A stretch of 64,000 nucleotides of DNA. Origin: an uncultured archaeon (GTDB lineage: Archaea; Iainarchaeota; Iainarchaeia; Iainarchaeales; VGJJ01). Positions 1-64,000 of the stretch are shown piece by piece. A program made the translations under genes and the position numbers. Below the pieces are notes generated by a model. That model saw nothing but the letters and a program-made list of their open reading frames with translations. It did no database searches and was not told where the DNA came from. The stretch spans positions 3,308-67,307 of the forward strand of contig CAYHNT010000001.1 of the NCBI GenBank assembly GCA_964358055.1. Direction: 5' to 3'. How positions within the stretch are numbered: the first letter of the stretch is position 1; every line of letters starts with the position of its first letter.

Positions 1-178
1 CCGCATTACGAACGCCGGCACGGGTATTAGGGGCTGCATCCACTAAAAGTCCTTTTTTGTATCGTTCCAATAATGGCCCCTCTAGTTGAGTCCAAAAGGG
101 ATGGTGGTCTCTCTTATCAAACATGATTTTGTGAGAGTATTCGAGATAATCCAGGACTGTTAAATAGGTCTTCCACAT
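1..178 (-). CDS. Partial CDS (N-terminal 59 aa; continues past the window edge); hypothetical protein
   Basis: Hand translation of the minus strand from ATG at 178-176 gives MWKTYLTVLDYLEYSHKIMFDKRDHHPFWTQLEGPLLERYKKGLLVDAAPNTRAGVRNA with no stop before position 1. No motif recognised. Confidence 0.3.
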   Translation of the reverse strand, partial: MWKTYLTVLDYLEYSHKIMFDKRDHHPFWTQLEGPLLERYKKGLLVDAAPNTRAGVRNA

Positions 179-368
179 CACTTTTTTGGGGAGTTTTTGC
201 CACAATTGGCGGATGGAATAGTCTCCTCCCGATTTTCGAATGGCATCTTCTATCATAAGCACGGTATCCAATCGTGGATAGCGGTCGATGGGGTGTTTGA
301 ATATTTGCTCGGTTGCGCGTGCTTTGACCATGCAGATATTGTATATCAATTGATATATAACCTTTTCT

Positions 369-968
369 TCAATTTTTGGACCCTAAATATTTTTCGAGTA
401 TTTTTTCCGGTCCTTCTTTTTGAACGATTTCCCATGCTCGCGCATATGGTTGGTTACTTTGGGCTTTTTGGATATCCCATTCCATACGGTGTTCGCCTCG
501 CTTGGTTTTGTAAATCAATACATGTACTGCGTGAACTAAAATATGAACATACGTTCGAAATGGTTCTGGCGCATAATCTTTTTCGAGTAATTTTAGTGCT
601 TCGCTGTATCGCGGATGTTCAATTAATGCATTATGGATTAACTCGTGTGTTAAATCGTCGATTAAGTGGTCAATATCTCGGACCTTTCCGCGTTCCCAGC
701 AAAGTGAAAGTGTTAACGGTCGAGAAAATACGCCAATGCTGAGACTGACCATCCATACTTCAATTTCCTTTCTACTCCATTCAATTCCTAATATTCGTGT
801 TATATCTCGTAAATATTCTTGAAATAATTGTTTCCGTGCGCGAATTTTATTGACGCTTTGCAGAAATTGTTCTTCATTTATTTTTGGAGGTTTTGTGAGT
901 CTAAAGTCCCACCACTTACCTTCATAAACGGGGCTAGTGTAGAATTTTATTTCCGGGATGCGCGTCAT
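369..968 (-). CDS. Predicted zinc-dependent hydrolase, DUF45/COG1451 (YgjP/SprT-like) family
   Basis: 199 aa. HELIHNALIEH gives the HExxH-x5-H spacing characteristic of DUF45/WLM-like metal hydrolases. Confidence 0.5.
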   Translation of the reverse strand: MTRIPEIKFYTSPVYEGKWWDFRLTKPPKINEEQFLQSVNKIRARKQLFQEYLRDITRILGIEWSRKEIEVWMVSLSIGVFSRPLTLSLCWERGKVRDIDHLIDDLTHELIHNALIEHPRYSEALKLLEKDYAPEPFRTYVHILVHAVHVLIYKTKRGEHRMEWDIQKAQSNQPYARAWEIVQKEGPEKILEKYLGSKN

Positions 969-992
969 GCTATTATCTAAAATGGGATTGAA

Positions 993-2198
993 TTAAAATC
1001 CCGCGTTCTCCAATCGTTCAAATGCTTCTTTTATTTTTTCTTTTTTAGTGGCATAGGAGATGCGTACGAATCCTTCTCCTTTTTTTCCGAATTCGTTTCC
1101 GGGGACCATCAGCACTTTGGCTTTTTTGAGCATGGAGTGAACGAATTCCGAGGATTTTTGCTTGTTTGTGATGCGTGGAAACACATAGAATGCTCCTTCC
1201 GGATTCACTTCCACGTGTAAAGAGGGAGTGTTTTTCAATAAGTTGAGTGTGAGCTTTCTTCTTTCATCATACGATCGGCGCATTTTCTCGGTGTAGGATT
1301 TTTTCATGCGCAATGCCGCGAGTGCGCCGTATTGGTTCGCGGTGCTGGCAGCCAAGCTGGTGAATATGTGTATTTTGCTTATTTCGCGTACGAGTTCAGG
1401 ATGCCCTGCCACGTATCCTAGTCGAAAGCCTGGCATGGCGTAGGATTTGGAAAACGAATGGCAGGTGAGTACGTGGTCGTGCATGCCGTTTAACGATGCC
1501 ATGCTTACGTGTTTGCTTTTGCCGAATACGAACTTTTCATATGCCTCATCCGAGAACACAATCAGGTCGTGCTCCACGGCAATATCCGCAATGTCTTCGA
1601 GCACTTTCTTGGACAATACGGTTCCTGTAGGATTAGAGGGCGTGTTAAGAATAATGGCCTTGGTTCGATTGGTTATTTTTTCTTCCAAGTCTTCCGGGTG
1701 GATTTGAAACCCGTCCTTGTCGGTGAGGTTGTAAGGTAAGGGTTCTCCCGTCACTAAATCCACCATGGGTTCATAGGCTAAAAATGAAGGATTGGGCACC
1801 AGCACCTCTTCTCCTGCATCCACGATGCTCAATAATCCCATCAATAGGGCTTCCGTGCTTCCTGCAGTCACACACACTTGATGATCAGGGTCATCGAGTG
1901 TAATGTGGTTTTCTTTCTTGAGTTTTCGTGCGATTTCCTCACGTAATTCTTTCAAACCGGGGATTGCGGAGTAGTGTGTTTTTCCATTCTTTAGTGCGTT
2001 GATCGTCGCGTTGACAATGGGTGCGGGCGCATCAAAATCAGGTTCTCCGGGTCCCAACGAAACCACGTCGTGGTCTTCTTTGGCCACGCGCATGATCTCT
2101 TCAAATTCGGAATCGGGCAGTTCCTCTACGCGCTTGGAAAGGATGTGCTGCCATCGCGGCTTTCGGTTGCTTCTTTTTCCGTGGAGGAAGTGGTGCAT
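993..2198 (-). CDS. Class I/II PLP-dependent aminotransferase (aspartate aminotransferase-like)
   Basis: 401 aa. SFSKSYAMPGFRLGY PLP-lysine motif. GPGEPDF near the N-terminus, typical of AAT fold type I. Confidence 0.85.
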   Translation of the reverse strand: MHHFLHGKRSNRKPRWQHILSKRVEELPDSEFEEIMRVAKEDHDVVSLGPGEPDFDAPAPIVNATINALKNGKTHYSAIPGLKELREEIARKLKKENHITLDDPDHQVCVTAGSTEALLMGLLSIVDAGEEVLVPNPSFLAYEPMVDLVTGEPLPYNLTDKDGFQIHPEDLEEKITNRTKAIILNTPSNPTGTVLSKKVLEDIADIAVEHDLIVFSDEAYEKFVFGKSKHVSMASLNGMHDHVLTCHSFSKSYAMPGFRLGYVAGHPELVREISKIHIFTSLAASTANQYGALAALRMKKSYTEKMRRSYDERRKLTLNLLKNTPSLHVEVNPEGAFYVFPRITNKQKSSEFVHSMLKKAKVLMVPGNEFGKKGEGFVRISYATKKEKIKEAFERLENAGF

Positions 2199-2239
2199 GC
2201 TTGGAGGAATTTTGTTTTCCTATTTAAGGGTCGCGCTTG

Positions 2240-2935
2240 CTAGAAGTGGGGGATCCAGTACGTGGGTTTTTGGGCCATGATTTCTTCTTCCGTATGGCTT
2301 CCGGTTCCCACTCCAATGGAGTCCATTTGTGCGGCGCGTGCGGCCAGAATGTCATTGGGCGTGTCTCCCACCACGATGCAATCCTTTCGTGTAAGGGAGG
2401 GGTCTTTTTTCACTGCTTTTTCGAATGCGATTTCAAGCATTTGGCTTCGCTGCTTTATTTTTTTTCCATGATAAAGGTCATCAGAGAAAATGGTTTCGTC
2501 CAAGTAAGGGAGGAGTTTGGTTTGCTCAAGTATGTGTGTGGACATCTTGCGTGTTCCTCCAGTGATGGTCATGATTGTCTTGTGGTCTTTTTTCAGTTTG
2601 GTAAGAAGTGGAGTCACGCCGGGAATCACGTTTCCGGTTGCGATTTCATGTGCGCGTGCAGCTATTTTTTCAAAGTGATAATCCACAATATTATGAATCA
2701 TTTTTTCGTCGTGAGTAATTTTATTTTCCGTGAGAAAATTGCGCGCCATTTCATGGGTGGGCACTCCAAAGTGTTTAGATACTTCCCTATTATTTCGTGG
2801 TTTGATTCCCGCGTGCTCATGGTACGCGTCCGCGAGGATGTCGATGTGCATTTGGAGAATGTTCACGAGCGTCCCGTCAATGTCAAACAGGATGAGTTTC
2901 TTGGATCCAAAAACAGCACGATAATCAAACGTCAT
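2240..2935 (-). CDS. HAD-superfamily hydrolase (phosphatase/beta-phosphoglucomutase-like)
   Basis: 231 aa. LILFDIDGTLV (DxDGT motif I) plus a downstream GDTPNDI-like motif IV. Confidence 0.75.
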   Translation of the reverse strand: MTFDYRAVFGSKKLILFDIDGTLVNILQMHIDILADAYHEHAGIKPRNNREVSKHFGVPTHEMARNFLTENKITHDEKMIHNIVDYHFEKIAARAHEIATGNVIPGVTPLLTKLKKDHKTIMTITGGTRKMSTHILEQTKLLPYLDETIFSDDLYHGKKIKQRSQMLEIAFEKAVKKDPSLTRKDCIVVGDTPNDILAARAAQMDSIGVGTGSHTEEEIMAQKPTYWIPHF

Positions 2936-2973
2936 ACTGATTATTTTTTCCTGCCACGCACTTAAAAATCGGA

Positions 2974-3615
2974 CTATTCGATGATGCGCACGTCCACGGC
3001 TTCTACTTTGGTGGATGTGGCAATCACGGGATTCAAATCCAATTCTTTTATTTTCTCCCCACTCATGAGTTGTGAAACACCTTTAAGTATTTTTTTCAAA
3101 TCCGTAAAATTGATTCCTTTTTGTCCGCGCGTCCCCATGAGTATGGGGTAAATTTTCAGCTCGTGAATCATTTCTTCCATATCAGTATCCGAGAGTGGGG
3201 CAATACGTATGCTCGCGTCCTTGAATACTTCCGTGTACACGCCGCCCATTCCTAATAGTACTGTAGGGCCAAACTGCGAGTCCATTTTTCCACCCACAAT
3301 TAACTCGATTCCCTTTCGCATGGGCTGCACCACCACATATTCGCAACCATTAATCTTTTTCATTGTCTTGAATGCGCTTTGTGCCTCGTTTTCATTTTGA
3401 ATGTTGAGCTTCACTCCCCCCACATCTGTTTTGTGGATGAGTTTTTTTCCAATGGCCTTCATGGCCCATGGGAAGGGGATTTTTTTACTGGTTGAGTGTA
3501 ATTGTTTTTCGTTTTTTATTCCCGTGCTGGGGGCAAATGGTATGTGCATGCGTTGGACTTTCTTCATGGACTGGATGAAGTCCTGTTGAACATGAGTTGT
3601 TTTTGCTTCGAGCAT
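2974..3615 (-). CDS. ATP-grasp domain protein resembling the beta/ATP-grasp part of ADP-forming acetyl-CoA synthetase
   Basis: 213 aa. HKTDVGGVKLNI, IELIVGG and LDLNPV resemble the ACD/succinyl-CoA-synthetase-like ATP-grasp. Confidence 0.5.
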   Translation of the reverse strand: MLEAKTTHVQQDFIQSMKKVQRMHIPFAPSTGIKNEKQLHSTSKKIPFPWAMKAIGKKLIHKTDVGGVKLNIQNENEAQSAFKTMKKINGCEYVVVQPMRKGIELIVGGKMDSQFGPTVLLGMGGVYTEVFKDASIRIAPLSDTDMEEMIHELKIYPILMGTRGQKGINFTDLKKILKGVSQLMSGEKIKELDLNPVIATSTKVEAVDVRIIE

Positions 3616-3645
3616 GATGGTTTCATTCTTTTTTGGTTTATAATT

Positions 3646-4185
3646 TCACCTGAGTCTACGTCGCTGTCTCCAGGAGCGTTGGCTGTGGATGATGTATTTT
3701 TTTGTTTTCTGAATAGCCTCCTCTATCGTGGGCTTGGGCCATAAGGTGATGCCACGTTTGTCATAGTGGCGTTCCCTCGAGGGGTTGTCATCCATGGTGG
3801 ATGTGAAATGAAAGCGAGGGTGTTTTTTCTGGAGCTCCTTGAGTACGACAAGTTCGGCCAGGGAGCCGAGTCCGGTGTCGCGAAAGGGTGTTTGTGATAC
3901 GCCGCCGGGCTCAAACCAGGGAGCGGCGATGTCATGGGAGCGGTGGCTGATTTGGTAGGTGACTCGTCCTATCGTTTGACCATTCTTGTATCCTAATATT
4001 GCGATGCGCTGGCGAATAGCGGGATTAGAGGCAAACAGGATGCCCTTCTGTTGCATTCCTCGCACGCGATGCCCAATAAGGGTGGTGTATCCCACGTTTT
4101 CACTGCGGGTTGCTTCTTCTCCTATGGTGTAATAGTAGATGGCATTCGGAACGAGGAGGATTCCAATCGGGGAACGGGTGGCCAT
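3646..4185 (-). CDS. GNAT-family N-acetyltransferase (putative)
   Basis: 179 aa. FRDTGLGSLAELVVL fits GNAT motif A (R/Q-x-x-G-x-G/A) and is preceded by beta-strand-like segments. Confidence 0.4.
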   Translation of the reverse strand: MATRSPIGILLVPNAIYYYTIGEEATRSENVGYTTLIGHRVRGMQQKGILFASNPAIRQRIAILGYKNGQTIGRVTYQISHRSHDIAAPWFEPGGVSQTPFRDTGLGSLAELVVLKELQKKHPRFHFTSTMDDNPSRERHYDKRGITLWPKPTIEEAIQKTKKYIIHSQRSWRQRRRLR

Positions 4186-4253
4186 ATGGTCCTGGGGGTT
4201 TTCTTGGATTTAAACCCTATTTGGGGGAACCTTTTTCCTTGCATTTGGGCCCC

Positions 4254-4261
4254 CTTTTATA
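4254..4261. promoter_or_regulatory. Palindromic TATA-like box (TTTATAAA) in the divergent intergenic region
   Basis: Self-complementary TTTATAAA lies between the divergently transcribed genes at 4185(-) and 4416(+). Confidence 0.35.
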
Positions 4262-4415
4262 AAGGCCTTGTCCCCCTATTTGATAGAAACTAAGCATTAT
4301 TGAGTGTTTTTTCGTTCCCGTTTTGACCCAGTCGGGGTCTCGTATTAGGTGGGTGCACGCTTGTGCCCGGAACGTTACGAAAAATCCCAGATGCAGGATT
4401 TAGTGAAAAAAAACT

Positions 4416-5690
4416 ATGAGTAATTATACGTTAACCGTGCATGGTGCCGGTAAAGAAATTGGCCGTTCATCCTTTGTGTTGAATGCCGAGAATGAAAACA
4501 TTTTGATGGACTATGGTGTAAAGTTTACGCCTGAAGAAACGGCCTATCCGTTTCCCATCAAGGGAAAGCTAGACGCGACTATTTTGTCGCACGCCCACTT
4601 CGACCACTCGGGTTTCATTCCGCATTTGTTTGTGAACAACCCCAATCCCATCTTCACAACCAAGCCTACGCTTGAGTTGAGTAAGATGTTGTGGGCCGAT
4701 TCGTTGAAGATTGCCGCCCAGGAAGGAGAGATTCCTCCTTACAATCAGTCGCATATTGCGGCAACAGAGACAAGTACGATTGGCACGCACTTTCGTAAGC
4801 CCATTGATATTACCAAGAATGCCCGTCTCGAATTTTTCGATGCCGGACACATCTTAGGGAGTGCGATGGTGAAGGTGGATGTGAAAAATAAGACTTTTTT
4901 GTATTCGGGAGACTTCATGGTCCCTCCGATTCGCCTACACAATGGTGCGGAGATCAAGAAGATTGGTAAAGTGGATTATTTGATGATGGAATCCACGTAC
5001 GGTAATCGTGTCCATCCCAATCGTGAGAAAGTGATTCACGAATTTGTCGCGAAAATTAGGGAAACCTTGGATCGCGGTGGACACTGTGTGATTGCAGCGT
5101 TTGCGATTGGCCGCTCACAAGAAATTTTGGACATTTTGTTCGAATACGGAGTAGACGCACCCGTGTTTGTGGATGGAATGGCACGTAAGGCAACGGAAAT
5201 TTATCATCAGTTTCCCCAATACAATAGCAAGCCTAAGGTTGTGCAGCGAATGTTGGAACAATTAAACTTTGTTCAGCATCCGGGTATTCGTAAGCAAACG
5301 CTGAAACAGCCTTCGGTGATTGTCACGACTGCCGGAATGTTGGAAGGCGGTCCCGTCATGTTCTATTTGGACAAGCTTCACGCGGATGAGCGAAACAGTT
5401 TGCTCATCACGGGATACCAGGTTCAAGGAACTAAAGGACGAACGTTGTTGGAAACGGGTAAAATTGAATTGGACCACGGTGTCGTGGAACCTAAGATGGA
5501 AATCCAGCGATTTGATTTTTCCGCACACTCGGGAAAGGATTCGTTAATGGAAACCATCAATACGCTCTCGCCTGAACACCTCATCCTCATTCACGGGGAC
5601 GAGAAGATCAGCGGACAGTTTACGCAAGAGTTGCGCGAACAGGGATTCAAGGTAAGCAATCCTGGAGTGGGAGAGACGGTCACCCTGTAA
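4416..5690 (+). CDS. beta-CASP metallo-beta-lactamase family ribonuclease (archaeal CPSF-like)
   Basis: 424 aa. HAHFDHSG (HxHxDH) MBL motif, a beta-CASP-like middle region and C-terminal ILIHGDE. Confidence 0.8.
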   Translation: MSNYTLTVHGAGKEIGRSSFVLNAENENILMDYGVKFTPEETAYPFPIKGKLDATILSHAHFDHSGFIPHLFVNNPNPIFTTKPTLELSKMLWADSLKIAAQEGEIPPYNQSHIAATETSTIGTHFRKPIDITKNARLEFFDAGHILGSAMVKVDVKNKTFLYSGDFMVPPIRLHNGAEIKKIGKVDYLMMESTYGNRVHPNREKVIHEFVAKIRETLDRGGHCVIAAFAIGRSQEILDILFEYGVDAPVFVDGMARKATEIYHQFPQYNSKPKVVQRMLEQLNFVQHPGIRKQTLKQPSVIVTTAGMLEGGPVMFYLDKLHADERNSLLITGYQVQGTKGRTLLETGKIELDHGVVEPKMEIQRFDFSAHSGKDSLMETINTLSPEHLILIHGDEKISGQFTQELREQGFKVSNPGVGETVTL

Positions 5691-5733
5691 AAGGGATGAT
5701 TTTTTCTCTTTCATTACCTAAAAGGTATCTCCC

Positions 5734-6495
5734 ATGGCATCCAAGCACACCTCCCATTCCATGTGCCCAAAATGTGGCACGAAAGAGGGGGCATTCGTGG
5801 GAGTATTTTGTCAATCCTGTTTCCTGAAGGACCATCCTAAACTGATTGAGATTCCATCCAAGCTTGAAATAGAAAAATGCAATCGCTGCGGGAAAGTCCG
5901 TGTGCAAGGACAATGGAAAGAATGGGATGATGATTCGGTTCACCGTTGGATTAAGGAAAAAGTAAAAGCAAAAGGAATGCACGACGTTTCCATTCAACTC
6001 GAAATGACCCCGCATCCAAAGGAAGAGAAGGAGTTTCGTGTGAAAATAGCAGTGGATGGAGAAATCGAGCATTCGAAAGTGGATTTGGTTTTGCATTCCA
6101 TCTTATTTATTCGCAATACTATTTGCAATGATGACATGCTCATTTCGAGCGATTATTATGAGGCCATTATTCAAGTTCGTTTCCCCGATCGTACCGTTGA
6201 ACGCGTACGTTCGTTGCAAGATGAATTAGTCAAGGCACTTGCTCCTATTCAGAAGCTCGATTCGAAAGCAGTTGTAGTGAATTGGGCCTTGCAAACCAAT
6301 GGTTTTGATGCCTGGATTGTTTCCAGTAAGGCTGCTAAGGCTGCGGCTGTTTATCTTTCACGCCAACACAAGGGAACGATTTCGGTTTCAAACAAACAAA
6401 TCGGATTGGATACGCACACGAGTAAAACGAAGTATCGTTTTACGTATTTGGTTCGTTTGCCTGAACAAAAAGTAGAAAAAACCGAAAGCGATTAG
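5734..6495 (+). CDS. Nmd3-like ribosomal large-subunit biogenesis protein (N-terminal Cys4 zinc clusters)
   Basis: 253 aa. CPKCG, CQSCF and CNRCG cysteine pairs at the N-terminus resemble the archaeal Nmd3 N-domain. Confidence 0.5.
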   Translation: MASKHTSHSMCPKCGTKEGAFVGVFCQSCFLKDHPKLIEIPSKLEIEKCNRCGKVRVQGQWKEWDDDSVHRWIKEKVKAKGMHDVSIQLEMTPHPKEEKEFRVKIAVDGEIEHSKVDLVLHSILFIRNTICNDDMLISSDYYEAIIQVRFPDRTVERVRSLQDELVKALAPIQKLDSKAVVVNWALQTNGFDAWIVSSKAAKAAAVYLSRQHKGTISVSNKQIGLDTHTSKTKYRFTYLVRLPEQKVEKTESD

Positions 6496-7193
6496 CTTTC
6501 CATTCCTTTCATTACTTCATTTATTTTATCTATGGGTTTTTGTGTGACAATGAGTGGTATTTTTTCGTTCTCTGCGATTCGTTTCGCAATCGGATCTACT
6601 TTTTGGCAGCCGTGCAATACGACAACCGATGGTCGCATGTCGGTGGCGAATCTTCCTACTTTCACTGCAATCATGGGGCTTCTTCCATTTTCTACTTGGG
6701 TGAAAATAAGCGCACGCTCGGGTGTTTTTCCATACATTTGTAAATACTCATGCACGGGCGTGTCCAAAATAACTTTCAAGGAGTCAATGACCGTGTACCC
6801 GTACAAGTTGATTTCTTTCAATCGTAAAGGGTTTGCAATGCATTCGCCTTCAATTTTCTCCATGAACTCTCTCCCGCTAATTCCGCTGGTGAATTCGTGA
6901 ATGTCAAATACTTTTTCTTTGACTCCCTCTTCGCGTGATAATTGGTGCGTGACTTTGGCTCCTCTTCCTTTATCGATTTCAATAAGCGCTTCAACCAAAC
7001 GATTGATGACGGCAATTCCGGGGCTTTTACGTCTTCCCCCTTCGTAGTCGGAAATGGTCGAGGAAGAGACGTGCAAAAACTCGGCTAATTCGGTCTGGGA
7101 GATGCCAAATATTTCTCTCCACTTCTTCATCGACCCACCGGGGTCTTTGGATAGGGTTATTTCGCCGGCTATCGTAACTTTCAATTGGTCCAT
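6492..7193 (-). CDS. XRE-family HTH transcriptional regulator with a C-terminal domain of unknown function
   Basis: 233 aa. ISQTELAEFLHVSSSTISDYEGG is a classic HTH_XRE. A TATA-like TATTTAAAT at 7216-7224 lies about 25 bp upstream. Confidence 0.65.
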   Translation of the reverse strand: MDQLKVTIAGEITLSKDPGGSMKKWREIFGISQTELAEFLHVSSSTISDYEGGRRKSPGIAVINRLVEALIEIDKGRGAKVTHQLSREEGVKEKVFDIHEFTSGISGREFMEKIEGECIANPLRLKEINLYGYTVIDSLKVILDTPVHEYLQMYGKTPERALIFTQVENGRSPMIAVKVGRFATDMRPSVVVLHGCQKVDPIAKRIAENEKIPLIVTQKPIDKINEVMKGMES

Positions 7194-7328
7194 GCTCGGA
7201 ACATCGGTAAACGTCTATTTAAATCTACGTCAAAAAGCGTGGAGGGGTTACGTCAATGAGGTGCGGACTATCAGCATAGTTGGCGGAACACCGACGATTA
7301 GGTTTTTAGGGTAGTGGTAGTGGGTAAG

Positions 7329-7376
7329 TCCAAAGGGAAAAGTGTACCTTGAGGTGCACGCCAAAAAAGCCCTTTG
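7329..7376. other. Nested perfect hairpin (outer 8-bp stem CCAAAGGG/CCCTTTGG; inner 7-bp stem with TTGA loop)
   Basis: Read directly from the sequence. Lies in the intergenic region between 7193 and 7428. Confidence 0.4.
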
Positions 7377-7427
7377 GGTCCACATCTTATTTCCACAGTC
7401 GTTTGGCTGTTTTAATTCGTTTTTCAA

Positions 7428-7823
7428 TCAGTTCGTAGACGGGTATAATTTTGCAAATGTTTTCCCATCGGGTGTTCTACACTGTTCAGGATAGGATTCC
7501 ATGATGGGATATCCTGCGGCAGCGCAATCCTCGAATGAATCAATGTCATTGACTCCTGGAATAATCTGTGTTACCGTTTGCCCATTCGGCCACACGCACT
7601 TGGCGGGGTACGTTTTGAGAATGGGGTTTCCTGCAGCCGCACAGTCTTCATAAGGGGTGTTATACGTCGTCGTTACACTCGTTGGAACGATGAGGAGTAC
7701 GGCGAACACCACAATCAGGACGAGCGCTAGGAGAAACGTCCCTGCTATTTTGAGGAACGTGATTTCCACGGGTTCCTCGTGAACAACTGGATTTCTATTT
7801 TTGATGTTGGTCTTGATGGCCAT
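7428..7823 (-). CDS. Small membrane-anchored secreted protein with an internal tandem repeat
   Basis: 131 aa. N-terminal TM (FLLALVLIVVFAVLLIV). Two ~35-aa repeats each containing EDCAAAG(N/Y)PI. Confidence 0.45.
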   Translation of the reverse strand: MAIKTNIKNRNPVVHEEPVEITFLKIAGTFLLALVLIVVFAVLLIVPTSVTTTYNTPYEDCAAAGNPILKTYPAKCVWPNGQTVTQIIPGVNDIDSFEDCAAAGYPIMESYPEQCRTPDGKTFAKLYPSTN

Positions 7824-7852
7824 ACGTACGTGCCTGTTTTTTTCTTTTTAAT

Positions 7853-8317
7853 GTGCATGGTTTACAAAGGAATTTCTCGGGCAAGCTTATTAGGGGAAAA
7901 AGCCGTTCTCGTGTGATGTCAGCCAAAGAAAAAATGCCTCATTCAGATGAGGAGTGGAAAAAGAAACTTTCTCCTGAACAATACCGTGTGTTGCGTAAGA
8001 AATCCACGGAGATTCCATTCACTGGAAAATACGTTCACACGAAAGATAAGGGAATGTATGCCTGTGCGGCGTGCGGGAATGAATTGTTTGATTCCAGTGC
8101 GAAGTTTGATAGTGGAACAGGATGGCCAAGTTTTGACGAGCCTTCAAATTTGAAAAACATTGAATTGCACGAAGACAAAAGCCTCTTTACGACGCGCATT
8201 GAAGTGACGTGCAAAAAATGCGGTTCGCACTTAGGACATGTGTTTGATGATGGTCCTACGAAAACGGGTAAACGTTTTTGCATTAATAGTTGTGCGCTAG
8301 AATTGATGAAGAAATAG
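7853..8317 (+). CDS. msrB: Peptide-methionine (R)-S-oxide reductase MsrB
   Basis: CAACGNELF...GWPSF...GHVFDDGP...RFCINS are SelR/MsrB motifs. The true start may be an internal Met (7916 or 7934). Confidence 0.85.
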   Translation: MHGLQRNFSGKLIRGKSRSRVMSAKEKMPHSDEEWKKKLSPEQYRVLRKKSTEIPFTGKYVHTKDKGMYACAACGNELFDSSAKFDSGTGWPSFDEPSNLKNIELHEDKSLFTTRIEVTCKKCGSHLGHVFDDGPTKTGKRFCINSCALELMKK

Positions 8318-9329
8318 TTTTTTTGTTTGCAGGATTCCATTCGTCGAAATCTACGTATTTTTGTCTGATTTTGGCTCGATGTCTTTCATTGGATGACCCT
8401 ACTTTTTCGAAGAACTTCCGGACTTCTACTTTGGATGTCACATGTAAATGCTTGCCGTTTCCTAAAACTTTGGATTCAATCCCTAATTCAGTTAGGATTT
8501 GGTTGAGTTGAGTTAGGATGGGGACGTTTATCATTGTAATATCGACTCGCATATAATGTTCTTTGTAGATTTGCCTTTTGTCGAAAAAGACACACCCATC
8601 CGTGTCGAAAACGCCCCTTACAAACGCCGCTTTATTTTCCAGTTTTCCTTTCATTATTTCTTGAGGGACAAGTACCTTGTTCCATTTTTCTCCAGCAGGC
8701 ATTTGAAAACGTTCGGTAATCATTTTATGTAATAGTTTAGAATGAAACGTTACCCACATAGAGTTCTTTTTTCTTCGAATTGTTTGGTGTTTCATGTTAA
8801 AAAACTTTTTAGTGATTGGGATGATTTTTTCTTGATAATAATTCCAGTCAAATCGACTGTCACCTGCAAAACTAGTAAAATGATGTCCATCATAACAATT
8901 TGTGCACCCGTCTCCGGCGAATGCTCCTAAAAATTCACAGATTTCGGAAGTAAGTGGCAAGTTAACATCAAATTGTGATTCAATCTTTTCTTTTGCTCTT
9001 CTGTTAGCAATTGTTCGAGCTTTTAAAATATTATTTGGGTGGCGATAATGTGTGGCGTCTCCACCTTTTCTTGCGCCCCAATTTGCATCGCGTATTATTT
9101 TAATTGTTTGATATTTTTCTCGGATATGCTGTGGCAAAAATTCAATTAGCATTTTGTATTTACTTTCGGTAAGACTCCTTTTTCCAGTTTGAATATACCA
9201 AAAATTTCCGTGGCTTACTTTCAGAAGATGATATATCCCTTGATAACTCGAAAAACCACCTGAAACTTTGATGTCCTTGAAAAAAGCGATAGAATTTTCG
9301 CGATTCCCGACGAAAATTCGGTTTTCCAT
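8283..9329 (-). CDS. Free-standing LAGLIDADG-family homing endonuclease (two motifs)
   Basis: EICEFLGAFAGDGCT and AAFVRGVFDTDGCVF are the two LAGLIDADG motifs. Start trimmed to Met40 so it does not overlap the tRNA. The coding region is markedly AT-richer than its flanks. Confidence 0.6.
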   Translation of the reverse strand: MENRIFVGNRENSIAFFKDIKVSGGFSSYQGIYHLLKVSHGNFWYIQTGKRSLTESKYKMLIEFLPQHIREKYQTIKIIRDANWGARKGGDATHYRHPNNILKARTIANRRAKEKIESQFDVNLPLTSEICEFLGAFAGDGCTNCYDGHHFTSFAGDSRFDWNYYQEKIIPITKKFFNMKHQTIRRKKNSMWVTFHSKLLHKMITERFQMPAGEKWNKVLVPQEIMKGKLENKAAFVRGVFDTDGCVFFDKRQIYKEHYMRVDITMINVPILTQLNQILTELGIESKVLGNGKHLHVTSKVEVRKFFEKVGSSNERHRAKIRQKYVDFDEWNPANKKTISSSILAHNY

Positions 9330-9334
9330 AAATA

Positions 9335-9406
9335 AGCCCGTAGAGGGAATTGAACCCTCAATCTCCAGTTTACGAAACTGGCGCGATACCATTTCGCTAT
9401 ACGGGC
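9335..9406 (-). tRNA. tRNA-Thr (anticodon CGU)
   Basis: Hand-folded cloverleaf: acceptor GCCCGTA/TACGGGC, D-stem GCGA/TCGC, anticodon stem CCAGT/ACTGG with loop TTCGTAA, T-arm GAGGG-TTCAATT-CCCTC. No encoded CCA. Confidence 0.85.
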
Positions 9407-9500
9407 AGTATAGCCTATTCCAACCCCATTTCGCCATTGGTTCCAATGCGTTGGTACCACTATTTCGGTTCGGGAGTGCTTTAAAACGCTGGGGTTGGCT

Positions 9501-10088
9501 TTAGGGGTTTTTGGGAACCAGATTGATAATGGCTTCAATCGCCTGGATTTCTTTCTCTAAACACTTGATTTGGAGGTCGAGCCTTTCTCGCATATCTCGG
9601 CTTCTTCGGATTTTCACCCATTTGAGGGCAGCGCGTCTGTACCCGCGTGCCTCTTGCTGGTCTCTCTTTGGAATTCGTTCAATCACTTGGCTCAACGTTT
9701 CCCCTAGTTCAGGGGCTTCATTCTGTGCAATCCTACTCTTTCTCGGCTTGGGTTGGAGTGCGCGCAATTGTTCCACGCGCGCGCTCAGCAGATTCACCAA
9801 GTATTCTCGCTGGACTGCTAACTGCTTTTGTCTACGCTGGAGACGTCGGGCGGGAGTAGGATATGCGATTAAGAGGATGTCTTCCGGCACGAGTGGTCTC
9901 AGCCCCATTTTTGTTCGAGTTGCATTAAATGTTTTGAGCCTAGCTCGAAATTGATGGTAAAATAGAATGTAATTTTCAGGTTCGTTTTTTTGGATGGTTT
10001 TCAACCGATTGTACTGGTCCGCCAGTTGGCGAATTTCAGGCCTTTTCTCTGCCATTTTTTCTTTGAGGGCGCGTGAAAGGTGTTCCAA
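9501..10088 (-). CDS. Hypothetical basic coiled-coil protein
   Basis: 195 aa, Arg/Lys/Gln-rich. No recognisable motif. Confidence 0.4.
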   Translation of the reverse strand: MEHLSRALKEKMAEKRPEIRQLADQYNRLKTIQKNEPENYILFYHQFRARLKTFNATRTKMGLRPLVPEDILLIAYPTPARRLQRRQKQLAVQREYLVNLLSARVEQLRALQPKPRKSRIAQNEAPELGETLSQVIERIPKRDQQEARGYRRAALKWVKIRRSRDMRERLDLQIKCLEKEIQAIEAIINLVPKNP

Positions 10089-10284
10089 TTGTTTGAGGAT
10101 CGCCCGGGAATCCTTCGTGGAGCATGGGCACGCGCACCCATTTTCTCTTGTTGGGTCCCTCGTTTTCTAAAACTTCCCAATGGCTACCGTTACGTCGAAC
10201 AAATTTATCAGTGTGCTTGAGTTTTTGACCCGAAGAATGCATCGGAGAAATTGTAATCGGCTTGCTTGCTTTAGGGCGAGGCAT
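10036..10284 (-). CDS. Small hypothetical protein; overlaps the downstream ORF by 53 nt in a different frame
   Basis: 82 aa from the ORF track only. Confidence 0.25.
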   Translation of the reverse strand: MPRPKASKPITISPMHSSGQKLKHTDKFVRRNGSHWEVLENEGPNKRKWVRVPMLHEGFPGDPQTIGTPFTRPQRKNGREKA

Positions 10285-10324
10285 TCAAATGGAATCGTTT
10301 TCGGGTATTAAAGTGTGCGTTTTT

Positions 10325-11830
10325 TTAGTCCGCTAAATCGTCGAATGTTTTTCTTCCGGTTGAAAATTTCCAGAACACTTCGTCTAACGCATCTACTGGG
10401 ATGCGTTTCTGTTGCATCGAGTTTCGCTCGCGTAAGGTTACGGTTTGCTCTTTGATGGTGTCATAGTCAATCGTAATTCCATACGGTATTCCTATCTCGT
10501 CCCCACGTGCATAGCGTTTTCCAATGCTTCCACTTTCATCGTAATACGCATTCACGGACATGGATTGGAGTCGTTGGAAAATGCGATACGCTTCCTCGGA
10601 CATTCCATCTTTTTTCATCAAGGGATAAATTCCTACTTTGTAGGGTGCAATGCGATGAGGTAAATCCAGGAAAACGCGCTCTTCTTCTCCGCGTGTTTCT
10701 TTACGATACGATGCATCAAGTGCGGCGATGAATGTTCTGTCGAGTCCCATGGATATTTCGAAAATATGGGGATAGTATTTGGAAATGTCTCCTTCTTCTC
10801 GTACTTGTAAATCCGCTTTGGATGTTTCGGCGTGCGTTTTCAAATCGTGATCCGTGCGATAATTGCATGCGGCGAGTTCCAACCAGTTTCCATCTAAATT
10901 TACTTCAAAGTCCCATGTTTCATGGGAATAGAAAGCCCGTGCTTCTTTTTCGAGTTCGCGGAAGCGCATTTTTCCAAGAGGAAACGACAACATTTCTCCT
11001 AATTGTTGCGTGCGGGCTAAAAAGTAGGCAATGGTTTTTCCTGAAACAATGCTTTGATCTACAGCTTCTTGACACGTCAGCGAATGGATTTCTTTATCGG
11101 AGAGTAAATACAAATTGATTTTGTACTCCTTCACATCGTCCCAGTTTTCCACATGATCAATTTTATCCGGATTGAAGAATATTTCCACATCCATTTGTTC
11201 GAGTTCGCGTTTACGTATCAATCCTTGTCTCGGAGCAATCTCATTTCGGAATGCCTTTCCTACTTGTCCAATTCCTAATGGCAGTTTTACTTTTCCTTGC
11301 TTCCATATTCGGATGAAATCCAAGAAGATGCTTTGACACGCTTCGGGTCGTAAGTACGCAGGATTGGCTTTCATCGCTCCCACATTCGATTGGAGCATCA
11401 TGTTGAACCTGGTTGTGCGTCCGAGGGGCATTTTGTCTTTGGCGCACACAATGTTGTATTCTTTTACTTTTTCGTCGTAGAATTCAAGCGCTGCTCCTTC
11501 GGGTACTTCATGTCCTAATTTTTCTTCCACCAATTTATCCACACGATAAGGTGTCTTGCACGTCTCACATACTACAAGTGGATCGTTGAAGTTTTCTAAG
11601 TGTCCGGAGGCGCGAAACACGCTCTCGGGGAGGATGATGCTTCCGTCTATTTCAATCATCCCTTCACGCTCAACAAGGAATCGTCTCCATAGTTGTACGA
11701 TACGGTGCTTGATGCGCATGCCTTCAGGTCCGTATTCGTAAAAACCCGCGAGTGCATCCGAGTATATTTCGGCGCTCGGAAAAAAGAGTCCTCTGCGTTG
11801 GGCAAGGTTGGTGATTTCGGGTAATGGCAT
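10325..11830 (-). CDS. glyS: Glycyl-tRNA synthetase (archaeal/eukaryotic alpha2 type)
   Basis: RRGLFFPSAEIY..GFYEYGP N-terminal signature. Class II motif 2 GKAFRNEIAPRQGLIRKREL. C-terminal anticodon-binding domain. Confidence 0.85.
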   Translation of the reverse strand: MPLPEITNLAQRRGLFFPSAEIYSDALAGFYEYGPEGMRIKHRIVQLWRRFLVEREGMIEIDGSIILPESVFRASGHLENFNDPLVVCETCKTPYRVDKLVEEKLGHEVPEGAALEFYDEKVKEYNIVCAKDKMPLGRTTRFNMMLQSNVGAMKANPAYLRPEACQSIFLDFIRIWKQGKVKLPLGIGQVGKAFRNEIAPRQGLIRKRELEQMDVEIFFNPDKIDHVENWDDVKEYKINLYLLSDKEIHSLTCQEAVDQSIVSGKTIAYFLARTQQLGEMLSFPLGKMRFRELEKEARAFYSHETWDFEVNLDGNWLELAACNYRTDHDLKTHAETSKADLQVREEGDISKYYPHIFEISMGLDRTFIAALDASYRKETRGEEERVFLDLPHRIAPYKVGIYPLMKKDGMSEEAYRIFQRLQSMSVNAYYDESGSIGKRYARGDEIGIPYGITIDYDTIKEQTVTLRERNSMQQKRIPVDALDEVFWKFSTGRKTFDDLAD

Positions 11831-11884
11831 ATAGGGGAAAAAGGACGGGGGCTCTTTTAAAGCCTACGAGCCCGATTTGACTGT

Positions 11885-12754
11885 ATGTCCCTCGATAAGC
11901 CTTTTTCGGGAGGTAGCCAGATTCATGCGCTGCGAAAGCGACTCATGGAGCAGACCAAATGGAGCATCTCCTCGGAGCTCTCCTCTAAAGACGCCCACGT
12001 GATTCGTGCGGTGCAAACCAGTAAGAATTTGGAGGCCATTTACAATCTTTTATTCGAACAGGCACTCGAATGGTACGCGTTGCATTTCCCTGAGATTCGA
12101 CAACTCGTACGCGACCCCCAAAACGTGTTAGGATTAATCGTCCGCGGCGGTTCGAGAGGAAAAATAACCACGGATGTGCTGAAACAATTCTACACCGACG
12201 AGTATTCCATCACGCGCGTATTAGAAGCCGCCCAAAAAAGTGCGGGTGGAGAAATGGAGGAGCGCGCATTGAAGGCCATTCAGGGGGTAGCTCAAACCGC
12301 GTTGGATATCAAGAAGGAACAACTCAAACTAACGGATTACGTGGTGCGCCAGATGATGGAGATTGCACCCAATTTTTCCGAGCTTGCAACTCCTACGATT
12401 GCCGCGCAATTGTTGAGCAAAGCGGGGAGCTTGAAACACTTAGCTGAGTTGCCCGGTTCCACCATTCAAGTGATGGGTGCCGAGGAAGCGTTATTTTCTC
12501 ATTTGAAAACGAAGACAAAGCCTCCAAAGCATGGATATTTGTTCAATCATCCGTTAGTCAAACCATTGCCCAAGCACGCAAGGGGAAGAATGGCACGCAC
12601 ACTTGCGGGAAAATTAGCTATTTGTATTCGCGTGGACATGTTTGGTAAGAAACGGGTGGTGGAAGAATATTTGCCCAAGCTTCAAGCGCTTTCAAAGAAG
12701 CTCGCTAAAACAAATCCACGTGTACGTAAACCCTTTGTTCCTCGGAGAAAGTAG
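11885..12754 (+). CDS. nop5: Nop5 (Nop56/58) C/D box snoRNP protein, short form
   Basis: NOP domain with ALFSHLKTKTKPPKHGYLFNHPLV and LAGKLAICIRVD. Sits immediately upstream of fibrillarin. Confidence 0.8.
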   Translation: MSLDKPFSGGSQIHALRKRLMEQTKWSISSELSSKDAHVIRAVQTSKNLEAIYNLLFEQALEWYALHFPEIRQLVRDPQNVLGLIVRGGSRGKITTDVLKQFYTDEYSITRVLEAAQKSAGGEMEERALKAIQGVAQTALDIKKEQLKLTDYVVRQMMEIAPNFSELATPTIAAQLLSKAGSLKHLAELPGSTIQVMGAEEALFSHLKTKTKPPKHGYLFNHPLVKPLPKHARGRMARTLAGKLAICIRVDMFGKKRVVEEYLPKLQALSKKLAKTNPRVRKPFVPRRK

Positions 12755-12763
12755 GAAAGTGGT

Positions 12764-13417
12764 ATGAATCCTTCCCTTCGAAAAGATGGAAAGAATTATT
12801 TCACGCGCTCATTAGTGAAGGGACAAAAAGTCTACGGTGAACGCATCGTCACGGAAGGAAAAATAGAATGGAGAGAATGGAATCCTTTTCGTTCAAAGCT
12901 CGCGGCTGCACTGTGTTCGGATTTGAAGGATTTTCCCATTGCATTGGGAAACCACGTGTTGTATTTGGGTTCCGCCGAAGGAACCACAGTTTCACACGTC
13001 TCGGATTTGGTTGGAGAGAATGGACTCATTGTGAGTGTGGATATTTCCCCTAAGGCTATGGCTACTTTTTCCGCGTTGGTTGAGAGTCGAGAAAATATTA
13101 TTCCATTGCTCGCAGATGCAAACCAAGTTGAGCGTGTGAAAAAAGAATTGGGTGATTTTTCCGCGGATGTAATCGTGCAGGATGTTTCGCAGAAAAACCA
13201 AGCGGATATTTTTATCAAAAACATGCAGGCGTTTGGGAAGAAGACTGCACATGGATTGCTTGTCATCAAGGCGCGTTCAGTTGATTCGTCTCTTGCCCCA
13301 GAAATGGTGTTGAAAAATGAGTTGCGTAAAGTGAAGGAAAAACTTCACGTGTTGCAGGTGGTGGATTTAAATAGATTCGAATCCGACCACTATCTCATTC
13401 ACTGCGTAATGTCGTGA
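12764..13417 (+). CDS. flpA: Fibrillarin, rRNA/tRNA 2'-O-methyltransferase
   Basis: KVYGERIV..EWREWNPFRSKLAAAL..VLYLGSAEGTTVSHVSDLVG is the conserved fibrillarin signature. Confidence 0.9.
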   Translation: MNPSLRKDGKNYFTRSLVKGQKVYGERIVTEGKIEWREWNPFRSKLAAALCSDLKDFPIALGNHVLYLGSAEGTTVSHVSDLVGENGLIVSVDISPKAMATFSALVESRENIIPLLADANQVERVKKELGDFSADVIVQDVSQKNQADIFIKNMQAFGKKTAHGLLVIKARSVDSSLAPEMVLKNELRKVKEKLHVLQVVDLNRFESDHYLIHCVMS

Positions 13418-13426
13418 ACTCCCCTT

Positions 13427-14011
13427 ATGAAGAAAAAAACGGAAAGTGCGGTTCCCCTCGTTGAAAGGGAAATGGTTCGACAGATGATTCATTTGGGATT
13501 AGGACTCTCCCTTGCGTCCGTGTTGTACACTACTAATATTGTTTTCTTTCGTCAGTTTTTGATTGGCCTGCTTCTCATTGGAGCGGTTTTTTCGTACATC
13601 GCCATGACCAAGAAATGGAAATGGTTGAATAGAGTACTTGCAAGCGTTGAGCGTCCAACCGAAACGGTGCCTGGACAGAGTGCATTCATGTTTGTGTCAG
13701 GGGTAATGATTCCTGCTTTTTTGTTTTCGAATCCCATGGCCGTATTTTTGAGCATCATTGGATTAAGCTTGCAGGATGCGTTTTCCGCATTGATTGGGAT
13801 TCGTTTTGGTAAAACAAAAATATTACCCACTAAATCGGTCGAGGGTTCGCTTGCCGGATTTGTAGTGTGTTTGATGGGCTTTGCTTTGTTTCTTCCCTTC
13901 TATCCTGCTTTCCTATTGGCACTCTCCGCTGCGGTAGTGGAGCTGTTTCCCTTTGATGATTCGCTTAGCATTCCTGTCTTTGTCGCCTTCATGGCCCATG
14001 CCTTCGTATAA
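13427..14011 (+). CDS. CTP-dependent polyprenol/dolichol kinase / CdsA-like membrane protein
   Basis: Multi-TM protein. DAFSALIGIRFGKTKILPTKSVEGSLAG matches the cytidylyltransferase/DUF92 motif. Confidence 0.5.
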   Translation: MKKKTESAVPLVEREMVRQMIHLGLGLSLASVLYTTNIVFFRQFLIGLLLIGAVFSYIAMTKKWKWLNRVLASVERPTETVPGQSAFMFVSGVMIPAFLFSNPMAVFLSIIGLSLQDAFSALIGIRFGKTKILPTKSVEGSLAGFVVCLMGFALFLPFYPAFLLALSAAVVELFPFDDSLSIPVFVAFMAHAFV

Positions 14012-14055
14012 GGCGTGTTTTAATGAGTTTTCGTGGGGTTTTAGGTATAACTCCA

Positions 14056-14133
14056 GGGCCCGTAGCTCAGCCTGGACTTCAGAGCACTTCCGTCCTAAGG
14101 AAGGGGTCGTGGGTTCGAATCCCACCGGGCTCG
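14056..14133 (+). tRNA. tRNA-Arg (anticodon CCU), with an unusually long 13-nt D-loop
   Basis: Acceptor GGGCCCG/CGGGCTC, D-stem GCTC/GAGC, anticodon stem CTTCC/GGAAG with loop GTCCTAA, T-arm GTGGG-TTCGAAT-CCCAC. Confidence 0.6.
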
Positions 14134-14141
14134 TATTGTTT

Positions 14142-15656
14142 TTACGTGGTCACAATTACATTGATGGGATCGTTTTGCGTAACGTCCCCGGTCTTCGGAT
14201 CCAAATAGGATATTTGCACTAAACAGTTTTGCGTGGATGCAGGTAAAGCAGTAAGGGGTGCGGTGATTTGTAAGGTAGTCGTTTTCGTGCTTCCTGTTTT
14301 TCCTTTCTCTGCGAGTTCTAAATTCAAAAAGAAGTCCGTATCCAAGAGTTTGATGTAATCATCACAGCCGCCCGTGTCCATGAGGATGTTTTCAATGGGC
14401 AATGCACTTTGATTATCTAATCGTAATAACGCGTTCTTGGTTTCATAATTCCCTGCCGCTTCTTTCGTCAATGAATAGGTTTTAGTTGTAGCCGAATTGT
14501 CAATCGTGACACGCAATTCAACCTTGGCTTCCGTCAAGTTGAGCGTAAATGGGACAATCTGGGACCAAAATCCGGTAAAGAAACGAATTTCTCCCGTGAT
14601 TGTATCGCTTAATGCGGAGGGTGGAGTCATGAGTTGCATTTGCACGGGCAAGCTTTCTCCTTTTTTGAGTGCGTTGAATGGAACCGAGGGACTCCACGTG
14701 AACCAGGTTGGAATTTCCGTGATGGTGTTTTCCTGCGTACTTTTGATGGTAACCTCTGCTTGAACGGCCTCACTTGAATCCGCCCCTGAAGTATTGCGTA
14801 AAGTGAATGTTTTGGTGAATAGTTTATTCGCCGTCACGGCAAACGATTGGGGAGTTTTAGGATTCACGTCTAAACTGAATGTTTTGAATAACGTAAAGGG
14901 GGATTTTTTTTCATTATTCGTGTATTTGATTCGAACAGTCCCTGTTTTGGAATCCCCAGTCTTTGTATTGCCCACTTTGATGGTGGAGGGAACCGAAAAC
15001 GTGATGGAAACGGGAACAACGCCTCCTGAGACGCCTGAAATGATAGCAGGTTGCACCGTAATGTCCATGGTGGCGAATCCATCTTCAAATACTAATTCAA
15101 TCGGTTGTGCTTGCGTACCAAAGCGAACCGTAACAGTTCCTTGTGCGTTTTGTTGTCCCGCTACAAACGTTTGGGGGAGTTCTACACTTTCAATGCTTGC
15201 GTCAATTTCTTTTTCCACTTCAACGGTTTGAGTGAATCCCGCTTCTTTGTCTTCAGAAGAAATAGTAAAAGGAATGGTCCCTGGATCTGCGTATTCGCTT
15301 CCACCCGCGTTCACCTCTACACGATACTCTCCTGGGCGCAAACTTGCGGTGTGTGTGCCGGAGAATGTGGTAATGGGTGTGGTTGAGCTTCCTTCGAACA
15401 GGCGTGCGTCCAAAACCCCAAGTGTTTTGTTTTCCGTGTCCGTAATACGAATGGTCGTGTTTACGAGTGAGCCTACGAAATAATCATAGATGAAAAAACC
15501 AACCACGGCCACCACTAATACAACTAGGATTGATTTTCCATTCTTTTGAATGAAGTCCTTGGCCTGGTCCATTGGGGAAGGTTGCGGATTATAGTCTCCT
15601 CCAAAGGGTCCTGAGTATTCCGAGGGTCCATCGTTGGATGCGGAGGGATCGTACAT
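14142..15656 (-). CDS. N-terminally anchored cell-surface protein (hypothetical)
   Basis: 504 aa. Pro/Gly/Ser-rich cytoplasmic N-tail, one TM (ILVVLVVAVVGFFIY), then Thr/Ser-rich beta-rich ectodomain. Confidence 0.5.
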   Translation of the reverse strand: MYDPSASNDGPSEYSGPFGGDYNPQPSPMDQAKDFIQKNGKSILVVLVVAVVGFFIYDYFVGSLVNTTIRITDTENKTLGVLDARLFEGSSTTPITTFSGTHTASLRPGEYRVEVNAGGSEYADPGTIPFTISSEDKEAGFTQTVEVEKEIDASIESVELPQTFVAGQQNAQGTVTVRFGTQAQPIELVFEDGFATMDITVQPAIISGVSGGVVPVSITFSVPSTIKVGNTKTGDSKTGTVRIKYTNNEKKSPFTLFKTFSLDVNPKTPQSFAVTANKLFTKTFTLRNTSGADSSEAVQAEVTIKSTQENTITEIPTWFTWSPSVPFNALKKGESLPVQMQLMTPPSALSDTITGEIRFFTGFWSQIVPFTLNLTEAKVELRVTIDNSATTKTYSLTKEAAGNYETKNALLRLDNQSALPIENILMDTGGCDDYIKLLDTDFFLNLELAEKGKTGSTKTTTLQITAPLTALPASTQNCLVQISYLDPKTGDVTQNDPINVIVTT

Positions 15657-15706
15657 GTTTTTTTCACCGAGTTGGGGCTCTTAAAGGTTTAGTGCGTGTA
15701 GAGAAT

Positions 15707-16171
15707 ATGCAATCCCCCCTGGACGATGTTCCTGCGCACAAAGATGCGCTCGTTGAGCGTGATTCGGTACGAATACTCGTGGTATTCACCCTCGTCATGT
15801 TGGCCTTTGCACTGGGATATTTGATTATTTTCCCTAATCGCGAGGCCGCTAGTTTTAGTGACGTGCAGTGGGCACATTATCCTTCGTTGGTGAAAGAGGA
15901 CACCTCGCAGCGCGTGGATTATTCCATTCTCCTTCGTTCGTTTGAGAAGGAAACCACTTCCTATCTCGTCACCGTGTTTTTTGACGGACAAACGAATCTC
16001 ACCAAAAAAGTGAGCCTGTTGCCGGGCGGAACGAAGATACTTGATTTTTCGACACCTATTGAAGGAGAACTCGTTGAACAGACGCAAGTAAAGGTTGTAA
16101 TCACACGCCCGAATGAAGATACGAATGCATCCCCTCGCGAGGCGCTTGAATTAGTAGGATATGTTCCGTGA
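15707..16171 (+). CDS. Membrane-anchored hypothetical protein
   Basis: Start trimmed to Met46 to avoid overlapping the convergent gene. One TM (ILVVFTLVMLAFALGYLIIF). Confidence 0.35.
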   Translation: MQSPLDDVPAHKDALVERDSVRILVVFTLVMLAFALGYLIIFPNREAASFSDVQWAHYPSLVKEDTSQRVDYSILLRSFEKETTSYLVTVFFDGQTNLTKKVSLLPGGTKILDFSTPIEGELVEQTQVKVVITRPNEDTNASPREALELVGYVP

Positions 16172-16172
16172 A

Positions 16173-17255
16173 TTAGCTGACCATTTTTTTGGCCCGTTGC
16201 GTAATTTCTTTTCGTTCTTTTTCGGGTAATTTTTCCGCGATGCGCGCCACCTGTCTTTCTTTCTCTCGTGCAAGTGCATCCAGCTCGCGAATGAGCTGTT
16301 CCTGTTCGCGTGTTTTCTTTTCTAGAGTAGAAATTTTCTGTCGATGCTTCTCTTCAATCTCTTGCTTGAGTGCGTGCTTCTTCTCATCCAACGTTAACAG
16401 TTCTTTGGAATAGAGGGCGCGTATCGAGGCAGTCTCCCCTTCCATGTCTAATGCAAGCTTTCGTGCAAAGTCTCGTTCTTTTTTGAGTGCCCCTGCAATG
16501 CTGATGTGTTTCTTTTGTAAATCGTGGACCATTTGCTCCATTTTCTTGGTTTTGTGCTCCAAGTGCATGTGGTGAGTAGAGTATTCTTCGAGTTTTTTCT
16601 TCCCTTGTTCCAAATGATCGAACATTCCGTGTTTTTCAATCGCAAAACGCTGCAATAATTCCTGCAATTCGTTCTCTGCATCCGTGAGAGAGAATTTTTC
16701 GTGGGGTCCAAAGTATTTTTCTCTTTTGAGAACATCTCTTTCTTGTTTGAGTTTTTGGATTTCTTCCTCTTTCGTTTTAACGAGTGAAAATAGTTCCCCT
16801 TCAATGGCCTTGGCATTAGTTGGATTCACCATGCTTTGGCGTAAGGCAATGGATAATTGTTCGTGGGCACGGTGCAAGGCTAACCATTGCCTATGCATGC
16901 GGGCTTCCAATTCTGCCCCTAGTGCGGGCGTGGTGACTTTTTCCGTTAAGTCAATTTTTCGATTGGTTTTGTCTTTTTCAAAATTAAGATTGCGTCCTAA
17001 CACTTCGTCTGTTTTTTGTAGGAACGTTTCGGCTTCGCGTAAATTAATGTCTTTTAATTCCGGGTATTTCATTTGCTCCATTTGAAGGAGGGTAAGCAAT
17101 TCTTTGCTTTGCTTGGTGTGCGTGTGCCATTGCTTGAGTTTTTCCACCAATTGTGCACGGTTGGCATTCTCCCAGGGCACGAAGGAGAGCGATTTGAATC
17201 GCGTCAATTCCTCTTGGAGCTGGTCCAGGAGTAGTAAGGCTTCACTCATGCGCAA
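16173..17255 (-). CDS. Coiled-coil protein (Glu/Lys-rich), hypothetical
   Basis: 360 aa with long heptad-like E/K/L/Q stretches. Confidence 0.5.
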   Translation of the reverse strand: MRMSEALLLLDQLQEELTRFKSLSFVPWENANRAQLVEKLKQWHTHTKQSKELLTLLQMEQMKYPELKDINLREAETFLQKTDEVLGRNLNFEKDKTNRKIDLTEKVTTPALGAELEARMHRQWLALHRAHEQLSIALRQSMVNPTNAKAIEGELFSLVKTKEEEIQKLKQERDVLKREKYFGPHEKFSLTDAENELQELLQRFAIEKHGMFDHLEQGKKKLEEYSTHHMHLEHKTKKMEQMVHDLQKKHISIAGALKKERDFARKLALDMEGETASIRALYSKELLTLDEKKHALKQEIEEKHRQKISTLEKKTREQEQLIRELDALAREKERQVARIAEKLPEKERKEITQRAKKMVS

Positions 17256-17418
17256 GTTGAGTATTTCGTCTATTTATGCGTTTGGCCTGGGGTTAAGGCT
17301 CCCATGGCAAAAGAAGCCATTTACGGGTTTCTTTTCTCTTTTCGTTCTCGGCGGAAAATTCTACATAGGTATTTAATCGAGTCACCCATGTTAGGCGTTA
17401 GGTTGGGAGGGAGAGGAC

Positions 17419-18054
17419 ATGAGGGTTGAGAAAAACATATTGGTAATCGGAATACTCATTTTAGGAATGAGTGGAATATGGGCCGCGAGCAATTGGCTGA
17501 CACCCACTGAGTCGAATTTTATTTCAACAACTTCTCCAAACAATACCAATCCCACTTATTTCTCCAGCCCCACTTCAATTGGTTATACGGATCTCTCCCA
17601 TAATTCAATTCAGACCAAAATGAGTTTGCAAGGAAAAGTAACGGACTTTAATGGTAATTTAGTAGATGATGCAAATTTAGGAGTAAAAATTAGTGATGCA
17701 AACTCCTGTACAACGAATGTGTTCTATGATTACACCTTCCCAAATTTGATCCAGGATGGATTCTTCAACGTGTTATTAGGACAAAACGAATTATTGAAAC
17801 TCAATTTTAATCAAGACTACTTCATGTGTCTGTATGTTAACAACGAACAGCTCTCCGGTCCCCAAGTGTTTCGTGGTGGACAAGGAGAGGTTCATTCAGA
17901 TGCATTATTTGATGGAAACGCGACAACTCCTTTAGATGTGAATTATTTGAACGTCAAGAATGATTTGAATGTTACAGGCAACCTCAAGTTTGGTTGTGGT
18001 AAGATTTATTGGAATGATTCGAATCAAACCCTCGTAATCCAGGTGAGCTGCTAA
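17419..18054 (+). CDS. Secreted hypothetical protein with signal peptide (operon gene 1)
   Basis: Signal peptide MRVEKNILVIGILILGMSGIWAASNW. GGAGGGAGAGG RBS-like element 8 nt upstream. TAATG overlap with the next gene. Confidence 0.5.
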   Translation: MRVEKNILVIGILILGMSGIWAASNWLTPTESNFISTTSPNNTNPTYFSSPTSIGYTDLSHNSIQTKMSLQGKVTDFNGNLVDDANLGVKISDANSCTTNVFYDYTFPNLIQDGFFNVLLGQNELLKLNFNQDYFMCLYVNNEQLSGPQVFRGGQGEVHSDALFDGNATTPLDVNYLNVKNDLNVTGNLKFGCGKIYWNDSNQTLVIQVSC

Positions 18055-18824
18055 TGCGAGAAATCACGATAGTATGCGTGTTCGTGATGGCGCTCTTCTT
18101 CGCAGGAGGAGTGTACAGCCAGTTTGCGCAAGGTAACGAGGTGCAGGAAAGTATCTCGCGCGGCCTTGCGTATTTGGAATCACGACCCCAGTATGACAGT
18201 GAGCTGTTAGTGATGCATATGATTCAAGCGAAAGGAAATCATCCTGAAGTAGGAACAGCCATTTCAAGTAAATCGTCAAAAACGGATGATTTTCATTATC
18301 CGATTAAGCAGTTTGTTTCGAATGAGCCGATTGAAATGGGGTCTGTTTCCAAAGAAACATTAGAAGCGCCATTTTACTCCGATTTTATTAAATATTTCAA
18401 ATGCGAACCATTATCTCAAGAGTGGATTAATTCTCTTTCAAATCTTTCAGACACAGAAGACGAACCTTACAACGGCGCGCATGCTCTGTGGATTCTTTCG
18501 TTGATTCGTCAAGATTATTTGGGTGGTCGTTGCGGGGATCATTCTGCTTTTGCTGAATCGTTAAATGTTGCTATTGATGCCAAAGCGATAGAATTGGAAT
18601 CGCGTTTAGAAGATAAGAAGAATTTTGATGCATGGGTCGAGCGAATCGCAGTTTTAGGTTTTGCAGGCCATTCGATTTCTCAAGAAAATGTCGAGTATAT
18701 TGTTTCAATGCAGGCTGAGAATGGCGGCTGGGCTCCTCAATTATTTGAGGGTGAGACATTGAATGAAGAACGTTCTCATACGACGGCTCTTGCTGTTTGG
18801 GCCTTGGTGGAGGCATCTTCATGA
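18054..18824 (+). CDS. Secreted protein with prenyltransferase/terpene-cyclase-like alpha/alpha-toroid repeat (operon gene 2)
   Basis: Signal peptide. QAENGGWA....SHTTALAVWAL resembles the PF00432-type repeat. Confidence 0.4.
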   Translation: MREITIVCVFVMALFFAGGVYSQFAQGNEVQESISRGLAYLESRPQYDSELLVMHMIQAKGNHPEVGTAISSKSSKTDDFHYPIKQFVSNEPIEMGSVSKETLEAPFYSDFIKYFKCEPLSQEWINSLSNLSDTEDEPYNGAHALWILSLIRQDYLGGRCGDHSAFAESLNVAIDAKAIELESRLEDKKNFDAWVERIAVLGFAGHSISQENVEYIVSMQAENGGWAPQLFEGETLNEERSHTTALAVWALVEASS

Positions 18825-19588
18825 ATTTCAAATTTTTTTTGGTCGGCTTTGCCCTGGTTGTTTTTTCGTTCTCGGCTTGGGCAGATTCCTGTGCGGATCC
18901 TTCTATTTCGATTGTGGTTGGCACGGACCGATGGTCTATTGGAAATACGTTGGATGTGAATCTCACGTTTTCGGCGAACCCCTCTCCTTCCTCTCTTTGT
19001 CATTGTTTAGAGACAGCTGACTGCGGGATGGAGTGGCAGTCGGATCACAATGGTTCGTGGAATAAAATTCCCAAGAATACCAATTCCGCCATTGATTTGA
19101 ATTGTTCTGACGTTGAATGTTGGACTGGTCGGAGTCATCCGACTGAGGATTTAATGCAAACTCGTTCAATTTCATGCATTGATCAAAATACTTTTCACAT
19201 TCGAGGGCATCATAAGTTTACGAATACGAGTAGTGCGGTAGTAACTGTGTACTGTTATCCTTCTCCAGCATGTACGCCTCCTGTGAGTGGAAATTTTACG
19301 GTGAATCAATCCTGCACATTCATCGCCGTTCCTGTCTTAGTGGACGGGAATTATTATATTGGTTCGAGTGGGTATGTAAAGCACAATGATTCGGATGTTA
19401 ATTTCTTTTCGAATGGTGCAAAGTATTTGAATATTCAGGATGGTGGAAGAATTGATTTGAATCATAGCATGATTTTCGCGGGATTGAGTTTTGAGCAAGG
19501 TTTATTGGGTGGGTTTCTTGGTTTGATTGGCATTTCTTTAGCTGGAGCTTATTCTTTTTTTATTCGAAGAAAGGGGGCGTTGGCGTGA
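18821..19588 (+). CDS. Cys-rich secreted protein with a C-terminal TM anchor (operon gene 3)
   Basis: Start at Met9 gives an ATGA overlap with the previous stop. Signal peptide, about 20 Cys, C-terminal GGFLGLIGISLAGAYSFFIRRKG anchor. Confidence 0.5.
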   Translation: MNFKFFLVGFALVVFSFSAWADSCADPSISIVVGTDRWSIGNTLDVNLTFSANPSPSSLCHCLETADCGMEWQSDHNGSWNKIPKNTNSAIDLNCSDVECWTGRSHPTEDLMQTRSISCIDQNTFHIRGHHKFTNTSSAVVTVYCYPSPACTPPVSGNFTVNQSCTFIAVPVLVDGNYYIGSSGYVKHNDSDVNFFSNGAKYLNIQDGGRIDLNHSMIFAGLSFEQGLLGGFLGLIGISLAGAYSFFIRRKGALA

Positions 19589-22350
19589 GGTCGTTTCTTT
19601 TTCTTTTCATTTTTTTGTTTTTTTCTTCTGTGGTTTTTGCTCAGTCATATCCTTTGATTTCGGATGGTTCTTTTGAGGAAAATTGTGCATTATCTAAGTG
19701 TGATTATAATGTTTCTCAAACGATTGGGGACGATTGGATTTTTTCCAAGAATGGTGCGGCGAATGTTCAGGAGTTTACGATTACTCAAGACTTGAATAGT
19801 TCAGATGGTTGGCCTTCTCATGGCAGTTATTATGGAAAGCTGGATGCGAATTCTATTGGTGGTTTTGCTCAGATTCAAAGCACGTTTGTTTTCAATGGTG
19901 GAATTATTTACTATGATGTGAACCATTATGGAGGGGCTCCTTCTTTTCCGAATCCTCCTTTTTCAGGTGCACATTTCCAAATTACCTATACCTATGAAGA
20001 TGGCAGTGGTGAGGTCACATTATTGGACTCTAACACGAATTTGATTGGTCTAGACAGAAATGTGGTATTGCCAAATCATCCTGGGAAGGTTTCTTTCAAA
20101 TTGACGAATCAGTTTCAGCAGCAGCATAATACGATTGTTTTTGACAATTTGCGCTGGCGACGTCTTCCCGTGATTGAAACAGATTCGTATCCTTTTGATT
20201 CGCATGTTTATACGGGTCAAAGCTTTTTTGTTGATATCAATTTTTCTACGGGAGCCTCTTGCCAACTTAAAGATGATAGCACAGGACAATCTTATTCAGC
20301 TACGTACATTGGGAATGGTATTTACCGTTCGAGTGGTTTGTCTTTTTCGAGTACTGGGTCGAGTCTGGTGAAGAATTTTAGTGCGATTTGTAATAGCGAG
20401 ACCAATGATGATTCTTTTTACTTGTTGAAGTTGAATAGGGATGGGTTGATTTCACAAAACGGTGGCTTTGATGTAAATGGAACGCCGTCCACGACTACTA
20501 GCACAAACACAAAGTTTCAGGATTGGAATGTGGGAAGAAGTGGAACAGGCTCGTTTGCCGTGATTATAGATAATTCATCGAGTAAGATTGCAGCAGATGG
20601 TCTTCATTATGGAATAATGACAGCAACGGGAATTGGGAGTGCAACGGATATTACTTCCCAGAGTCTTTTGCAAGGTGGAACCGTATTCTTTGATGTGAAT
20701 CGGATAACCGGACCAACGCTTGGTGATTCAAACTTCCAAGTGATTTATTTCCCATTGTCAGGCGGTTCTACGGTGTTGTTGAACCTTTCTTTCACCATTC
20801 AATCCAGTCAAATCGTTGGGTCTGACAAAAATGTGAGCATCCCTAATCAATTGGGTCATCTCCTTTTTCGTGTTCAAAACGTTGGAGTTGGACAAAACGC
20901 GCAACTGTATTTGGATAATGTACGATATTCAAGTCCAAAATTTTCTGAAAACACATCCTGTAAACAAGTTATTTACAAAGGGGACTCATCACAAAAGATT
21001 GATTTAGTCTTTGTTGGAAGTGGATTTGAAGACCAAAATCAATTTGAATCAACGATACGATTCGTGATAAATGAAGATGGCGACCAGAACGGATTATTTT
21101 CATTTGAACCATTCAAATCAAATATTAACAAATTCAATATATGGATGGTGGATGAATACAAAACATATACACTTCACCATCTGGACGTGTCGCCAATTAT
21201 CGATAAATGGACATTTGGTCCTTTTCCATTGATTGATGCGACGATAGCATGTCCATTTGGAAATGAATTTGCGCTATTATCACTTTATCCGCGATTCCGA
21301 TCTTACGTTGATGCTGACGCTAATTCAGCTTCATATACAGGTAAGCCTGCTCATTTTGCCCATGTCGGGTTGGGTGGCGAAATAGTTGGTGACTTGAATT
21401 ATCCTATTGACGTGGGTATTACTGATCCGTATGATCAAAATTGTCAAGGGAATGGACAATGGCCTGCGTGTGGGATTTCCGCCTATGATCCTAATGATTC
21501 ACAAAGGCTTTTCGCTCACGAATTTGGCCACAGTTTTGGTGGATTATTTGATGAATATAATAATGGAAGTTCCAGTAATGGAAGAGATACTGGGACACTA
21601 GCGAATTGTGATGCAACAAATATTTGTCCTAAATTCTCAGGATATTCAGGGATTGATTGTAATGCAGTATGTGGTTTTACAAACTGGTATCGTCCATATG
21701 CCGAAAACACTTTGATGGGGGATCACAGAAAACAAAAGATCGATTATGAGGAAGTAAGTGAAGACAGACTAACTGCCATTACTAATGGTTATTCAACTGC
21801 AACCATTTATGATCAAACAATTGATATTTTTCACACTTTCATCTTGAATGGGGCAATTGGGGCTGGCAATATGGACCTAAGCTCCGTGAATTTCGTTCCG
21901 GGAGCAGCTCCAGAGATGGTATTACCTACGAACCCACGCTACATGCTAAAAGAATTTTCGAGCACAAATGATGTGCTATATGATTACAACTTCGACATCC
22001 CCTCTGCTATTAATTTTGATCTTTTAAGTGGGGATGATGCAAATGGCAGTTATTCATTAATCGAGGATAGCAATACTCTGATCGATCTAGTAGATGTAAA
22101 CTTTTCTGTTAGAGCACCGTATTTACCCGGAGCAGTGAGAATAATTATTTATGACATAAATGGAACGCAGTTACTAGAAATCAGTACCTTGCCATTCACG
22201 ACTAATTTGTCGACTAGTATCGGATATGGCGGTGGATTTGTTACTTCGGCCAATTATAAAGTTGGATATAGTTTATTGCAACAACCTACAGTCGACCTCA
22301 ACAGTTCGAGTTATAAAGTACAATTGGGGTGGAATGCATATTATGACTAA
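19585..22350 (+). CDS. Secreted zinc metallopeptidase, M64 (IgA-peptidase)-like (operon gene 4)
   Basis: GTG start in a GTGA overlap. Signal peptide MRSFLFLFIFLFFSSVVFA. AHEFGHSFGGLFDEY (HExxH...DEY) at nt 21514-21558. KIDLVFVGSGFED resembles the M64 N-terminal motif. Confidence 0.55.
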   Translation: MRSFLFLFIFLFFSSVVFAQSYPLISDGSFEENCALSKCDYNVSQTIGDDWIFSKNGAANVQEFTITQDLNSSDGWPSHGSYYGKLDANSIGGFAQIQSTFVFNGGIIYYDVNHYGGAPSFPNPPFSGAHFQITYTYEDGSGEVTLLDSNTNLIGLDRNVVLPNHPGKVSFKLTNQFQQQHNTIVFDNLRWRRLPVIETDSYPFDSHVYTGQSFFVDINFSTGASCQLKDDSTGQSYSATYIGNGIYRSSGLSFSSTGSSLVKNFSAICNSETNDDSFYLLKLNRDGLISQNGGFDVNGTPSTTTSTNTKFQDWNVGRSGTGSFAVIIDNSSSKIAADGLHYGIMTATGIGSATDITSQSLLQGGTVFFDVNRITGPTLGDSNFQVIYFPLSGGSTVLLNLSFTIQSSQIVGSDKNVSIPNQLGHLLFRVQNVGVGQNAQLYLDNVRYSSPKFSENTSCKQVIYKGDSSQKIDLVFVGSGFEDQNQFESTIRFVINEDGDQNGLFSFEPFKSNINKFNIWMVDEYKTYTLHHLDVSPIIDKWTFGPFPLIDATIACPFGNEFALLSLYPRFRSYVDADANSASYTGKPAHFAHVGLGGEIVGDLNYPIDVGITDPYDQNCQGNGQWPACGISAYDPNDSQRLFAHEFGHSFGGLFDEYNNGSSSNGRDTGTLANCDATNICPKFSGYSGIDCNAVCGFTNWYRPYAENTLMGDHRKQKIDYEEVSEDRLTAITNGYSTATIYDQTIDIFHTFILNGAIGAGNMDLSSVNFVPGAAPEMVLPTNPRYMLKEFSSTNDVLYDYNFDIPSAINFDLLSGDDANGSYSLIEDSNTLIDLVDVNFSVRAPYLPGAVRIIIYDINGTQLLEISTLPFTTNLSTSIGYGGGFVTSANYKVGYSLLQQPTVDLNSSSYKVQLGWNAYYD

Positions 22351-22687
22351 TTTAACGCTTGGTCTCACAGTGATTGGTGTACTTTTATTTATTTTTGGGC
22401 TGAACGGGGTCATTGTTTCTTTTTCGAATTATTCAACATCGGCCGGATTGGAAAATACGTTTCCAAGTCCTACAGCATATTTTTGGGCTGGTATCGGGTC
22501 AATTTTGATTGTGATTTCTTCAATAACAATTACGCCTATTTATGAAAAATTCTTTAAGAAAAATAAATTCTTAATGAATATCTATATGAGATCGGTTATT
22601 TTTATTTTGCTTTTGTTGATTGGGTATTCAATTATTTTTCTCACGATGCAATTCCAAACAACTCCGGCGTTATATCCTGTACAGTGA
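22334..22687 (+). CDS. Small polytopic membrane protein (hypothetical)
   Basis: About 118 aa with 3-4 hydrophobic segments. Start overlaps the peptidase stop. Confidence 0.4.
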   Translation: MHIMTNLTLGLTVIGVLLFIFGLNGVIVSFSNYSTSAGLENTFPSPTAYFWAGIGSILIVISSITITPIYEKFFKKNKFLMNIYMRSVIFILLLLIGYSIIFLTMQFQTTPALYPVQ

Positions 22688-23001
22688 TTTTTCCAATGAA
22701 TATTGAAAAAATTAAAACAGTAATCGGTGTTGGAGTCTCTTTAATTAGCCTTTATTTTTTTTATTTGATGGCTTTATGGCTCCCGACAACCGGCGGGACT
22801 AATCCTACTCGCGAATTTTACATGAATATTTTGGGCCCTTTCTTGTTACTCTTGTCTGGATTATTGTGGATTAGTTCTATTAGAAAAAATATTCCATTTT
22901 TCAAACAATTTAATGATGGTAGTCAAGTAATAATATCTGTTCTTCTTCTCATTGTAGGATTTTTGTTTATGTTTGCGATGTCACCTTTAAGTGGGATTTG
23001 A
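22684..23001 (+). CDS. Small polytopic membrane protein (hypothetical)
   Basis: 105 aa with 3 hydrophobic segments. 4-nt overlap with the previous gene. Confidence 0.4.
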   Translation: MIFPMNIEKIKTVIGVGVSLISLYFFYLMALWLPTTGGTNPTREFYMNILGPFLLLLSGLLWISSIRKNIPFFKQFNDGSQVIISVLLLIVGFLFMFAMSPLSGI

Positions 23002-23367
23002 AATGATATTTGAAAAGAATAAAATCCAATTTAATTATCTGTATAAACCTGTTTGTAAACTCGACGGGGAATATTATGTCCAAGGATAAACAAATTTCTA
23101 TTTTTGCCGATTCTGGCGGTAATTATGCTTGCTATAGTAGTTTGGCTCTTAATGCCAATTTCACCATCCTCCAATCATATTGGACTTACTGGATACACTT
23201 GTACAGTAAGACCCAAATATTGGATAAATACGAATAAGTTTGTTTGTTTTCCATTGTCGGCTTCGTGACTCTTTGAGGATTTGACAGGCGATTTCGGCAC
23301 TTCCCCACCCATCTCGTTTTTATTGCGCCTTTTCATTCTGCCTGAAGTCAAAGAAGAGGTTTTTTTC

Positions 23368-24372
23368 ATGCAAGTGTTTGAGGATCGTGGAGTGATGATT
23401 CGGGGTTCAGAGCGTCTTTTAGTGGACCCTTCTCATCGAAAGGTGGATGCAGACAAAGTGTTTGTGACGCATGCGCACTCCGATCATACTATTATTGGGG
23501 CCAAAAACGAATTCCCCTATTTCATGAGCACGCAAACCCATGGAATGATTGAGGAAAAGATTCCAAAGAAAGCCGTTACTAGAAAAATGGATTTTGCTAA
23601 AAAGTATCGCGCGGGAAACGAGCGTGTTTCACTGGTGAATGCGGGACACATTTTGGGTTCGTCGCAGGTAGTAGTAGAAGGGGATCAGAAAGTAGTGGTT
23701 ACGAGTGATTTCAAATTGCAGGATTCCATTGTAATGAAAGGCGCGGAAGTGGTGCCGTGTGATATTTTAGTGATTGAGTCCACTTTCGGACAAAAACAAT
23801 TTGCATTCCCCCCACGTGAAAGTGTGTATGAGGAAATTGGAAACTGGGTAAAAGAAGCGAAGAAAAATAACATGCTTCCCATTCTCGCAGGATATGCAAC
23901 TGGGAAAACGCAGGAGTTAACTAAAGTCGTGAATGAATACGCAGGTGTTACTCCGTATGTCCATGAAAGTATTTTTGATAAAAACAAATTGCATGAAAAG
24001 TTTGGCGGAAAATTAGGAGACTATGTGAAGTTGGATCATAATTTGAAAGAAGCCGAGTTGCTCATTCTCCCACAGAGTTTGTGCGCCCCGCACGTGTTGC
24101 ACGCGATTAGTGTTTCGGCTAAAAAATCAATTGCCTCCGCCAAGTGTACAGGTTGGGTGTGGAAGGAAAGCTATGATCGTAATTTTGCATTAAGTGATCA
24201 CGCGGATTACAATCAATTGATGCAATACGTTCAGGAAGCGCGACCCAAGCAAGTGTACACTCATCATGGTTTTGAGCGTGAATTATCGTTATCCATTACT
24301 AAAGAATTGGGCATTCTATCCAAACCTATTGGGGAAGCGAAACAGAAAGCATTGGCCTCGTTTGTTCATTAA
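23368..24372 (+). CDS. beta-CASP metallo-beta-lactamase family nuclease (short paralog)
   Basis: Start at Met30. VFVTHAHSDHT (HxHxDH), NAGHILGS, C-terminal SDHAD...THHG. Confidence 0.7.
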   Translation: MQVFEDRGVMIRGSERLLVDPSHRKVDADKVFVTHAHSDHTIIGAKNEFPYFMSTQTHGMIEEKIPKKAVTRKMDFAKKYRAGNERVSLVNAGHILGSSQVVVEGDQKVVVTSDFKLQDSIVMKGAEVVPCDILVIESTFGQKQFAFPPRESVYEEIGNWVKEAKKNNMLPILAGYATGKTQELTKVVNEYAGVTPYVHESIFDKNKLHEKFGGKLGDYVKLDHNLKEAELLILPQSLCAPHVLHAISVSAKKSIASAKCTGWVWKESYDRNFALSDHADYNQLMQYVQEARPKQVYTHHGFERELSLSITKELGILSKPIGEAKQKALASFVH

Positions 24373-24399
24373 ACGGGATTTACCGAATCATATTTATAA

Positions 24400-27300
24400 A
24401 TGAAGAAAAACCTGCTTCCGAGTATGAGCGTCTTAGATTCACTCAAGAATGTTTATTTTGAGCTTGAGGACAAATATTACGCTTTTTTGGACAAACTTCA
24501 AACCAAACTCCCCGTGTATTCAGTCGTTGATCCGGTGGATAAAATACTCCCCAGTTTTGGTATTCTCCTTGCCCTTGTGGTAGCAATTTTGGGCTTTGGT
24601 TTGTTCTCCGCGCTGGCAGGAGTGGGCGGGGGATTTGAGACGGTTGTTGAATTCAATGACACGCAAGGAAACCCCTTGGAAGGCGTGCAGGTTTCATTTG
24701 AACGTGATGGAAAATTAATCGAAACACTCTTTACGAAAGAAGATGGTTCTGCAACCACGAGCGTGGGGGCAGGAACTTATTTTATTACGGCCTCCAAAGA
24801 AGGCTATGTCGAATTAGTGGAAGAAGTGGAAATCAATTCCGCATTCACTCGAATTTTTACGCTTTCAAGCGCGACCCCTGAAACCACGCAGCGTGCGTTG
24901 TTGATTCAGGATGCACAGCAAGGAATTGTGGGAATGCTTTCACCGGTGGCCATCTCTCTTGCGTTCTCCTGTCAATCGGGAACGCCTCCTTCGAATCAAA
25001 CCGTGTACAATGGAAATGTTTCATTTTTGCAGCCCGGTGACTGTACCGGATTGAGTGTAACGATTTCAGCCAATGGTTTCCTGACTAAAACACAATCAAT
25101 CTTAGGCGACACTACCATTGTCGTGTTGCAATCCACTGCCGCATTTGAGCCCCCTCCTGAAACGGAACAACCCGATGCGGGAAGTGTAGAAATCATTGCA
25201 GTGGAGACCGGCGGTGCACCCTTGGAACAAGCACAAATAAAATTATACAAAATTCCAAGTGTAGGTTCTAACATTCTTGCAGACCAAGGATTGTCCGACC
25301 CGAATGGATTGTCTACGTTTTCAAACGTTACTCCCGGAAAGCACATCGTGATTGTGTCCAAGGCCGGATATAAACAAACTCAGAGTGCGGAATTCCAAGT
25401 CAATGCGGGGGAGAAAGCCACGTTGAATGTGGAAGTCGCCAAAAGCAGTTCTAAACGAAAAGTGTTTGTGAAAATTTTGAGTAGCGCCAATCAAATTATT
25501 GTTCTAGGCTCGAGTGTTTCATTGTTCGTGCAAACCGCGGGTGGAAAATACATTGAGTACGAGTCCTTCACCAGCGACACGAATGGAATAGTAAGCGCAC
25601 CCCTTGCGGATTTCAATGGGAACACCCAACTTGTCGTAACGCACGGAGATTTTGTCACCAAAATTTTACTCAACACGGGGATTGTTTCGGAAGACGCAGT
25701 GAGTCCCATTCCTATCTTACTCGATCCCTTAGCCGCACCCGGTTCAAACGGTAGCAGTTCGAACGCCGTTGTGGCAGATGTGAAAGTAATAGACGAAGTA
25801 GGATTGAGCGTGGTGAATGCGACTGTTCACTTGTACACGCCGGATGCAAATGGGGTGTTAGTTGGAACGCTTCAAACGAATACCCTTGGAATTGCACGAT
25901 TTACCAATCTTCCCGCCGGCACTTACCAAGCCACTGCCTCTACAAGCGTAGGCGATGGGGCAAGTCCTAAAATACAAGGAGATTTGGGTAAGATTATTGT
26001 ACTCCCTGTAAGCTTGTCTCTCGGAAACGCATTGGTGCAAGTGACAGTGAAAGATGAATTAGGTAAAGTAGTGACGGATGCGAATGTTTTCATTTATTCA
26101 TTTGTTGAAAACACCCTTCAATCTGCAAGTAAAACAAACGCACAAGGGTTGGCACAATTGGGTGTGATAACCGGACAAAAGGTGTATGTAAAAGTCGAGA
26201 AGGCTACCTATCTTCCTTTTTCATCTGTGCCGTTTGACGTGATCAAGGATAACACGCACATTATTCAGCTTGAAGTTAGTCTTACGAGCGCCTCGCAGGG
26301 AGTGGATGTTTCATTAACGAGTATTTACGAGCTCTCTGCGACGCAGGGACCAATTCTCGCACAAGCATTAGTGCCGGGTAACACGTATGCTTTCCATTTT
26401 GCAGTCAAAACGCCCGTGCAACAAACAGGAATGAAAGCAGTGGTGCGCGTGAACAAAGATTCTCCTGCTGCACAAGGCGCAACGGATGTGGGTAGCATTG
26501 TAGGTGGAAGCACGGCCAAAGGTGGCGTGGCGTTTTACACGACGTATAATTCAAATGATGAATTTTCTCCCTTGATTCCTGCAGACTCAGGAGTTCCCTC
26601 GAAAGTGGCATTGAATACGCTTGGAGATGTGAACGGTGCCAGTTCGTTTGAGTATATTGTGAATGTTAAAATTAATCCCGCTGCGCTACCCAACACGGAC
26701 AAGTTGGATGTGAAGTTCCAATCTAAAGGCGGCACGCAAGTTTCGCCCTTGTATTTTGAATCCTTCACCATCGGCGCACCTCTCCCTGGGCAAGGGGATT
26801 TTTCATTTGTCTTTTTCGTTTCCACGCAAGGAGGGACAAAGACTCAGGTGAGCTCGTCTGTTCCTTTGGTGATGTTCGCCCAGCAAGACTATGTGTTAGA
26901 CTACGTGATAACGAATACCTCGGGTAGCAACTTCCCCAGCGCCACCATGCTCCTCACTACGAATACTCCCGCGTCATTCACCGCCGCACCCAATCAGGTC
27001 TCGTTACCCGGATTCAACAATAGTTCTTCCGTGAGCGGGAGCATCACCATCAAGAGCACGCAAGAGTGTAGCAGTTCTCAAACGCAGTGTTCTACTCTCA
27101 CAGCAAACTTGAGTGGGGTAGGAACAGGAAATTCACCCACGAATTATCCCTTGTCCATTTTCACTTCTCCCGAGAAACAACTCGCGATGAATATTACTCC
27201 TTCCTATTTGATTCCGGCTCAAACACAATTAGTGCAAGTAGTAGTAACGGATCAATTGAGTAATCTTGCAGGGACATCTAAAGGAGTACAAGTGGAAGGC

Positions 27301-30300
27301 CAATTGGAAAACTCCTCCGGCGCCCCTCTTGGAAGTTCTATTCTTTTTACGGAATCAACCAATGCATTGTTTTTTGCTTCCATTCCTGCCGCGAGTGAGG
27401 TAAGCCAATTGCGCGTCACGGCATCCGCGGCAGGCTACGTATCAGATGTGGTAGTTCTTCCAGTTTCCAATCAGATTTTGTTGAATTATTCGCAGGACTT
27501 TAGTTGCGTGAGTTTGAATCCAAATCCTTTGTCTTTCAACTTGGGCGCATCCGGCTCGTTGAGCGTGCAAACCATTAGTTGCCCAGAGGACATTGATCTT
27601 TACACCACGGGCTTCTCTGAGAATAGCACTGTGATTCAATTGGCCGTGAAGAATGGTTCGAATACCATCACCTCGAGCAACCCCTTGTCCTTGAATGAGA
27701 GTGAATCCAAAACGTTAAGCGTGCAATCTCCTTCGTATTTTGGACAATACCCTTTGTACGTGTATGCTAAGTACAAGAGTCAGTCTACTTATTCCTTAGT
27801 CAAGAATGTCGATGTGATTGTCAATCCTCTTGCAGGAAGTTCCACGTGTTTAAATTTGTCCAAGTACGCGTTTGACGTGAAAGACGGTAGCGACAATGCA
27901 ACCGTAGTCAACAATTGTAATCCCGGCGTCCACGATGCGTTTTTGCCCCGTGCTGTGGTGAATGTGAATGGGGTATACGGTCATGCCATTCCTCCTGTAC
28001 TCACTCCTGAGATGCAAAACCCTGGTAGTTTGGTTCCCTTTTCATACCGTGTGAGTATGGATTATGATAATTCAACTAATTTGGATGTCAATCACGATGA
28101 TTTTCCTCAGTTTTTCACGGCATCCAATTGGAACCGATATGCTATCACTAATCCTGCTAAGTTTTTTACCCTGAAAAGCGAATTTGCTGGAGTCACTCCT
28201 GTTTTGATTAATGATGATCATTACAATGGTAGCGATTTCATTCTTGAAAGTCCAAACGATCCCCAAACCCCGTGGGCGGCTCCTGCAAGCGTGCGTTCGG
28301 TGTTGTTTGAAACCACCTTTGTCACGAGAAATGAAGTCACGCTCGATGAACTTTGTTTTACCTCCACCAATATCGATGCTATTCTGGTTCGAATTGATGG
28401 GGTGGATGTGCAGACCGCCCACTCTCCCAAATGTGCAATCCCCAATTATCTTTTTTCACCCGGGCCCCATGCGATTCAGATTTTCATGTATGCGGTAGAA
28501 GGTCAGAACTATACGCTGACTGTCAAATACAAAGACGCCCCTGCCACCACCGTTGGAAGCAATACGGGTGGATACGCTCCTCTTTCGGATGGTAAAAACA
28601 AGGGATTCTTTGTGAGTCCCTTGTATGGTATTCTATACAGCAATGACACCAAGAAGAACGGCCCCCTGTTACACGGTCCCTTTTCCAATGGAGTCATTCC
28701 CTCTACCAATAGTGTAACGCCTAAGTACATTGACAATGTAGGCGGGAATATTCAGTCGATTATTCGTAACAAAGCCGGTGGAATGGAGCACTTGAAGCAG
28801 TCCTATCTGCATATTTCCTCCACCAACCCCTCCGTGCGTACCTTCATGCATCACACGGATGCATATGCCCAATACGTTGGGTTCGACGACGCGACGGGAC
28901 AACAAGATATTGTATTTGAGAACTTGGGAATGGAAGGAGAAAAGTACGGTCTTCTTACGTTAACCGATTATTCACTCCCCACCAGTGCGTCGGGTAAAAC
29001 ACTCGATGTTGGGATTCTCTTGGATTCGTCTCCTTCTATTATTTTGAATGAGAATGATGAAACCTCCTCTTCAAGCGGAACCGTGTATCAGGAAGGACTA
29101 TGTAAGACGTTAATTGACATTAAGCGCGGATTGGAGTATTATTCCAACGCCACCATCAACATGCAAGTCGCATTGATGCACGACGTGAGTGATACGTATC
29201 ATGCGTCCTCGAATCAAGCACAAAATCTCCCGTGTTTAGCACAGTTTCCCAACATCACGGAGTTATTCCCTGGGCAATTTCCTGGTTACACGGAAGGCAC
29301 GCATAATTTGGATGAAGCCTGGGCATGGGGTGCACAAAAGTTTGCCTCGCATGCGTTTTGGAAAAACTCGACCAAATTAATGATTGTTGTCACGGACAAT
29401 AAGCCCACGGGATTGGGAAACGGAAAACTCACGACGGATTGGCAAGGGAGTATTGAGGAGTTGCACGTGAATAATGCGGCAACCGAATTAAATAATCGTG
29501 GAATTCGTGGAGTGGTATTGTACAAGTATCCTTTGGAATCTTCTTCGGAAGCAAACCACCCGGCAGGAAGCGATACCAAGCAGGATGCCGTGGAAATGTA
29601 TGAGTTGTTTGCCCAGCAAACGAATGGTTTCACGGAGGCATTAGACTTTTCGGAGCTCATCAACAATAACAACCCCCATTCCTTTGATCAGGCCGAATAC
29701 AATAAGGTGGCCATTCGTTTGTTACAACATGCGTTTCCTACTAAACAGGAAACCATTGTGGTGAAACTGGTCTCGCATCCCTTAGACGCGTGTATTGGGG
29801 AGAATGGGGAAGTGGGTGTTACTGGAAGCTCCGCGTTGCCTAAGGTTTCCTACAATTGGCAATGGGGTTCCACGCAACAAAACATGTGTGATTTCAAAAC
29901 AAACGATCCTACGAACTTCCGTTACTGTGACGCCACCCAATTCATGATTACGCTTACGCAAAAATTGTTTGCATTGGAACAAGCCTATGCACCGGGTGCC
30001 ACCCCTGCACAGCAAGCCCAAATCCCTTCCCTCACAAGTTTTGATGTGTACGTGATGCGCGACGCATTGAATGATGATTTTAGGAATGACTTTGTGGAGT
30101 TCTTTGTGAACAGCAGCTTCACCGACGCTCCTGCGTATTTCAAAAGCGCATTGGGCGGAGCATGGAAAGACTATGTAAACCCCGCATTCAACAAACTTAC
30201 GTTTGAAATTGATGGAAACCCCACTAATTCAATTGTGTCAGCGGGATTGTATCGTGCGCAAATTCAAGTCACGTGGGAAAGTGACGTGGGCACGTTCTTC

Positions 30301-31704
30301 GTGGCGAGTTCTCCTTCCGCACAAATTACAGTTAAGCTGACCAAGCTCGGAGATGCAAGTGGACTTTCAGGTTATTCTGAATTCCTCGAGCTTCCCTTGG
30401 ATGGCCTAATTGGTTTGGATGATTCCTCTCTGACATTCCATCGCAATGGGTACGGTACTGCTTTCACCGGACAAACCTTGGACTTAGTTCCCACTCCCGG
30501 CTTAACGTTACGAACGTATCCCAGTCAGCCCGGGCAAACGGCGTTGAACACGGTCAACGTGCCCGCGCTTCCTGCATTCAAAGAGTTGAACACGCAGAAT
30601 AGGGGTGAATTGGTGAGCTTCAACAAGAGCAGCGGAACGCTTTCCCTGCGTCCAAGTGTCCCCGCTCCCGTGTTAGGAAAATGGTCAAGCAATTCCTCAG
30701 GACAAGGACACCTATATTATGGGATTAGCGAAACTTCTTCTCAAGGCGGACAGAGCTACGTTTCTCATTCAACGGACACTGGAACACCCTTATCTAAATG
30801 GGTTCCCATTGCATCGGATTTAACCCAGAGCACATTCGGTTGCACCACCCCTAATTGTGATATTTGTTTGGATGCCGGAGGAAACGCCTTTGTTTCTTCG
30901 CTCAAGTTTGATTTAAACCCGGGAACAGGTGCATGCGGGTTACGTCCTCCTCTTACAAAAAATACGGCGTTTGGTTTTACGTCAACGGGTAGCGTGAGTA
31001 ATGAGTCGTATTTGAGTACGGTGTTCTATCGTGTCCCTGGAAATGATTATTCCATTATTTTAGGATGTAACGATTCGTCCTCCCAACAAATTGGAGCGAT
31101 TGCCACCCATTCAAGTGTGATTTCGAACGGTGGCGCATCCGTTGCGGGATTGGATTTAGGCTCGTCTTCGTTAGAGGATCAACTTGACAATGCGGTTTCG
31201 TTATACGGCATGCTTAATTTGATGGAAAGCAACTACACCTGTATCAACAACACGGCAGGCACGAGTCGCGTGTATTGGAATGCTCCGCGTTTGCGCGAGG
31301 ACTTGGCGAATGCAAAACCCTCATTTGGTCACATAGGAAATTCGTGTGTGGCAACTGGTAATCCATTAGGTGCAGCCGGAACGTTCACCTTGCTCTCCAA
31401 GAATGGAATCATTTCTCAGTCTCAAACCACGTTGGGGATGTGTCCGTTGTACAACAATAATAATGCCCAGAATGGGTATTATGCAAAACTTGGTGTGCCT
31501 TTTCCGGTTGGCACGCAGATTCGTTTCTTAGGATCAGGTGCCATTACGGATGACCCCTTGAATGGGGTGGTGCAGTATCGTTCGAATGCTACTAATTGTA
31601 CGCAGTTGACTTCATTGAATTGTCCGGGTCCAGGAACTCCGTTTGATTTTTGCTCCGCAAACACGGAAAGGTATTGGTCGGGCACTCCTGCAATTAACCC
31701 GTAA
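24400..31704 (+). CDS. Giant (2434 aa) N-terminally anchored surface protein with CarboxypepD_reg/Ig-like repeats and a vWA (MIDAS) domain
   Basis: N-terminal TM ILLALVVAILGFGLFSALAGV. Repeated G(T/K)Y.I.ASK.GY modules. DSSPS (DxSxS) at about nt 29015-29030 and MIVVTDNKPTG at about nt 29380. No C-terminal anchor. Confidence 0.75.
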   Translation: MKKNLLPSMSVLDSLKNVYFELEDKYYAFLDKLQTKLPVYSVVDPVDKILPSFGILLALVVAILGFGLFSALAGVGGGFETVVEFNDTQGNPLEGVQVSFERDGKLIETLFTKEDGSATTSVGAGTYFITASKEGYVELVEEVEINSAFTRIFTLSSATPETTQRALLIQDAQQGIVGMLSPVAISLAFSCQSGTPPSNQTVYNGNVSFLQPGDCTGLSVTISANGFLTKTQSILGDTTIVVLQSTAAFEPPPETEQPDAGSVEIIAVETGGAPLEQAQIKLYKIPSVGSNILADQGLSDPNGLSTFSNVTPGKHIVIVSKAGYKQTQSAEFQVNAGEKATLNVEVAKSSSKRKVFVKILSSANQIIVLGSSVSLFVQTAGGKYIEYESFTSDTNGIVSAPLADFNGNTQLVVTHGDFVTKILLNTGIVSEDAVSPIPILLDPLAAPGSNGSSSNAVVADVKVIDEVGLSVVNATVHLYTPDANGVLVGTLQTNTLGIARFTNLPAGTYQATASTSVGDGASPKIQGDLGKIIVLPVSLSLGNALVQVTVKDELGKVVTDANVFIYSFVENTLQSASKTNAQGLAQLGVITGQKVYVKVEKATYLPFSSVPFDVIKDNTHIIQLEVSLTSASQGVDVSLTSIYELSATQGPILAQALVPGNTYAFHFAVKTPVQQTGMKAVVRVNKDSPAAQGATDVGSIVGGSTAKGGVAFYTTYNSNDEFSPLIPADSGVPSKVALNTLGDVNGASSFEYIVNVKINPAALPNTDKLDVKFQSKGGTQVSPLYFESFTIGAPLPGQGDFSFVFFVSTQGGTKTQVSSSVPLVMFAQQDYVLDYVITNTSGSNFPSATMLLTTNTPASFTAAPNQVSLPGFNNSSSVSGSITIKSTQECSSSQTQCSTLTANLSGVGTGNSPTNYPLSIFTSPEKQLAMNITPSYLIPAQTQLVQVVVTDQLSNLAGTSKGVQVEGQLENSSGAPLGSSILFTESTNALFFASIPAASEVSQLRVTASAAGYVSDVVVLPVSNQILLNYSQDFSCVSLNPNPLSFNLGASGSLSVQTISCPEDIDLYTTGFSENSTVIQLAVKNGSNTITSSNPLSLNESESKTLSVQSPSYFGQYPLYVYAKYKSQSTYSLVKNVDVIVNPLAGSSTCLNLSKYAFDVKDGSDNATVVNNCNPGVHDAFLPRAVVNVNGVYGHAIPPVLTPEMQNPGSLVPFSYRVSMDYDNSTNLDVNHDDFPQFFTASNWNRYAITNPAKFFTLKSEFAGVTPVLINDDHYNGSDFILESPNDPQTPWAAPASVRSVLFETTFVTRNEVTLDELCFTSTNIDAILVRIDGVDVQTAHSPKCAIPNYLFSPGPHAIQIFMYAVEGQNYTLTVKYKDAPATTVGSNTGGYAPLSDGKNKGFFVSPLYGILYSNDTKKNGPLLHGPFSNGVIPSTNSVTPKYIDNVGGNIQSIIRNKAGGMEHLKQSYLHISSTNPSVRTFMHHTDAYAQYVGFDDATGQQDIVFENLGMEGEKYGLLTLTDYSLPTSASGKTLDVGILLDSSPSIILNENDETSSSSGTVYQEGLCKTLIDIKRGLEYYSNATINMQVALMHDVSDTYHASSNQAQNLPCLAQFPNITELFPGQFPGYTEGTHNLDEAWAWGAQKFASHAFWKNSTKLMIVVTDNKPTGLGNGKLTTDWQGSIEELHVNNAATELNNRGIRGVVLYKYPLESSSEANHPAGSDTKQDAVEMYELFAQQTNGFTEALDFSELINNNNPHSFDQAEYNKVAIRLLQHAFPTKQETIVVKLVSHPLDACIGENGEVGVTGSSALPKVSYNWQWGSTQQNMCDFKTNDPTNFRYCDATQFMITLTQKLFALEQAYAPGATPAQQAQIPSLTSFDVYVMRDALNDDFRNDFVEFFVNSSFTDAPAYFKSALGGAWKDYVNPAFNKLTFEIDGNPTNSIVSAGLYRAQIQVTWESDVGTFFVASSPSAQITVKLTKLGDASGLSGYSEFLELPLDGLIGLDDSSLTFHRNGYGTAFTGQTLDLVPTPGLTLRTYPSQPGQTALNTVNVPALPAFKELNTQNRGELVSFNKSSGTLSLRPSVPAPVLGKWSSNSSGQGHLYYGISETSSQGGQSYVSHSTDTGTPLSKWVPIASDLTQSTFGCTTPNCDICLDAGGNAFVSSLKFDLNPGTGACGLRPPLTKNTAFGFTSTGSVSNESYLSTVFYRVPGNDYSIILGCNDSSSQQIGAIATHSSVISNGGASVAGLDLGSSSLEDQLDNAVSLYGMLNLMESNYTCINNTAGTSRVYWNAPRLREDLANAKPSFGHIGNSCVATGNPLGAAGTFTLLSKNGIISQSQTTLGMCPLYNNNNAQNGYYAKLGVPFPVGTQIRFLGSGAITDDPLNGVVQYRSNATNCTQLTSLNCPGPGTPFDFCSANTERYWSGTPAINP

Positions 31705-31773
31705 GTAGAGCGTCACCTCGGCGGTCCCTCAGGGGCCCAACTTAAATATCACAAACCTCGTTTAACGTGTGGG

Positions 31774-32364
31774 TTGAGTATGGGTATTTTAGAAAAAGGA
31801 TTAGTTCACGTCTACACGGGCGATGGAAAAGGAAAAACCACTGCCTCCTTAGGATTAGCCATCCGTGGAGTAGGACATGGGATGAATGTATTCATGGTCC
31901 AGTTCATGAAAATAGGATACACGGGAGAGGCCATGGCCCTGAAAAAGTTTGGTTTGCCTATTACGTTTGAATCATTCAACGTGCAATGCAAGAACCAATC
32001 CGATCATGATGAGGAAATAACGAAAGGAACATTTGCGGGTTATTGTCGTGAATGTTTTGTTCCCAATGCGTATGACAATCCCATGGCCGTGAAAGCATTT
32101 AATGAGGGAAAGAAAGCCGTGGAGAGTGGGAAATATGATTTGGTTATTTTTGACGAGTTAAACGTGGCACTGAACATGAAAATTTTGCCAGTAGAGCCGG
32201 TTGTGAAAATGGTGGAAGACAAACCCGTGCACACGGAAATCGTATTCACGGGGAGAAATGCCCCGGAAGAATTATTGAAAGTGGCGGATTACATTACCAT
32301 TATGGGATTGAAGAAACATCCTTACATGAAGCAGATTTATGCGCGAAAGGGAATTGAGTTCTAG
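31774..32364 (+). CDS. cobA: Cob(I)alamin adenosyltransferase, CobA/BtuR (CobO) type
   Basis: VHVYTGDGKGKTTASLGLAIRGVGHGMNVFMVQFMK is the P-loop signature of this family. Confidence 0.8.
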   Translation: MSMGILEKGLVHVYTGDGKGKTTASLGLAIRGVGHGMNVFMVQFMKIGYTGEAMALKKFGLPITFESFNVQCKNQSDHDEEITKGTFAGYCRECFVPNAYDNPMAVKAFNEGKKAVESGKYDLVIFDELNVALNMKILPVEPVVKMVEDKPVHTEIVFTGRNAPEELLKVADYITIMGLKKHPYMKQIYARKGIEF

Positions 32365-32885
32365 CGTTTTCTTCTTTGACCTGCTTTTTTTACCCCTGCT
32401 GGAACTTCCTTTTCAATGTAATTACGCCAAGTGCCATGTTCAAAAAACTTAGCATTTTGCAAGGTCTTAATCACCCCTCTGAGTCCGCTTGTTCTCGCCC
32501 AATACCCGCTTTTCAAGGGTGTATCTTTTGTGCGTGCGATAACAAAACTTCGAAGGGACTCACGAGAATGTTGCAGGGGCAAAAAATAGTTACCAACCAT
32601 TCGATGCGGAACCACTCCGATTTCTACGCGCAGAAATTCATTCCAAGTGGGTTGTCCAAGAAAATGGGCTTCATGCGCTCGCTTGTAAAGCCGGTTGAGC
32701 AGGGGTTGTTTGATCCAATAGTTACTGCTCCCAGGATAGCCTGCATTAAAGGCCGCACGGATGCATTCAATCAATCGCTCGTTGTACCCTGGAGTGCCTT
32801 TTTTCCCCAATGCGCGATAAAGTTTTTCAAAATACTCCTTTTGTTCCGGCGATGCATACTTGCTTATTTTTTTATCCATATTCAA
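32361..32885 (-). CDS. Hypothetical basic protein
   Basis: 174 aa with a Lys/Arg-rich C-terminus. No confident motif; RAHEAH is only weakly suggestive of an Rx4H pattern. Confidence 0.35.
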   Translation of the reverse strand: MNMDKKISKYASPEQKEYFEKLYRALGKKGTPGYNERLIECIRAAFNAGYPGSSNYWIKQPLLNRLYKRAHEAHFLGQPTWNEFLRVEIGVVPHRMVGNYFLPLQHSRESLRSFVIARTKDTPLKSGYWARTSGLRGVIKTLQNAKFFEHGTWRNYIEKEVPAGVKKAGQRRKR

Positions 32886-32975
32886 GGAATTATTTTCCCG
32901 TTCTTATTTCTTTGGTGTCTCTCCCTGGTTTTCAATTTCAATTAAAAACCCTTTGAAGGAGTTTGTGGAGTATCT

Positions 32976-33617
32976 ATGACCATTTACGTGGATACGGCTA
33001 ATATTCTTGAAGCTGAAAGATGGCTTAAGCAGCCCTTTGTGAAGGGTATTACCACGAATCCACTGCTCCTGGCCCAAATTAAGACCAAGGATCGTTTTGA
33101 GCATTTGAAAAAGCTCAATATGCTGTTGAATAAGGAGCAAATCCTCATGGTGCAGGCGGTTGGTGAAACGCCCGATGAATTATTAGAAGATGCGCGCACC
33201 ATTCATGAGATTCTCCCTCAAGCCGTAATTAAGATTCCCGCGGACAAGAATGGTTTCTCTATTGCCCCTACATTAAACCACGATGAGATTGAACTTTGTT
33301 TTACGGCTATTTTTTCGGCCGCACAAGGAATCATTGCCGCGTTTGCGGGCGGACACTATGTCGCCCCGTATGTAGGTAGAATGCAGGACGTCAACATTGA
33401 TCCGTGGGGAGAAATTGAGGACATGATGGATGCATTTGACGCCCACGAATTAGACGCCCATGTGTTGGCGGCCTCTTTGAGATCTCCTGAAGATGTAGCT
33501 AAGGCCTTTGCATTGGGATGCCATGTCACCGCTAAACCCTCCGTGTTGGAACAATCCATTTCCCCTGAACATACGGATAAAATGGTCAAAGAGTTCAACA
33601 AGGCTCGATTATTATAA
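32976..33617 (+). CDS. tal: Transaldolase / fructose-6-phosphate aldolase (Tal/FSA family)
   Basis: MTIYVDTANILEAERW...GITTNPLL and AVIKIP (Schiff-base Lys) match the short Tal family. Confidence 0.85.
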   Translation: MTIYVDTANILEAERWLKQPFVKGITTNPLLLAQIKTKDRFEHLKKLNMLLNKEQILMVQAVGETPDELLEDARTIHEILPQAVIKIPADKNGFSIAPTLNHDEIELCFTAIFSAAQGIIAAFAGGHYVAPYVGRMQDVNIDPWGEIEDMMDAFDAHELDAHVLAASLRSPEDVAKAFALGCHVTAKPSVLEQSISPEHTDKMVKEFNKARLL

Positions 33618-33647
33618 GTGTAAATTAAATACTCTGCTTTTTTTCTT

Positions 33648-34172
33648 TTGTTCATGCGTGAAGTGGAAATCAAGATTTTGGAAGTCAACGTTTCCTCTCT
33701 TGTTGCAAAGCTGAAAAAATTGGGGGCGAAAAAAGTATTTGAGGGGGAGATGATTGGGTACGCCTATGATTTTCCGGATGGGCGATTGAAAAAGAATGGT
33801 TCGTTTCTGCGTTTGCGTTCAAAAGGGGATCATTTTGAGTTGACGTTCAAAAAAAGCATTCAAAGCAAGAAAGCGAAGATTGCCGAAGAGTATCAGGTCT
33901 CATTGAAGGAAGGCAAAGCGGCCCAAAAAATAGTGCAGTCATTGGGCTTGAAGCAAATTCGAAAGGGGACTAAAAAAAGAATATCGTATTCATTAGGGAA
34001 AATCAATTTCGATATTGACAAATACGATGAAATTCCCGCCCTTTTGGAAATTGAAGCGCCTGATGTAAAGACCCTCCATCATTGGGTGAAAAAAATTGGT
34101 TTTTCCCTCACGGACATGAAGCTGTGGAATGGGAAGCAAGTATTCAAGTATTATGGGAAAAAGCAGGATTGA
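33648..34172 (+). CDS. CYTH-domain protein (triphosphate tunnel metalloenzyme)
   Basis: N-terminal EVEIK (ExExK) motif. Size of 174 aa and the Lys/Arg/Glu pattern match CYTH. Confidence 0.7.
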   Translation: MFMREVEIKILEVNVSSLVAKLKKLGAKKVFEGEMIGYAYDFPDGRLKKNGSFLRLRSKGDHFELTFKKSIQSKKAKIAEEYQVSLKEGKAAQKIVQSLGLKQIRKGTKKRISYSLGKINFDIDKYDEIPALLEIEAPDVKTLHHWVKKIGFSLTDMKLWNGKQVFKYYGKKQD

Positions 34173-34217
34173 GTCTCCTTGTTCCTCATTTTTAATCCTT
34201 CTTTCAAGGTTTAACAT

Positions 34218-35411
34218 ATGTTGATTGGATTTGTAGGAAAGCCCTCATCAGGGAAAAGCACCATCTTCGCCGCCGCTACTCTGATTGACGTGGCGCGTGC
34301 ATCGTATCCCTTTACCACCATCGAACCCAATCGTGGAATGGGATTTGTACGCGTGGAGTGTGTGGATAAGGAATTCAATGTGCAGTGTAACCCCCGTTCA
34401 GGTTTTTGTGTAAACCACACGCGCTTTGTTCCGGTTGAACTGTTGGACGTCGCAGGATTAGTCCCCGGTGCCCATGAAGGAAAGGGATTGGGGAACAAGT
34501 TTTTGGACGATTTGAGACAGGCGGATGTACTCATTCACGTGGTGGATGCAAGTGGGAGTACGAATGAAAAGGGAGAAGCAGTGGAGAGCGGTTCCCATGA
34601 CCCTAGCAAAGACGTGAAGTTTTTGGAAGAGGAACTAGAATTATGGATGTTAGGAATATTGGAAAATAATTGGGCCAAGTTTGCTAGGCAACCCTTGAGT
34701 AGCAAACAGCAAATTATTGATGCGGTTTCCAAAGGACTTTCGGGGTTGGGAATTAATGATATGCAGGTGGATGCTGGGCTTACCAAATCTAAGCTCATGG
34801 AGAAGCGCTTGAACGATTGGACCGTGGAAGACAAGCGTGCGTTTGTTCATCAGTTGCGTTTGATTTCAAAGCCCATGGTGATTGCAGCCAACAAATACGA
34901 CTTGCCTCATTCCAAAGAAAATGTGGAGCGAATGAAAAAGGAATTTCCTCATTTGAAAATTTATCCCTGTTCAGGCGAAGCAGAATTGACGCTAAAGAAG
35001 GCCGCCAAGGCGGGGGTAATTGATTACGTTCAAGGAAACAGTTCATTTGAAATGAAGAAAGAACTAAACGATGCACAAAAAGCCGGACTGCATTACATTC
35101 AGGAAAATGTCCTGAAGAAATTGGGTTCTACCGGCGTACAAGAGGCATTGGATAAGACCGTGTTTGAGGCCCTGGGATACATGGCTATTTTCCCGGGTGG
35201 AACAAAGGGTCTTGCCGATGCGAAGGGAAATATAATTCCTGATTGCTTCCTCATGCCCCGTAATTCAACCTCTCTTGATTTTGCTTTTCGTTTGCACACG
35301 GACTTTGGAAAGAACTTCATTAAGGCCATTGATGTGAAAACGCGCATGCTATTAGGAAAGGACCACTTGCTCAAGAATAGGGACGTGATTGAGATTGTCT
35401 CCAACAAATAG
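34218..35411 (+). CDS. OBG-HflX-like GTPase with C-terminal TGS domain (Drg/COG1163-like)
   Basis: P-loop GFVGKPSSGKST, G3 DVAGLV, NKYD G4. C-terminal DFAFRLHTDFGKNFIKA...DVIEI is TGS-like. Confidence 0.75.
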   Translation: MLIGFVGKPSSGKSTIFAAATLIDVARASYPFTTIEPNRGMGFVRVECVDKEFNVQCNPRSGFCVNHTRFVPVELLDVAGLVPGAHEGKGLGNKFLDDLRQADVLIHVVDASGSTNEKGEAVESGSHDPSKDVKFLEEELELWMLGILENNWAKFARQPLSSKQQIIDAVSKGLSGLGINDMQVDAGLTKSKLMEKRLNDWTVEDKRAFVHQLRLISKPMVIAANKYDLPHSKENVERMKKEFPHLKIYPCSGEAELTLKKAAKAGVIDYVQGNSSFEMKKELNDAQKAGLHYIQENVLKKLGSTGVQEALDKTVFEALGYMAIFPGGTKGLADAKGNIIPDCFLMPRNSTSLDFAFRLHTDFGKNFIKAIDVKTRMLLGKDHLLKNRDVIEIVSNK

Positions 35412-35432
35412 GCATTTATTTTAGTCCTGTTT

Positions 35433-35879
35433 TTGTTTGGAATGAAAACGATAATGGTAGTAGTAGGATTTTTAGTTGTCCTTTCCTCCGGCTGCCTTTA
35501 TTCATCCACTTCCCTCCCCCCTCAAGCGTGTTTTGGTGAGGATTGTTTTTTCATTGAAATTGCCGACACGTCTGAGGAACGTGCTTTAGGATTGATGGGA
35601 CGTGAATCCCTTTCAGCCAATCAGGGAATGCTGTTCGTTTTTGAGAGTGAGTCCATTCATGGTTTTTGGATGAAAAACACGTTGATTTCATTGGATGCGA
35701 TTTGGATCAATGCGCAAAATCAAGTGGTGGATGTGAAAACCATGGTTCCGTGTGAGAAAGACCCTTGTCACGTGTACAATCCAAACGGTAGTTCATTGTT
35801 TGTGTTGGAGATAAACGCTGGGCTTGCAAATGAGTATACTATTCAGCCCGGCGACGTGGTTCACATTTCGGGCGTATGA
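35433..35879 (+). CDS. DUF192 (COG1430) family protein with an N-terminal membrane anchor
   Basis: ALGLMGRESL..GMLFVFESE...FWMKNTLISLDAIW matches DUF192. Confidence 0.7.
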   Translation: MFGMKTIMVVVGFLVVLSSGCLYSSTSLPPQACFGEDCFFIEIADTSEERALGLMGRESLSANQGMLFVFESESIHGFWMKNTLISLDAIWINAQNQVVDVKTMVPCEKDPCHVYNPNGSSLFVLEINAGLANEYTIQPGDVVHISGV

Positions 35880-36484
35880 TGCGTAAGCACATGCGTGCTT
35901 TCGTCTGGGGGTGCTAAGCTTTGCGTGAGTTCCACAAAGTTGTCCACGGCCTGATCCAAGAAGCTTTGTTTGAAAGTAACTAATATTTTCTGTGCCTCAT
36001 GAGGACTACTCAGCGTGAAGAAGCTCTTTCTTCCTGCGCGCTCTTTTTTCAACACGCCTGCTTCAACGAGTTTATCCAAGTGCCAGCTTGTGGTAGAGGG
36101 AGAAAGGTTGATTTCTTGGGCAATCCGTTCGTTATTCGCACGTTTTTCATTCAGTAAAAATAAAATGATTTTTCTCGTTGATTCGTGGCGTAAAAAGGCC
36201 ATCGTATTTTGCCCCGAAGAAAACTGCTCCCCTTCCCCCACTTGGGGTCCGCGCACGGAATAATAGCGTACAAACTTTCCTTCTTTCTGGGTGCGGATAA
36301 TGTGGTGTTTTTGCAAGTAATCTAAATGGTATTGTAGACTTCCCACGGCCAAACTCGTGCGTCGTTGGATCTCCCTGAAGTGTAATCCGGGCGACTGTTC
36401 AATTTCGGAGTATATTTTTTTCCTTACTCCTAATTGGAGTGCCTTTTCAAATCCTGCGTCATCAGCCATGAGGAATACACTCAC
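35861..36484 (-). CDS. Transcriptional regulator with two winged-helix (ArsR/TrmB-like) domains
   Basis: Two ~90-aa repeats, each with an HTH-like segment (REIQRRTSLAVGSLQYHLDYLQKHHII; NERIAQEINLSPSTTSWHLDKLVEAGVL). Confidence 0.6.
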   Translation of the reverse strand: MSVFLMADDAGFEKALQLGVRKKIYSEIEQSPGLHFREIQRRTSLAVGSLQYHLDYLQKHHIIRTQKEGKFVRYYSVRGPQVGEGEQFSSGQNTMAFLRHESTRKIILFLLNEKRANNERIAQEINLSPSTTSWHLDKLVEAGVLKKERAGRKSFFTLSSPHEAQKILVTFKQSFLDQAVDNFVELTQSLAPPDESTHVLTHHTPEM

Positions 36485-36487
36485 GTG

Positions 36488-36889
36488 TTATTTTTCTCTC
36501 CGTGGAGAAAAGATGGCGAATGCAATCATGGCGAGGCTGGCGAGCTCGAGTACGTTTTCCGCGTGATCGGGGAAAAATTGTCCCGTGCTCACGAACAAAT
36601 CCATGACTTTGAGCAACCATTTGAATGCAATAAAACCAAATGCAATGGCAATCCACTTGACGCGAGAAGAGGGGTTTCGTTTCCAGGCGAGGAACCCTAT
36701 CACAAAAATGGCAACCGAGAATACAAACACGATGATACGTGTGGCGTAGTCGAACTGCTGCGCCTCATTCGTGAGAATACGTAATGGGTTGGTAAAGAAT
36801 CCTATTGCCTCGTTGGCGTGAACCATTGGAATCAAAAGTAGTACAATCCATAGAAGGATGAATTTTTTAGTCATATTTCCACCTCTCAC
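36488..36889 (-). CDS. Small polytopic membrane protein (hypothetical)
   Basis: 133 aa with 4 hydrophobic segments. Confidence 0.45.
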   Translation of the reverse strand: MRGGNMTKKFILLWIVLLLIPMVHANEAIGFFTNPLRILTNEAQQFDYATRIIVFVFSVAIFVIGFLAWKRNPSSRVKWIAIAFGFIAFKWLLKVMDLFVSTGQFFPDHAENVLELASLAMIAFAIFSPRREK

Positions 36890-36923
36890 GACTCAATGGT
36901 AAAACTGGCCTTAAAAAAAGGAT

Positions 36924-36950
36924 GGGAAAGGCCATTCGTGGCCCTTTCCC
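36924..36950. other. Stable hairpin with TTCG tetraloop (11-bp stem, one bulge)
   Basis: GGGAAAGGCCA-TTCG-TGGCCCTTTCCC lies in the divergent intergenic region upstream of the pilin-like genes. Confidence 0.45.
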
Positions 36951-37096
36951 TATGTTCTTGCTTGTGAGGAGAGTTATTTTCTACTAGAATTTGTTATTTT
37001 CTTTTAATAGGAGTTTTGGTATGCCCCTCGATGAATGGTACATCCTTCCACGCGTGAGGGGGATTAAAAAAGGAAAAAGAAATCTCCTGGCATAGG

Positions 37097-38458
37097 ATGT
37101 ACGGACTTAGACGGGCGCAGAGCTCATTGGAATACTTGCTTCTCATTGGGGGGGTCGTGCTGATTGCGGCCGTGGTGATGCTGGTTATTTTTACAAATGT
37201 GATTCCTGCGGGAGAAGGGATTTTACAAAATAACTTAGTTCAATCCGGAAATGAAATTACGGCATCCGGATACAAATGTGGAAACGGTTCGTTGGACGCC
37301 GGAGAGGCCTGCGATCCTGTTGGTTTTGCGTGTGTGAATGGAAATGCGTGTCAGAATAATTGTTCATGCGGTAGTCCTCCTTCTGCGTACGGGGGTCCCA
37401 TTTCATTGGATTGGGGAACTATTGCGCATACGGATTATGCGGAACTGGTTAGCACTGCACAAAAAAGTGTGAGTGGTTTCAAAATTAAAAACGATGGAAC
37501 TTCTCCTATTGTGATTGAAAAAATATCCGTGTTTTATTCGTTCGCCAGTCCGCACCCCGCACTGTACCTTCCCCTTCCTTCTTCTCTTTCTACTCTTTCG
37601 TTTCGCGACTCCTTTTCAGCGAATGTGCTGACGCTCAACAACGTTGCATCGGGATCAATCATCACGCTCATGAATCCCATTACGCTTGGCGCGGGAGAAG
37701 AGTGGACCGGTTCACTTGTTTTTAATCAACCCATTTTCCCTATTTATCAAGTGGATGCAGGAGGGGGCGTTTTTCATTATTTTCCCGCTGCGGGGTCCCA
37801 CTTCATGCAGGTGCAATTCACGGATGATGCGGGAGCCCTTCATCGTCCACCTTCATTGAATGATTTTTTGTCCTATGAGAAAGGAGATGGTTTAGGTGGA
37901 TTGGACCCCTACATTAACGTCTGCAATGCCGGAGCGAGTATTCCCTCCGGAGACGTGTTTGGGGTTGCCACTGACTTGTGTGACGGGGAACCCTGCGCGT
38001 ACACGAAGGACTTCGGATACTCCACCGTGTTTCAATTCCCCTTTCCTCTTCCCGTTTCATTTGATACTATTCATTCCCAGTTTTTTGCCACGCAGGATAA
38101 CGCCATTGTGGTGGGGGCAGGGCAGTATGGTGATGCCGACCCCTATTCGTTTGTGAAAGGAGGCGTTAGTTGTGACCCGATCATCTTTGATGATGTCGAG
38201 GAAACGGGAAACACTCCTGGAATCACTGCCTCTCCCGTGGATGCCGATGGGGTCTTTCCTGAAGTCAAGTATTTTGATGTAGATGGGCTCATTTCCCCTG
38301 GAGAAGACCGTGTATTCTTTTCCCTGGTGGGGGCCGACTCTCCTTCGTATGGGATGGATAGTCAAGGCTGGAGATGGTGGCGTTCGGGACACTATTTGGG
38401 GCCAGTGGATGGGTATCCGTTTCCTTTCTTTCTATTTCGATATAGCGTTCCTGGGTGA
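37097..38458 (+). CDS. Archaeal type IV pilin-like protein (class III signal peptide) with one Cys-rich repeat
   Basis: MYGLRRA|QSSLEYLLLIGGVVLIAAVVMLVIF is a prepilin-type signal. CGNGSLDAGEACD is a Myxococcus-type Cys-rich repeat. Confidence 0.65.
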   Translation: MYGLRRAQSSLEYLLLIGGVVLIAAVVMLVIFTNVIPAGEGILQNNLVQSGNEITASGYKCGNGSLDAGEACDPVGFACVNGNACQNNCSCGSPPSAYGGPISLDWGTIAHTDYAELVSTAQKSVSGFKIKNDGTSPIVIEKISVFYSFASPHPALYLPLPSSLSTLSFRDSFSANVLTLNNVASGSIITLMNPITLGAGEEWTGSLVFNQPIFPIYQVDAGGGVFHYFPAAGSHFMQVQFTDDAGALHRPPSLNDFLSYEKGDGLGGLDPYINVCNAGASIPSGDVFGVATDLCDGEPCAYTKDFGYSTVFQFPFPLPVSFDTIHSQFFATQDNAIVVGAGQYGDADPYSFVKGGVSCDPIIFDDVEETGNTPGITASPVDADGVFPEVKYFDVDGLISPGEDRVFFSLVGADSPSYGMDSQGWRWWRSGHYLGPVDGYPFPFFLFRYSVPG

Positions 38459-38522
38459 CGTGACTCTATATTTATAAAGCAAGGAAGGATGGTCAACATG
38501 GATTAAGGGGAATTGGGAAAGC

Positions 38523-39611
38523 ATGCATTCAACACTAAAACGTAATTCAGGTCAGGGTGCACTGGAATACTTATTATTAATCGGCGGTGCTGTGCTGATT
38601 GCCACCATCATTATGGTGATTGCTCTTACTCAAATTTTTCCCGCAAGTAGTGATATTGTGAATGATAATCTTAGTCAATATCAAAACCAGATTACTTTGA
38701 ACGCATTCGGTTTGGGCGGGGGATCAGGAAGTGGTTCTGTTTGTGGAAATGATATTGCGGAATCCGGGGAAGTCTGCGATGGTGTTGATTTGGATGGAGA
38801 AACGTGCGTGTCCCAATCATTCGCGGGCGGAACATTGGCCTGTGCTTCTAATTGCTTGAGTTTTGATACCAGTAGTTGTACGTCCCCCCCTACTTGCGGT
38901 AATGGAACCATTGGTAGCGGCGAAACATGCGACGATGGTGCGGCCCTTTCAGGTGATGGATGTAGTTCATCGTGCCAAGTTGAAGCCGGATGGAACTGTT
39001 CAGGTGAACCAAGTACTTGTACTTCAATATGTGGAGATGCACTTGTGGTAGGAACCGAAGTGTGTGATGGTGCTAATTTGAACGGACAATCGTGTACGAC
39101 ATTGGGATCGGGATATACGGGTGGGACTCTCTCTTGTGCAGGCACCTGTAACACATTTGTTACTTCATCCTGTAATCAGACTGTTTTGTTTGAAGTGGAA
39201 AATTATGCTTCACTAGGTGCGGGATTGCAAGTAGATAGTGCTACGTACTCTCCTGAATCCGTGGTGACGTTCTTAACGGGATGTACGGCAGCAAATAACA
39301 CCAATACGTATTCAAACTTCAATGTCCCAGTTGCGGGTAACTACAACGTGTGGGTGAAAGCGGACAACGTCGCAGGAGTAGCAGTTTCGTTTAATACAAC
39401 AGTCATTACAGCCGCCGGCTCTACGATTATCCCTGTTCCAAGCTCAGCCACTATTGCCACATGGTCGGGAGGCACTACTGTCGCATTACCTGTGGGTGCT
39501 TCGACTCGCAATGTGCAGATTCAGTGTAATGCCAACCTGCGCGTGGACAAAGTGATGATTACCAACAACACCACGTGTACGCCTACTGGAAACGGCTCGA
39601 ACTGTTCGTAA
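38523..39611 (+). CDS. Archaeal type IV pilin-like protein with three Myxococcus-type cysteine-rich repeats
   Basis: SG|QGALEYLLLIGGAVLIA signal. Three CG(N/D)..G.GE.CD...GD/GE.C repeats at about nt 38740-39100. Confidence 0.65.
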   Translation: MHSTLKRNSGQGALEYLLLIGGAVLIATIIMVIALTQIFPASSDIVNDNLSQYQNQITLNAFGLGGGSGSGSVCGNDIAESGEVCDGVDLDGETCVSQSFAGGTLACASNCLSFDTSSCTSPPTCGNGTIGSGETCDDGAALSGDGCSSSCQVEAGWNCSGEPSTCTSICGDALVVGTEVCDGANLNGQSCTTLGSGYTGGTLSCAGTCNTFVTSSCNQTVLFEVENYASLGAGLQVDSATYSPESVVTFLTGCTAANNTNTYSNFNVPVAGNYNVWVKADNVAGVAVSFNTTVITAAGSTIIPVPSSATIATWSGGTTVALPVGASTRNVQIQCNANLRVDKVMITNNTTCTPTGNGSNCS

Positions 39612-39630
39612 AGCCATTTTTTTTATGGCT

Positions 39631-40935
39631 TTACGGAACAATCCTATTCATGGTTCTGGGGAAACCTACCGTGTCGCGAATGTGTTCCATTTTGAACAAC
39701 CACATGGTGAGGCGAGACAAACCGAGTCCTCCTCCTGTGTGGGGAACGCTACCATATTTTCGTAAGTCTACGTACCACTGATAATCTTTCTCTTTGAGTT
39801 TGGCCGCTTTCATACGTGTAATTAGTTCCTCGTATTTCCAGCAGCGTTCCCCGCTACCAATGATTTCCCCATACCCTTCGGGTGCGAGCATGTCCACACA
39901 CATCACGGTTTCGGGCTTCTTTGGATCGGGACGATGATAGAAGGGCTTCAATACGGTGGGATAGTGGTGCACCATGATGGGTACATCAAAGTCCTTGGTG
40001 ATTTCCCTTTCCTGTGCTTCTCCCAAATCGTCTCCCCATTTGAGTTCGGGAAATTTCTTTTGAGCAATGGCAAACGCCTCGTCATACGTGACGCGTTTGA
40101 ATTTTGACTTAATTACTTTCTCTAAATCTTCTTTCTTTCGACCGAAATATTCGAGTTGTGCGGGGGCGTGTTCAAGTACGTATTTCGCCACGTGCTTAAT
40201 CATGCGTTCTTCCCAGTCCATTAATTCATCTAAACTCGAAAAGGCAGTCTCCCATTCGGCGTGCCAGAATTCAGTTAAGTGTCTTCGCGTACGTGAAGGT
40301 TCGGCACGGAAAGAGGGTGCCACCGTGTACACTTTTTCTAATGCGTGGGCATACACTTCCAAATAGAACTGCGAACTCTGCGTGAGGAATGCTTTTTTAC
40401 CAAAATAATCCACCTCAAATAATTCGCTTCCACCCTCAACGGCACCACTCACAAACATCGGGCATTGTACTTCCAAATAGCCGTCTTTTTTACAAAAATC
40501 GTGGAATGCTTCAAATACAACGGCAGAGGCGCGAAGCCCTTGTTGCATTTTGGTTGAACGTAACCATAAGTGGCGGACGTCCAACAGGAATTCCTCACTC
40601 AAATCCTTCCCAATGGGAAACTCATCCCCTGCGTGAATAATGTCCACTTTACTCACTTGGATTTCTTTTCCACCGGGCGCACGGGGGTCCTCTTTGATGG
40701 TTCCTTCAATTTCAATCGAGCTTTCCATTAATGCCTTGCGTGCGTGCTCGTAGGATTTTTTGTCCGTGATGCTTTCGCTCGAAAGAACGGCCTGCATTTC
40801 TCCGCTTCCGTCTCGTACGAGCCAGATTAAGGTTCCCTTGAAGTCGCGCTTGCGCTTGATCCATCCCTTAATGTGGGCTTTCTCCCCTTTCGTGTGTAAC
40901 ACTTCGTGAATTGTTTTTCGTTCCATATCTCCCAT
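39631..40935 (-). CDS. asnS: Class IIb aminoacyl-tRNA synthetase, most likely asparaginyl-tRNA synthetase
   Basis: Start trimmed to Met43; a TATA-like TATTTTTTTAAG lies about 40 nt upstream. Class II motifs and C-terminal GGGLGLSRL..IRDTVGFPR. The AsnS versus AspS-paralog call is from N-terminal similarity only. Confidence 0.6.
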   Translation of the reverse strand: MGDMERKTIHEVLHTKGEKAHIKGWIKRKRDFKGTLIWLVRDGSGEMQAVLSSESITDKKSYEHARKALMESSIEIEGTIKEDPRAPGGKEIQVSKVDIIHAGDEFPIGKDLSEEFLLDVRHLWLRSTKMQQGLRASAVVFEAFHDFCKKDGYLEVQCPMFVSGAVEGGSELFEVDYFGKKAFLTQSSQFYLEVYAHALEKVYTVAPSFRAEPSRTRRHLTEFWHAEWETAFSSLDELMDWEERMIKHVAKYVLEHAPAQLEYFGRKKEDLEKVIKSKFKRVTYDEAFAIAQKKFPELKWGDDLGEAQEREITKDFDVPIMVHHYPTVLKPFYHRPDPKKPETVMCVDMLAPEGYGEIIGSGERCWKYEELITRMKAAKLKEKDYQWYVDLRKYGSVPHTGGGLGLSRLTMWLFKMEHIRDTVGFPRTMNRIVP

Positions 40936-41169
40936 CTCCCTGCGTGTTTGTTGGATTGATAACTGACTTAAAAAAATAGGCCTCGGAGGGACCCTCGCAT
41001 AGGGAGCCCCTGGAAGGGTAAAATTAGGAACGATTGGAGTTGATGCGTACAAGTAAAGCAATAGGCGAAACGCGCGATTGCATGGTCAATAAGGTACGCA
41101 TCTAGAGAAACAATGGGCCTGAACTCGTTTAAAACCTATCCTTGGGGGGTTCTTTTTTTTAGAAACATA

Positions 41170-41562
41170 TCACGTCTTCTGTGCGAACTGTATTTCGATT
41201 GATTTGAAGGGGGTGGTGACGAGTACATTTTTTCCTAGTTTTTTGAGTTCTACTAGGTTCATGGTGGCTAATTGATGCAAATCGCGAGAGATAGCGGTTT
41301 GTTTTCGATTCGTTTTTTGGGCAATAGCACCTACTTCTTTTGCTTCCGATGGATTGTATGACATGAGTTGTTTCAATAAATCCAGTTTGGCTGGGGAAAG
41401 CAAACGGTGTAGTTGTTCGTAACTATTCACATAGAAAACATTCCGGGGGTGAGTTTTCCAAGCATGGGGGTCGGTGAATAATCGATCTTCATCGTCCTCC
41501 ATGTTTCCCCCGACAATAATGGTCAAAATAGTGCTTGGACGTTTTTGTTTCATCATAAACAA
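41170..41562 (-). CDS. Putative winged-helix transcriptional regulator
   Basis: 130 aa. LLKQLMSYNPSEAKEVGAIAQKTNRKQTAISRDLHQLATMNLVE is HTH-like. Confidence 0.45.
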   Translation of the reverse strand: MFMMKQKRPSTILTIIVGGNMEDDEDRLFTDPHAWKTHPRNVFYVNSYEQLHRLLSPAKLDLLKQLMSYNPSEAKEVGAIAQKTNRKQTAISRDLHQLATMNLVELKKLGKNVLVTTPFKSIEIQFAQKT

Positions 41563-41591
41563 GTAACCTCTATGTTATATATTAATCTTCT

Positions 41592-41939
41592 CTACCTCAA
41601 CTCCTTTGGAAGATAACGTATGCAAAATTGGATCATGCGTTCTTCCCAATTGGCTCTTGTTTCATTTCGAGCGTGCTGATATAACCCATAGGATAATGGA
41701 ATTTCTGGTTTTTCGATTCGATTGGTATGACCTAAATAGTTTCGATGGATATTGTAACAGCCATGCGAAAAATCGTGTTTGATAATCTCATGAGTGTGTT
41801 CATCCGTATCAATAAATAGCTGGATTACTGCAAAATTGATTAGCTCCTTCGTGTGCGCGTCATACACAATGTTGGTCCGAAGGACATTTCGTTCCTTCAG
41901 ATCGAGATACTTCTGACTTTTCTGCACAATAATTGGCAT
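41592..41939 (-). CDS. Hypothetical protein, co-directional with and 29 nt upstream of the HTH gene
   Basis: 115 aa. No motif recognised. Confidence 0.35.
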   Translation of the reverse strand: MPIIVQKSQKYLDLKERNVLRTNIVYDAHTKELINFAVIQLFIDTDEHTHEIIKHDFSHGCYNIHRNYLGHTNRIEKPEIPLSYGLYQHARNETRANWEERMIQFCIRYLPKELR

Positions 41940-42012
41940 GATACATTCAACAAATCGGTACTGTTTTAAAACTAGGGAAAATTTTTCAACGATTGAAAAT
42001 TCATTAGAGTTC

Positions 42013-43335
42013 CTACGGCGTCAATCGTTCCGGATCTCTTGGAAGCAAAATGGCTTCTTTGACGTTTTCCAAATTCAGCATTTGTTTGACAATACGATCC
42101 ATTCCTAACCCCACTCCTCCGTGAGGAGGGGCACCATATCGGAAAATATCGCGGTAGAATGTCATTTGATTGAAGTCAATTCCTTTCTCCTCGCATTGGG
42201 CCATGAGGATGGGTAAGCGGTGTTCGCGTTGGGCGCCGGTTCCTATTTCCACTCCCTTGTACAACAAGTCAAATGATTTGGTGACCTTTTTGTCGTTCTC
42301 CGGGCGCATGTGATAAAACGGTCTTTTTTCCCATGGATAATCCAGCATGAACACGAAATCGCTCTGGTATTTTTCCTTCACGTATTCCCCCATCATTTTT
42401 TCCCCTTCCGCATCCAAGTCGTCGTCCTCGGGGATGGTTTTTACCTTCGTTGAGAGTATTTTTCGTGCCTCGTGCAAGGAAAGCTTTGGTATTTCGTGTG
42501 GGACAATAATTTCGATCCCCATCTTGTCTAATTCAGGTTGACACTCGGCTTTGATTCCGCTCAATAAGATGTGGAAGTATTTCTCAATCACCTTCATGAC
42601 GTCAAACTCACTTTCAATGAATCCCATCTCAAAGTCAATGCCCGTGAACTCGGTTAAGTGTCTTGTTGTATGTGATTTTTCTGCGCGGAAGATGGGTTCA
42701 ATGGAATACACTTTTTCCAATCCTCCCACTACAAACATTTGTTTGTAGATTTGAGGACTCTGTGCAAGCGAGGCCGTTTTTCCAAAATAAGGGAGCTTGA
42801 ATTCCTCTGCACCGCTTTCAACCCCTGCGGCTGTTAATTTGGGCGTTTGAATGTTTACAAACCCTTCTTTTTCAAAAAAGTCAACTGTCTTGGAGAATAT
42901 TTTGCTTCGAAGGATGAAAATGTTCTTTACTTTTTCTCTGCGTACATCCAGGAAGCGATAATCTAATCGCTTGTCTATTCCTGTCGTAGTTTCCGTTGTA
43001 AGTTCGATAGGTAATGGTTGTTCGGCTTCATTTAGAATGGTGATTTCGGATGCCTCTAGTTCAACTTCACCCGTGGGAATTTCCGCGCGCACTTGGTTTG
43101 CGGGTCGCTTGTTGACTTTTCCTTTGATGCGTATGACGGATTCATTTTTGAGTGCGTGTTTGTTTGTTGACGTGAGTTCCTTGTTGACAAAAACTTGAGT
43201 TATTCCCGTGCGGTCGCGCAACAAAACAAAGGATATTTTTCCCGTCTCCCTAAATGTATCCACCCACCCTTCTAGAGTGACTTCGTGCCCGGCATGAGTT
43301 GAGCGTAGCTCCCCACACGTGTGTGTGCGTATCAT
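42013..43335 (-). CDS. aspS: Aspartyl-tRNA synthetase (archaeal type)
   Basis: N-terminal MIRTHTCGELRSTHAGHEVTLEGWV..FVLLRDRTGITQVF. C-terminal GGVGLGMDRIV...LLPRDPERLTP. Confidence 0.8.
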   Translation of the reverse strand: MIRTHTCGELRSTHAGHEVTLEGWVDTFRETGKISFVLLRDRTGITQVFVNKELTSTNKHALKNESVIRIKGKVNKRPANQVRAEIPTGEVELEASEITILNEAEQPLPIELTTETTTGIDKRLDYRFLDVRREKVKNIFILRSKIFSKTVDFFEKEGFVNIQTPKLTAAGVESGAEEFKLPYFGKTASLAQSPQIYKQMFVVGGLEKVYSIEPIFRAEKSHTTRHLTEFTGIDFEMGFIESEFDVMKVIEKYFHILLSGIKAECQPELDKMGIEIIVPHEIPKLSLHEARKILSTKVKTIPEDDDLDAEGEKMMGEYVKEKYQSDFVFMLDYPWEKRPFYHMRPENDKKVTKSFDLLYKGVEIGTGAQREHRLPILMAQCEEKGIDFNQMTFYRDIFRYGAPPHGGVGLGMDRIVKQMLNLENVKEAILLPRDPERLTP

Positions 43336-43410
43336 ATTCTGATGGGGTCAAATCCTTGTTTTAAAGGTACCCGTGCAAGCCTATTTATTCCAGGTTTTCA
43401 TTCCCATAGA

Positions 43411-44088
43411 ATGCCTCCTTCTTTCTCCAAAAAATCTTCTTCCCGGAAACGCGTCCCGAGTATGGGCAGAATAGGGGAGACCCTGTTGCGTCATGAGGCG
43501 AAGGGGCGCAGGCGAGACCGATCGCTAAATGAGCTGGTTCGCCTGGAAGTACTTTTTCCTGGATTTGCTGAATACCTGCGCGGAGGAGGAGGCCTCCTTA
43601 ATGATTATGGTCGGACGCTTCCACATTATGCACCCGTTCATCGTTTGCTGTTAAAATATGGCTCGGGTTTGCGTGGGAAAAAATTAGTGCACATTGCTTC
43701 CTCCCTAGGGCTCTATACCCAATTTTTACAGAGTCTTGGCGTTAAGGCCATCGGGCTTGACATGAATACGGCAGCATTAAACGTAGCAAAGAAAATAGGT
43801 AACCGTCGTGGAGTAAGAGGGGATGCACAATTTCTACCAGTACGCAATAACGCATTGGACTATGTTTTGGCTGACCATTTTCTTCTTGCCAATTATGGGC
43901 CCATCCGTGGCGTTGAGAGGGAATTTTTTGCTCAAATTCATCGTGTATTACGGCCTGGCGGCATTCTTATTGTTTCGTCTATTAGCAAGTTGGGGCTAAG
44001 AATATATCCAGACGTACTGACTGGGTTAGGTTTCAAGGTGCTTCAGCGTCCCAAAGTATATGGAAATATGGTTTTACAAAAAATATGA
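43411..44088 (+). CDS. SAM-dependent methyltransferase-like protein (degenerate motif I)
   Basis: LRPGGILIVSS is a post-I/motif II-like segment. Start chosen at the Met with TATTTATT 21 bp upstream. Low certainty. Confidence 0.4.
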   Translation: MPPSFSKKSSSRKRVPSMGRIGETLLRHEAKGRRRDRSLNELVRLEVLFPGFAEYLRGGGGLLNDYGRTLPHYAPVHRLLLKYGSGLRGKKLVHIASSLGLYTQFLQSLGVKAIGLDMNTAALNVAKKIGNRRGVRGDAQFLPVRNNALDYVLADHFLLANYGPIRGVEREFFAQIHRVLRPGGILIVSSISKLGLRIYPDVLTGLGFKVLQRPKVYGNMVLQKI

Positions 44089-44197
44089 AAAAGAGAGTAA
44101 GGTGGCGAGGCCCCATTTCCAGCATCCCAATCAAATGGTGAACCGGACTTGGAACCCCCTCCACAACCGTAAGAGGGGATTTTTTTTCGTAATCCCA

Positions 44198-46447
44198 CTA
44201 AACGCTGCAGTAGCTATACCCGCAGTCCATGCAGGTGGCGCAACCCTCTTGCATGTGGAGCTTGTTTCCTCCGCACTTCTCGCATTTCTTGGTTTCTCCC
44301 TTTGACAAGTCATGGGCCTTCATGACCTTAGCCTTGAAGTCCTCTTCCACTTGCTTGTTTGATTTTCCTTCCACGTTCAAATTGAGTACCTGGTTTTCGA
44401 ATCCCTTGCTTCCATCCCTGTAAATCGTGACACCTTTGCATCCGAGTTTGTATGCTAGCATGTACACTTCGCGCACCTCGTCTACTCCCGCGTCGTGAGA
44501 GAAATTAACGGTCTTGCTAATCGCGTTGTCCGTGTATTTCTGCCATGCTGCTTGCATGCGGAGATGCCAATAGGGGGTAATGTCATGTGCACATACGAAG
44601 ACGTTGCGCACGTCTTCAGGGATTTCAGTCAAATGATGCAATGTTCCCTGTGCAGCTATTTTTTCCATCAATTCCTCGTTATAGAATCCGCGTTTGATGG
44701 CGGCCTCTTTGAATATCTCATTCACGTACAACAATTCCTGCCCGTCCATCACGCGTTTAACGAATGAAATAGCAAACAATGGTTCGATTCCACCTGAACA
44801 ATCCGCAATCATGGAAATCGTTCCCGTGGGTGCAATCGTTATGCGTGCGCAGTTACGGAAAGTAGGCCCCTCGGGCGTGTCATAGGTGCTTCCTTTGTGG
44901 TGGAGGAAAACGCCTTTCTCTTTTCCTAACTCCTGCGACATGGCATCCGCCTCTTCGCGAATAAACTTGGCCATTTTCTCTGCAAACGAACAACCCTCTT
45001 CCGAGTTGTACGGAATGTTTAATTTAAACAACAAATCGGCCCAGCCCATGACTCCTAATCCAATGCGTCGGTTTCCCTTGTTCATGTGTTCGATTTGGGG
45101 AATCACATACTTGTTCATGTCAATCGTGTTGTCTAAGAAACGAACCGCCGTGCGAACCGTTTCGCGCAAACGAGACCATTCGACTTGTCCATCATGCGTG
45201 ACGTATTTGACGAGGTTGATGATTCCTAAATTACAAGAGTCATACGGACCCAAGGGCTGCTCTCCACAAGGATTCGTGGCTTCAATTTCGTAAATATGTG
45301 AAATGGTATTATCCCTGTTGATTCGGTCAATGAAAATGATTCCCGGATCTCCTGTTTTCCATGCACTCATCACGAGGTCTTCAAACAATAGTTTAGCGTT
45401 CTCTCGGCGCACCACCTGCTGATTGGAGGGATTGATGAGTTCGAAATCCTCATCTTTTTCAACCGCTTCCATGAACTTTTCTGTAATTGCCACGGAGATG
45501 TTGAAGTTGTTGATTTTGGTAATATCGTCCTTACAGTGAATAAATTCGTGAATATCGGGATGATCCACGCGCAGAATACCCATGTTGGCCCCGCGGCGTT
45601 TTCCTCCCTGCTTAATCACTTCAGTTGACGCGTTGTACACGGACATGAATCCCACAGGACCGGTGGCCACTCCCTTCGTGCTTTTCACAATGCTCCCTTT
45701 AGGACGAATACGTGAAAAAGAGAAACCCGTTCCTCCGCCAGACTGGTGGATTAATGCCTGGTGTTTCATCGTCTCGTAAATCGATTCCAAATTGTCCTCA
45801 ATGGGTAAAACAAAGCACGCCGATAATTGTTGCAACGGCGCCCCGGCGTTCATTAATGTGGGTGTATTGGGCATGAATTCCATTTTTTCCATCAAATGAG
45901 AAAATTGTTCAGTCCAATAGTGTACTGTTTCATCCGTTCCCCCATACTTTAATTCGGCCTGCGCAATGTTTCCTGCGACGCGCTTCCAAAGTTGTTCGGG
46001 CGTCTCCTTTACTTTTCCCACTTCGTCCTTCAACAAGTAGCGTTCCTTCAACACGCGTAATTGATTGATTCCCACATTCGTGTCGACGTTCAACCCTAAC
46101 ATCGTGCGCTTGAGGTCGCGTTCTTCGGTTCTTTTTTGTCGGTATAAAATATAGGACTTGGCTACTTTGGTTTCCCCTGTCTTCATCAATTCCTCTTCCA
46201 CAATATCTTGAACGTACTCCACGGAGGGAATGCTTTCCTCGGGGTGCTTCTCTCGTTCCTGGATCAATCGTTCCATGATGCGATCCGAGATACGCAAGGA
46301 GGTGGTTTCGTCGTCCTTTCCTGTGGCGTGGAATGCTTTGGTAATGGCGAGGGTTATTTTGTCCTGATTAAAAGAGACTACGGCCCCGTTTCTTTTTTTG
46401 ATGTTAGGGATTAATGTCTGGATTTGAGCATCATGCATATGTTCCAC
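44198..46447 (-). CDS. nrdJ: Adenosylcobalamin-dependent ribonucleotide reductase (class II, NrdJ) with N-terminal ATP-cone
   Basis: 749 aa. ATP-cone KKRNGAVVSFNQDKI. Class II core. C-terminal CEKCGG...CATCMDCGYSYC zinc-ribbon-like tail. Confidence 0.9.
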   Translation of the reverse strand: MEHMHDAQIQTLIPNIKKRNGAVVSFNQDKITLAITKAFHATGKDDETTSLRISDRIMERLIQEREKHPEESIPSVEYVQDIVEEELMKTGETKVAKSYILYRQKRTEERDLKRTMLGLNVDTNVGINQLRVLKERYLLKDEVGKVKETPEQLWKRVAGNIAQAELKYGGTDETVHYWTEQFSHLMEKMEFMPNTPTLMNAGAPLQQLSACFVLPIEDNLESIYETMKHQALIHQSGGGTGFSFSRIRPKGSIVKSTKGVATGPVGFMSVYNASTEVIKQGGKRRGANMGILRVDHPDIHEFIHCKDDITKINNFNISVAITEKFMEAVEKDEDFELINPSNQQVVRRENAKLLFEDLVMSAWKTGDPGIIFIDRINRDNTISHIYEIEATNPCGEQPLGPYDSCNLGIINLVKYVTHDGQVEWSRLRETVRTAVRFLDNTIDMNKYVIPQIEHMNKGNRRIGLGVMGWADLLFKLNIPYNSEEGCSFAEKMAKFIREEADAMSQELGKEKGVFLHHKGSTYDTPEGPTFRNCARITIAPTGTISMIADCSGGIEPLFAISFVKRVMDGQELLYVNEIFKEAAIKRGFYNEELMEKIAAQGTLHHLTEIPEDVRNVFVCAHDITPYWHLRMQAAWQKYTDNAISKTVNFSHDAGVDEVREVYMLAYKLGCKGVTIYRDGSKGFENQVLNLNVEGKSNKQVEEDFKAKVMKAHDLSKGETKKCEKCGGNKLHMQEGCATCMDCGYSYCSV

Positions 46448-46684
46448 CGCCTTCCATTTTAGGGTAAAATTGACTCTTTCTAACTCAACGCTTACTTTCT
46501 TTTTAATTCCAAGAGAAAATTTTTTTCTCCGGCGCGGATTGGGAATACTCCTGACGCTTGGAGAGTATTAAAACATATTTCAGGCCCCCAAATTTCCAAC
46601 CCATTCACGCAAACAAGGGAGTTAGCGCGCATTGTTGGACGCGCGCACGAACCTCCTTTAAGTACATCCTTTCTTTTTGGAAGA

Positions 46685-47632
46685 ATGGCCCCCTTTTCTG
46701 CCCGATTGCTTGAACGATACAAGGAACTCCTTCCTGAAAAAGAAGACTATGATTCCTTCCTCAGCGTCTCTAAAACGCGTTGGCCCAAAACCATCCGCAC
46801 CAACACCCTCAAGGCAAACGATGAGTGGATTGAGTCGCGTCTCCGCGAGCGTGGCATTTCCTATGAACGGCACCCCTCCATTCCTCACGCCTTTACCTTG
46901 CACCAGCTTTCCGTGCTCCTGGGTGGACTTTGGGAGACCCAACAAGGGTTCTGGCAGCCCCAAGAACTCTCCTCTCAACTCCCTCCCTTCGTACTCAAGC
47001 CCCTCCCGGGAGAGCGCGTACTGGATATGGCTGCGGCGCCCGGTAACAAAACCATTCAGCTTGCTTCCGCGATGAAGAATACTGGACAGCTGGTGGCCTG
47101 CGAGCCCAACAAAGAAAGGGCAAAGGCATTGCGTTTTGTTCTAGGAAAAGGAGGCGTGTCAAACGCAGGGGTGGCGTTACAAGACGCGTTAACGCTTCCT
47201 GAATCATTGATGTTCGATAAAATTTTGTTGGATGCCCCGTGCTCCGGGGAAGGGCTCCTGCGTAAGAAACCCCAGACGTTGAAAAGCTGGTCCGAAAAAT
47301 ACGTGGTGCACAAAGCGCAGCTCCAAACGAAGCTCATACTAAAAGCCGCGGATTTGTTGAAAGAAGGCGGAGAAATGGTGTACAGCGTATGCACGCTTTC
47401 CCCGGAAGAATGCGAGGGCGTACTCACCACGCTTTTACATGAGCGAAAAGAAATGAAACTGACGGACATTGATTTATTCGGACTCAAAACGCGCCCCGGC
47501 TTGAGCGCGTTTCGTAATCGGACATTCAGTAAGGGCATGGAAAAGACCCATCGTATTTATCCCCAAGATAATAACACCCAATCCTTTTTCATTGCCGCAC
47601 TCAAAAAAACAAAAAGTGAGGGAGCCAAATGA
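46685..47632 (+). CDS. NOL1/NOP2/Sun-family RNA (cytosine-C5) methyltransferase
   Basis: VLDMAAAPGNKT (motif I), LLDAPCSGEG (motif IV with PC), and a TC-containing motif near the C-terminus. Confidence 0.85.
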   Translation: MAPFSARLLERYKELLPEKEDYDSFLSVSKTRWPKTIRTNTLKANDEWIESRLRERGISYERHPSIPHAFTLHQLSVLLGGLWETQQGFWQPQELSSQLPPFVLKPLPGERVLDMAAAPGNKTIQLASAMKNTGQLVACEPNKERAKALRFVLGKGGVSNAGVALQDALTLPESLMFDKILLDAPCSGEGLLRKKPQTLKSWSEKYVVHKAQLQTKLILKAADLLKEGGEMVYSVCTLSPEECEGVLTTLLHERKEMKLTDIDLFGLKTRPGLSAFRNRTFSKGMEKTHRIYPQDNNTQSFFIAALKKTKSEGAK

Positions 47633-48102
47633 AAATCACGTTTTGCACGCCGGAAGAAAAAAAGCGATACGTGAATTATTTAGTTTCACGATATGGGATT
47701 TCTATTTCCATACTAAATGAGTGTGCGTGGATCACGTATGGGTTGAGCGTATTTATGATTAGTAAGACATGGGAGAAAATTCTAATTGAAAAAGAACTCA
47801 ATCTTTTTTCAGTAGGAATCCAAGCGTTCACGAATGGCAAGGAATTCCAACCCACCGCCAATTTTATTACACTCATGGGAGAACATATTACGCAAAACTG
47901 CATGGAATTGCCCGAAGGAAAGCTACTGTCTTTCTTTCAGGGGAAAAGCCTCTCTAAAACGGAAGCCAAATCCATTCGTGTTCTTTCCGACGGCTGGGTA
48001 GCGGTTTCATCTAAAGGAAAAGTCGTGGGTTCCGCTTCCCTGAAAGGAAACCATTTAATTCCCAATCTCCCGGGGCATGTTCATGCAAGCGAAAGCGAGT
48101 AA
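47629..48102 (+). CDS. Putative PUA-like RNA-binding protein, a stand-alone partner of the Nop2/Sun MTase
   Basis: ATGA overlap with the MTase stop. C-terminal GWVAVSSKGKVVGSASLKGNHLIPNL is PUA-like. Confidence 0.35.
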   Translation: MKITFCTPEEKKRYVNYLVSRYGISISILNECAWITYGLSVFMISKTWEKILIEKELNLFSVGIQAFTNGKEFQPTANFITLMGEHITQNCMELPEGKLLSFFQGKSLSKTEAKSIRVLSDGWVAVSSKGKVVGSASLKGNHLIPNLPGHVHASESE

Positions 48103-48730
48103 AAAAACAAAAGCAAAAATCCCTCCTACGAAAGGAGAGCGTCCCTTTTGGTTAGTCTTAGACGTTCACGGCGTACTGATTCAAAGTTCGGAGCGCTGGA
48201 TCATGACCTTGCTCTCCAAGCGCACGCACCAGCCTAAATGGTTGATGTATCTGCGATGGATGGCCAATATTCGTTTGGCACAGAAAGGAAAGATGCAGGC
48301 CAAAGCGTTTTACGAAAAAGTATTGGACCAAAAACTAACGCAGAAAGAATTCAATGAATGGGTGATGAAGGGATACGCCATGCGCGGAGACATTCCTTTT
48401 CTTATCATGAAAGAATTGATACGATTGAAAAAAGAAGGATGGAAGCTCGCCATTCTCTCGGATATGAATACAGCACAGGCAGAGTTTCATCGTAACAAAA
48501 AACATTTTTCTATTTTTGATGAGGTATTCATTTCCTGCGAAACGGGATTGATGAAGCCTTATCCGGGTGCTTTTTCTGCATTTGAAAAACGACTCAAAAC
48601 GAGGAAGGACCACATTGTGTTCTGCGATGACTTGTGGTTCAATTCCTTCGGTGCAATGTTGCATGGATGGAGAGCCGTCACCATCAAAGGACATAAGCAA
48701 TTGGAACATTTCCTCAAAGATCTACACTAG
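48077..48730 (+). CDS. HAD-like hydrolase with atypical motif I (DxH instead of DxD)
   Basis: VLDVHGVL (motif I variant), ILSD (II), GLMKPYP (III Lys), FCDD (IV). Confidence 0.5.
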   Translation: MFMQAKASKKTKAKIPPTKGERPFWLVLDVHGVLIQSSERWIMTLLSKRTHQPKWLMYLRWMANIRLAQKGKMQAKAFYEKVLDQKLTQKEFNEWVMKGYAMRGDIPFLIMKELIRLKKEGWKLAILSDMNTAQAEFHRNKKHFSIFDEVFISCETGLMKPYPGAFSAFEKRLKTRKDHIVFCDDLWFNSFGAMLHGWRAVTIKGHKQLEHFLKDLH

Positions 48731-48788
48731 TCCTTTTTTTAGGACGAACAACCCATACCTGGTATCGTTTTAGTGGAGCGTGATTGTA

Positions 48789-48983
48789 ATGGTTCGTATT
48801 GTAATGAAAACAGCCCATGGTCCGGTGGAAGTAAAGGTAGGCGATGAGAGCAAATGGATCTGTCAATGCGGACTCACCACGAATCCACCCTTTTGCAGCG
48901 GAATGCACAAGAAAACACTGGATGAGAAAGAAGGAAAAGTGTACGTGTATCACCCCGATGGAACACGTACGGAATTAGCGTAA
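48789..48983 (+). CDS. CDGSH-type iron-sulfur domain protein (variant CSGMH)
   Basis: CQCGLTTNPPFCSGMH fits C-x-C-x2-(S/T)-x3-P-x-C-D-G-(S/A/T)-H with D replaced by S. Confidence 0.5.
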   Translation: MVRIVMKTAHGPVEVKVGDESKWICQCGLTTNPPFCSGMHKKTLDEKEGKVYVYHPDGTRTELA

Positions 48984-48987
48984 ATTT

Positions 48988-49548
48988 TTACTTGCGGTGC
49001 TTCTGCACCGTAGTATTCATTTTTTCTCTATGTGCATCGCTGGGCTTCTCAATGAGCGTGTTGATTTTCCAGTATTTGTTTTGATGATACGCCAGTGATT
49101 CTTTTTCAAACGCCTGACCATGAACCACTTCCCCAACAAACAAATGATGGTCGCCGTGTTTGACAATGTCGATCAGTTTGCATTCTGCATGCAGTGAACT
49201 TCCTTCCACTAATTGCACGTCCAACTTTTTTCCTTTCGTAAACGTAACGCCTAATTCTTCAAGCGCAGAAACTTTCTTTACGTCTTTCCCGCTGCTGTCC
49301 CCAGCAATGGAGGAAACCCAATTTTGATCTTCGGCGGCCAAACTTACTCCGAACATTTTGGTTTCTACAATGTTTTCGGCCGTGGCTTTATGGGGGCCAA
49401 TTGAGACCACTATAATCGCAGGAGAATAACTCGTCAAATAGGTCCATTCGGCCGCCATGATATTCCTTCCATGAGTGCCGTTGCTCGTGATCAACCCCAC
49501 ATTCGTGACAAACTTTTGATGATATTCGCTTCCCCAGGGAAAATCCAT
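48988..49548 (-). CDS. Flavin reductase-like (FMN-binding split-barrel) protein
   Basis: 186 aa. AAEWTYLTSYSPAIIVVSIG...HHLFVGEVVHGQAF matches the Flavin_Reduct family. Confidence 0.7.
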   Translation of the reverse strand: MDFPWGSEYHQKFVTNVGLITSNGTHGRNIMAAEWTYLTSYSPAIIVVSIGPHKATAENIVETKMFGVSLAAEDQNWVSSIAGDSSGKDVKKVSALEELGVTFTKGKKLDVQLVEGSSLHAECKLIDIVKHGDHHLFVGEVVHGQAFEKESLAYHQNKYWKINTLIEKPSDAHREKMNTTVQKHRK

Positions 49549-49943
49549 TTTTTTTCACGCTCCACTAAGAAGTAGGTATCGGACATACGATATTAAAAAG
49601 AGATTCGGCAACCCGTTATAAAAAGTCAAACGTATGTTTGGTGTATGACTGATAAATTACAAAAAAAAGCAAGAAAAAAAATCAATAAGAAACCGAAAAG
49701 TATGTTCGGAGTTTTGAAAGGAAAATTGGGTCCTTTTACGCGCGAAGACAGATGGAACGATCGAGAATGACTTAGTGCTAATTTCCCCCCTGTTTGATAG
49801 TTCAACCACTTAACCATTCCTTGGCTTTTTTTCATCGCGTTTGATTTCGAAAAGTGGTATTTTTTCACGGAACTTTAGCTTCCAAAGCTTTTTATTTCGC
49901 AATTATTATATACGTGTTCCCACATAAGTGCTATGTGGTGTTT

Positions 49944-50192
49944 ATGCCGAATATGACCCTCTCCTTCCCACCTGAAACGAAGAAGCGTATGGAACAGCAT
50001 CCGCATGTGCGCTGGTCAAATGTAGTACGTACTATCATTGAACAAAAATTAGACGATTTTGAGGAAGCGGAGCGACTGGCTAAAAAGAGCCGCTTAACTC
50101 AAAAGGATGTGGATGAACTTACTGCAAAGGTGAATCAGGGCATGCGGAAGCGCGCGGAGGCGATGTTGCATGAACATCACCGTCGACGCTAA
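49944..50192 (+). CDS. vapB: Putative VapB-like antitoxin (RHH/CopG-like)
   Basis: 83 aa overlapping the PIN gene by 23 nt. Charged helical C-terminus. A 7-bp inverted repeat (49920-49938) lies 6 nt upstream of the ATG. Confidence 0.4.
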   Translation: MPNMTLSFPPETKKRMEQHPHVRWSNVVRTIIEQKLDDFEEAERLAKKSRLTQKDVDELTAKVNQGMRKRAEAMLHEHHRRR

Positions 50193-50580
50193 TGTTCTCT
50201 TTTCAGCACTCTTGAAAGATAGCGGTACTCGTCATCTCTGGTTTAATCCGGAGTTCACCTTATTTGCCCCCGCTTATTTGCGGATCGAATTCACCAAATA
50301 TGAAGGGGAATTGCGCAGAAAATTTACAGGCACGGATAAGGAATTTATAGAATGGGCTGCCAAATTCTTTGCACAAATCCGATTTATTCAAGATGAAGAG
50401 TTAGCCCCCTTTCTTCCGGCAGCCGCTTCTCTGATTCATGATCCTAAAGACTGGCTTTATTTGGCATGTGCACTAAAGGAAAATACCATTATTTGGAGCC
50501 AGGATAAAGGATTCAAAGAACAGAAACGAATTTCGATAAAAACGACGAACGAATTGATGGAAGAATTTGGAGGACTTTGA
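50170..50580 (+). CDS. vapC: PIN-domain ribonuclease (VapC-like toxin)
   Basis: MNITVDANVLFSAL with conserved Asp6, later DPKD and SQDKGF acidic residues. 136 aa. Confidence 0.6.
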   Translation: MNITVDANVLFSALLKDSGTRHLWFNPEFTLFAPAYLRIEFTKYEGELRRKFTGTDKEFIEWAAKFFAQIRFIQDEELAPFLPAAASLIHDPKDWLYLACALKENTIIWSQDKGFKEQKRISIKTTNELMEEFGGL

Positions 50581-50669
50581 GAAGGTCACGAATGAACACT
50601 TAAAAGGGAAAAATACGGTACAATTGCGTTGAGAATTATCTTTCAATTCCTTTTTTATGTCGCTTATTT

Positions 50670-51644
50670 TCAGGTTGTCGTATTTTCCCAATGTAAATTT
50701 TTAATTGGTCTTTTTTCGGCCATATCAAACCATTCCCGGAAGAAATCAGCCGTGCTATCACCTCTATTGGCGAGAAGAATATTGCCTCCAAAAATACGTC
50801 GAATTCGGCTTACTGCAGTGTTGTCATTTCCTTTGCATGTTCCAAATATTTCCTTACCTAAATAGTCAGCGATGTTCAACCGCTCCATGTTTAATTTATG
50901 GTATCCAAATCCAATGAAGCAGATGACATCAGCATCTTTTAATGCGAGCTGAGCTCTTTCAAATTCGCTAAATCTATCATCCTCTTCATGGATTACTCTA
51001 ATCCCCTGATATGCGCTCTTTATCGCAGGAAGCTGTTCTTCAATGGTTATCGGCCAACCATATTCTCTGCCGTTCTCTTCCTGCCAATCGAGAGGTCCAA
51101 GCTTTCCATGTACATGTATGATTGGAATATTTTTTAGTTTTTCTTCGCATTTTTCTTTCGTCATTTTCTGGGACGAGTGCATCAGTGCTTGATGGAGGAA
51201 GTGTTCAAGGGAACGGTCGTAATTGAACGTGATTATTGATATGTTGCTATTGTTGAAATTTTCGGGCCCATCCTTATTGAATTCTCTAAAGAGCGTGCTG
51301 TAAAATTGCGATTTTTTGCTGAGATCTGTATCTCTTTCTCTTTTCATTAAGATTGCGGCGATGCATGCTTTTCCCATTTCAGCATAGTCTGGGAATTCTT
51401 TCAGATATGCGTCGATAGAAGTTTCTTGTGAGAATCGAAGTGATTCCCTGAATGGCGCCATTTTGTGAGAATCAGTATCGAACTCAAGTTTTTCTAGGTA
51501 TTTGATGAGGCTTCCGTTTGGGTCTATCCCTTCTTGGATTTCTTTCTTGACTGCATCTCCAGTAGGATAACTTAAATCCGCACTGACTCCTGCCCCCAGA
51601 ACAAGTGTTAATTTTCGTTGAACCATTCTTCTCTCTCCATGCAC
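50670..51644 (-). CDS. Stand-alone SIR2-like (SIR2_2 family) protein, a putative NADase/defence effector
   Basis: KLTLVLGAGVS, IITFNYDRSLEHFL and IIHVHGKLG correspond to the GAGxS / TxNYD / HG motifs of the SIR2_2 family. Confidence 0.55.
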   Translation of the reverse strand: MHGERRMVQRKLTLVLGAGVSADLSYPTGDAVKKEIQEGIDPNGSLIKYLEKLEFDTDSHKMAPFRESLRFSQETSIDAYLKEFPDYAEMGKACIAAILMKRERDTDLSKKSQFYSTLFREFNKDGPENFNNSNISIITFNYDRSLEHFLHQALMHSSQKMTKEKCEEKLKNIPIIHVHGKLGPLDWQEENGREYGWPITIEEQLPAIKSAYQGIRVIHEEDDRFSEFERAQLALKDADVICFIGFGYHKLNMERLNIADYLGKEIFGTCKGNDNTAVSRIRRIFGGNILLANRGDSTADFFREWFDMAEKRPIKNLHWENTTT

Positions 51645-51695
51645 TTTGAAGTAATCTCCTACAGCATAACGGGAGACGTATCGAAAGTCAACTAG

Positions 51696-51769
51696 TGCAC
51701 CGGGGAGGATTTGAACCTCCGACCTTCCGATTATCAGTCGGATGCTCTACCAGGCTAAGCTACCAGTGC
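51696..51769 (-). tRNA. tRNA-Ile (anticodon GAU)
   Basis: Hand-folded: acceptor GCACTGG/CCGGTGC (one G-U), anticodon stem TCCGA/TCGGA with loop CTGATAA, T-arm GGAGG-TTCAAAT-CCTCC. Confidence 0.85.
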
Positions 51770-51826
51770 GTCTAGCAAAGATGGCAATGGAATGCTTTTA
51801 AAGACTCTTTTGGGGGCAACCATCAT

Positions 51827-52765
51827 ATGAGCATTGTAAAGTATGCCGGTCTCCGTCTCTCTTCCCCTGCCGTATTAGCCCCCATGTCAGGTGTTTCGAC
51901 GTTGCCCTTTCGTTTACTCTGTAAAGAGCTGGGCGCCGGTTTAACGTACACCGAATTTGCCTCGGCCATTGCCATTGCGCGAAACCTCGCAAATAGGGCG
52001 AGCAATAATAAGGTGTTTGCGCGCGTGGAAACCGTGAAAGAGGAACATCCTGTCGGGGTGCAGTTGTTTGCTCCCAATGAAAAAGACTTGGGAACGGCCA
52101 TCGAATACGTCGAGAAAGATTTTGATTTGGTGGACATTAATTTCGGCTGCCCTTCCCCTAAAATTACAGGAGGGGGGTGCGGGGCGTTCTTGTTGAGAGA
52201 ACCGGAGAAACTTATTTCACTCATTAAAGCCGCCGTGTCCGTTTCGAGCAAGCCCGTGACGTGCAAGTTACGCATGGGCTGGGACAAGCCCGTATTGCAT
52301 GAGTTTGTGGAAAAAATCCAGGACGCAGGAGTGCAGGGAATCGCAGTGCATGCACGCACAGCATTGCAAGGATATAGCGGTAAGGCCGATTGGGAATACA
52401 TCAAAAAAATAAAATCACTCATCAGCATTCCTGTAATTGGAAATGGAGACATTGGAAATGCAAACGATCTGTTTGATAAAATTCAAAATAATTACTGCGA
52501 TGTGGTCATGGTGGGAAGAGCCGCGTGGAATAATCCAAGTATTTTTTCCGAAGTAGCCGGGTTAAACGTTCCCTCACGAAATGAAGTATTGCAAAAATAT
52601 TTTTCATTGTGCCAAAAACATCCTGTTACGGATTTAATCGATGTCAAGGCACAAGTTTCAGGAATTTTTTCCGGAATGCCCAATGCGAAGAAAGTACGGG
52701 TTGAAATGATGCAGGCCCAGAGTTTGGAAAACGTTCAGGCGATTGCATTGGGAAATGTGATATAG
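51827..52765 (+). CDS. dus: tRNA-dihydrouridine synthase (Dus family, FMN-dependent)
   Basis: VLAPMSGVSTLPFR, INFGCPSPKI, and the GxxAxxxG and KxR regions typical of Dus. Confidence 0.8.
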   Translation: MSIVKYAGLRLSSPAVLAPMSGVSTLPFRLLCKELGAGLTYTEFASAIAIARNLANRASNNKVFARVETVKEEHPVGVQLFAPNEKDLGTAIEYVEKDFDLVDINFGCPSPKITGGGCGAFLLREPEKLISLIKAAVSVSSKPVTCKLRMGWDKPVLHEFVEKIQDAGVQGIAVHARTALQGYSGKADWEYIKKIKSLISIPVIGNGDIGNANDLFDKIQNNYCDVVMVGRAAWNNPSIFSEVAGLNVPSRNEVLQKYFSLCQKHPVTDLIDVKAQVSGIFSGMPNAKKVRVEMMQAQSLENVQAIALGNVI

Positions 52766-52766
52766 A

Positions 52767-53384
52767 GTGTTAGAAGACCAGAAAGAAAATGCCGATTCGT
52801 ACAATCGAGACCCCAATTACTACGAGGCTAAATTCAAGAAGCATTTTCAGCAGTATGCCCTTCCGGATGCGGAGCGTTTTATTTCCGAGCTTAAGGGTAA
52901 AAAAATCCTTGACGTGGGTTGCGGTCCAGGGGTATATTTGGATTATTTTAGGGAAAAAGAATTGGATGCACTTGGAATTGATTTGTCGAATACTTTTTTG
53001 GATCGTTGCGAGTCAAAAGGATTGAATGTGCGCAAGATGGATATGGAGCAGCCCTTGCTTTATCCGTATTCCTTTGATGGTATCTGGGCGACTGCTGCGA
53101 TATTGCACGTGCCACGCGAACGTGTTCCCAAATTGATTGAAACATGGGCCAAGCTTCTCAAACCCCGCGGCCTACTGTGGGTGACCGTAAAAGAAGGAGA
53201 AAAAGAAGGATTCGAGCCTGCGGAGAATGGAGATTCAAGCAAACGTTGGTTTACTTACTTTACTGAAGACGAATTAAAAAAAATAGTTGGAACACGATTT
53301 GACGTGGTGTACGGCTACAAGCAGGTCACAGATAATCAGAAAACATGGATTAAGTATTTGTTTCGTTTGAAACCAGCAAAATAA
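52767..53384 (+). CDS. Class I SAM-dependent methyltransferase
   Basis: KILDVGCGPGVYLDYF (motif I) and LKPRGLLWVTV (motif II-like). Confidence 0.75.
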   Translation: MLEDQKENADSYNRDPNYYEAKFKKHFQQYALPDAERFISELKGKKILDVGCGPGVYLDYFREKELDALGIDLSNTFLDRCESKGLNVRKMDMEQPLLYPYSFDGIWATAAILHVPRERVPKLIETWAKLLKPRGLLWVTVKEGEKEGFEPAENGDSSKRWFTYFTEDELKKIVGTRFDVVYGYKQVTDNQKTWIKYLFRLKPAK

Positions 53385-53442
53385 AGAGTAGGAATGATCC
53401 ATGAATCCGGGCCTTGTGCGTGGCCCGAACTCTCGGATGTTG

Positions 53443-53736
53443 TTAGGGGAGTTTCTCTTCGATGACTGGTTTTTTCTCCGGTACTTCTCTAATGATTTCG
53501 TGTACAACCTCGCGGACTACGATGGTGTTTACCGCGCTAGGTTCGGGGAATATATTATCCAACACGACCACGGGAACAAGAGATGCGCCACAGTGCGTCC
53601 CCGGGTCTTTGGATAGGAATCCGCAAAAGTTGCACTTGTATGCATTTTTGTACATACGAGGCCTCCTTCGCAAAAGGAATGCCTCTTTTCGAGTGTAAAA
53701 GGTCTCGCTTTGCCTGTTTAGGTTGTTAAAAAGCAT
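53443..53736 (-). CDS. Small hypothetical protein with a CxxC..HC motif
   Basis: 97 aa. YKCNFCG...THCG is a possible zinc ribbon. Competes with the overlapping +strand ORF 53401..53616. Confidence 0.25.
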   Translation of the reverse strand: MLFNNLNRQSETFYTRKEAFLLRRRPRMYKNAYKCNFCGFLSKDPGTHCGASLVPVVVLDNIFPEPSAVNTIVVREVVHEIIREVPEKKPVIEEKLP

Positions 53737-53757
53737 TCCTCTTGTTGCGCGTTCGGG

Positions 53758-54174
53758 CTACAAATCAAATCCAATGAGGAGCGTGGCCTCGTCTCCCTCT
53801 ACGCGCACTTTCTTGGACAGCCATCCGTGAATTTCAATCCCTGGTGAAGAAGAAACCACATTGTGTGCGGGCACCTCAGGAAAAACAACGGGTGGAAAAA
53901 CGATTTCCCCGTTTTCTTTTTTCACGATGTTCTGCACCGGCTCCCTCCAATTGGAGTCGTGAATTAAACACACGCAGTATTGTCGTCTCGCTGCTTCCAA
54001 TACCCCTAAATTATTCGCATCCTCATGTGCCGTGACGTGTTTTTTTTCGTCTGCAGAAAGCAAATAGTAGCGTGTAATCCCCTGCAACAGGGAAAGCTGG
54101 TGGATAATATGTTTGACCTCGCGGGGGACATCCATACGGGTAATAGAGGGCTTTTCCTTATATTTGGTCAGCAT
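53758..54174 (-). CDS. Hypothetical protein
   Basis: 138 aa. No motif recognised. Confidence 0.4.
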   Translation of the reverse strand: MLTKYKEKPSITRMDVPREVKHIIHQLSLLQGITRYYLLSADEKKHVTAHEDANNLGVLEAARRQYCVCLIHDSNWREPVQNIVKKENGEIVFPPVVFPEVPAHNVVSSSPGIEIHGWLSKKVRVEGDEATLLIGFDL

Positions 54175-54199
54175 GAATCTTGCTTAAAATGAAAAACAA

Positions 54200-55963
54200 T
54201 CATGTTTTTTTGAGCAGGGCGAGCTTTTTCTCTAGGATAGTAAATCCTTTTCTCCAGCTTTGCTTTTGATTGGGATCAAACCCTATTTCGTTGAGCATTT
54301 TTTCAGGAGATTCACTCCCTCCATAGGAGAGGAATTTCAAATAGCGCGGAATGAAATCCTTCCCTTCTTTCTGGTACATCTCCCATAATGCAAGCACGAG
54401 TAGTTGTCCAAATGCATACGCGTACACGTAAAATGGCGAATGAAAAAAGTGCGATATCATCCCCCATTCGTATTTCGTATGGGCAGGCAATTGCATTTTT
54501 TTTCCGAACTGCAAACGAAGGTTTTGGGCGTATAACTCATTTAATTCAGGAATCGATTTTCCCTCACGAATGGCATTGAATGCATCCACTTCGAATAATG
54601 AAAAGAAGGATTGACGTTGAATTGAAGCGTACGCCTCGTCTAATTGATATGCGAGAATATGTCGTTGCATTTCTTCATTGGGATTTTCTTCAAGCATTCG
54701 TTCGAGCACCAGCATTTCCCCAAACGTAGACGCGGTCTCCGCTAAGGGAAGGCCGGCTTGTTGGAGAAAAATAGAATGGTGCCCCGACACATGATCGTGC
54801 ACCGCGTGTCCCAATTCGTGTGCGAGCGTGGTGACGTCGTGTAAGTGATTGGTCCAATTGAGCATAACAAAAGCGGTTTCTTTTCCTGAAACACCGGCGC
54901 AAAATGCGCCTCCTTGTTTTCCTTTTCTCGTGGGAACATCGAGTCGTTTTTCTTTCAATACGCGATGGGCCTGCTCTTTGAAGTGGGGAGAAAATTGCTC
55001 ATAGGTATCCATTACGTAGGAATATCCCTCATTGAATGTCCATTTTTTCTCCTTATGAGGAAGAGGCGCGTACACGTGATAACGAGAATAGGGCACGCGC
55101 AGCGTTTTCATTTTCCATTCCATGTATCCTTGGAAAATGGAGGTGTTTTTTCTACACACCTCAAGGAAGTTTTCCACTAATTCATCCGGCAAATCATTTG
55201 AAAGATTGCGTACGGAAATAGGATGTTTGTACTTGCGAAGGGACACGCCTTCATTCCAATGATCTAATGCGATATGGGTGTAAATTTCGCCTATCTTTCC
55301 ATTATGCTCCTTGAATTTATTCCATATCATATCATAGGCCTTGATTCGAATGGCAGGATTAGCATCCCTCACGTTTGAGCGAAGCTCCTCTTCGGTTATC
55401 ATCTCTGTTTTCTTTCCTTTCTTCCAAGGAAACGTAAATTCGTTCGTGAGAAGGTCGTAGATTTTAATTAACGCATTTTCTCCCGTGCTATCCTTGAGAT
55501 TGATGAGCTGTTCTTCTTTTTCGGAAAGCAAGTGTTTCTTGTATTTTCGCATCTCAATAAGCGCCCGGGCATGCTCTTTATTTTTTGGCAAAAATTTGCG
55601 CGCGGTTTTATCCTCTAGATTTTTCCACCACAGCCCAAAGAACAATGTCTTATTCCCCATGCGCGTGAAGAATTGATTCACATTTGTTTCAATGGCTTTC
55701 GCTTCCTCATTCATGGTGTTTTGGGCAAAAAAGAGATGAGAATATGTGCCAATACGATGGCCCTTTTCAGCCATACGTTCATTGAGCTCCATGAGCTTGC
55801 CAACTAGTTCTTTTGTTGGACGTGTTTCGAGTGCTTTTCGATACGAGGCGAACTCGTTAATCTTTTTTTCATAGGGCTTGAGCTCGCCGAGAACATGACG
55901 GGAAGTAGGATAGAGTTGGTTGAGGTTCCACTCGGGAAGTTTGGGAGAGCCTTTCATATTCAC
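54200..55963 (-). CDS. pepF: Oligoendopeptidase F (M3B family metallopeptidase)
   Basis: 587 aa. HELGHAVH zinc motif and the overall PepF-like length and pattern. Confidence 0.85.
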   Translation of the reverse strand: MNMKGSPKLPEWNLNQLYPTSRHVLGELKPYEKKINEFASYRKALETRPTKELVGKLMELNERMAEKGHRIGTYSHLFFAQNTMNEEAKAIETNVNQFFTRMGNKTLFFGLWWKNLEDKTARKFLPKNKEHARALIEMRKYKKHLLSEKEEQLINLKDSTGENALIKIYDLLTNEFTFPWKKGKKTEMITEEELRSNVRDANPAIRIKAYDMIWNKFKEHNGKIGEIYTHIALDHWNEGVSLRKYKHPISVRNLSNDLPDELVENFLEVCRKNTSIFQGYMEWKMKTLRVPYSRYHVYAPLPHKEKKWTFNEGYSYVMDTYEQFSPHFKEQAHRVLKEKRLDVPTRKGKQGGAFCAGVSGKETAFVMLNWTNHLHDVTTLAHELGHAVHDHVSGHHSIFLQQAGLPLAETASTFGEMLVLERMLEENPNEEMQRHILAYQLDEAYASIQRQSFFSLFEVDAFNAIREGKSIPELNELYAQNLRLQFGKKMQLPAHTKYEWGMISHFFHSPFYVYAYAFGQLLVLALWEMYQKEGKDFIPRYLKFLSYGGSESPEKMLNEIGFDPNQKQSWRKGFTILEKKLALLKKT

Positions 55964-55991
55964 ACTGGGTCATGGCTTGAATAAATAGCTA

Positions 55992-57746
55992 CTAGGTGTC
56001 ATTCCCATTTCCCTGTTGTTCTCTCCAGTAGGCATAATAGAGTCCTTTCTTGCGCACCAGTTGGGCGTGGGTGCCATCCTCGATGACGCGTCCTTTTTCG
56101 AGGACATAAATGCTATCCGCATGCGTAATGGTAGAGAGTCGGTGTGCAATTAATACGAAGATAATCTCAGGACGATTCTTCTTCAGTTCATGAATCGTCT
56201 CCGTGATGGATTTTTCGGTAATTGAGTCCAATGAACTAGTTGCTTCATCGAATATCAAAATGTCCGGGTCGCGTAAGAGTGCGCGGGCAATTGCCAATCG
56301 CTGCTTTTCCCCACCTGAGAGTTTGATTCCCCCTTCTCCAATCTTATTGTTCAATCCTTTTTCTCCCCGTATAATGAGATGTTGCGCGTTGGCGTACTTG
56401 AGTGCGTCAATCATTTCCTTTTCACTTGCGTGGGGATTTACAAACAATAGATTTTCACGAATGGTCCCGGCAAACAACTGTGTTTCCTGTGCCACGATCC
56501 CAATGCGCTTGCGCAGCGCTTCCGTGTCTAGCTTCTTCACGTCCATCCCATTAATGGTGATTTTTCCTTGCGTGGGGGAATACAATCCCGTGAGGAGCTT
56601 GATGAGAGTGGATTTTCCACTCCCACTGGCACCTGCAAATGCGACGGTTTCCCCTGCACTAATTTCAATATTGATCTCATTCACAGAGGGGATTTGATTC
56701 GAGGAATAGTGAAATGAGACGTTCTCGTAATTGATATGTTTAATTTTAGTCAAGGGAGAAGGATTCTTGGGCTTGGCCTCTGGAGGAAGTGCGAGGATTT
56801 CCTCTAATGCATCCAATGAAGCACGGGCTTCCTGGTAGCGCTGTGCCACTGTCCCTAATTCGGAAAGTGGTCCAAATATGAAGAAGGAATAGAAGAGTAG
56901 TGAAAACAGCGCACCCAGTGTTATTTCTCCAGTGAACACGAGCCAGAGCATCAATCCTAATAGCCCGGTGCGCAGCGCATTGATGAGGGTTCCTTGTACG
57001 AATGCAAGTAGTCGCACCAGCTTGACCTTGGTGAGTTCTAATGTGAGTATTTTTTCATTCACCTGATTTAAACGAGCAATTTCCTGTCCTTCAAGTCCCA
57101 TGCTCTTGACTAATTCGACATTTCGAATAGTTTCGGTAGTACTCCCTGCAAGTTCAGCGGTTTCCGACACAATGGCCTTTTGGGCAGTCTTGATACGTGA
57201 GGAAAGCGTGTAGGTAATAATTCCAATCAACGGCATCATCACCAAATACGCGGCCGCCACGGCCCAGTGAACGGTGTACGCGTAAATGAGGACAAATACA
57301 ATCCCCACCACTGAGAAAAATAATACCCCAATCATGATTTCGATAAAACCCTGCATGTCCGTGCGTGCTTTTTGGAGTTTCTGCAATATCTCTCCTGAGC
57401 GTCGATCCTCAAACACGGCATACGGGAGAGAAAACGTGTGCTCTACACTCCGTGCGTACATTTCAGTCCCCACCCGTTGCGTGATGACGTTGACGAAATA
57501 TTCCTGGAACGTTTTGGCGGTGCGCGAAACGAATGCCACGGCCATAGATCCTAACAAGAGTAGGGTGACTCCTTGCAAAAATTGATCCGTGGTTAACTCC
57601 CCTACTTTCGTGGCATAATCATCGATGACAAACCTAAAAATGAGGGGGTCCATCAGGGAGAATATTTGGTTGATGGCCGCGAGTAACAACGCAAGTGCGA
57701 TGGTTCGCTTATGGTTTCGCAGGAACTTCCATCCGGGGAGAATCAT
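55992..57746 (-). CDS. ABC transporter, fused permease/ATP-binding exporter (MsbA/MdlB-like)
   Basis: 584 aa. Six-TM N-domain. GASGSGKST (Walker A), LSGGEKQRLAIARAL (signature), ILIFDEATSSLD (Walker B). Confidence 0.9.
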   Translation of the reverse strand: MILPGWKFLRNHKRTIALALLLAAINQIFSLMDPLIFRFVIDDYATKVGELTTDQFLQGVTLLLLGSMAVAFVSRTAKTFQEYFVNVITQRVGTEMYARSVEHTFSLPYAVFEDRRSGEILQKLQKARTDMQGFIEIMIGVLFFSVVGIVFVLIYAYTVHWAVAAAYLVMMPLIGIITYTLSSRIKTAQKAIVSETAELAGSTTETIRNVELVKSMGLEGQEIARLNQVNEKILTLELTKVKLVRLLAFVQGTLINALRTGLLGLMLWLVFTGEITLGALFSLLFYSFFIFGPLSELGTVAQRYQEARASLDALEEILALPPEAKPKNPSPLTKIKHINYENVSFHYSSNQIPSVNEINIEISAGETVAFAGASGSGKSTLIKLLTGLYSPTQGKITINGMDVKKLDTEALRKRIGIVAQETQLFAGTIRENLLFVNPHASEKEMIDALKYANAQHLIIRGEKGLNNKIGEGGIKLSGGEKQRLAIARALLRDPDILIFDEATSSLDSITEKSITETIHELKKNRPEIIFVLIAHRLSTITHADSIYVLEKGRVIEDGTHAQLVRKKGLYYAYWREQQGNGNDT

Positions 57747-57898
57747 TCATATATCGGGTGTCCGATGAGTTTTTTAAGCTCGCGGGGAAACACCGAATGA
57801 GGGAGTGTGGGGACTCCTTGTTTAGAGGCCCACTTTTTCGCTCAACGCATTATAGAGCCAGGCAAATAGTCCAGCAAGAATGGATTTATTTTCCAGCT

Positions 57899-60118
57899 TC
57901 ATTTGTGTTTCTTCTCCTCTCTACTGGATGAAAGTTTGGTTCCTCTCAATAAAAGAGCATTGCTCACCACGCTCACACTGCTCAGGGCCATGGCTCCTCC
58001 TGCTAGAATGGGGGAGAGCAGCCATCCCGTAAATGGATAGAGAATTCCCGCCGCGATGGGGATGCCTAATACATTGTAGATGAGTGCCCAGAACATTCCT
58101 TGTTTTATTTTGTCCATGGTAGCCTTTCCGAGTTTGAGGGCATTCACCACATCGTAGGGGTCGCCTTTCATGAGGACGATGTCCCCGGCTTCGATGGCAA
58201 TGTCCGTTCCTGAACCCATGGCGATGCCCAAGTCCGCCTGTGCGAGTGCGGGCGCGTCATTCACGCCGTCTCCCACAAACGCGACCTTTTTTCCTTGGGC
58301 TTGGAGTTTTTTTACATACGCTGCTTTTTCTTCCGGCAGCACGTGAGCGAAAACGTTGGGGATGCCGGCTTGTTTAGCAATGGCTTTGGCCGTGCGTTCA
58401 TTGTCTCCGGTAATCATCCAGGTTTCTTTTTTCCACTCATGCAACGTACGAATGGTGTGCATGGCGCTCTCTTTGAGGACATCGGCCACACCCAACACGG
58501 CGAGTGCTTTTTTTTGGCTGGATAATACAACGACTGTTTTTCCTTGATTCTCCCACTCCTCAATCATGTCCTCGTATGCGGTAAGGGAAATTTTTTGTTC
58601 TTCCATCCAGCGAATGTTTCCGAGTTTGTATTCGACTCCATTGTTTTTTCCCTGGACTCCCTTTCCAAAGGTTGCTTTGAATGATTCGATTTTCACAGGG
58701 GTTATTTTTTGGTGTGAAACGTACTGCGTAATGGCCTGTGCGAGAGGATGCTCTGATTTTTCTTCGAGCCCGCGCAAGAGGCCTAGTATTTCCTTCTCGC
58801 TCACGCGGGGGGCAAATTCAACATTAGTGACTTGGGGTTTTCCTTTCGTGATGGTTCCCGTTTTGTCAAAAATAATGGTGTCAATCGCATGCATGGTCTC
58901 CAATGCCTCGGCTCCTTTAATGAGGATGCCATTCTCCGCCCCCACGCCTGTTCCCACCATTATTGCGGTAGGGGTGGCGAGTCCAAGTGCGCACGGGCAC
59001 GCAATCACGAGCACGGAAACACTTGTAACGAGTGCAAACGCGAGCGTGGATTGTCCCAATGTCACCCATCCCCCAAAAGTTAAGATGGCGATGACGATAA
59101 CAATGGGCACGAACACGGCGGAGATTTGGTCAGCGAATCGTTGGATGTCCGCTTTTCCGCCCTGCGCTTCCTCCACCAATTGCACAATGCGTGCCAGCAC
59201 GGTATTTTTTCCAATTCCTCGAGCCTTGAATGTGATGTTCCCGTTTAGGTTGATGGTTCCCCCAACCACGGTGTCTCCTTTTTTCTTTTCAGCGGGAATG
59301 CTTTCTCCCGTAATCATGCTTTCATCAATGCTCGTTTGTCCCTCTACAATGATGCCATCCACCGGAATGCGCTCCCCTGGACGTACGACAATGAGGTCGT
59401 TCAATTTGACGGAGGCCACAGGCACCTCCACTTCTTTTTTTCCCCGTAGTACGCGTGCCATCTTGGAGCTTAAGTCCATGAGCTTGCGTATCGCGTCCCC
59501 CGTTTTTCGCTTGGCGATGGCTTCCAAATATTTTCCAAAAATAACCAGTGTAATGAGAATGGCTCCCACTTCAAAGTATTGTTCCTCCACCAAACCAAAC
59601 AAGGAGGCCACGCTATAGAAATAGGCCGCGCTGGTTCCTAGTGCGATGAGCGTGTCCATGCTGGCAGTCTTGTTAAGCAGTGCCGTCCATGCCCCCAAGT
59701 AAAAATGCCTTCCCACGTAGAATTGGACAGGAGTTGCGAGCACAAACAATACCCATTCACGGTAAGGAAAATCCATGAATATCATTCCGATGAGTAGGGC
59801 AGGAAAACTGAAGATGGCTCCGAGAATGAGTTGTTGTTTTAATTGTCTAATTTCGTGCTCGCGTAGTTGTTGTTCGCGCTGCGGAGAAACATCCAGGTTT
59901 GCCGTGTATCCTCTTTTTTTTACGGCCTCCATTAAATCGTTTTCATTGGCGAGTTTTTCATCAAACTCCACGTGTGCTTTTTGGGTCCCATAATTCACGT
60001 TGGCGGTTTTGACTCCGGGGATTTTCTCCAATGACTTCGTGATGAGCACGGCGCAGCTGGCGCAGTGCATTCCATCAATGGCCATTTCAATTTTTTTCAT
60101 GTTAAAACAATCCCCCAC
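57899..60118 (-). CDS. copA: Copper-translocating P1B-type ATPase (CopA-like)
   Basis: N-terminal [14 protein letters not shown] in TM6, [15 protein letters not shown]. 739 aa. Confidence 0.9.
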
Positions 60119-61026
60119 GCGATGCTGGACTTGGGTCCAAATAAAATCAGTGCAAGCACGGCCAAGAAGAGGAGAGTATTCATCAGGGCGAATGGGATGA
60201 AATCCACGTGTTTTTTTTCCTCTTGAATAAGACCCACCTCCTTTACGATGAAATAGCTCATTCCCCCTAAGATAAGGATGCAGGCCCCAAATAGGATATA
60301 GAGGAATAGAATCAGGTTATCGGACAGCATCATCACGCTCAACATGGCCCCCATGGTCCCGGCCATGAGTCCGGCCATCATTCCTTCTAACACGCCCATG
60401 ATGCCGGTCTTGCGCACCGCATAGGCACTGGCGCTCATTCCAATGGTCATTCCTGTAAGGGAGCCCATGAACATGCCATTGGTGGCTCCTATCAGGGCGC
60501 CGCTCATGAATCCGGATATCATCCCCACAATCATTCCTGTCATCATCCCATTCGTACAGTTGAAATGCTGTCGCACGTTTCGGACGTGCAATAATGCACC
60601 TGCATTAACGGCTATTCCGAGGGGAAGCAAAATCAGAATGGGGGACAACTTGTAAAAAATTTCCATTTGGCTGAACCAAAAAAAATACGCTCCTCCGAGC
60701 ACGAGAAGGAGGAGGGTGAAGATGCCCATTGTTTGCGTGAACAGTTCGTGTTCGGCCTCGTAGCCGGGCTGGTTTCCCAGGATGCGTTTCATGACATAGG
60801 AGAAGTGCGGCTGGTTATTTTTTTCTTCATTCAAGTAGTTGTATTCGCGAAGCCTATTTTTGATTTGAGGCAAATCCTCTGCGTAGCAAGAAAGGGTCAA
60901 TGTTGTGGCGTCACTGGAGATGGATTCGATTTTGGCCTGGCTGTATCTGCGAAGTATTCTTCCGATGACCTTCTCGCATGCGTCGCATGAAACATTACGA
61001 ATGGGCAATTGGGTGGTGTGGGTCAT
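60097..61026 (-). CDS. HMA-domain membrane protein with Met/Gly-rich TMs (putative copper-handling transporter/CopD-like)
   Basis: N-terminal CDAC HMA-like region. C-terminal TMs rich in GM repeats ([17 protein letters not shown]...). Overlaps the copA start by 22 nt. Confidence 0.45.
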
Positions 61027-61047
61027 ATTTTTTTTCCTTTGACTCCC

Positions 61048-61245
61048 TTATGCCATCGTGTATCCTTCTTTTTCGATTGCTTTTTTGATGGCGGGTATTT
61101 CGTTATCGCTTTTAACATCGACTACTATTTCTCCTTTTTGGTGGTTGGCTGAAATCACTTTTCTTCCGTCCTCCTCGATGGCCTCTTTCAATAATATTTC
61201 ACAGCTCGTGCAGTGCATGCCCTTAATTTTGAGTGTTTTTTTCAT
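61048..61245 (-). CDS. copZ: Copper chaperone CopZ (HMA domain)
   Basis: 65 aa. KIKGMHCTSCE is the GMxCxxC motif. Confidence 0.8.
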   Translation of the reverse strand: MKKTLKIKGMHCTSCEILLKEAIEEDGRKVISANHQKGEIVVDVKSDNEIPAIKKAIEKEGYTMA

Positions 61246-61652
61246 TCAATCACCTCGATGATTCCATTGAACATTTTCATGGAGCAATGATAGGGGAATC
61301 TCCCTGTGCGTGTGGGAGTAAACTCGATGAGCGCCTCGCCTTGAGAAGGGGCGAGCTTTCGTATCTTGAATTCGGGGAAAATCACTTCCCTGCCGCACCC
61401 CGCATACTCGTCGGAGGAATAATGGATACGCACGGGAATGTCTTTCTTAACTTTCAAGTATGTTGGATTGTATACTCCTGCCTGCGTGGCCTTGAGATAG
61501 AGGTCTTGTTTTCCATCCACCATAGGGGGAAATGAAGTGTTGGGTGGAATGGTAATGGCTTTTCCCGTGGGGTTGGCCGATGCCCCAGTAATGAAAATAA
61601 ACCCAACGAGGGTCAGTCCGGCCATAAGTCCAACAATCAAAAGGTTATTCAT
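61242..61652 (-). CDS. Secreted cupredoxin-like domain protein (putative copper-binding)
   Basis: Start at Met26 (MNNLLIVGLMAG signal/TM). C-terminal FPYHCSMKMFNGIIEV is cupredoxin-like with Cys/His/Met ligands. 4-nt overlap with copZ. Confidence 0.4.
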   Translation of the reverse strand: MNNLLIVGLMAGLTLVGFIFITGASANPTGKAITIPPNTSFPPMVDGKQDLYLKATQAGVYNPTYLKVKKDIPVRIHYSSDEYAGCGREVIFPEFKIRKLAPSQGEALIEFTPTRTGRFPYHCSMKMFNGIIEVIE

Positions 61653-61662
61653 CGTATCACCA

Positions 61663-61727
61663 TATGTTTCATGCGTTGAAACAATATATATAAATGGATG
61701 AAACAGTGTTTCAGTTATATGAAACAT
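61663..61727. promoter_or_regulatory. Array of TGAAACA/TGTTTCA half-sites (two inverted repeats plus a single half-site) and TATA box in the cop divergent promoter
   Basis: TGTTTCA-tgcgt-TGAAACA (61665-61683), TATATATAAAT (61685-61696), TGAAACA-g-TGTTTCA (61699-61713), TGAAACA (61720-61726). Confidence 0.6.
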
Positions 61728-62246
61728 CCCTTATTTCGCCCCATTTCCATGCGCAAGCGGATGGGTCTCTGGCTGGTGCTGTCGGTTCTTTTTCTGGGGG
61801 TATTGACCCTTACCACTATTTCCTATTTTGCTCCCTCCTCCAACGGGTTCATTGGTTTTTTTGTCCAGTATCATTTTGAGGCCATGGTGTTGATTGGCCT
61901 GTTGGGCATTGGGATTGGCATGGCGAGCTCTTACTTGCTTTCAAAGGAATTGCAGGCCTCTCATGAGACGGTTCAAAGCCAGTCGGCCCTACTATTGTCT
62001 TTTTTGACCCCCTTGGAGAAAGAATGCGTATTATTCTTAGTCCAAAACAACGGGGAAACGTTTCAATCCGATTTGTCCAGACTTTCCGGGATGACTCGGT
62101 TGAAGGCGCATCGGATTGTGAGTAAATTACATGAGCGAAAAATTATCCATATCTCCTCTCACGGCAAGGCCAACAAAATCGTGTTGAGTGAGGAGTGGAA
62201 AAATGGCTTGATGGAGGGCCGCATAAAACGCGCAGACAGTGTATGA
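61698..62246 (+). CDS. Membrane-anchored winged-helix transcriptional regulator (candidate copper-responsive regulator)
   Basis: N-terminal TM ([18 protein letters not shown]), second TM, C-terminal wHTH ([31 protein letters not shown]). Start is ambiguous (61698, 61719 or 61749). Confidence 0.5.
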
Positions 62247-62863
62247 CGTCCGAACAAAACGAACTGTGTAAAGAACTGTTTGATTGTGGCGCAGTAAAAT
62301 TTGGATTATTCACACTCAAATCGGGACTGAAGAGTCCTATTTACATTGATTTACGCGTCCTCGTCTCGCATCCACCCATCCTCAAACGAGTGGCGCACTT
62401 GCTTCAACACTTGGCCTCCTCGTTACGATTTGATCGAATTGCTGCCATTCCATATGCTGCAATGCCCATTGGCACTGCATTAAGTTTAGAAACAGGGTGG
62501 CCCATGGTGTATGCGCGAAAAGAAATGAAAGAATATGGGACCAAGAAACAAATTGAAGGAAAATACAACGCAGGAGAAACCATCCTGGTGATTGACGATT
62601 TGATTACCACTGGAGAAAGTAAATTCGAAGCAATTAATCCTTTGATACAAGCCGAACTCGTGGTGCGTGATATTGTAGTGTTAATTGATCGTGAGCAGGG
62701 AGGAAAAAAAGAACTGGCCAGAAAAGGATACACTTTGCACTCAGTACTTACTATTTCTGAAATAATAAACGGACTAAAAGAAATTGGAAAAATATCTGAA
62801 ACACAATACGCCGATATTCAAACTTATCTTATGAGTCCTGAAAAATGGATTGAAGGAAAATAA
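62243..62863 (+). CDS. pyrE: Orotate phosphoribosyltransferase
   Basis: [21 protein letters not shown] and [17 protein letters not shown] motif. ATGA overlap with the regulator stop. Confidence 0.85.
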
Positions 62864-62867
62864 CCGT

Positions 62868-63113
62868 ATGTCTTTCGTCGTGTATTTACTTTCATGCGCG
62901 GACCGCTCGCTCTATTGCGGGTATACGAATGATATCGCTACGCGCGTAACTAAGCATAATGCTGGAAAGGCCAGTAAATACACACGTTCACGATTGCCCG
63001 TCAGGCTGGTACACAAAGAGAAATTTTCTACCCAACGCGAGGCCATGCAGCGTGAGGCGTTTATCAAAAAACTTTCGAGGAAAAAGAAACTAGAATTGGT
63101 TAAAGGAAATTAA
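62868..63113 (+). CDS. GIY-YIG nuclease domain protein (UPF0213/Slx1-like)
   Basis: FVVYLLSCADRSLYCGYTND..RV.KHN is the GIY-YIG core. 82 aa. Confidence 0.7.
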   Translation: MSFVVYLLSCADRSLYCGYTNDIATRVTKHNAGKASKYTRSRLPVRLVHKEKFSTQREAMQREAFIKKLSRKKKLELVKGN

Positions 63114-64000
63114 TTGTCGTCGTTTTTCTTGGCGTGCTTCAATCCGAAGTGCTTCACAATAGGAAAATCCTTCTGAGCATAGGCACCGGGTTTGTTTCCG
63201 AACTTTTTGAATCCAGGCTTACCAAATGGCTTCTTTCCATACGTCGAGTGTTTCTCAAACGGCTTTCGTTTCTCGAAACCATGTGATTTGTTTTTGGAAA
63301 AGAAGGGCTTTCCGGATGCTTCTTGCTGCGAAAACGAACCTTCTCCCGTTGCGCGACGGGGAGCAAAGTTGCCGGGCTTGAATCCATGTGAGGGGCGATT
63401 TCCATACGCGGGTCGAGCATGAGGACGGGGTCCTGAAGACACTTCATGTTCACGTGCAGGCTTTCCTTTTCCGGTTGTATACTGTTCGTTTGCTAATTCA
63501 TTCAACGGAACTTCCGTGATCTCGTGTGATTTATCCTTGATGATGGAGCGGAAATACGCATAGTCTGGGGGAGCCAGTAATGAAATGATTTTTCCTTCCT
63601 CTCCTGCTCGTGCTGTGCGTCCTGAGCGATGAATGTAGTCGCTGGGTGTGCGTGAAATGTCATAGTTGATGATGTGTGAAACGTTCTTGATGTCAAGACC
63701 GCGTGCGGCTACGTCACTCGCAACAAGTACGTGGAATCGTCCGCTATGAAAATCTTCGAGCGTGCGCTTGCGCTGATTCTGTGACAATCCACCGTGAATG
63801 GCTTCAGCTTTGATTCCATTCGCATTCAAATTTCGTTCAATCTTATCGACGTTTCTTCGTGTGCCACAGAAAATAATGGCCAATGGGGGTTTTTCTTCCT
63901 TCAAAATGTGCATGAGCAATCCAAATTTCTGATCAGACTTCTTGTCTAAGTCGTAATACATTTGGGAAAGCTTCCCTTTGTCTACGTACACTTCTGCCTT
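63110..64000 (-). CDS. DEAD-box RNA helicase (C-terminal part; N-terminus lies beyond the window)
   Basis: HRSGRTARAG (motif VI) and the RecA2 domain, followed by a Gly/Lys/Phe-rich low-complexity tail. ORF open to the window edge. Confidence 0.8.
   Translation of the reverse strand, partial: KAEVYVDKGKLSQMYYDLDKKSDQKFGLLMHILKEEKPPLAIIFCGTRRNVDKIERNLNANGIKAEAIHGGLSQNQRKRTLEDFHSGRFHVLVASDVAARGLDIKNVSHIINYDISRTPSDYIHRSGRTARAGEEGKIISLLAPPDYAYFRSIIKDKSHEITEVPLNELANEQYTTGKGKPAREHEVSSGPRPHARPAYGNRPSHGFKPGNFAPRRATGEGSFSQQEASGKPFFSKNKSHGFEKRKPFEKHSTYGKKPFGKPGFKKFGNKPGAYAQKDFPIVKHFGLKHAKKNDDN

Follow-up and report, generated by a model that had tools for sequence, protein, structure and literature searches.

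When a copper-type operon and the gene of a membrane-anchored winged-helix protein diverge from an intergenic region crowded with short repeats, the question arises whether the repeats form an operator and, if so, which protein reads them and in response to what signal. Such a locus was analysed in a 64,000-nucleotide stretch of DNA (hereafter the window) from an uncultured archaeon of the DPANN group (Iainarchaeia/Diapherotrites). A sequence-only reading had taken five TGAAACA half-sites around a TATA box for the cis element of a metal-responsive, autoregulated switch. The results presented below indicate, with a probability of about 0.7, that the array is the operator of the divergent membrane-tethered regulator family and controls both divergent units.

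The divergent genes and the half-site array

The flanking genes are those that the earlier reading had named, i.e. cupredoxin, CopZ, HMA membrane protein and CopA on the minus strand and a protein with two transmembrane (TM) helices and a winged helix-turn-helix (wHTH) on the plus strand. The first cop gene (61242-61652) encodes a cupredoxin-like protein of 136 aa, membrane-anchored or secreted (Pfam Cupredoxin_1, E = 4e-8), and is preceded by a Shine-Dalgarno-like GGTGAT (61661-61656), of which 'tcacc' is kept upstream in 8/9 Iainarchaeia loci. It is followed by a CopZ-like HMA metallochaperone of 65 aa (61048-61245; Pfam HMA, E = 2.3e-9; the NCBIfam CopZ models reach E values of about 2e-7, under their cut-offs) and by a membrane protein of 309 aa (60097-61026) that combines an N-terminal HMA-like CxxC domain with a Met/Gly-rich multi-TM region. 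The latter has no Pfam or NCBIfam family and no PDB relative, but has 218 homologues, some with a precomputed HMA match, and is syntenic in related loci. The operon ends with the P1B-type copper ATPase CopA (57899-60100; Pfam E1-E2_ATPase 6.5e-60, Hydrolase 1.3e-37, HMA 2e-15), the likely start of which, ATG 60100, overlaps the stop codon of the upstream gene (ATGA); alignments of CopA homologues start at residues 5-9 of the longer open reading frame. With an HMA-bearing P-type ATPase and a CopZ-like chaperone the operon is a copper P1B-ATPase (cop) operon, its metal specificity being predicted. An Rfam search of the window found three tRNAs only. Contig Hain-H41 (locus L027) has the identical sequence.

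The regulator gene (61719-62246, plus strand) encodes 175 aa from ATG 61719, to which the homologous starts align (M8 of an open reading frame of 182 aa); the homologues begin with MKQ, encoded by ATG AAA CAR. The public annotation (P0001, 165 aa) starts at 61749.

A pattern search recovered all five half-sites exactly as they had been reported, at 61665-61671 (TGTTTCA), 61677-61683 (TGAAACA), 61699-61705 (TGAAACA), 61707-61713 (TGTTTCA) and 61720-61726 (TGAAACA), where about 0.02 copies would be expected by chance. The window contains 29 copies of the 7-mer in total, compared with 18.7 +/- 4.1 in shuffled sequences, and 24 of them are scattered singles beyond the cluster. The Poisson probability of at least five half-sites in 62 bp is 5.6e-11 (about 4e-6 after correction for scanning of the whole window), and first-order Markov simulations (n = 300) never produced a cluster of more than three. 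The clustering is thus non-random. The inverted arrangement TGTTTCA-N4-7-TGAAACA occurs twice in the window, both times within the array, with 0.01 occurrences expected. A palindrome search for further regulon members in the window found none beyond the array, and relaxed matches to the TGAAACA direct pair were at chance level (19 versus 14.8 expected).

The array is centred on the AT-rich element ATATATATAAAT (61684-61695; on the minus strand TTTATATA at 61694-61687), which is the sole TATA-like element between the divergent start codons, 66 bp apart. Because the organism is an archaeon, the reading as a TATA box is appropriate; a bacterial promoter was considered and rejected, since a scan of the intergenic region for sigma-70-type promoters found no match. 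The box ends 24 nt before ATG 61719, similar to other window genes, at which TTTAAA-type boxes end 22-23 nt before the ATG; all transcription starts mentioned here are predictions from such TATA-to-ATG distances, at about 61716-61719 on the plus strand and about 61660-61665 on the minus strand. Half-sites directly adjoin the element at both sides, and palindromes lie over both predicted start regions. Site A (61665-61683) is the perfect palindrome TGTTTCA-tgcgt-TGAAACA, with a spacer of 5 nt (N5), between the TATA element and the predicted cop transcription start, and its right arm adjoins the TATA element in the BRE position of the regulator promoter. Half-site 3 (61699-61705, plus strand) follows at a start-to-start distance of 22 bp from half-site 2, so that the two (61677/61699) form a direct pair, TGAAACA-N15-TGAAACA, around the TATA element. 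Site B (61707-61726), the perfect palindrome TGTTTCA-gttata-TGAAACA (N6), spans the predicted leaderless start and the start codon of the regulator gene, ATG 61719, with which it overlaps (ATGAAACA, Met-Lys-His/Gln). The fifth half-site, which had been described as overlapping possible regulator starts, therefore covers the likeliest true one.

Conservation of the array in DPANN archaea and metagenomes

Twenty-five related genome loci were retrieved by protein similarity alone, with regulator identities of 81-33%. All of them keep the divergent synteny of the regulator gene with the genes for cupredoxin (25/25), CopZ, HMA membrane protein and CopA, together with the motif cluster. The regulator-cop intergenic DNA of these loci (6.07 kb) holds 87 exact half-sites, compared with 61 in 256 kb elsewhere (Poisson P of about 1e-119), and none of the loci has a second cluster. 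The motif-density check that the sequence-only reading had proposed, extended over the 64-kb window and about 300 kb of related loci, thus found no comparable density elsewhere.

The spacing of the pairs is quantised. In 26 related intergenic regions the inverted spacing is exclusively N5 or N6 (23 instances), and the direct pair TGAAACA-N15-TGAAACA occurs 19 times and is found family-wide around the TATA element. The earlier reading had postulated two inverted repeats; TGTTTCA-N5-TGAAACA is conserved, whereas the gap of the everted pair TGAAACA-N1-TGTTTCA varies in relatives (1, 2, 11, 21 and 23), so that this pair is incidental and was dismissed as a functional unit. By this comparison the functional units are the TGTTTCA-N5/6-TGAAACA palindromes and the TATA-flanking direct pair. 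ATATATA is invariant in the alignment of related intergenic regions (A2), as are TGTTTCA and ATGAAAC of site B. Within the Iainarchaeia alignment the right arm of site A is invariant and the left arm less conserved; since the leftmost half-site (61665) is degenerate in 5/9 sequences, the core may be more important than site A. Comparison of two DPANN lineages by phylogenetic footprinting thus upholds the view of the repeats as a cis element, and a strongly constrained one.

A scan of 241 million metagenome records, for which only DNA was used and the core motif (the TATA-flanking direct pair) served as the query, yielded 39 contigs. A regulator homologue lies downstream in the expected orientation in 33 of them, and two have cop genes only, at the contig edge, which gives 35/39 contigs with the module. 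One further contig has a paralogous regulator beside an ABC transporter, and the remaining three are two copies of (TA)n low-complexity sequence and one short contig of unknown content. The core motif is therefore almost exclusive to the regulator-cop module in metagenomes.

These data bear on the highly improbable explanation that the repeats are a basal promoter element, such as a BRE or initiator peculiar to the lineage, or act on translation as RNA hairpins. The GAAACA just upstream of the TATA element is indeed purine-rich and BRE-like, and the palindromes fold as RNA (z = -3.2 and -2.6), one hairpin taking in the AUG. However, a general BRE or strong-promoter element was rejected, since the other promoters of the window lack TGAAACA beside their TATA-like boxes and the core motif is nearly exclusive to the module. 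An RNA structure was likewise rejected: the folding is no more than the palindromes give, compensatory support is absent because the arms of the palindromes are invariant, conservation is best in a direct repeat, which is unable to pair, and with the predicted leaderless start half of hairpin B would lie outside the transcript.

The regulator family and its link to the motif

The regulator is predicted to have a basic cytoplasmic N-terminus, TM1, a loop of about 15 aa, a TM2 that runs on without a break as a stalk helix, then a winged helix of MarR/ArsR-like type and finally a C-terminal helix. The AF2 model has a mean pLDDT of 86.6 and a single helix at model residues 42-84, and Foldseek matched it to MarR, ArsR and CadC folds (top probability 1.00, E of about 6e-4). 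In the model the winged helix lies between N- and C-terminal helices, as in the MarR fold; by sequence, Pfam MarR_2 reached 18.3 bits, below its cut-off of 27, and a family-profile search of PDB sequences returned a MarR protein at E = 0.75 and otherwise marginal RuvA and LsrR matches only. The nearest Pfam family is DUF7343 (PF24034), for which the window regulator scored 24.9 bits (E = 1.8e-5; gathering threshold 27.6), an ABC-linked paralog scored 42.5 bits, and the homologues P0022 and P0026-P0028 have a precomputed match. The family comprises at least 454 clusters at 50% identity. As the literature search found no paper that mentions DUF7343 or describes these proteins, this regulator family of small DPANN archaea is previously uncharacterised.

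Conservation was analysed in 48 unique relatives (numbering of the 182-aa reading frame). The recognition helix M-T-R-L-K-A-H-R (132-139) is invariant or near-invariant, and G70xxxG74 in TM2 is invariant. H59 is present in 48/48 relatives and M63 in 47/48, the lone sequence without Met being an ABC-linked paralog. Other subfamilies have Cys-x(n)-Cys-Pro-His-Glu in the corresponding loop. The single cysteine, C110, was discarded as a conserved Cu(I) ligand, as it is found in only 19% of the relatives.

Every cop-type locus has both the regulator and the cop operon, and therefore the assignment of the binding protein rests on a handful of loci, namely paralogs and the contrast with Methanosphaerula. 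Paralog subfamilies with other targets have the same layout of GAAAC half-site, TATA and half-site at a distance of 22 bp. It is kept with the half-site TGAAACT at MacB-type ABC operons (L067-L070) and with TGAAACC at a second regulator beside a gene of unknown function (L075), and also at a further paralog (L071). In Methanosphaerula palustris and one relative, cop clusters with the same HMA membrane protein have another regulator, and the array is absent. The recognition helix is invariant wherever the half-site is invariant; position 7 of the half-site (A/T/C) does not cleanly track the helix variants. The motif thus follows the divergent regulator gene across orthologues and paralogs, whatever the target genes, rather than the cop genes: paralogs keep the layout, cop operons with another regulator lack it, and the recognition helix is co-invariant. 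What is observed is the conserved motif, the way it is laid out and the strictness with which it accompanies the regulator family; that this family would be the protein that binds the array is a strong inference from them. The distant paralog P0028 lies within an ArsR-thioredoxin-ArsP-CDF cluster that has no TGAAACA array, which speaks for a metal context but says nothing on the operator.

It is very unlikely that another, soluble transcription factor encoded elsewhere binds TGAAACA and that the membrane wHTH has a different role. The cop-type loci alone would allow this, since in them regulator and operon are always together; but the layout accompanies the regulator family into non-cop contexts, is missing from cop clusters that lack the family, and is conserved together with the recognition helix.

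A possible mechanism and its relation to known systems

For DNA binding, the direction of regulation and copper responsiveness we infer the following scheme from genomic context. One shared TATA region would serve both divergent transcription units. Regulator dimers, probably held together by the TM2 GxxxG and the MarR-like helices, would read the TGTTTCA-N5/6-TGAAACA palindromes and the TATA-flanking TGAAACA pair with the invariant helix MTRLKAHR. The partner subunit N5 upstream of half-site 3 would sit on the TATA element itself (TATATAA, which matches TGTTTCA at 4/7 positions), and the window would thus offer three dimer positions, starting at about 61665, 61687 and 61707. Because these are 20-22 bp apart, all dimers would bind the same side of the double helix, which fits proteins that reach the DNA from the membrane. 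Jointly they would cover the cop start region, the TATA/BRE and the regulator's own leaderless start, and the bound state would shut TBP/TFB and RNA polymerase out of both promoters, resulting in repression and autoregulation. At the outer end of TM2, copper (or silver) would be bound by the invariant His-x3-Met pair, the signal would then pass down the continuous TM2-stalk helix to the winged helix, and release of the DNA would induce the cupredoxin-CopZ-HMA membrane protein-CopA operon.

Parts of this scheme differ in strength. The regulator is probably a simple repressor. A copper-dependent activator or a dual-mode regulator, for which the sites beyond the TATA element would be upstream activating sites of each promoter, appears rather unlikely; half-sites adjoin the TATA element on both sides and the palindromes lie over both predicted starts, and archaeal repressors that obstruct TBP/TFB or RNA polymerase typically bind in just such positions. 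In favour of activation, half-sites 3-5 are upstream of the TATA element as seen from the cop promoter, and CopR of Pyrococcus furiosus, from its binding region between divergent promoters, represses copR and at the same time stimulates copA (PMC7830388).

That copper is sensed directly at His/Met has somewhat less than an even chance. With clearly lower probability, the regulator binds the array but reads a partner membrane protein (the HMA membrane protein, CopA or CopZ) instead of copper, by analogy with Bce-type intramembrane-sensing kinases that read an ABC transporter, or with CopZ delivering Cu(I) to CopY. Sensing could be indirect because the extracytoplasmic loop is very short (about 15 residues); in addition, the HMA membrane protein is strictly syntenic, and a MacB/FtsX-type ABC transporter accompanies one of the paralog subfamilies, such transporters being the class used by Bce-like flux sensors. 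Against this stand the invariance of H59, the loss of M63 only in a non-cop paralog, and the loop cysteines of other subfamilies, whose arrangement looks like direct metal ligation. CopZ-type transfer of Cu(I) to a thiolate site is unlikely because the sole cytoplasmic cysteine, C110, is not conserved.

Archaeal copper regulation is known from CopR (P. furiosus PF0739, Saccharolobus CopR, Halobacterium VNG1179C), which combines an Lrp/AsnC-type HTH with a TRASH domain. CopR autoregulates from sites between two closely spaced divergent archaeal promoters; it is a cytosolic protein with TRASH as its metal domain, assembles into octamers around which about 150 bp are wrapped, and has TTNNCAWWWTGNNAA, upstream of the BRE, as its recognition sequence (PMC7830388). 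As with CopR, a copper-related regulator is divergent from the copper ATPase gene in the window and the 25 loci. Unlike CopR, the window regulator has two TM helices, a MarR-like wHTH and TGAAACA half-sites that abut the TATA element, and a Pfam search found no Lrp or TRASH domain in it.

Archaea are already known to have transcription factors bound to the membrane. ArnR and ArnR1 of Sulfolobus acidocaldarius are membrane-bound one-component factors that bind promoter boxes, as is predicted here; they combine an HTH at the N-terminus and two TM helices at the C-terminus with a HAMP-like domain and a cytoplasmic sensor, and their targets are archaellum and pili genes, which are not metal-related (PMC6396743). 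Unlike ArnR, the window regulator has the reversed domain order and no HAMP domain. The bacterial ToxR and CadC share with it the union of a membrane anchor and a cytoplasmic winged helix in one polypeptide, which brings the promoter to the membrane (PMC5430869, PMC7496328). In these proteins, which are usually activators, the wHTH is N-terminal and of the OmpR type and is joined to a single TM helix and a large sensor domain in the periplasm, whereas the window regulator has two TM helices followed by the wHTH and a minimal outside loop and would work with archaeal transcription machinery, and Pfam Trans_reg_C was not found in it. The arrangement of the ABC-linked paralogs may be likened to that of BcrR. 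In Enterococcus faecalis this protein is embedded in the membrane as a one-component sensor, binds to inverted repeats and governs the ABC transporter operon next to it; it differs in its bacterial origin, its XRE-type HTH at the N-terminus, its four TM helices and its ligand, bacitracin.

The best structural matches are MarR and ArsR/SmtB repressors (pI258 CadC, AntR, SlyA, MepR; Foldseek E 6e-4 to 3e-3), dimeric repressors of palindromic operators of which several sense metals. Unlike the window regulator, these are soluble, with 12-24% identity, and in the window protein what corresponds to their N-terminal dimerisation helix continues as a TM helix. CopY of Enterococcus hirae, finally, is a winged-helix repressor of a cop operon with CopZ and has an inverted-repeat operator, the cop box; as a cytosolic member of the BlaI/MecI family, it has a Cys-rich Zn/Cu site that CopZ loads, and it reads TACAnnTGTA (general background and PMC10141476). 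The sequence-only reading had called a membrane-tethered wHTH copper regulator unusual, and the literature search bore this out, as it found neither a membrane-tethered copper-sensing transcription factor nor a DPANN cop regulator described.

Gene regulation in DPANN archaea is essentially unstudied because the organisms are uncultured; here the regulator family, the operator grammar and the target operons are readable from sequence, and the predicted pair consists of a domain of about 90 aa and 62 bp of DNA. It may tentatively be proposed that DPANN archaea have a large family of minimal membrane-embedded one-component sensors, in which TM2 is continuous with a MarR-like dimerisation helix, the outer part of TM2 or the loop carries metal ligands (His-x3-Met or Cys-x(n)-Cys-Pro-His-Glu), and GAAAC half-sites lie 22 bp apart around one bidirectional TATA element. 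The array is a natural case of one TATA region for two divergent, largely leaderless units 59-66 bp apart and thus useful for studying the orientation of archaeal pre-initiation complexes, and the invariant 7-mer with its 22-bp spacing could help to annotate regulons in DPANN metagenome-assembled genomes. The copper sensors reviewed in the literature searched (CueR, CopY, CsoR, ArsR-type, ComR and archaeal CopR) are all cytosolic, and extracytoplasmic copper is otherwise sensed by two-component kinases in that literature. If the proposal is true, DPANN archaea would gain their first defined cis-regulatory code, the cop-linked branch would provide the first copper-sensing transcription factor tethered to the membrane, with the ability to detect copper outside the cell, and a membrane sensor that acts on the promoter within one polypeptide would be a new solution, suited to very small cells.

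Conservation of the half-site array

The intergenic region between the cop operon and the divergent regulator gene contains five exact copies of the half-site TGAAACA or its complement, starting at 61665, 61677, 61699, 61707 and 61720, and the TATA element ATATATATAAAT (61684-61695) lies within this array (reading of 61400-62100). Throughout the window the 7-mer occurs 29 times (18.7 +/- 4.1 in shuffles), and 24 of these copies are scattered singles beyond the array. The Poisson probability of five copies in 62 bp is 5.6e-11, or about 4e-6 after a window-wide scan, confirming the five half-sites proposed by the sequence-only reading; the biggest cluster in 300 Markov simulations had at most three copies. 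Both occurrences of TGTTTCA-N4-7-TGAAACA in the window belong to the array (expected: 0.01), and relaxed direct-pair matches elsewhere in the window are at chance level only.

The gene arrangement described in that reading also holds. The minus strand carries genes for a cupredoxin-like protein (61652-61242), a CopZ-like HMA protein (61245-61048), a 309-aa protein (61026-60097) in which an HMA-like CxxC N-terminus is joined to a membrane region rich in Met and Gly, and the P1B-ATPase CopA (60100-57899), and the plus strand encodes the regulator, a small protein with a DUF7343/MarR_2 winged helix of sub-threshold score. The 309-aa multi-TM protein is without a relative in Pfam, NCBIfam or PDB; it has 218 homologues, lies between CopZ and CopA both in DPANN archaea and in Methanosphaerula palustris, and may represent an uncharacterised family of copper-handling membrane proteins. 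The host is a DPANN archaeon: regulator homologues occur in metagenome-assembled genomes of Candidatus Iainarchaeum/Diapherotrites and Micrarchaeota, and a Hainich groundwater contig (L027) is identical to the window.

A protein-based scan with one genome per species yielded 25 loci, with regulator identities from 81% down to 33%. In all 25, the regulator gene is divergent from the cupredoxin gene and the intergenic DNA contains a motif cluster, and CopZ, the HMA membrane protein and CopA are kept wherever the contig is long enough. Exact half-sites number 87 in 6.07 kb of intergenic DNA (14.3 per kb) versus 61 in the other 256 kb (0.24 per kb; Poisson P ~1e-119), and none of the 25 loci has a second cluster. 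The half-site spacings are quantised: inverted TGTTTCA/TGAAACA pairs are separated by N5 (11 cases) or N6 (12 cases) only, and the direct TGAAACA pair by N15 (19 cases). The everted pair with N1, which had been taken as a second inverted repeat, has a variable gap in relatives (1, 2, 11, 21 or 23) and is therefore not a unit. In an alignment of nine Iainarchaeia regions, the blocks TGAAAC-ATATATA, AACA-TGTTTCA and ATGAAAC are invariant, the leftmost half-site is less conserved and the rest is variable. The repeats could alternatively belong to an RNA structure, an explanation weakened by the invariance of the arms, by the direct repeat being the best-conserved unit and by fold scores that reach palindrome level only.

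Some neighbouring features should be mentioned. The TGA stop of the regulator gene shares bases with the pyrE (orotate phosphoribosyltransferase) ATG, as ATGA (62243-62246), and a GIY-YIG gene overlaps the pyrE end. Both housekeeping genes may be co-transcribed with the regulator, in the window genome only, because the arrangement is not kept in relatives. In one relative (L075, 1-841 and 1855-2643), genes for a multicopper oxidase and a DsbA-like thioredoxin lie beside the module, so that the copper-handling neighbourhood is larger there. Elsewhere in the window, Rfam reports a tRNA (14056-14133, plus strand, 54.8 bits) that ARAGORN does not report, and which may be an atypical archaeal tRNA.

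Start codons and predicted promoter geometry

Regulator homologues start with MKQ, ten residues ahead of a conserved MRKR, and align to M8 of the long ORF, encoded by ATG 61719. The public call (protein record P0001, 165 aa), which starts at ATG 61749, is probably ten residues short. ATG 61719 is favoured by the alignment of homologues and also by the position of the TATA element, whose end 24 nt upstream fits a leaderless mRNA; the regulator transcript would thus be leaderless and specify the N-terminus MKH/MKQ. As had been proposed, the fifth half-site lies over the probable regulator start (ATG AAA CAx), and conservation of MKQ may reflect a constraint on the DNA, as ATGAAACA is itself a candidate operator half-site.

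On the cop side, ATG 61652 is 34 nt from the same TATA element and has a conserved GGTGA in front of it, which together suggest a leader of about 10 nt with a transcription start near 61660-61665. The divergent start codons are 66 bp apart (in some Micrarchaeota loci 59 bp, where both genes look leaderless), and the sole TATA-like element between them implies that one TATA region serves both directions, an arrangement that would be an unusually compact archaeal bidirectional promoter (window 61652-61719; related locus L012 ~5930-5995). A sigma-70-like promoter was not found in the intergenic region.

Most other window genes have a (C)TTTAAA(A/G) box that ends 22-23 nt before the ATG, without a Shine-Dalgarno motif, for example upstream of the ORFs 993-2198(-), 10325-11830(-), 11885-12754(+) and 51827-52765(+), indicating that transcripts in this genome are mostly leaderless; the cop operon with its GGTGA is the exception. 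A basal promoter element is another conceivable role for the half-sites; TGAAACA was found beside none of the TTTAAA-type boxes of other window genes.

Association with the regulator family

A DNA-only scan of 241 million metagenome records with the pattern TGAAACAWTATATATN7TGAAACA matched 39 contigs. A regulator homologue lies directly downstream, in the expected orientation, in 33 of them; two contain only cop genes, at the contig edge, two share the same (TA)n low-complexity sequence and one is short and unexplained. The remaining contig (L055) encodes a 27%-identical paralogous 2-TM wHTH protein (7059-7804) divergent from a MacB/FtsX-type ABC transporter operon. This ABC-linked subfamily (L067-L070) keeps the synteny and has TGAAACT-ATATATATgcttttt-TGAAACT with the same 22-bp spacing, extra GTTTCA copies and a ATGAAACAA start. 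A second family member on L075 (9646-10300), with a Cys-rich loop and an unrelated neighbour gene, has TGAAACC-ATATATAGCGAATCG-TGAAACC; on L071, GAAACT copies surround a TATA-like element; and on L076 (4156-4815) a more divergent recognition helix goes along with a different palindrome, ctgTGAAACtaGTTTCAcag, beside a TATTTAAA box. Across these paralogs, half-sites are of the GAAAC type with A, T or C at position 7, loop motifs differ (including a 65-aa Cys loop or C-x(n)-CPHE), and neighbours include MacB/FtsX ABC transporters, unknown genes and cop operons without cupredoxin.

Conversely, in Methanosphaerula palustris and a relative, cop clusters that encode the same HMA membrane protein have the gene for a different HTH protein in front of them and lack the array, and the 7-mer is absent from 11 kb of the M. 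palustris locus (L073). Taken together, the DNA-only scan, the ABC-linked subfamily, the other paralogs and these cop clusters argue that the half-site/TATA layout travels with the regulator family and not with the cop genes; the alternative would be that an unrelated soluble protein binds the half-sites. The different HTH protein (L073 3605-4453, CP001338; L074 3677-4462) is 261-282 aa long, with HTH_24/MarR-like domains, a Cys-rich segment and what looks like a TM helix at the N-terminus, and may be another type of membrane-anchored cop regulator; upstream of copZ there is a conserved element, ...tctcatcacaattgtga....

The putative membrane-anchored regulator and its family

An AlphaFold2 model with the family alignment (165-aa form; mean pLDDT 86.6, confident) comprises TM1 (residues 2-27), a short loop helix, a long helix forming TM2 and a cytoplasmic stalk (42-84), and a winged helix (88-146) followed by a C-terminal helix. 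In structure it comes closest to repressors of the MarR and ArsR families, the metal sensors CadC and AntR among them. The basic N-terminus and the absence of K/R from the loop are consistent with an N-in, C-in topology, in which the winged helix would be cytoplasmic. Among 48 unique relatives (numbering of the 182-aa ORF), the (near-)invariant residues of TM2 are H59 and M63, separated by one helical turn at its outer end, and the motif G70xxxG74; those further along are Q123, M132-T-R-L-K-A-H-R139 (the recognition helix) and, in the wing, G156-K157; Met63 is missing only in the ABC-linked paralog, and the sole Cys, C110, is not conserved.

The operator is conserved, quantised, wrapped around the TATA element and tied to the regulator family, and is well supported both as a cis element and as part of a conserved module; for the biochemical roles, we infer the following from sequence. 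Dimers held by GxxxG and MarR-like helices would bind at three positions that begin near 61665, 61687 and 61707, with the partner half of the middle dimer on the TATA element itself (TATATAA matches TGTTTCA at 4/7 positions). Because these positions are 20-22 bp apart, they would lie on one DNA face, suiting proteins hung from the membrane, and occupancy would keep TBP/TFB and RNA polymerase off both promoters; an alternative to such repression is that the regulator activates or works in a dual mode, like Pyrococcus furiosus CopR (PMC7830388). Binding of copper to the His/Met site, possibly formed by two His and two Met across the dimer, would displace TM2 and the stalk so that the DNA is released, unless sensing is indirect, via a partner membrane protein. 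Co-translational membrane insertion could hold the locus at the membrane, as the products of the target operons are secreted or sit in the membrane.

As a putative metal-responsive, autoregulated repressor/operator pair, the module would share its working with CopY, ArsR/SmtB and MarR, although the Pfam score of the regulator is below threshold for the MarR family. Archaeal CopR has the same gene arrangement, but its defining features, a TRASH or Lrp domain, are missing here, and the predicted membrane location sets the regulator apart from all four. BcrR is membrane-tethered as well, yet differs in domain order and domain types, as do ToxR/CadC and archaeal ArnR (PMC6396743). In reviews of copper sensors, one-component regulators are all cytosolic, the others being two-component kinases, and a literature search found no paper on DUF7343 or on the regulator/cop module.

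Searched with a family profile, 1.84 billion representative proteins yielded at least 454 clusters at E <= 1e-10, most of them 155-190 aa long and matching over the full length; H-x3-M is kept in many, and a Cys-x(n)-Cys-Pro-His-Glu or CxC loop occurs in others. One distant member (P0028; L065 277-3155), with a Cys-containing loop and the recognition helix MTRLQAWR, is encoded within an ArsR-thioredoxin-ArsP permease-CDF efflux cluster, which suggests a link of the entire regulator family to metal or metalloid handling.
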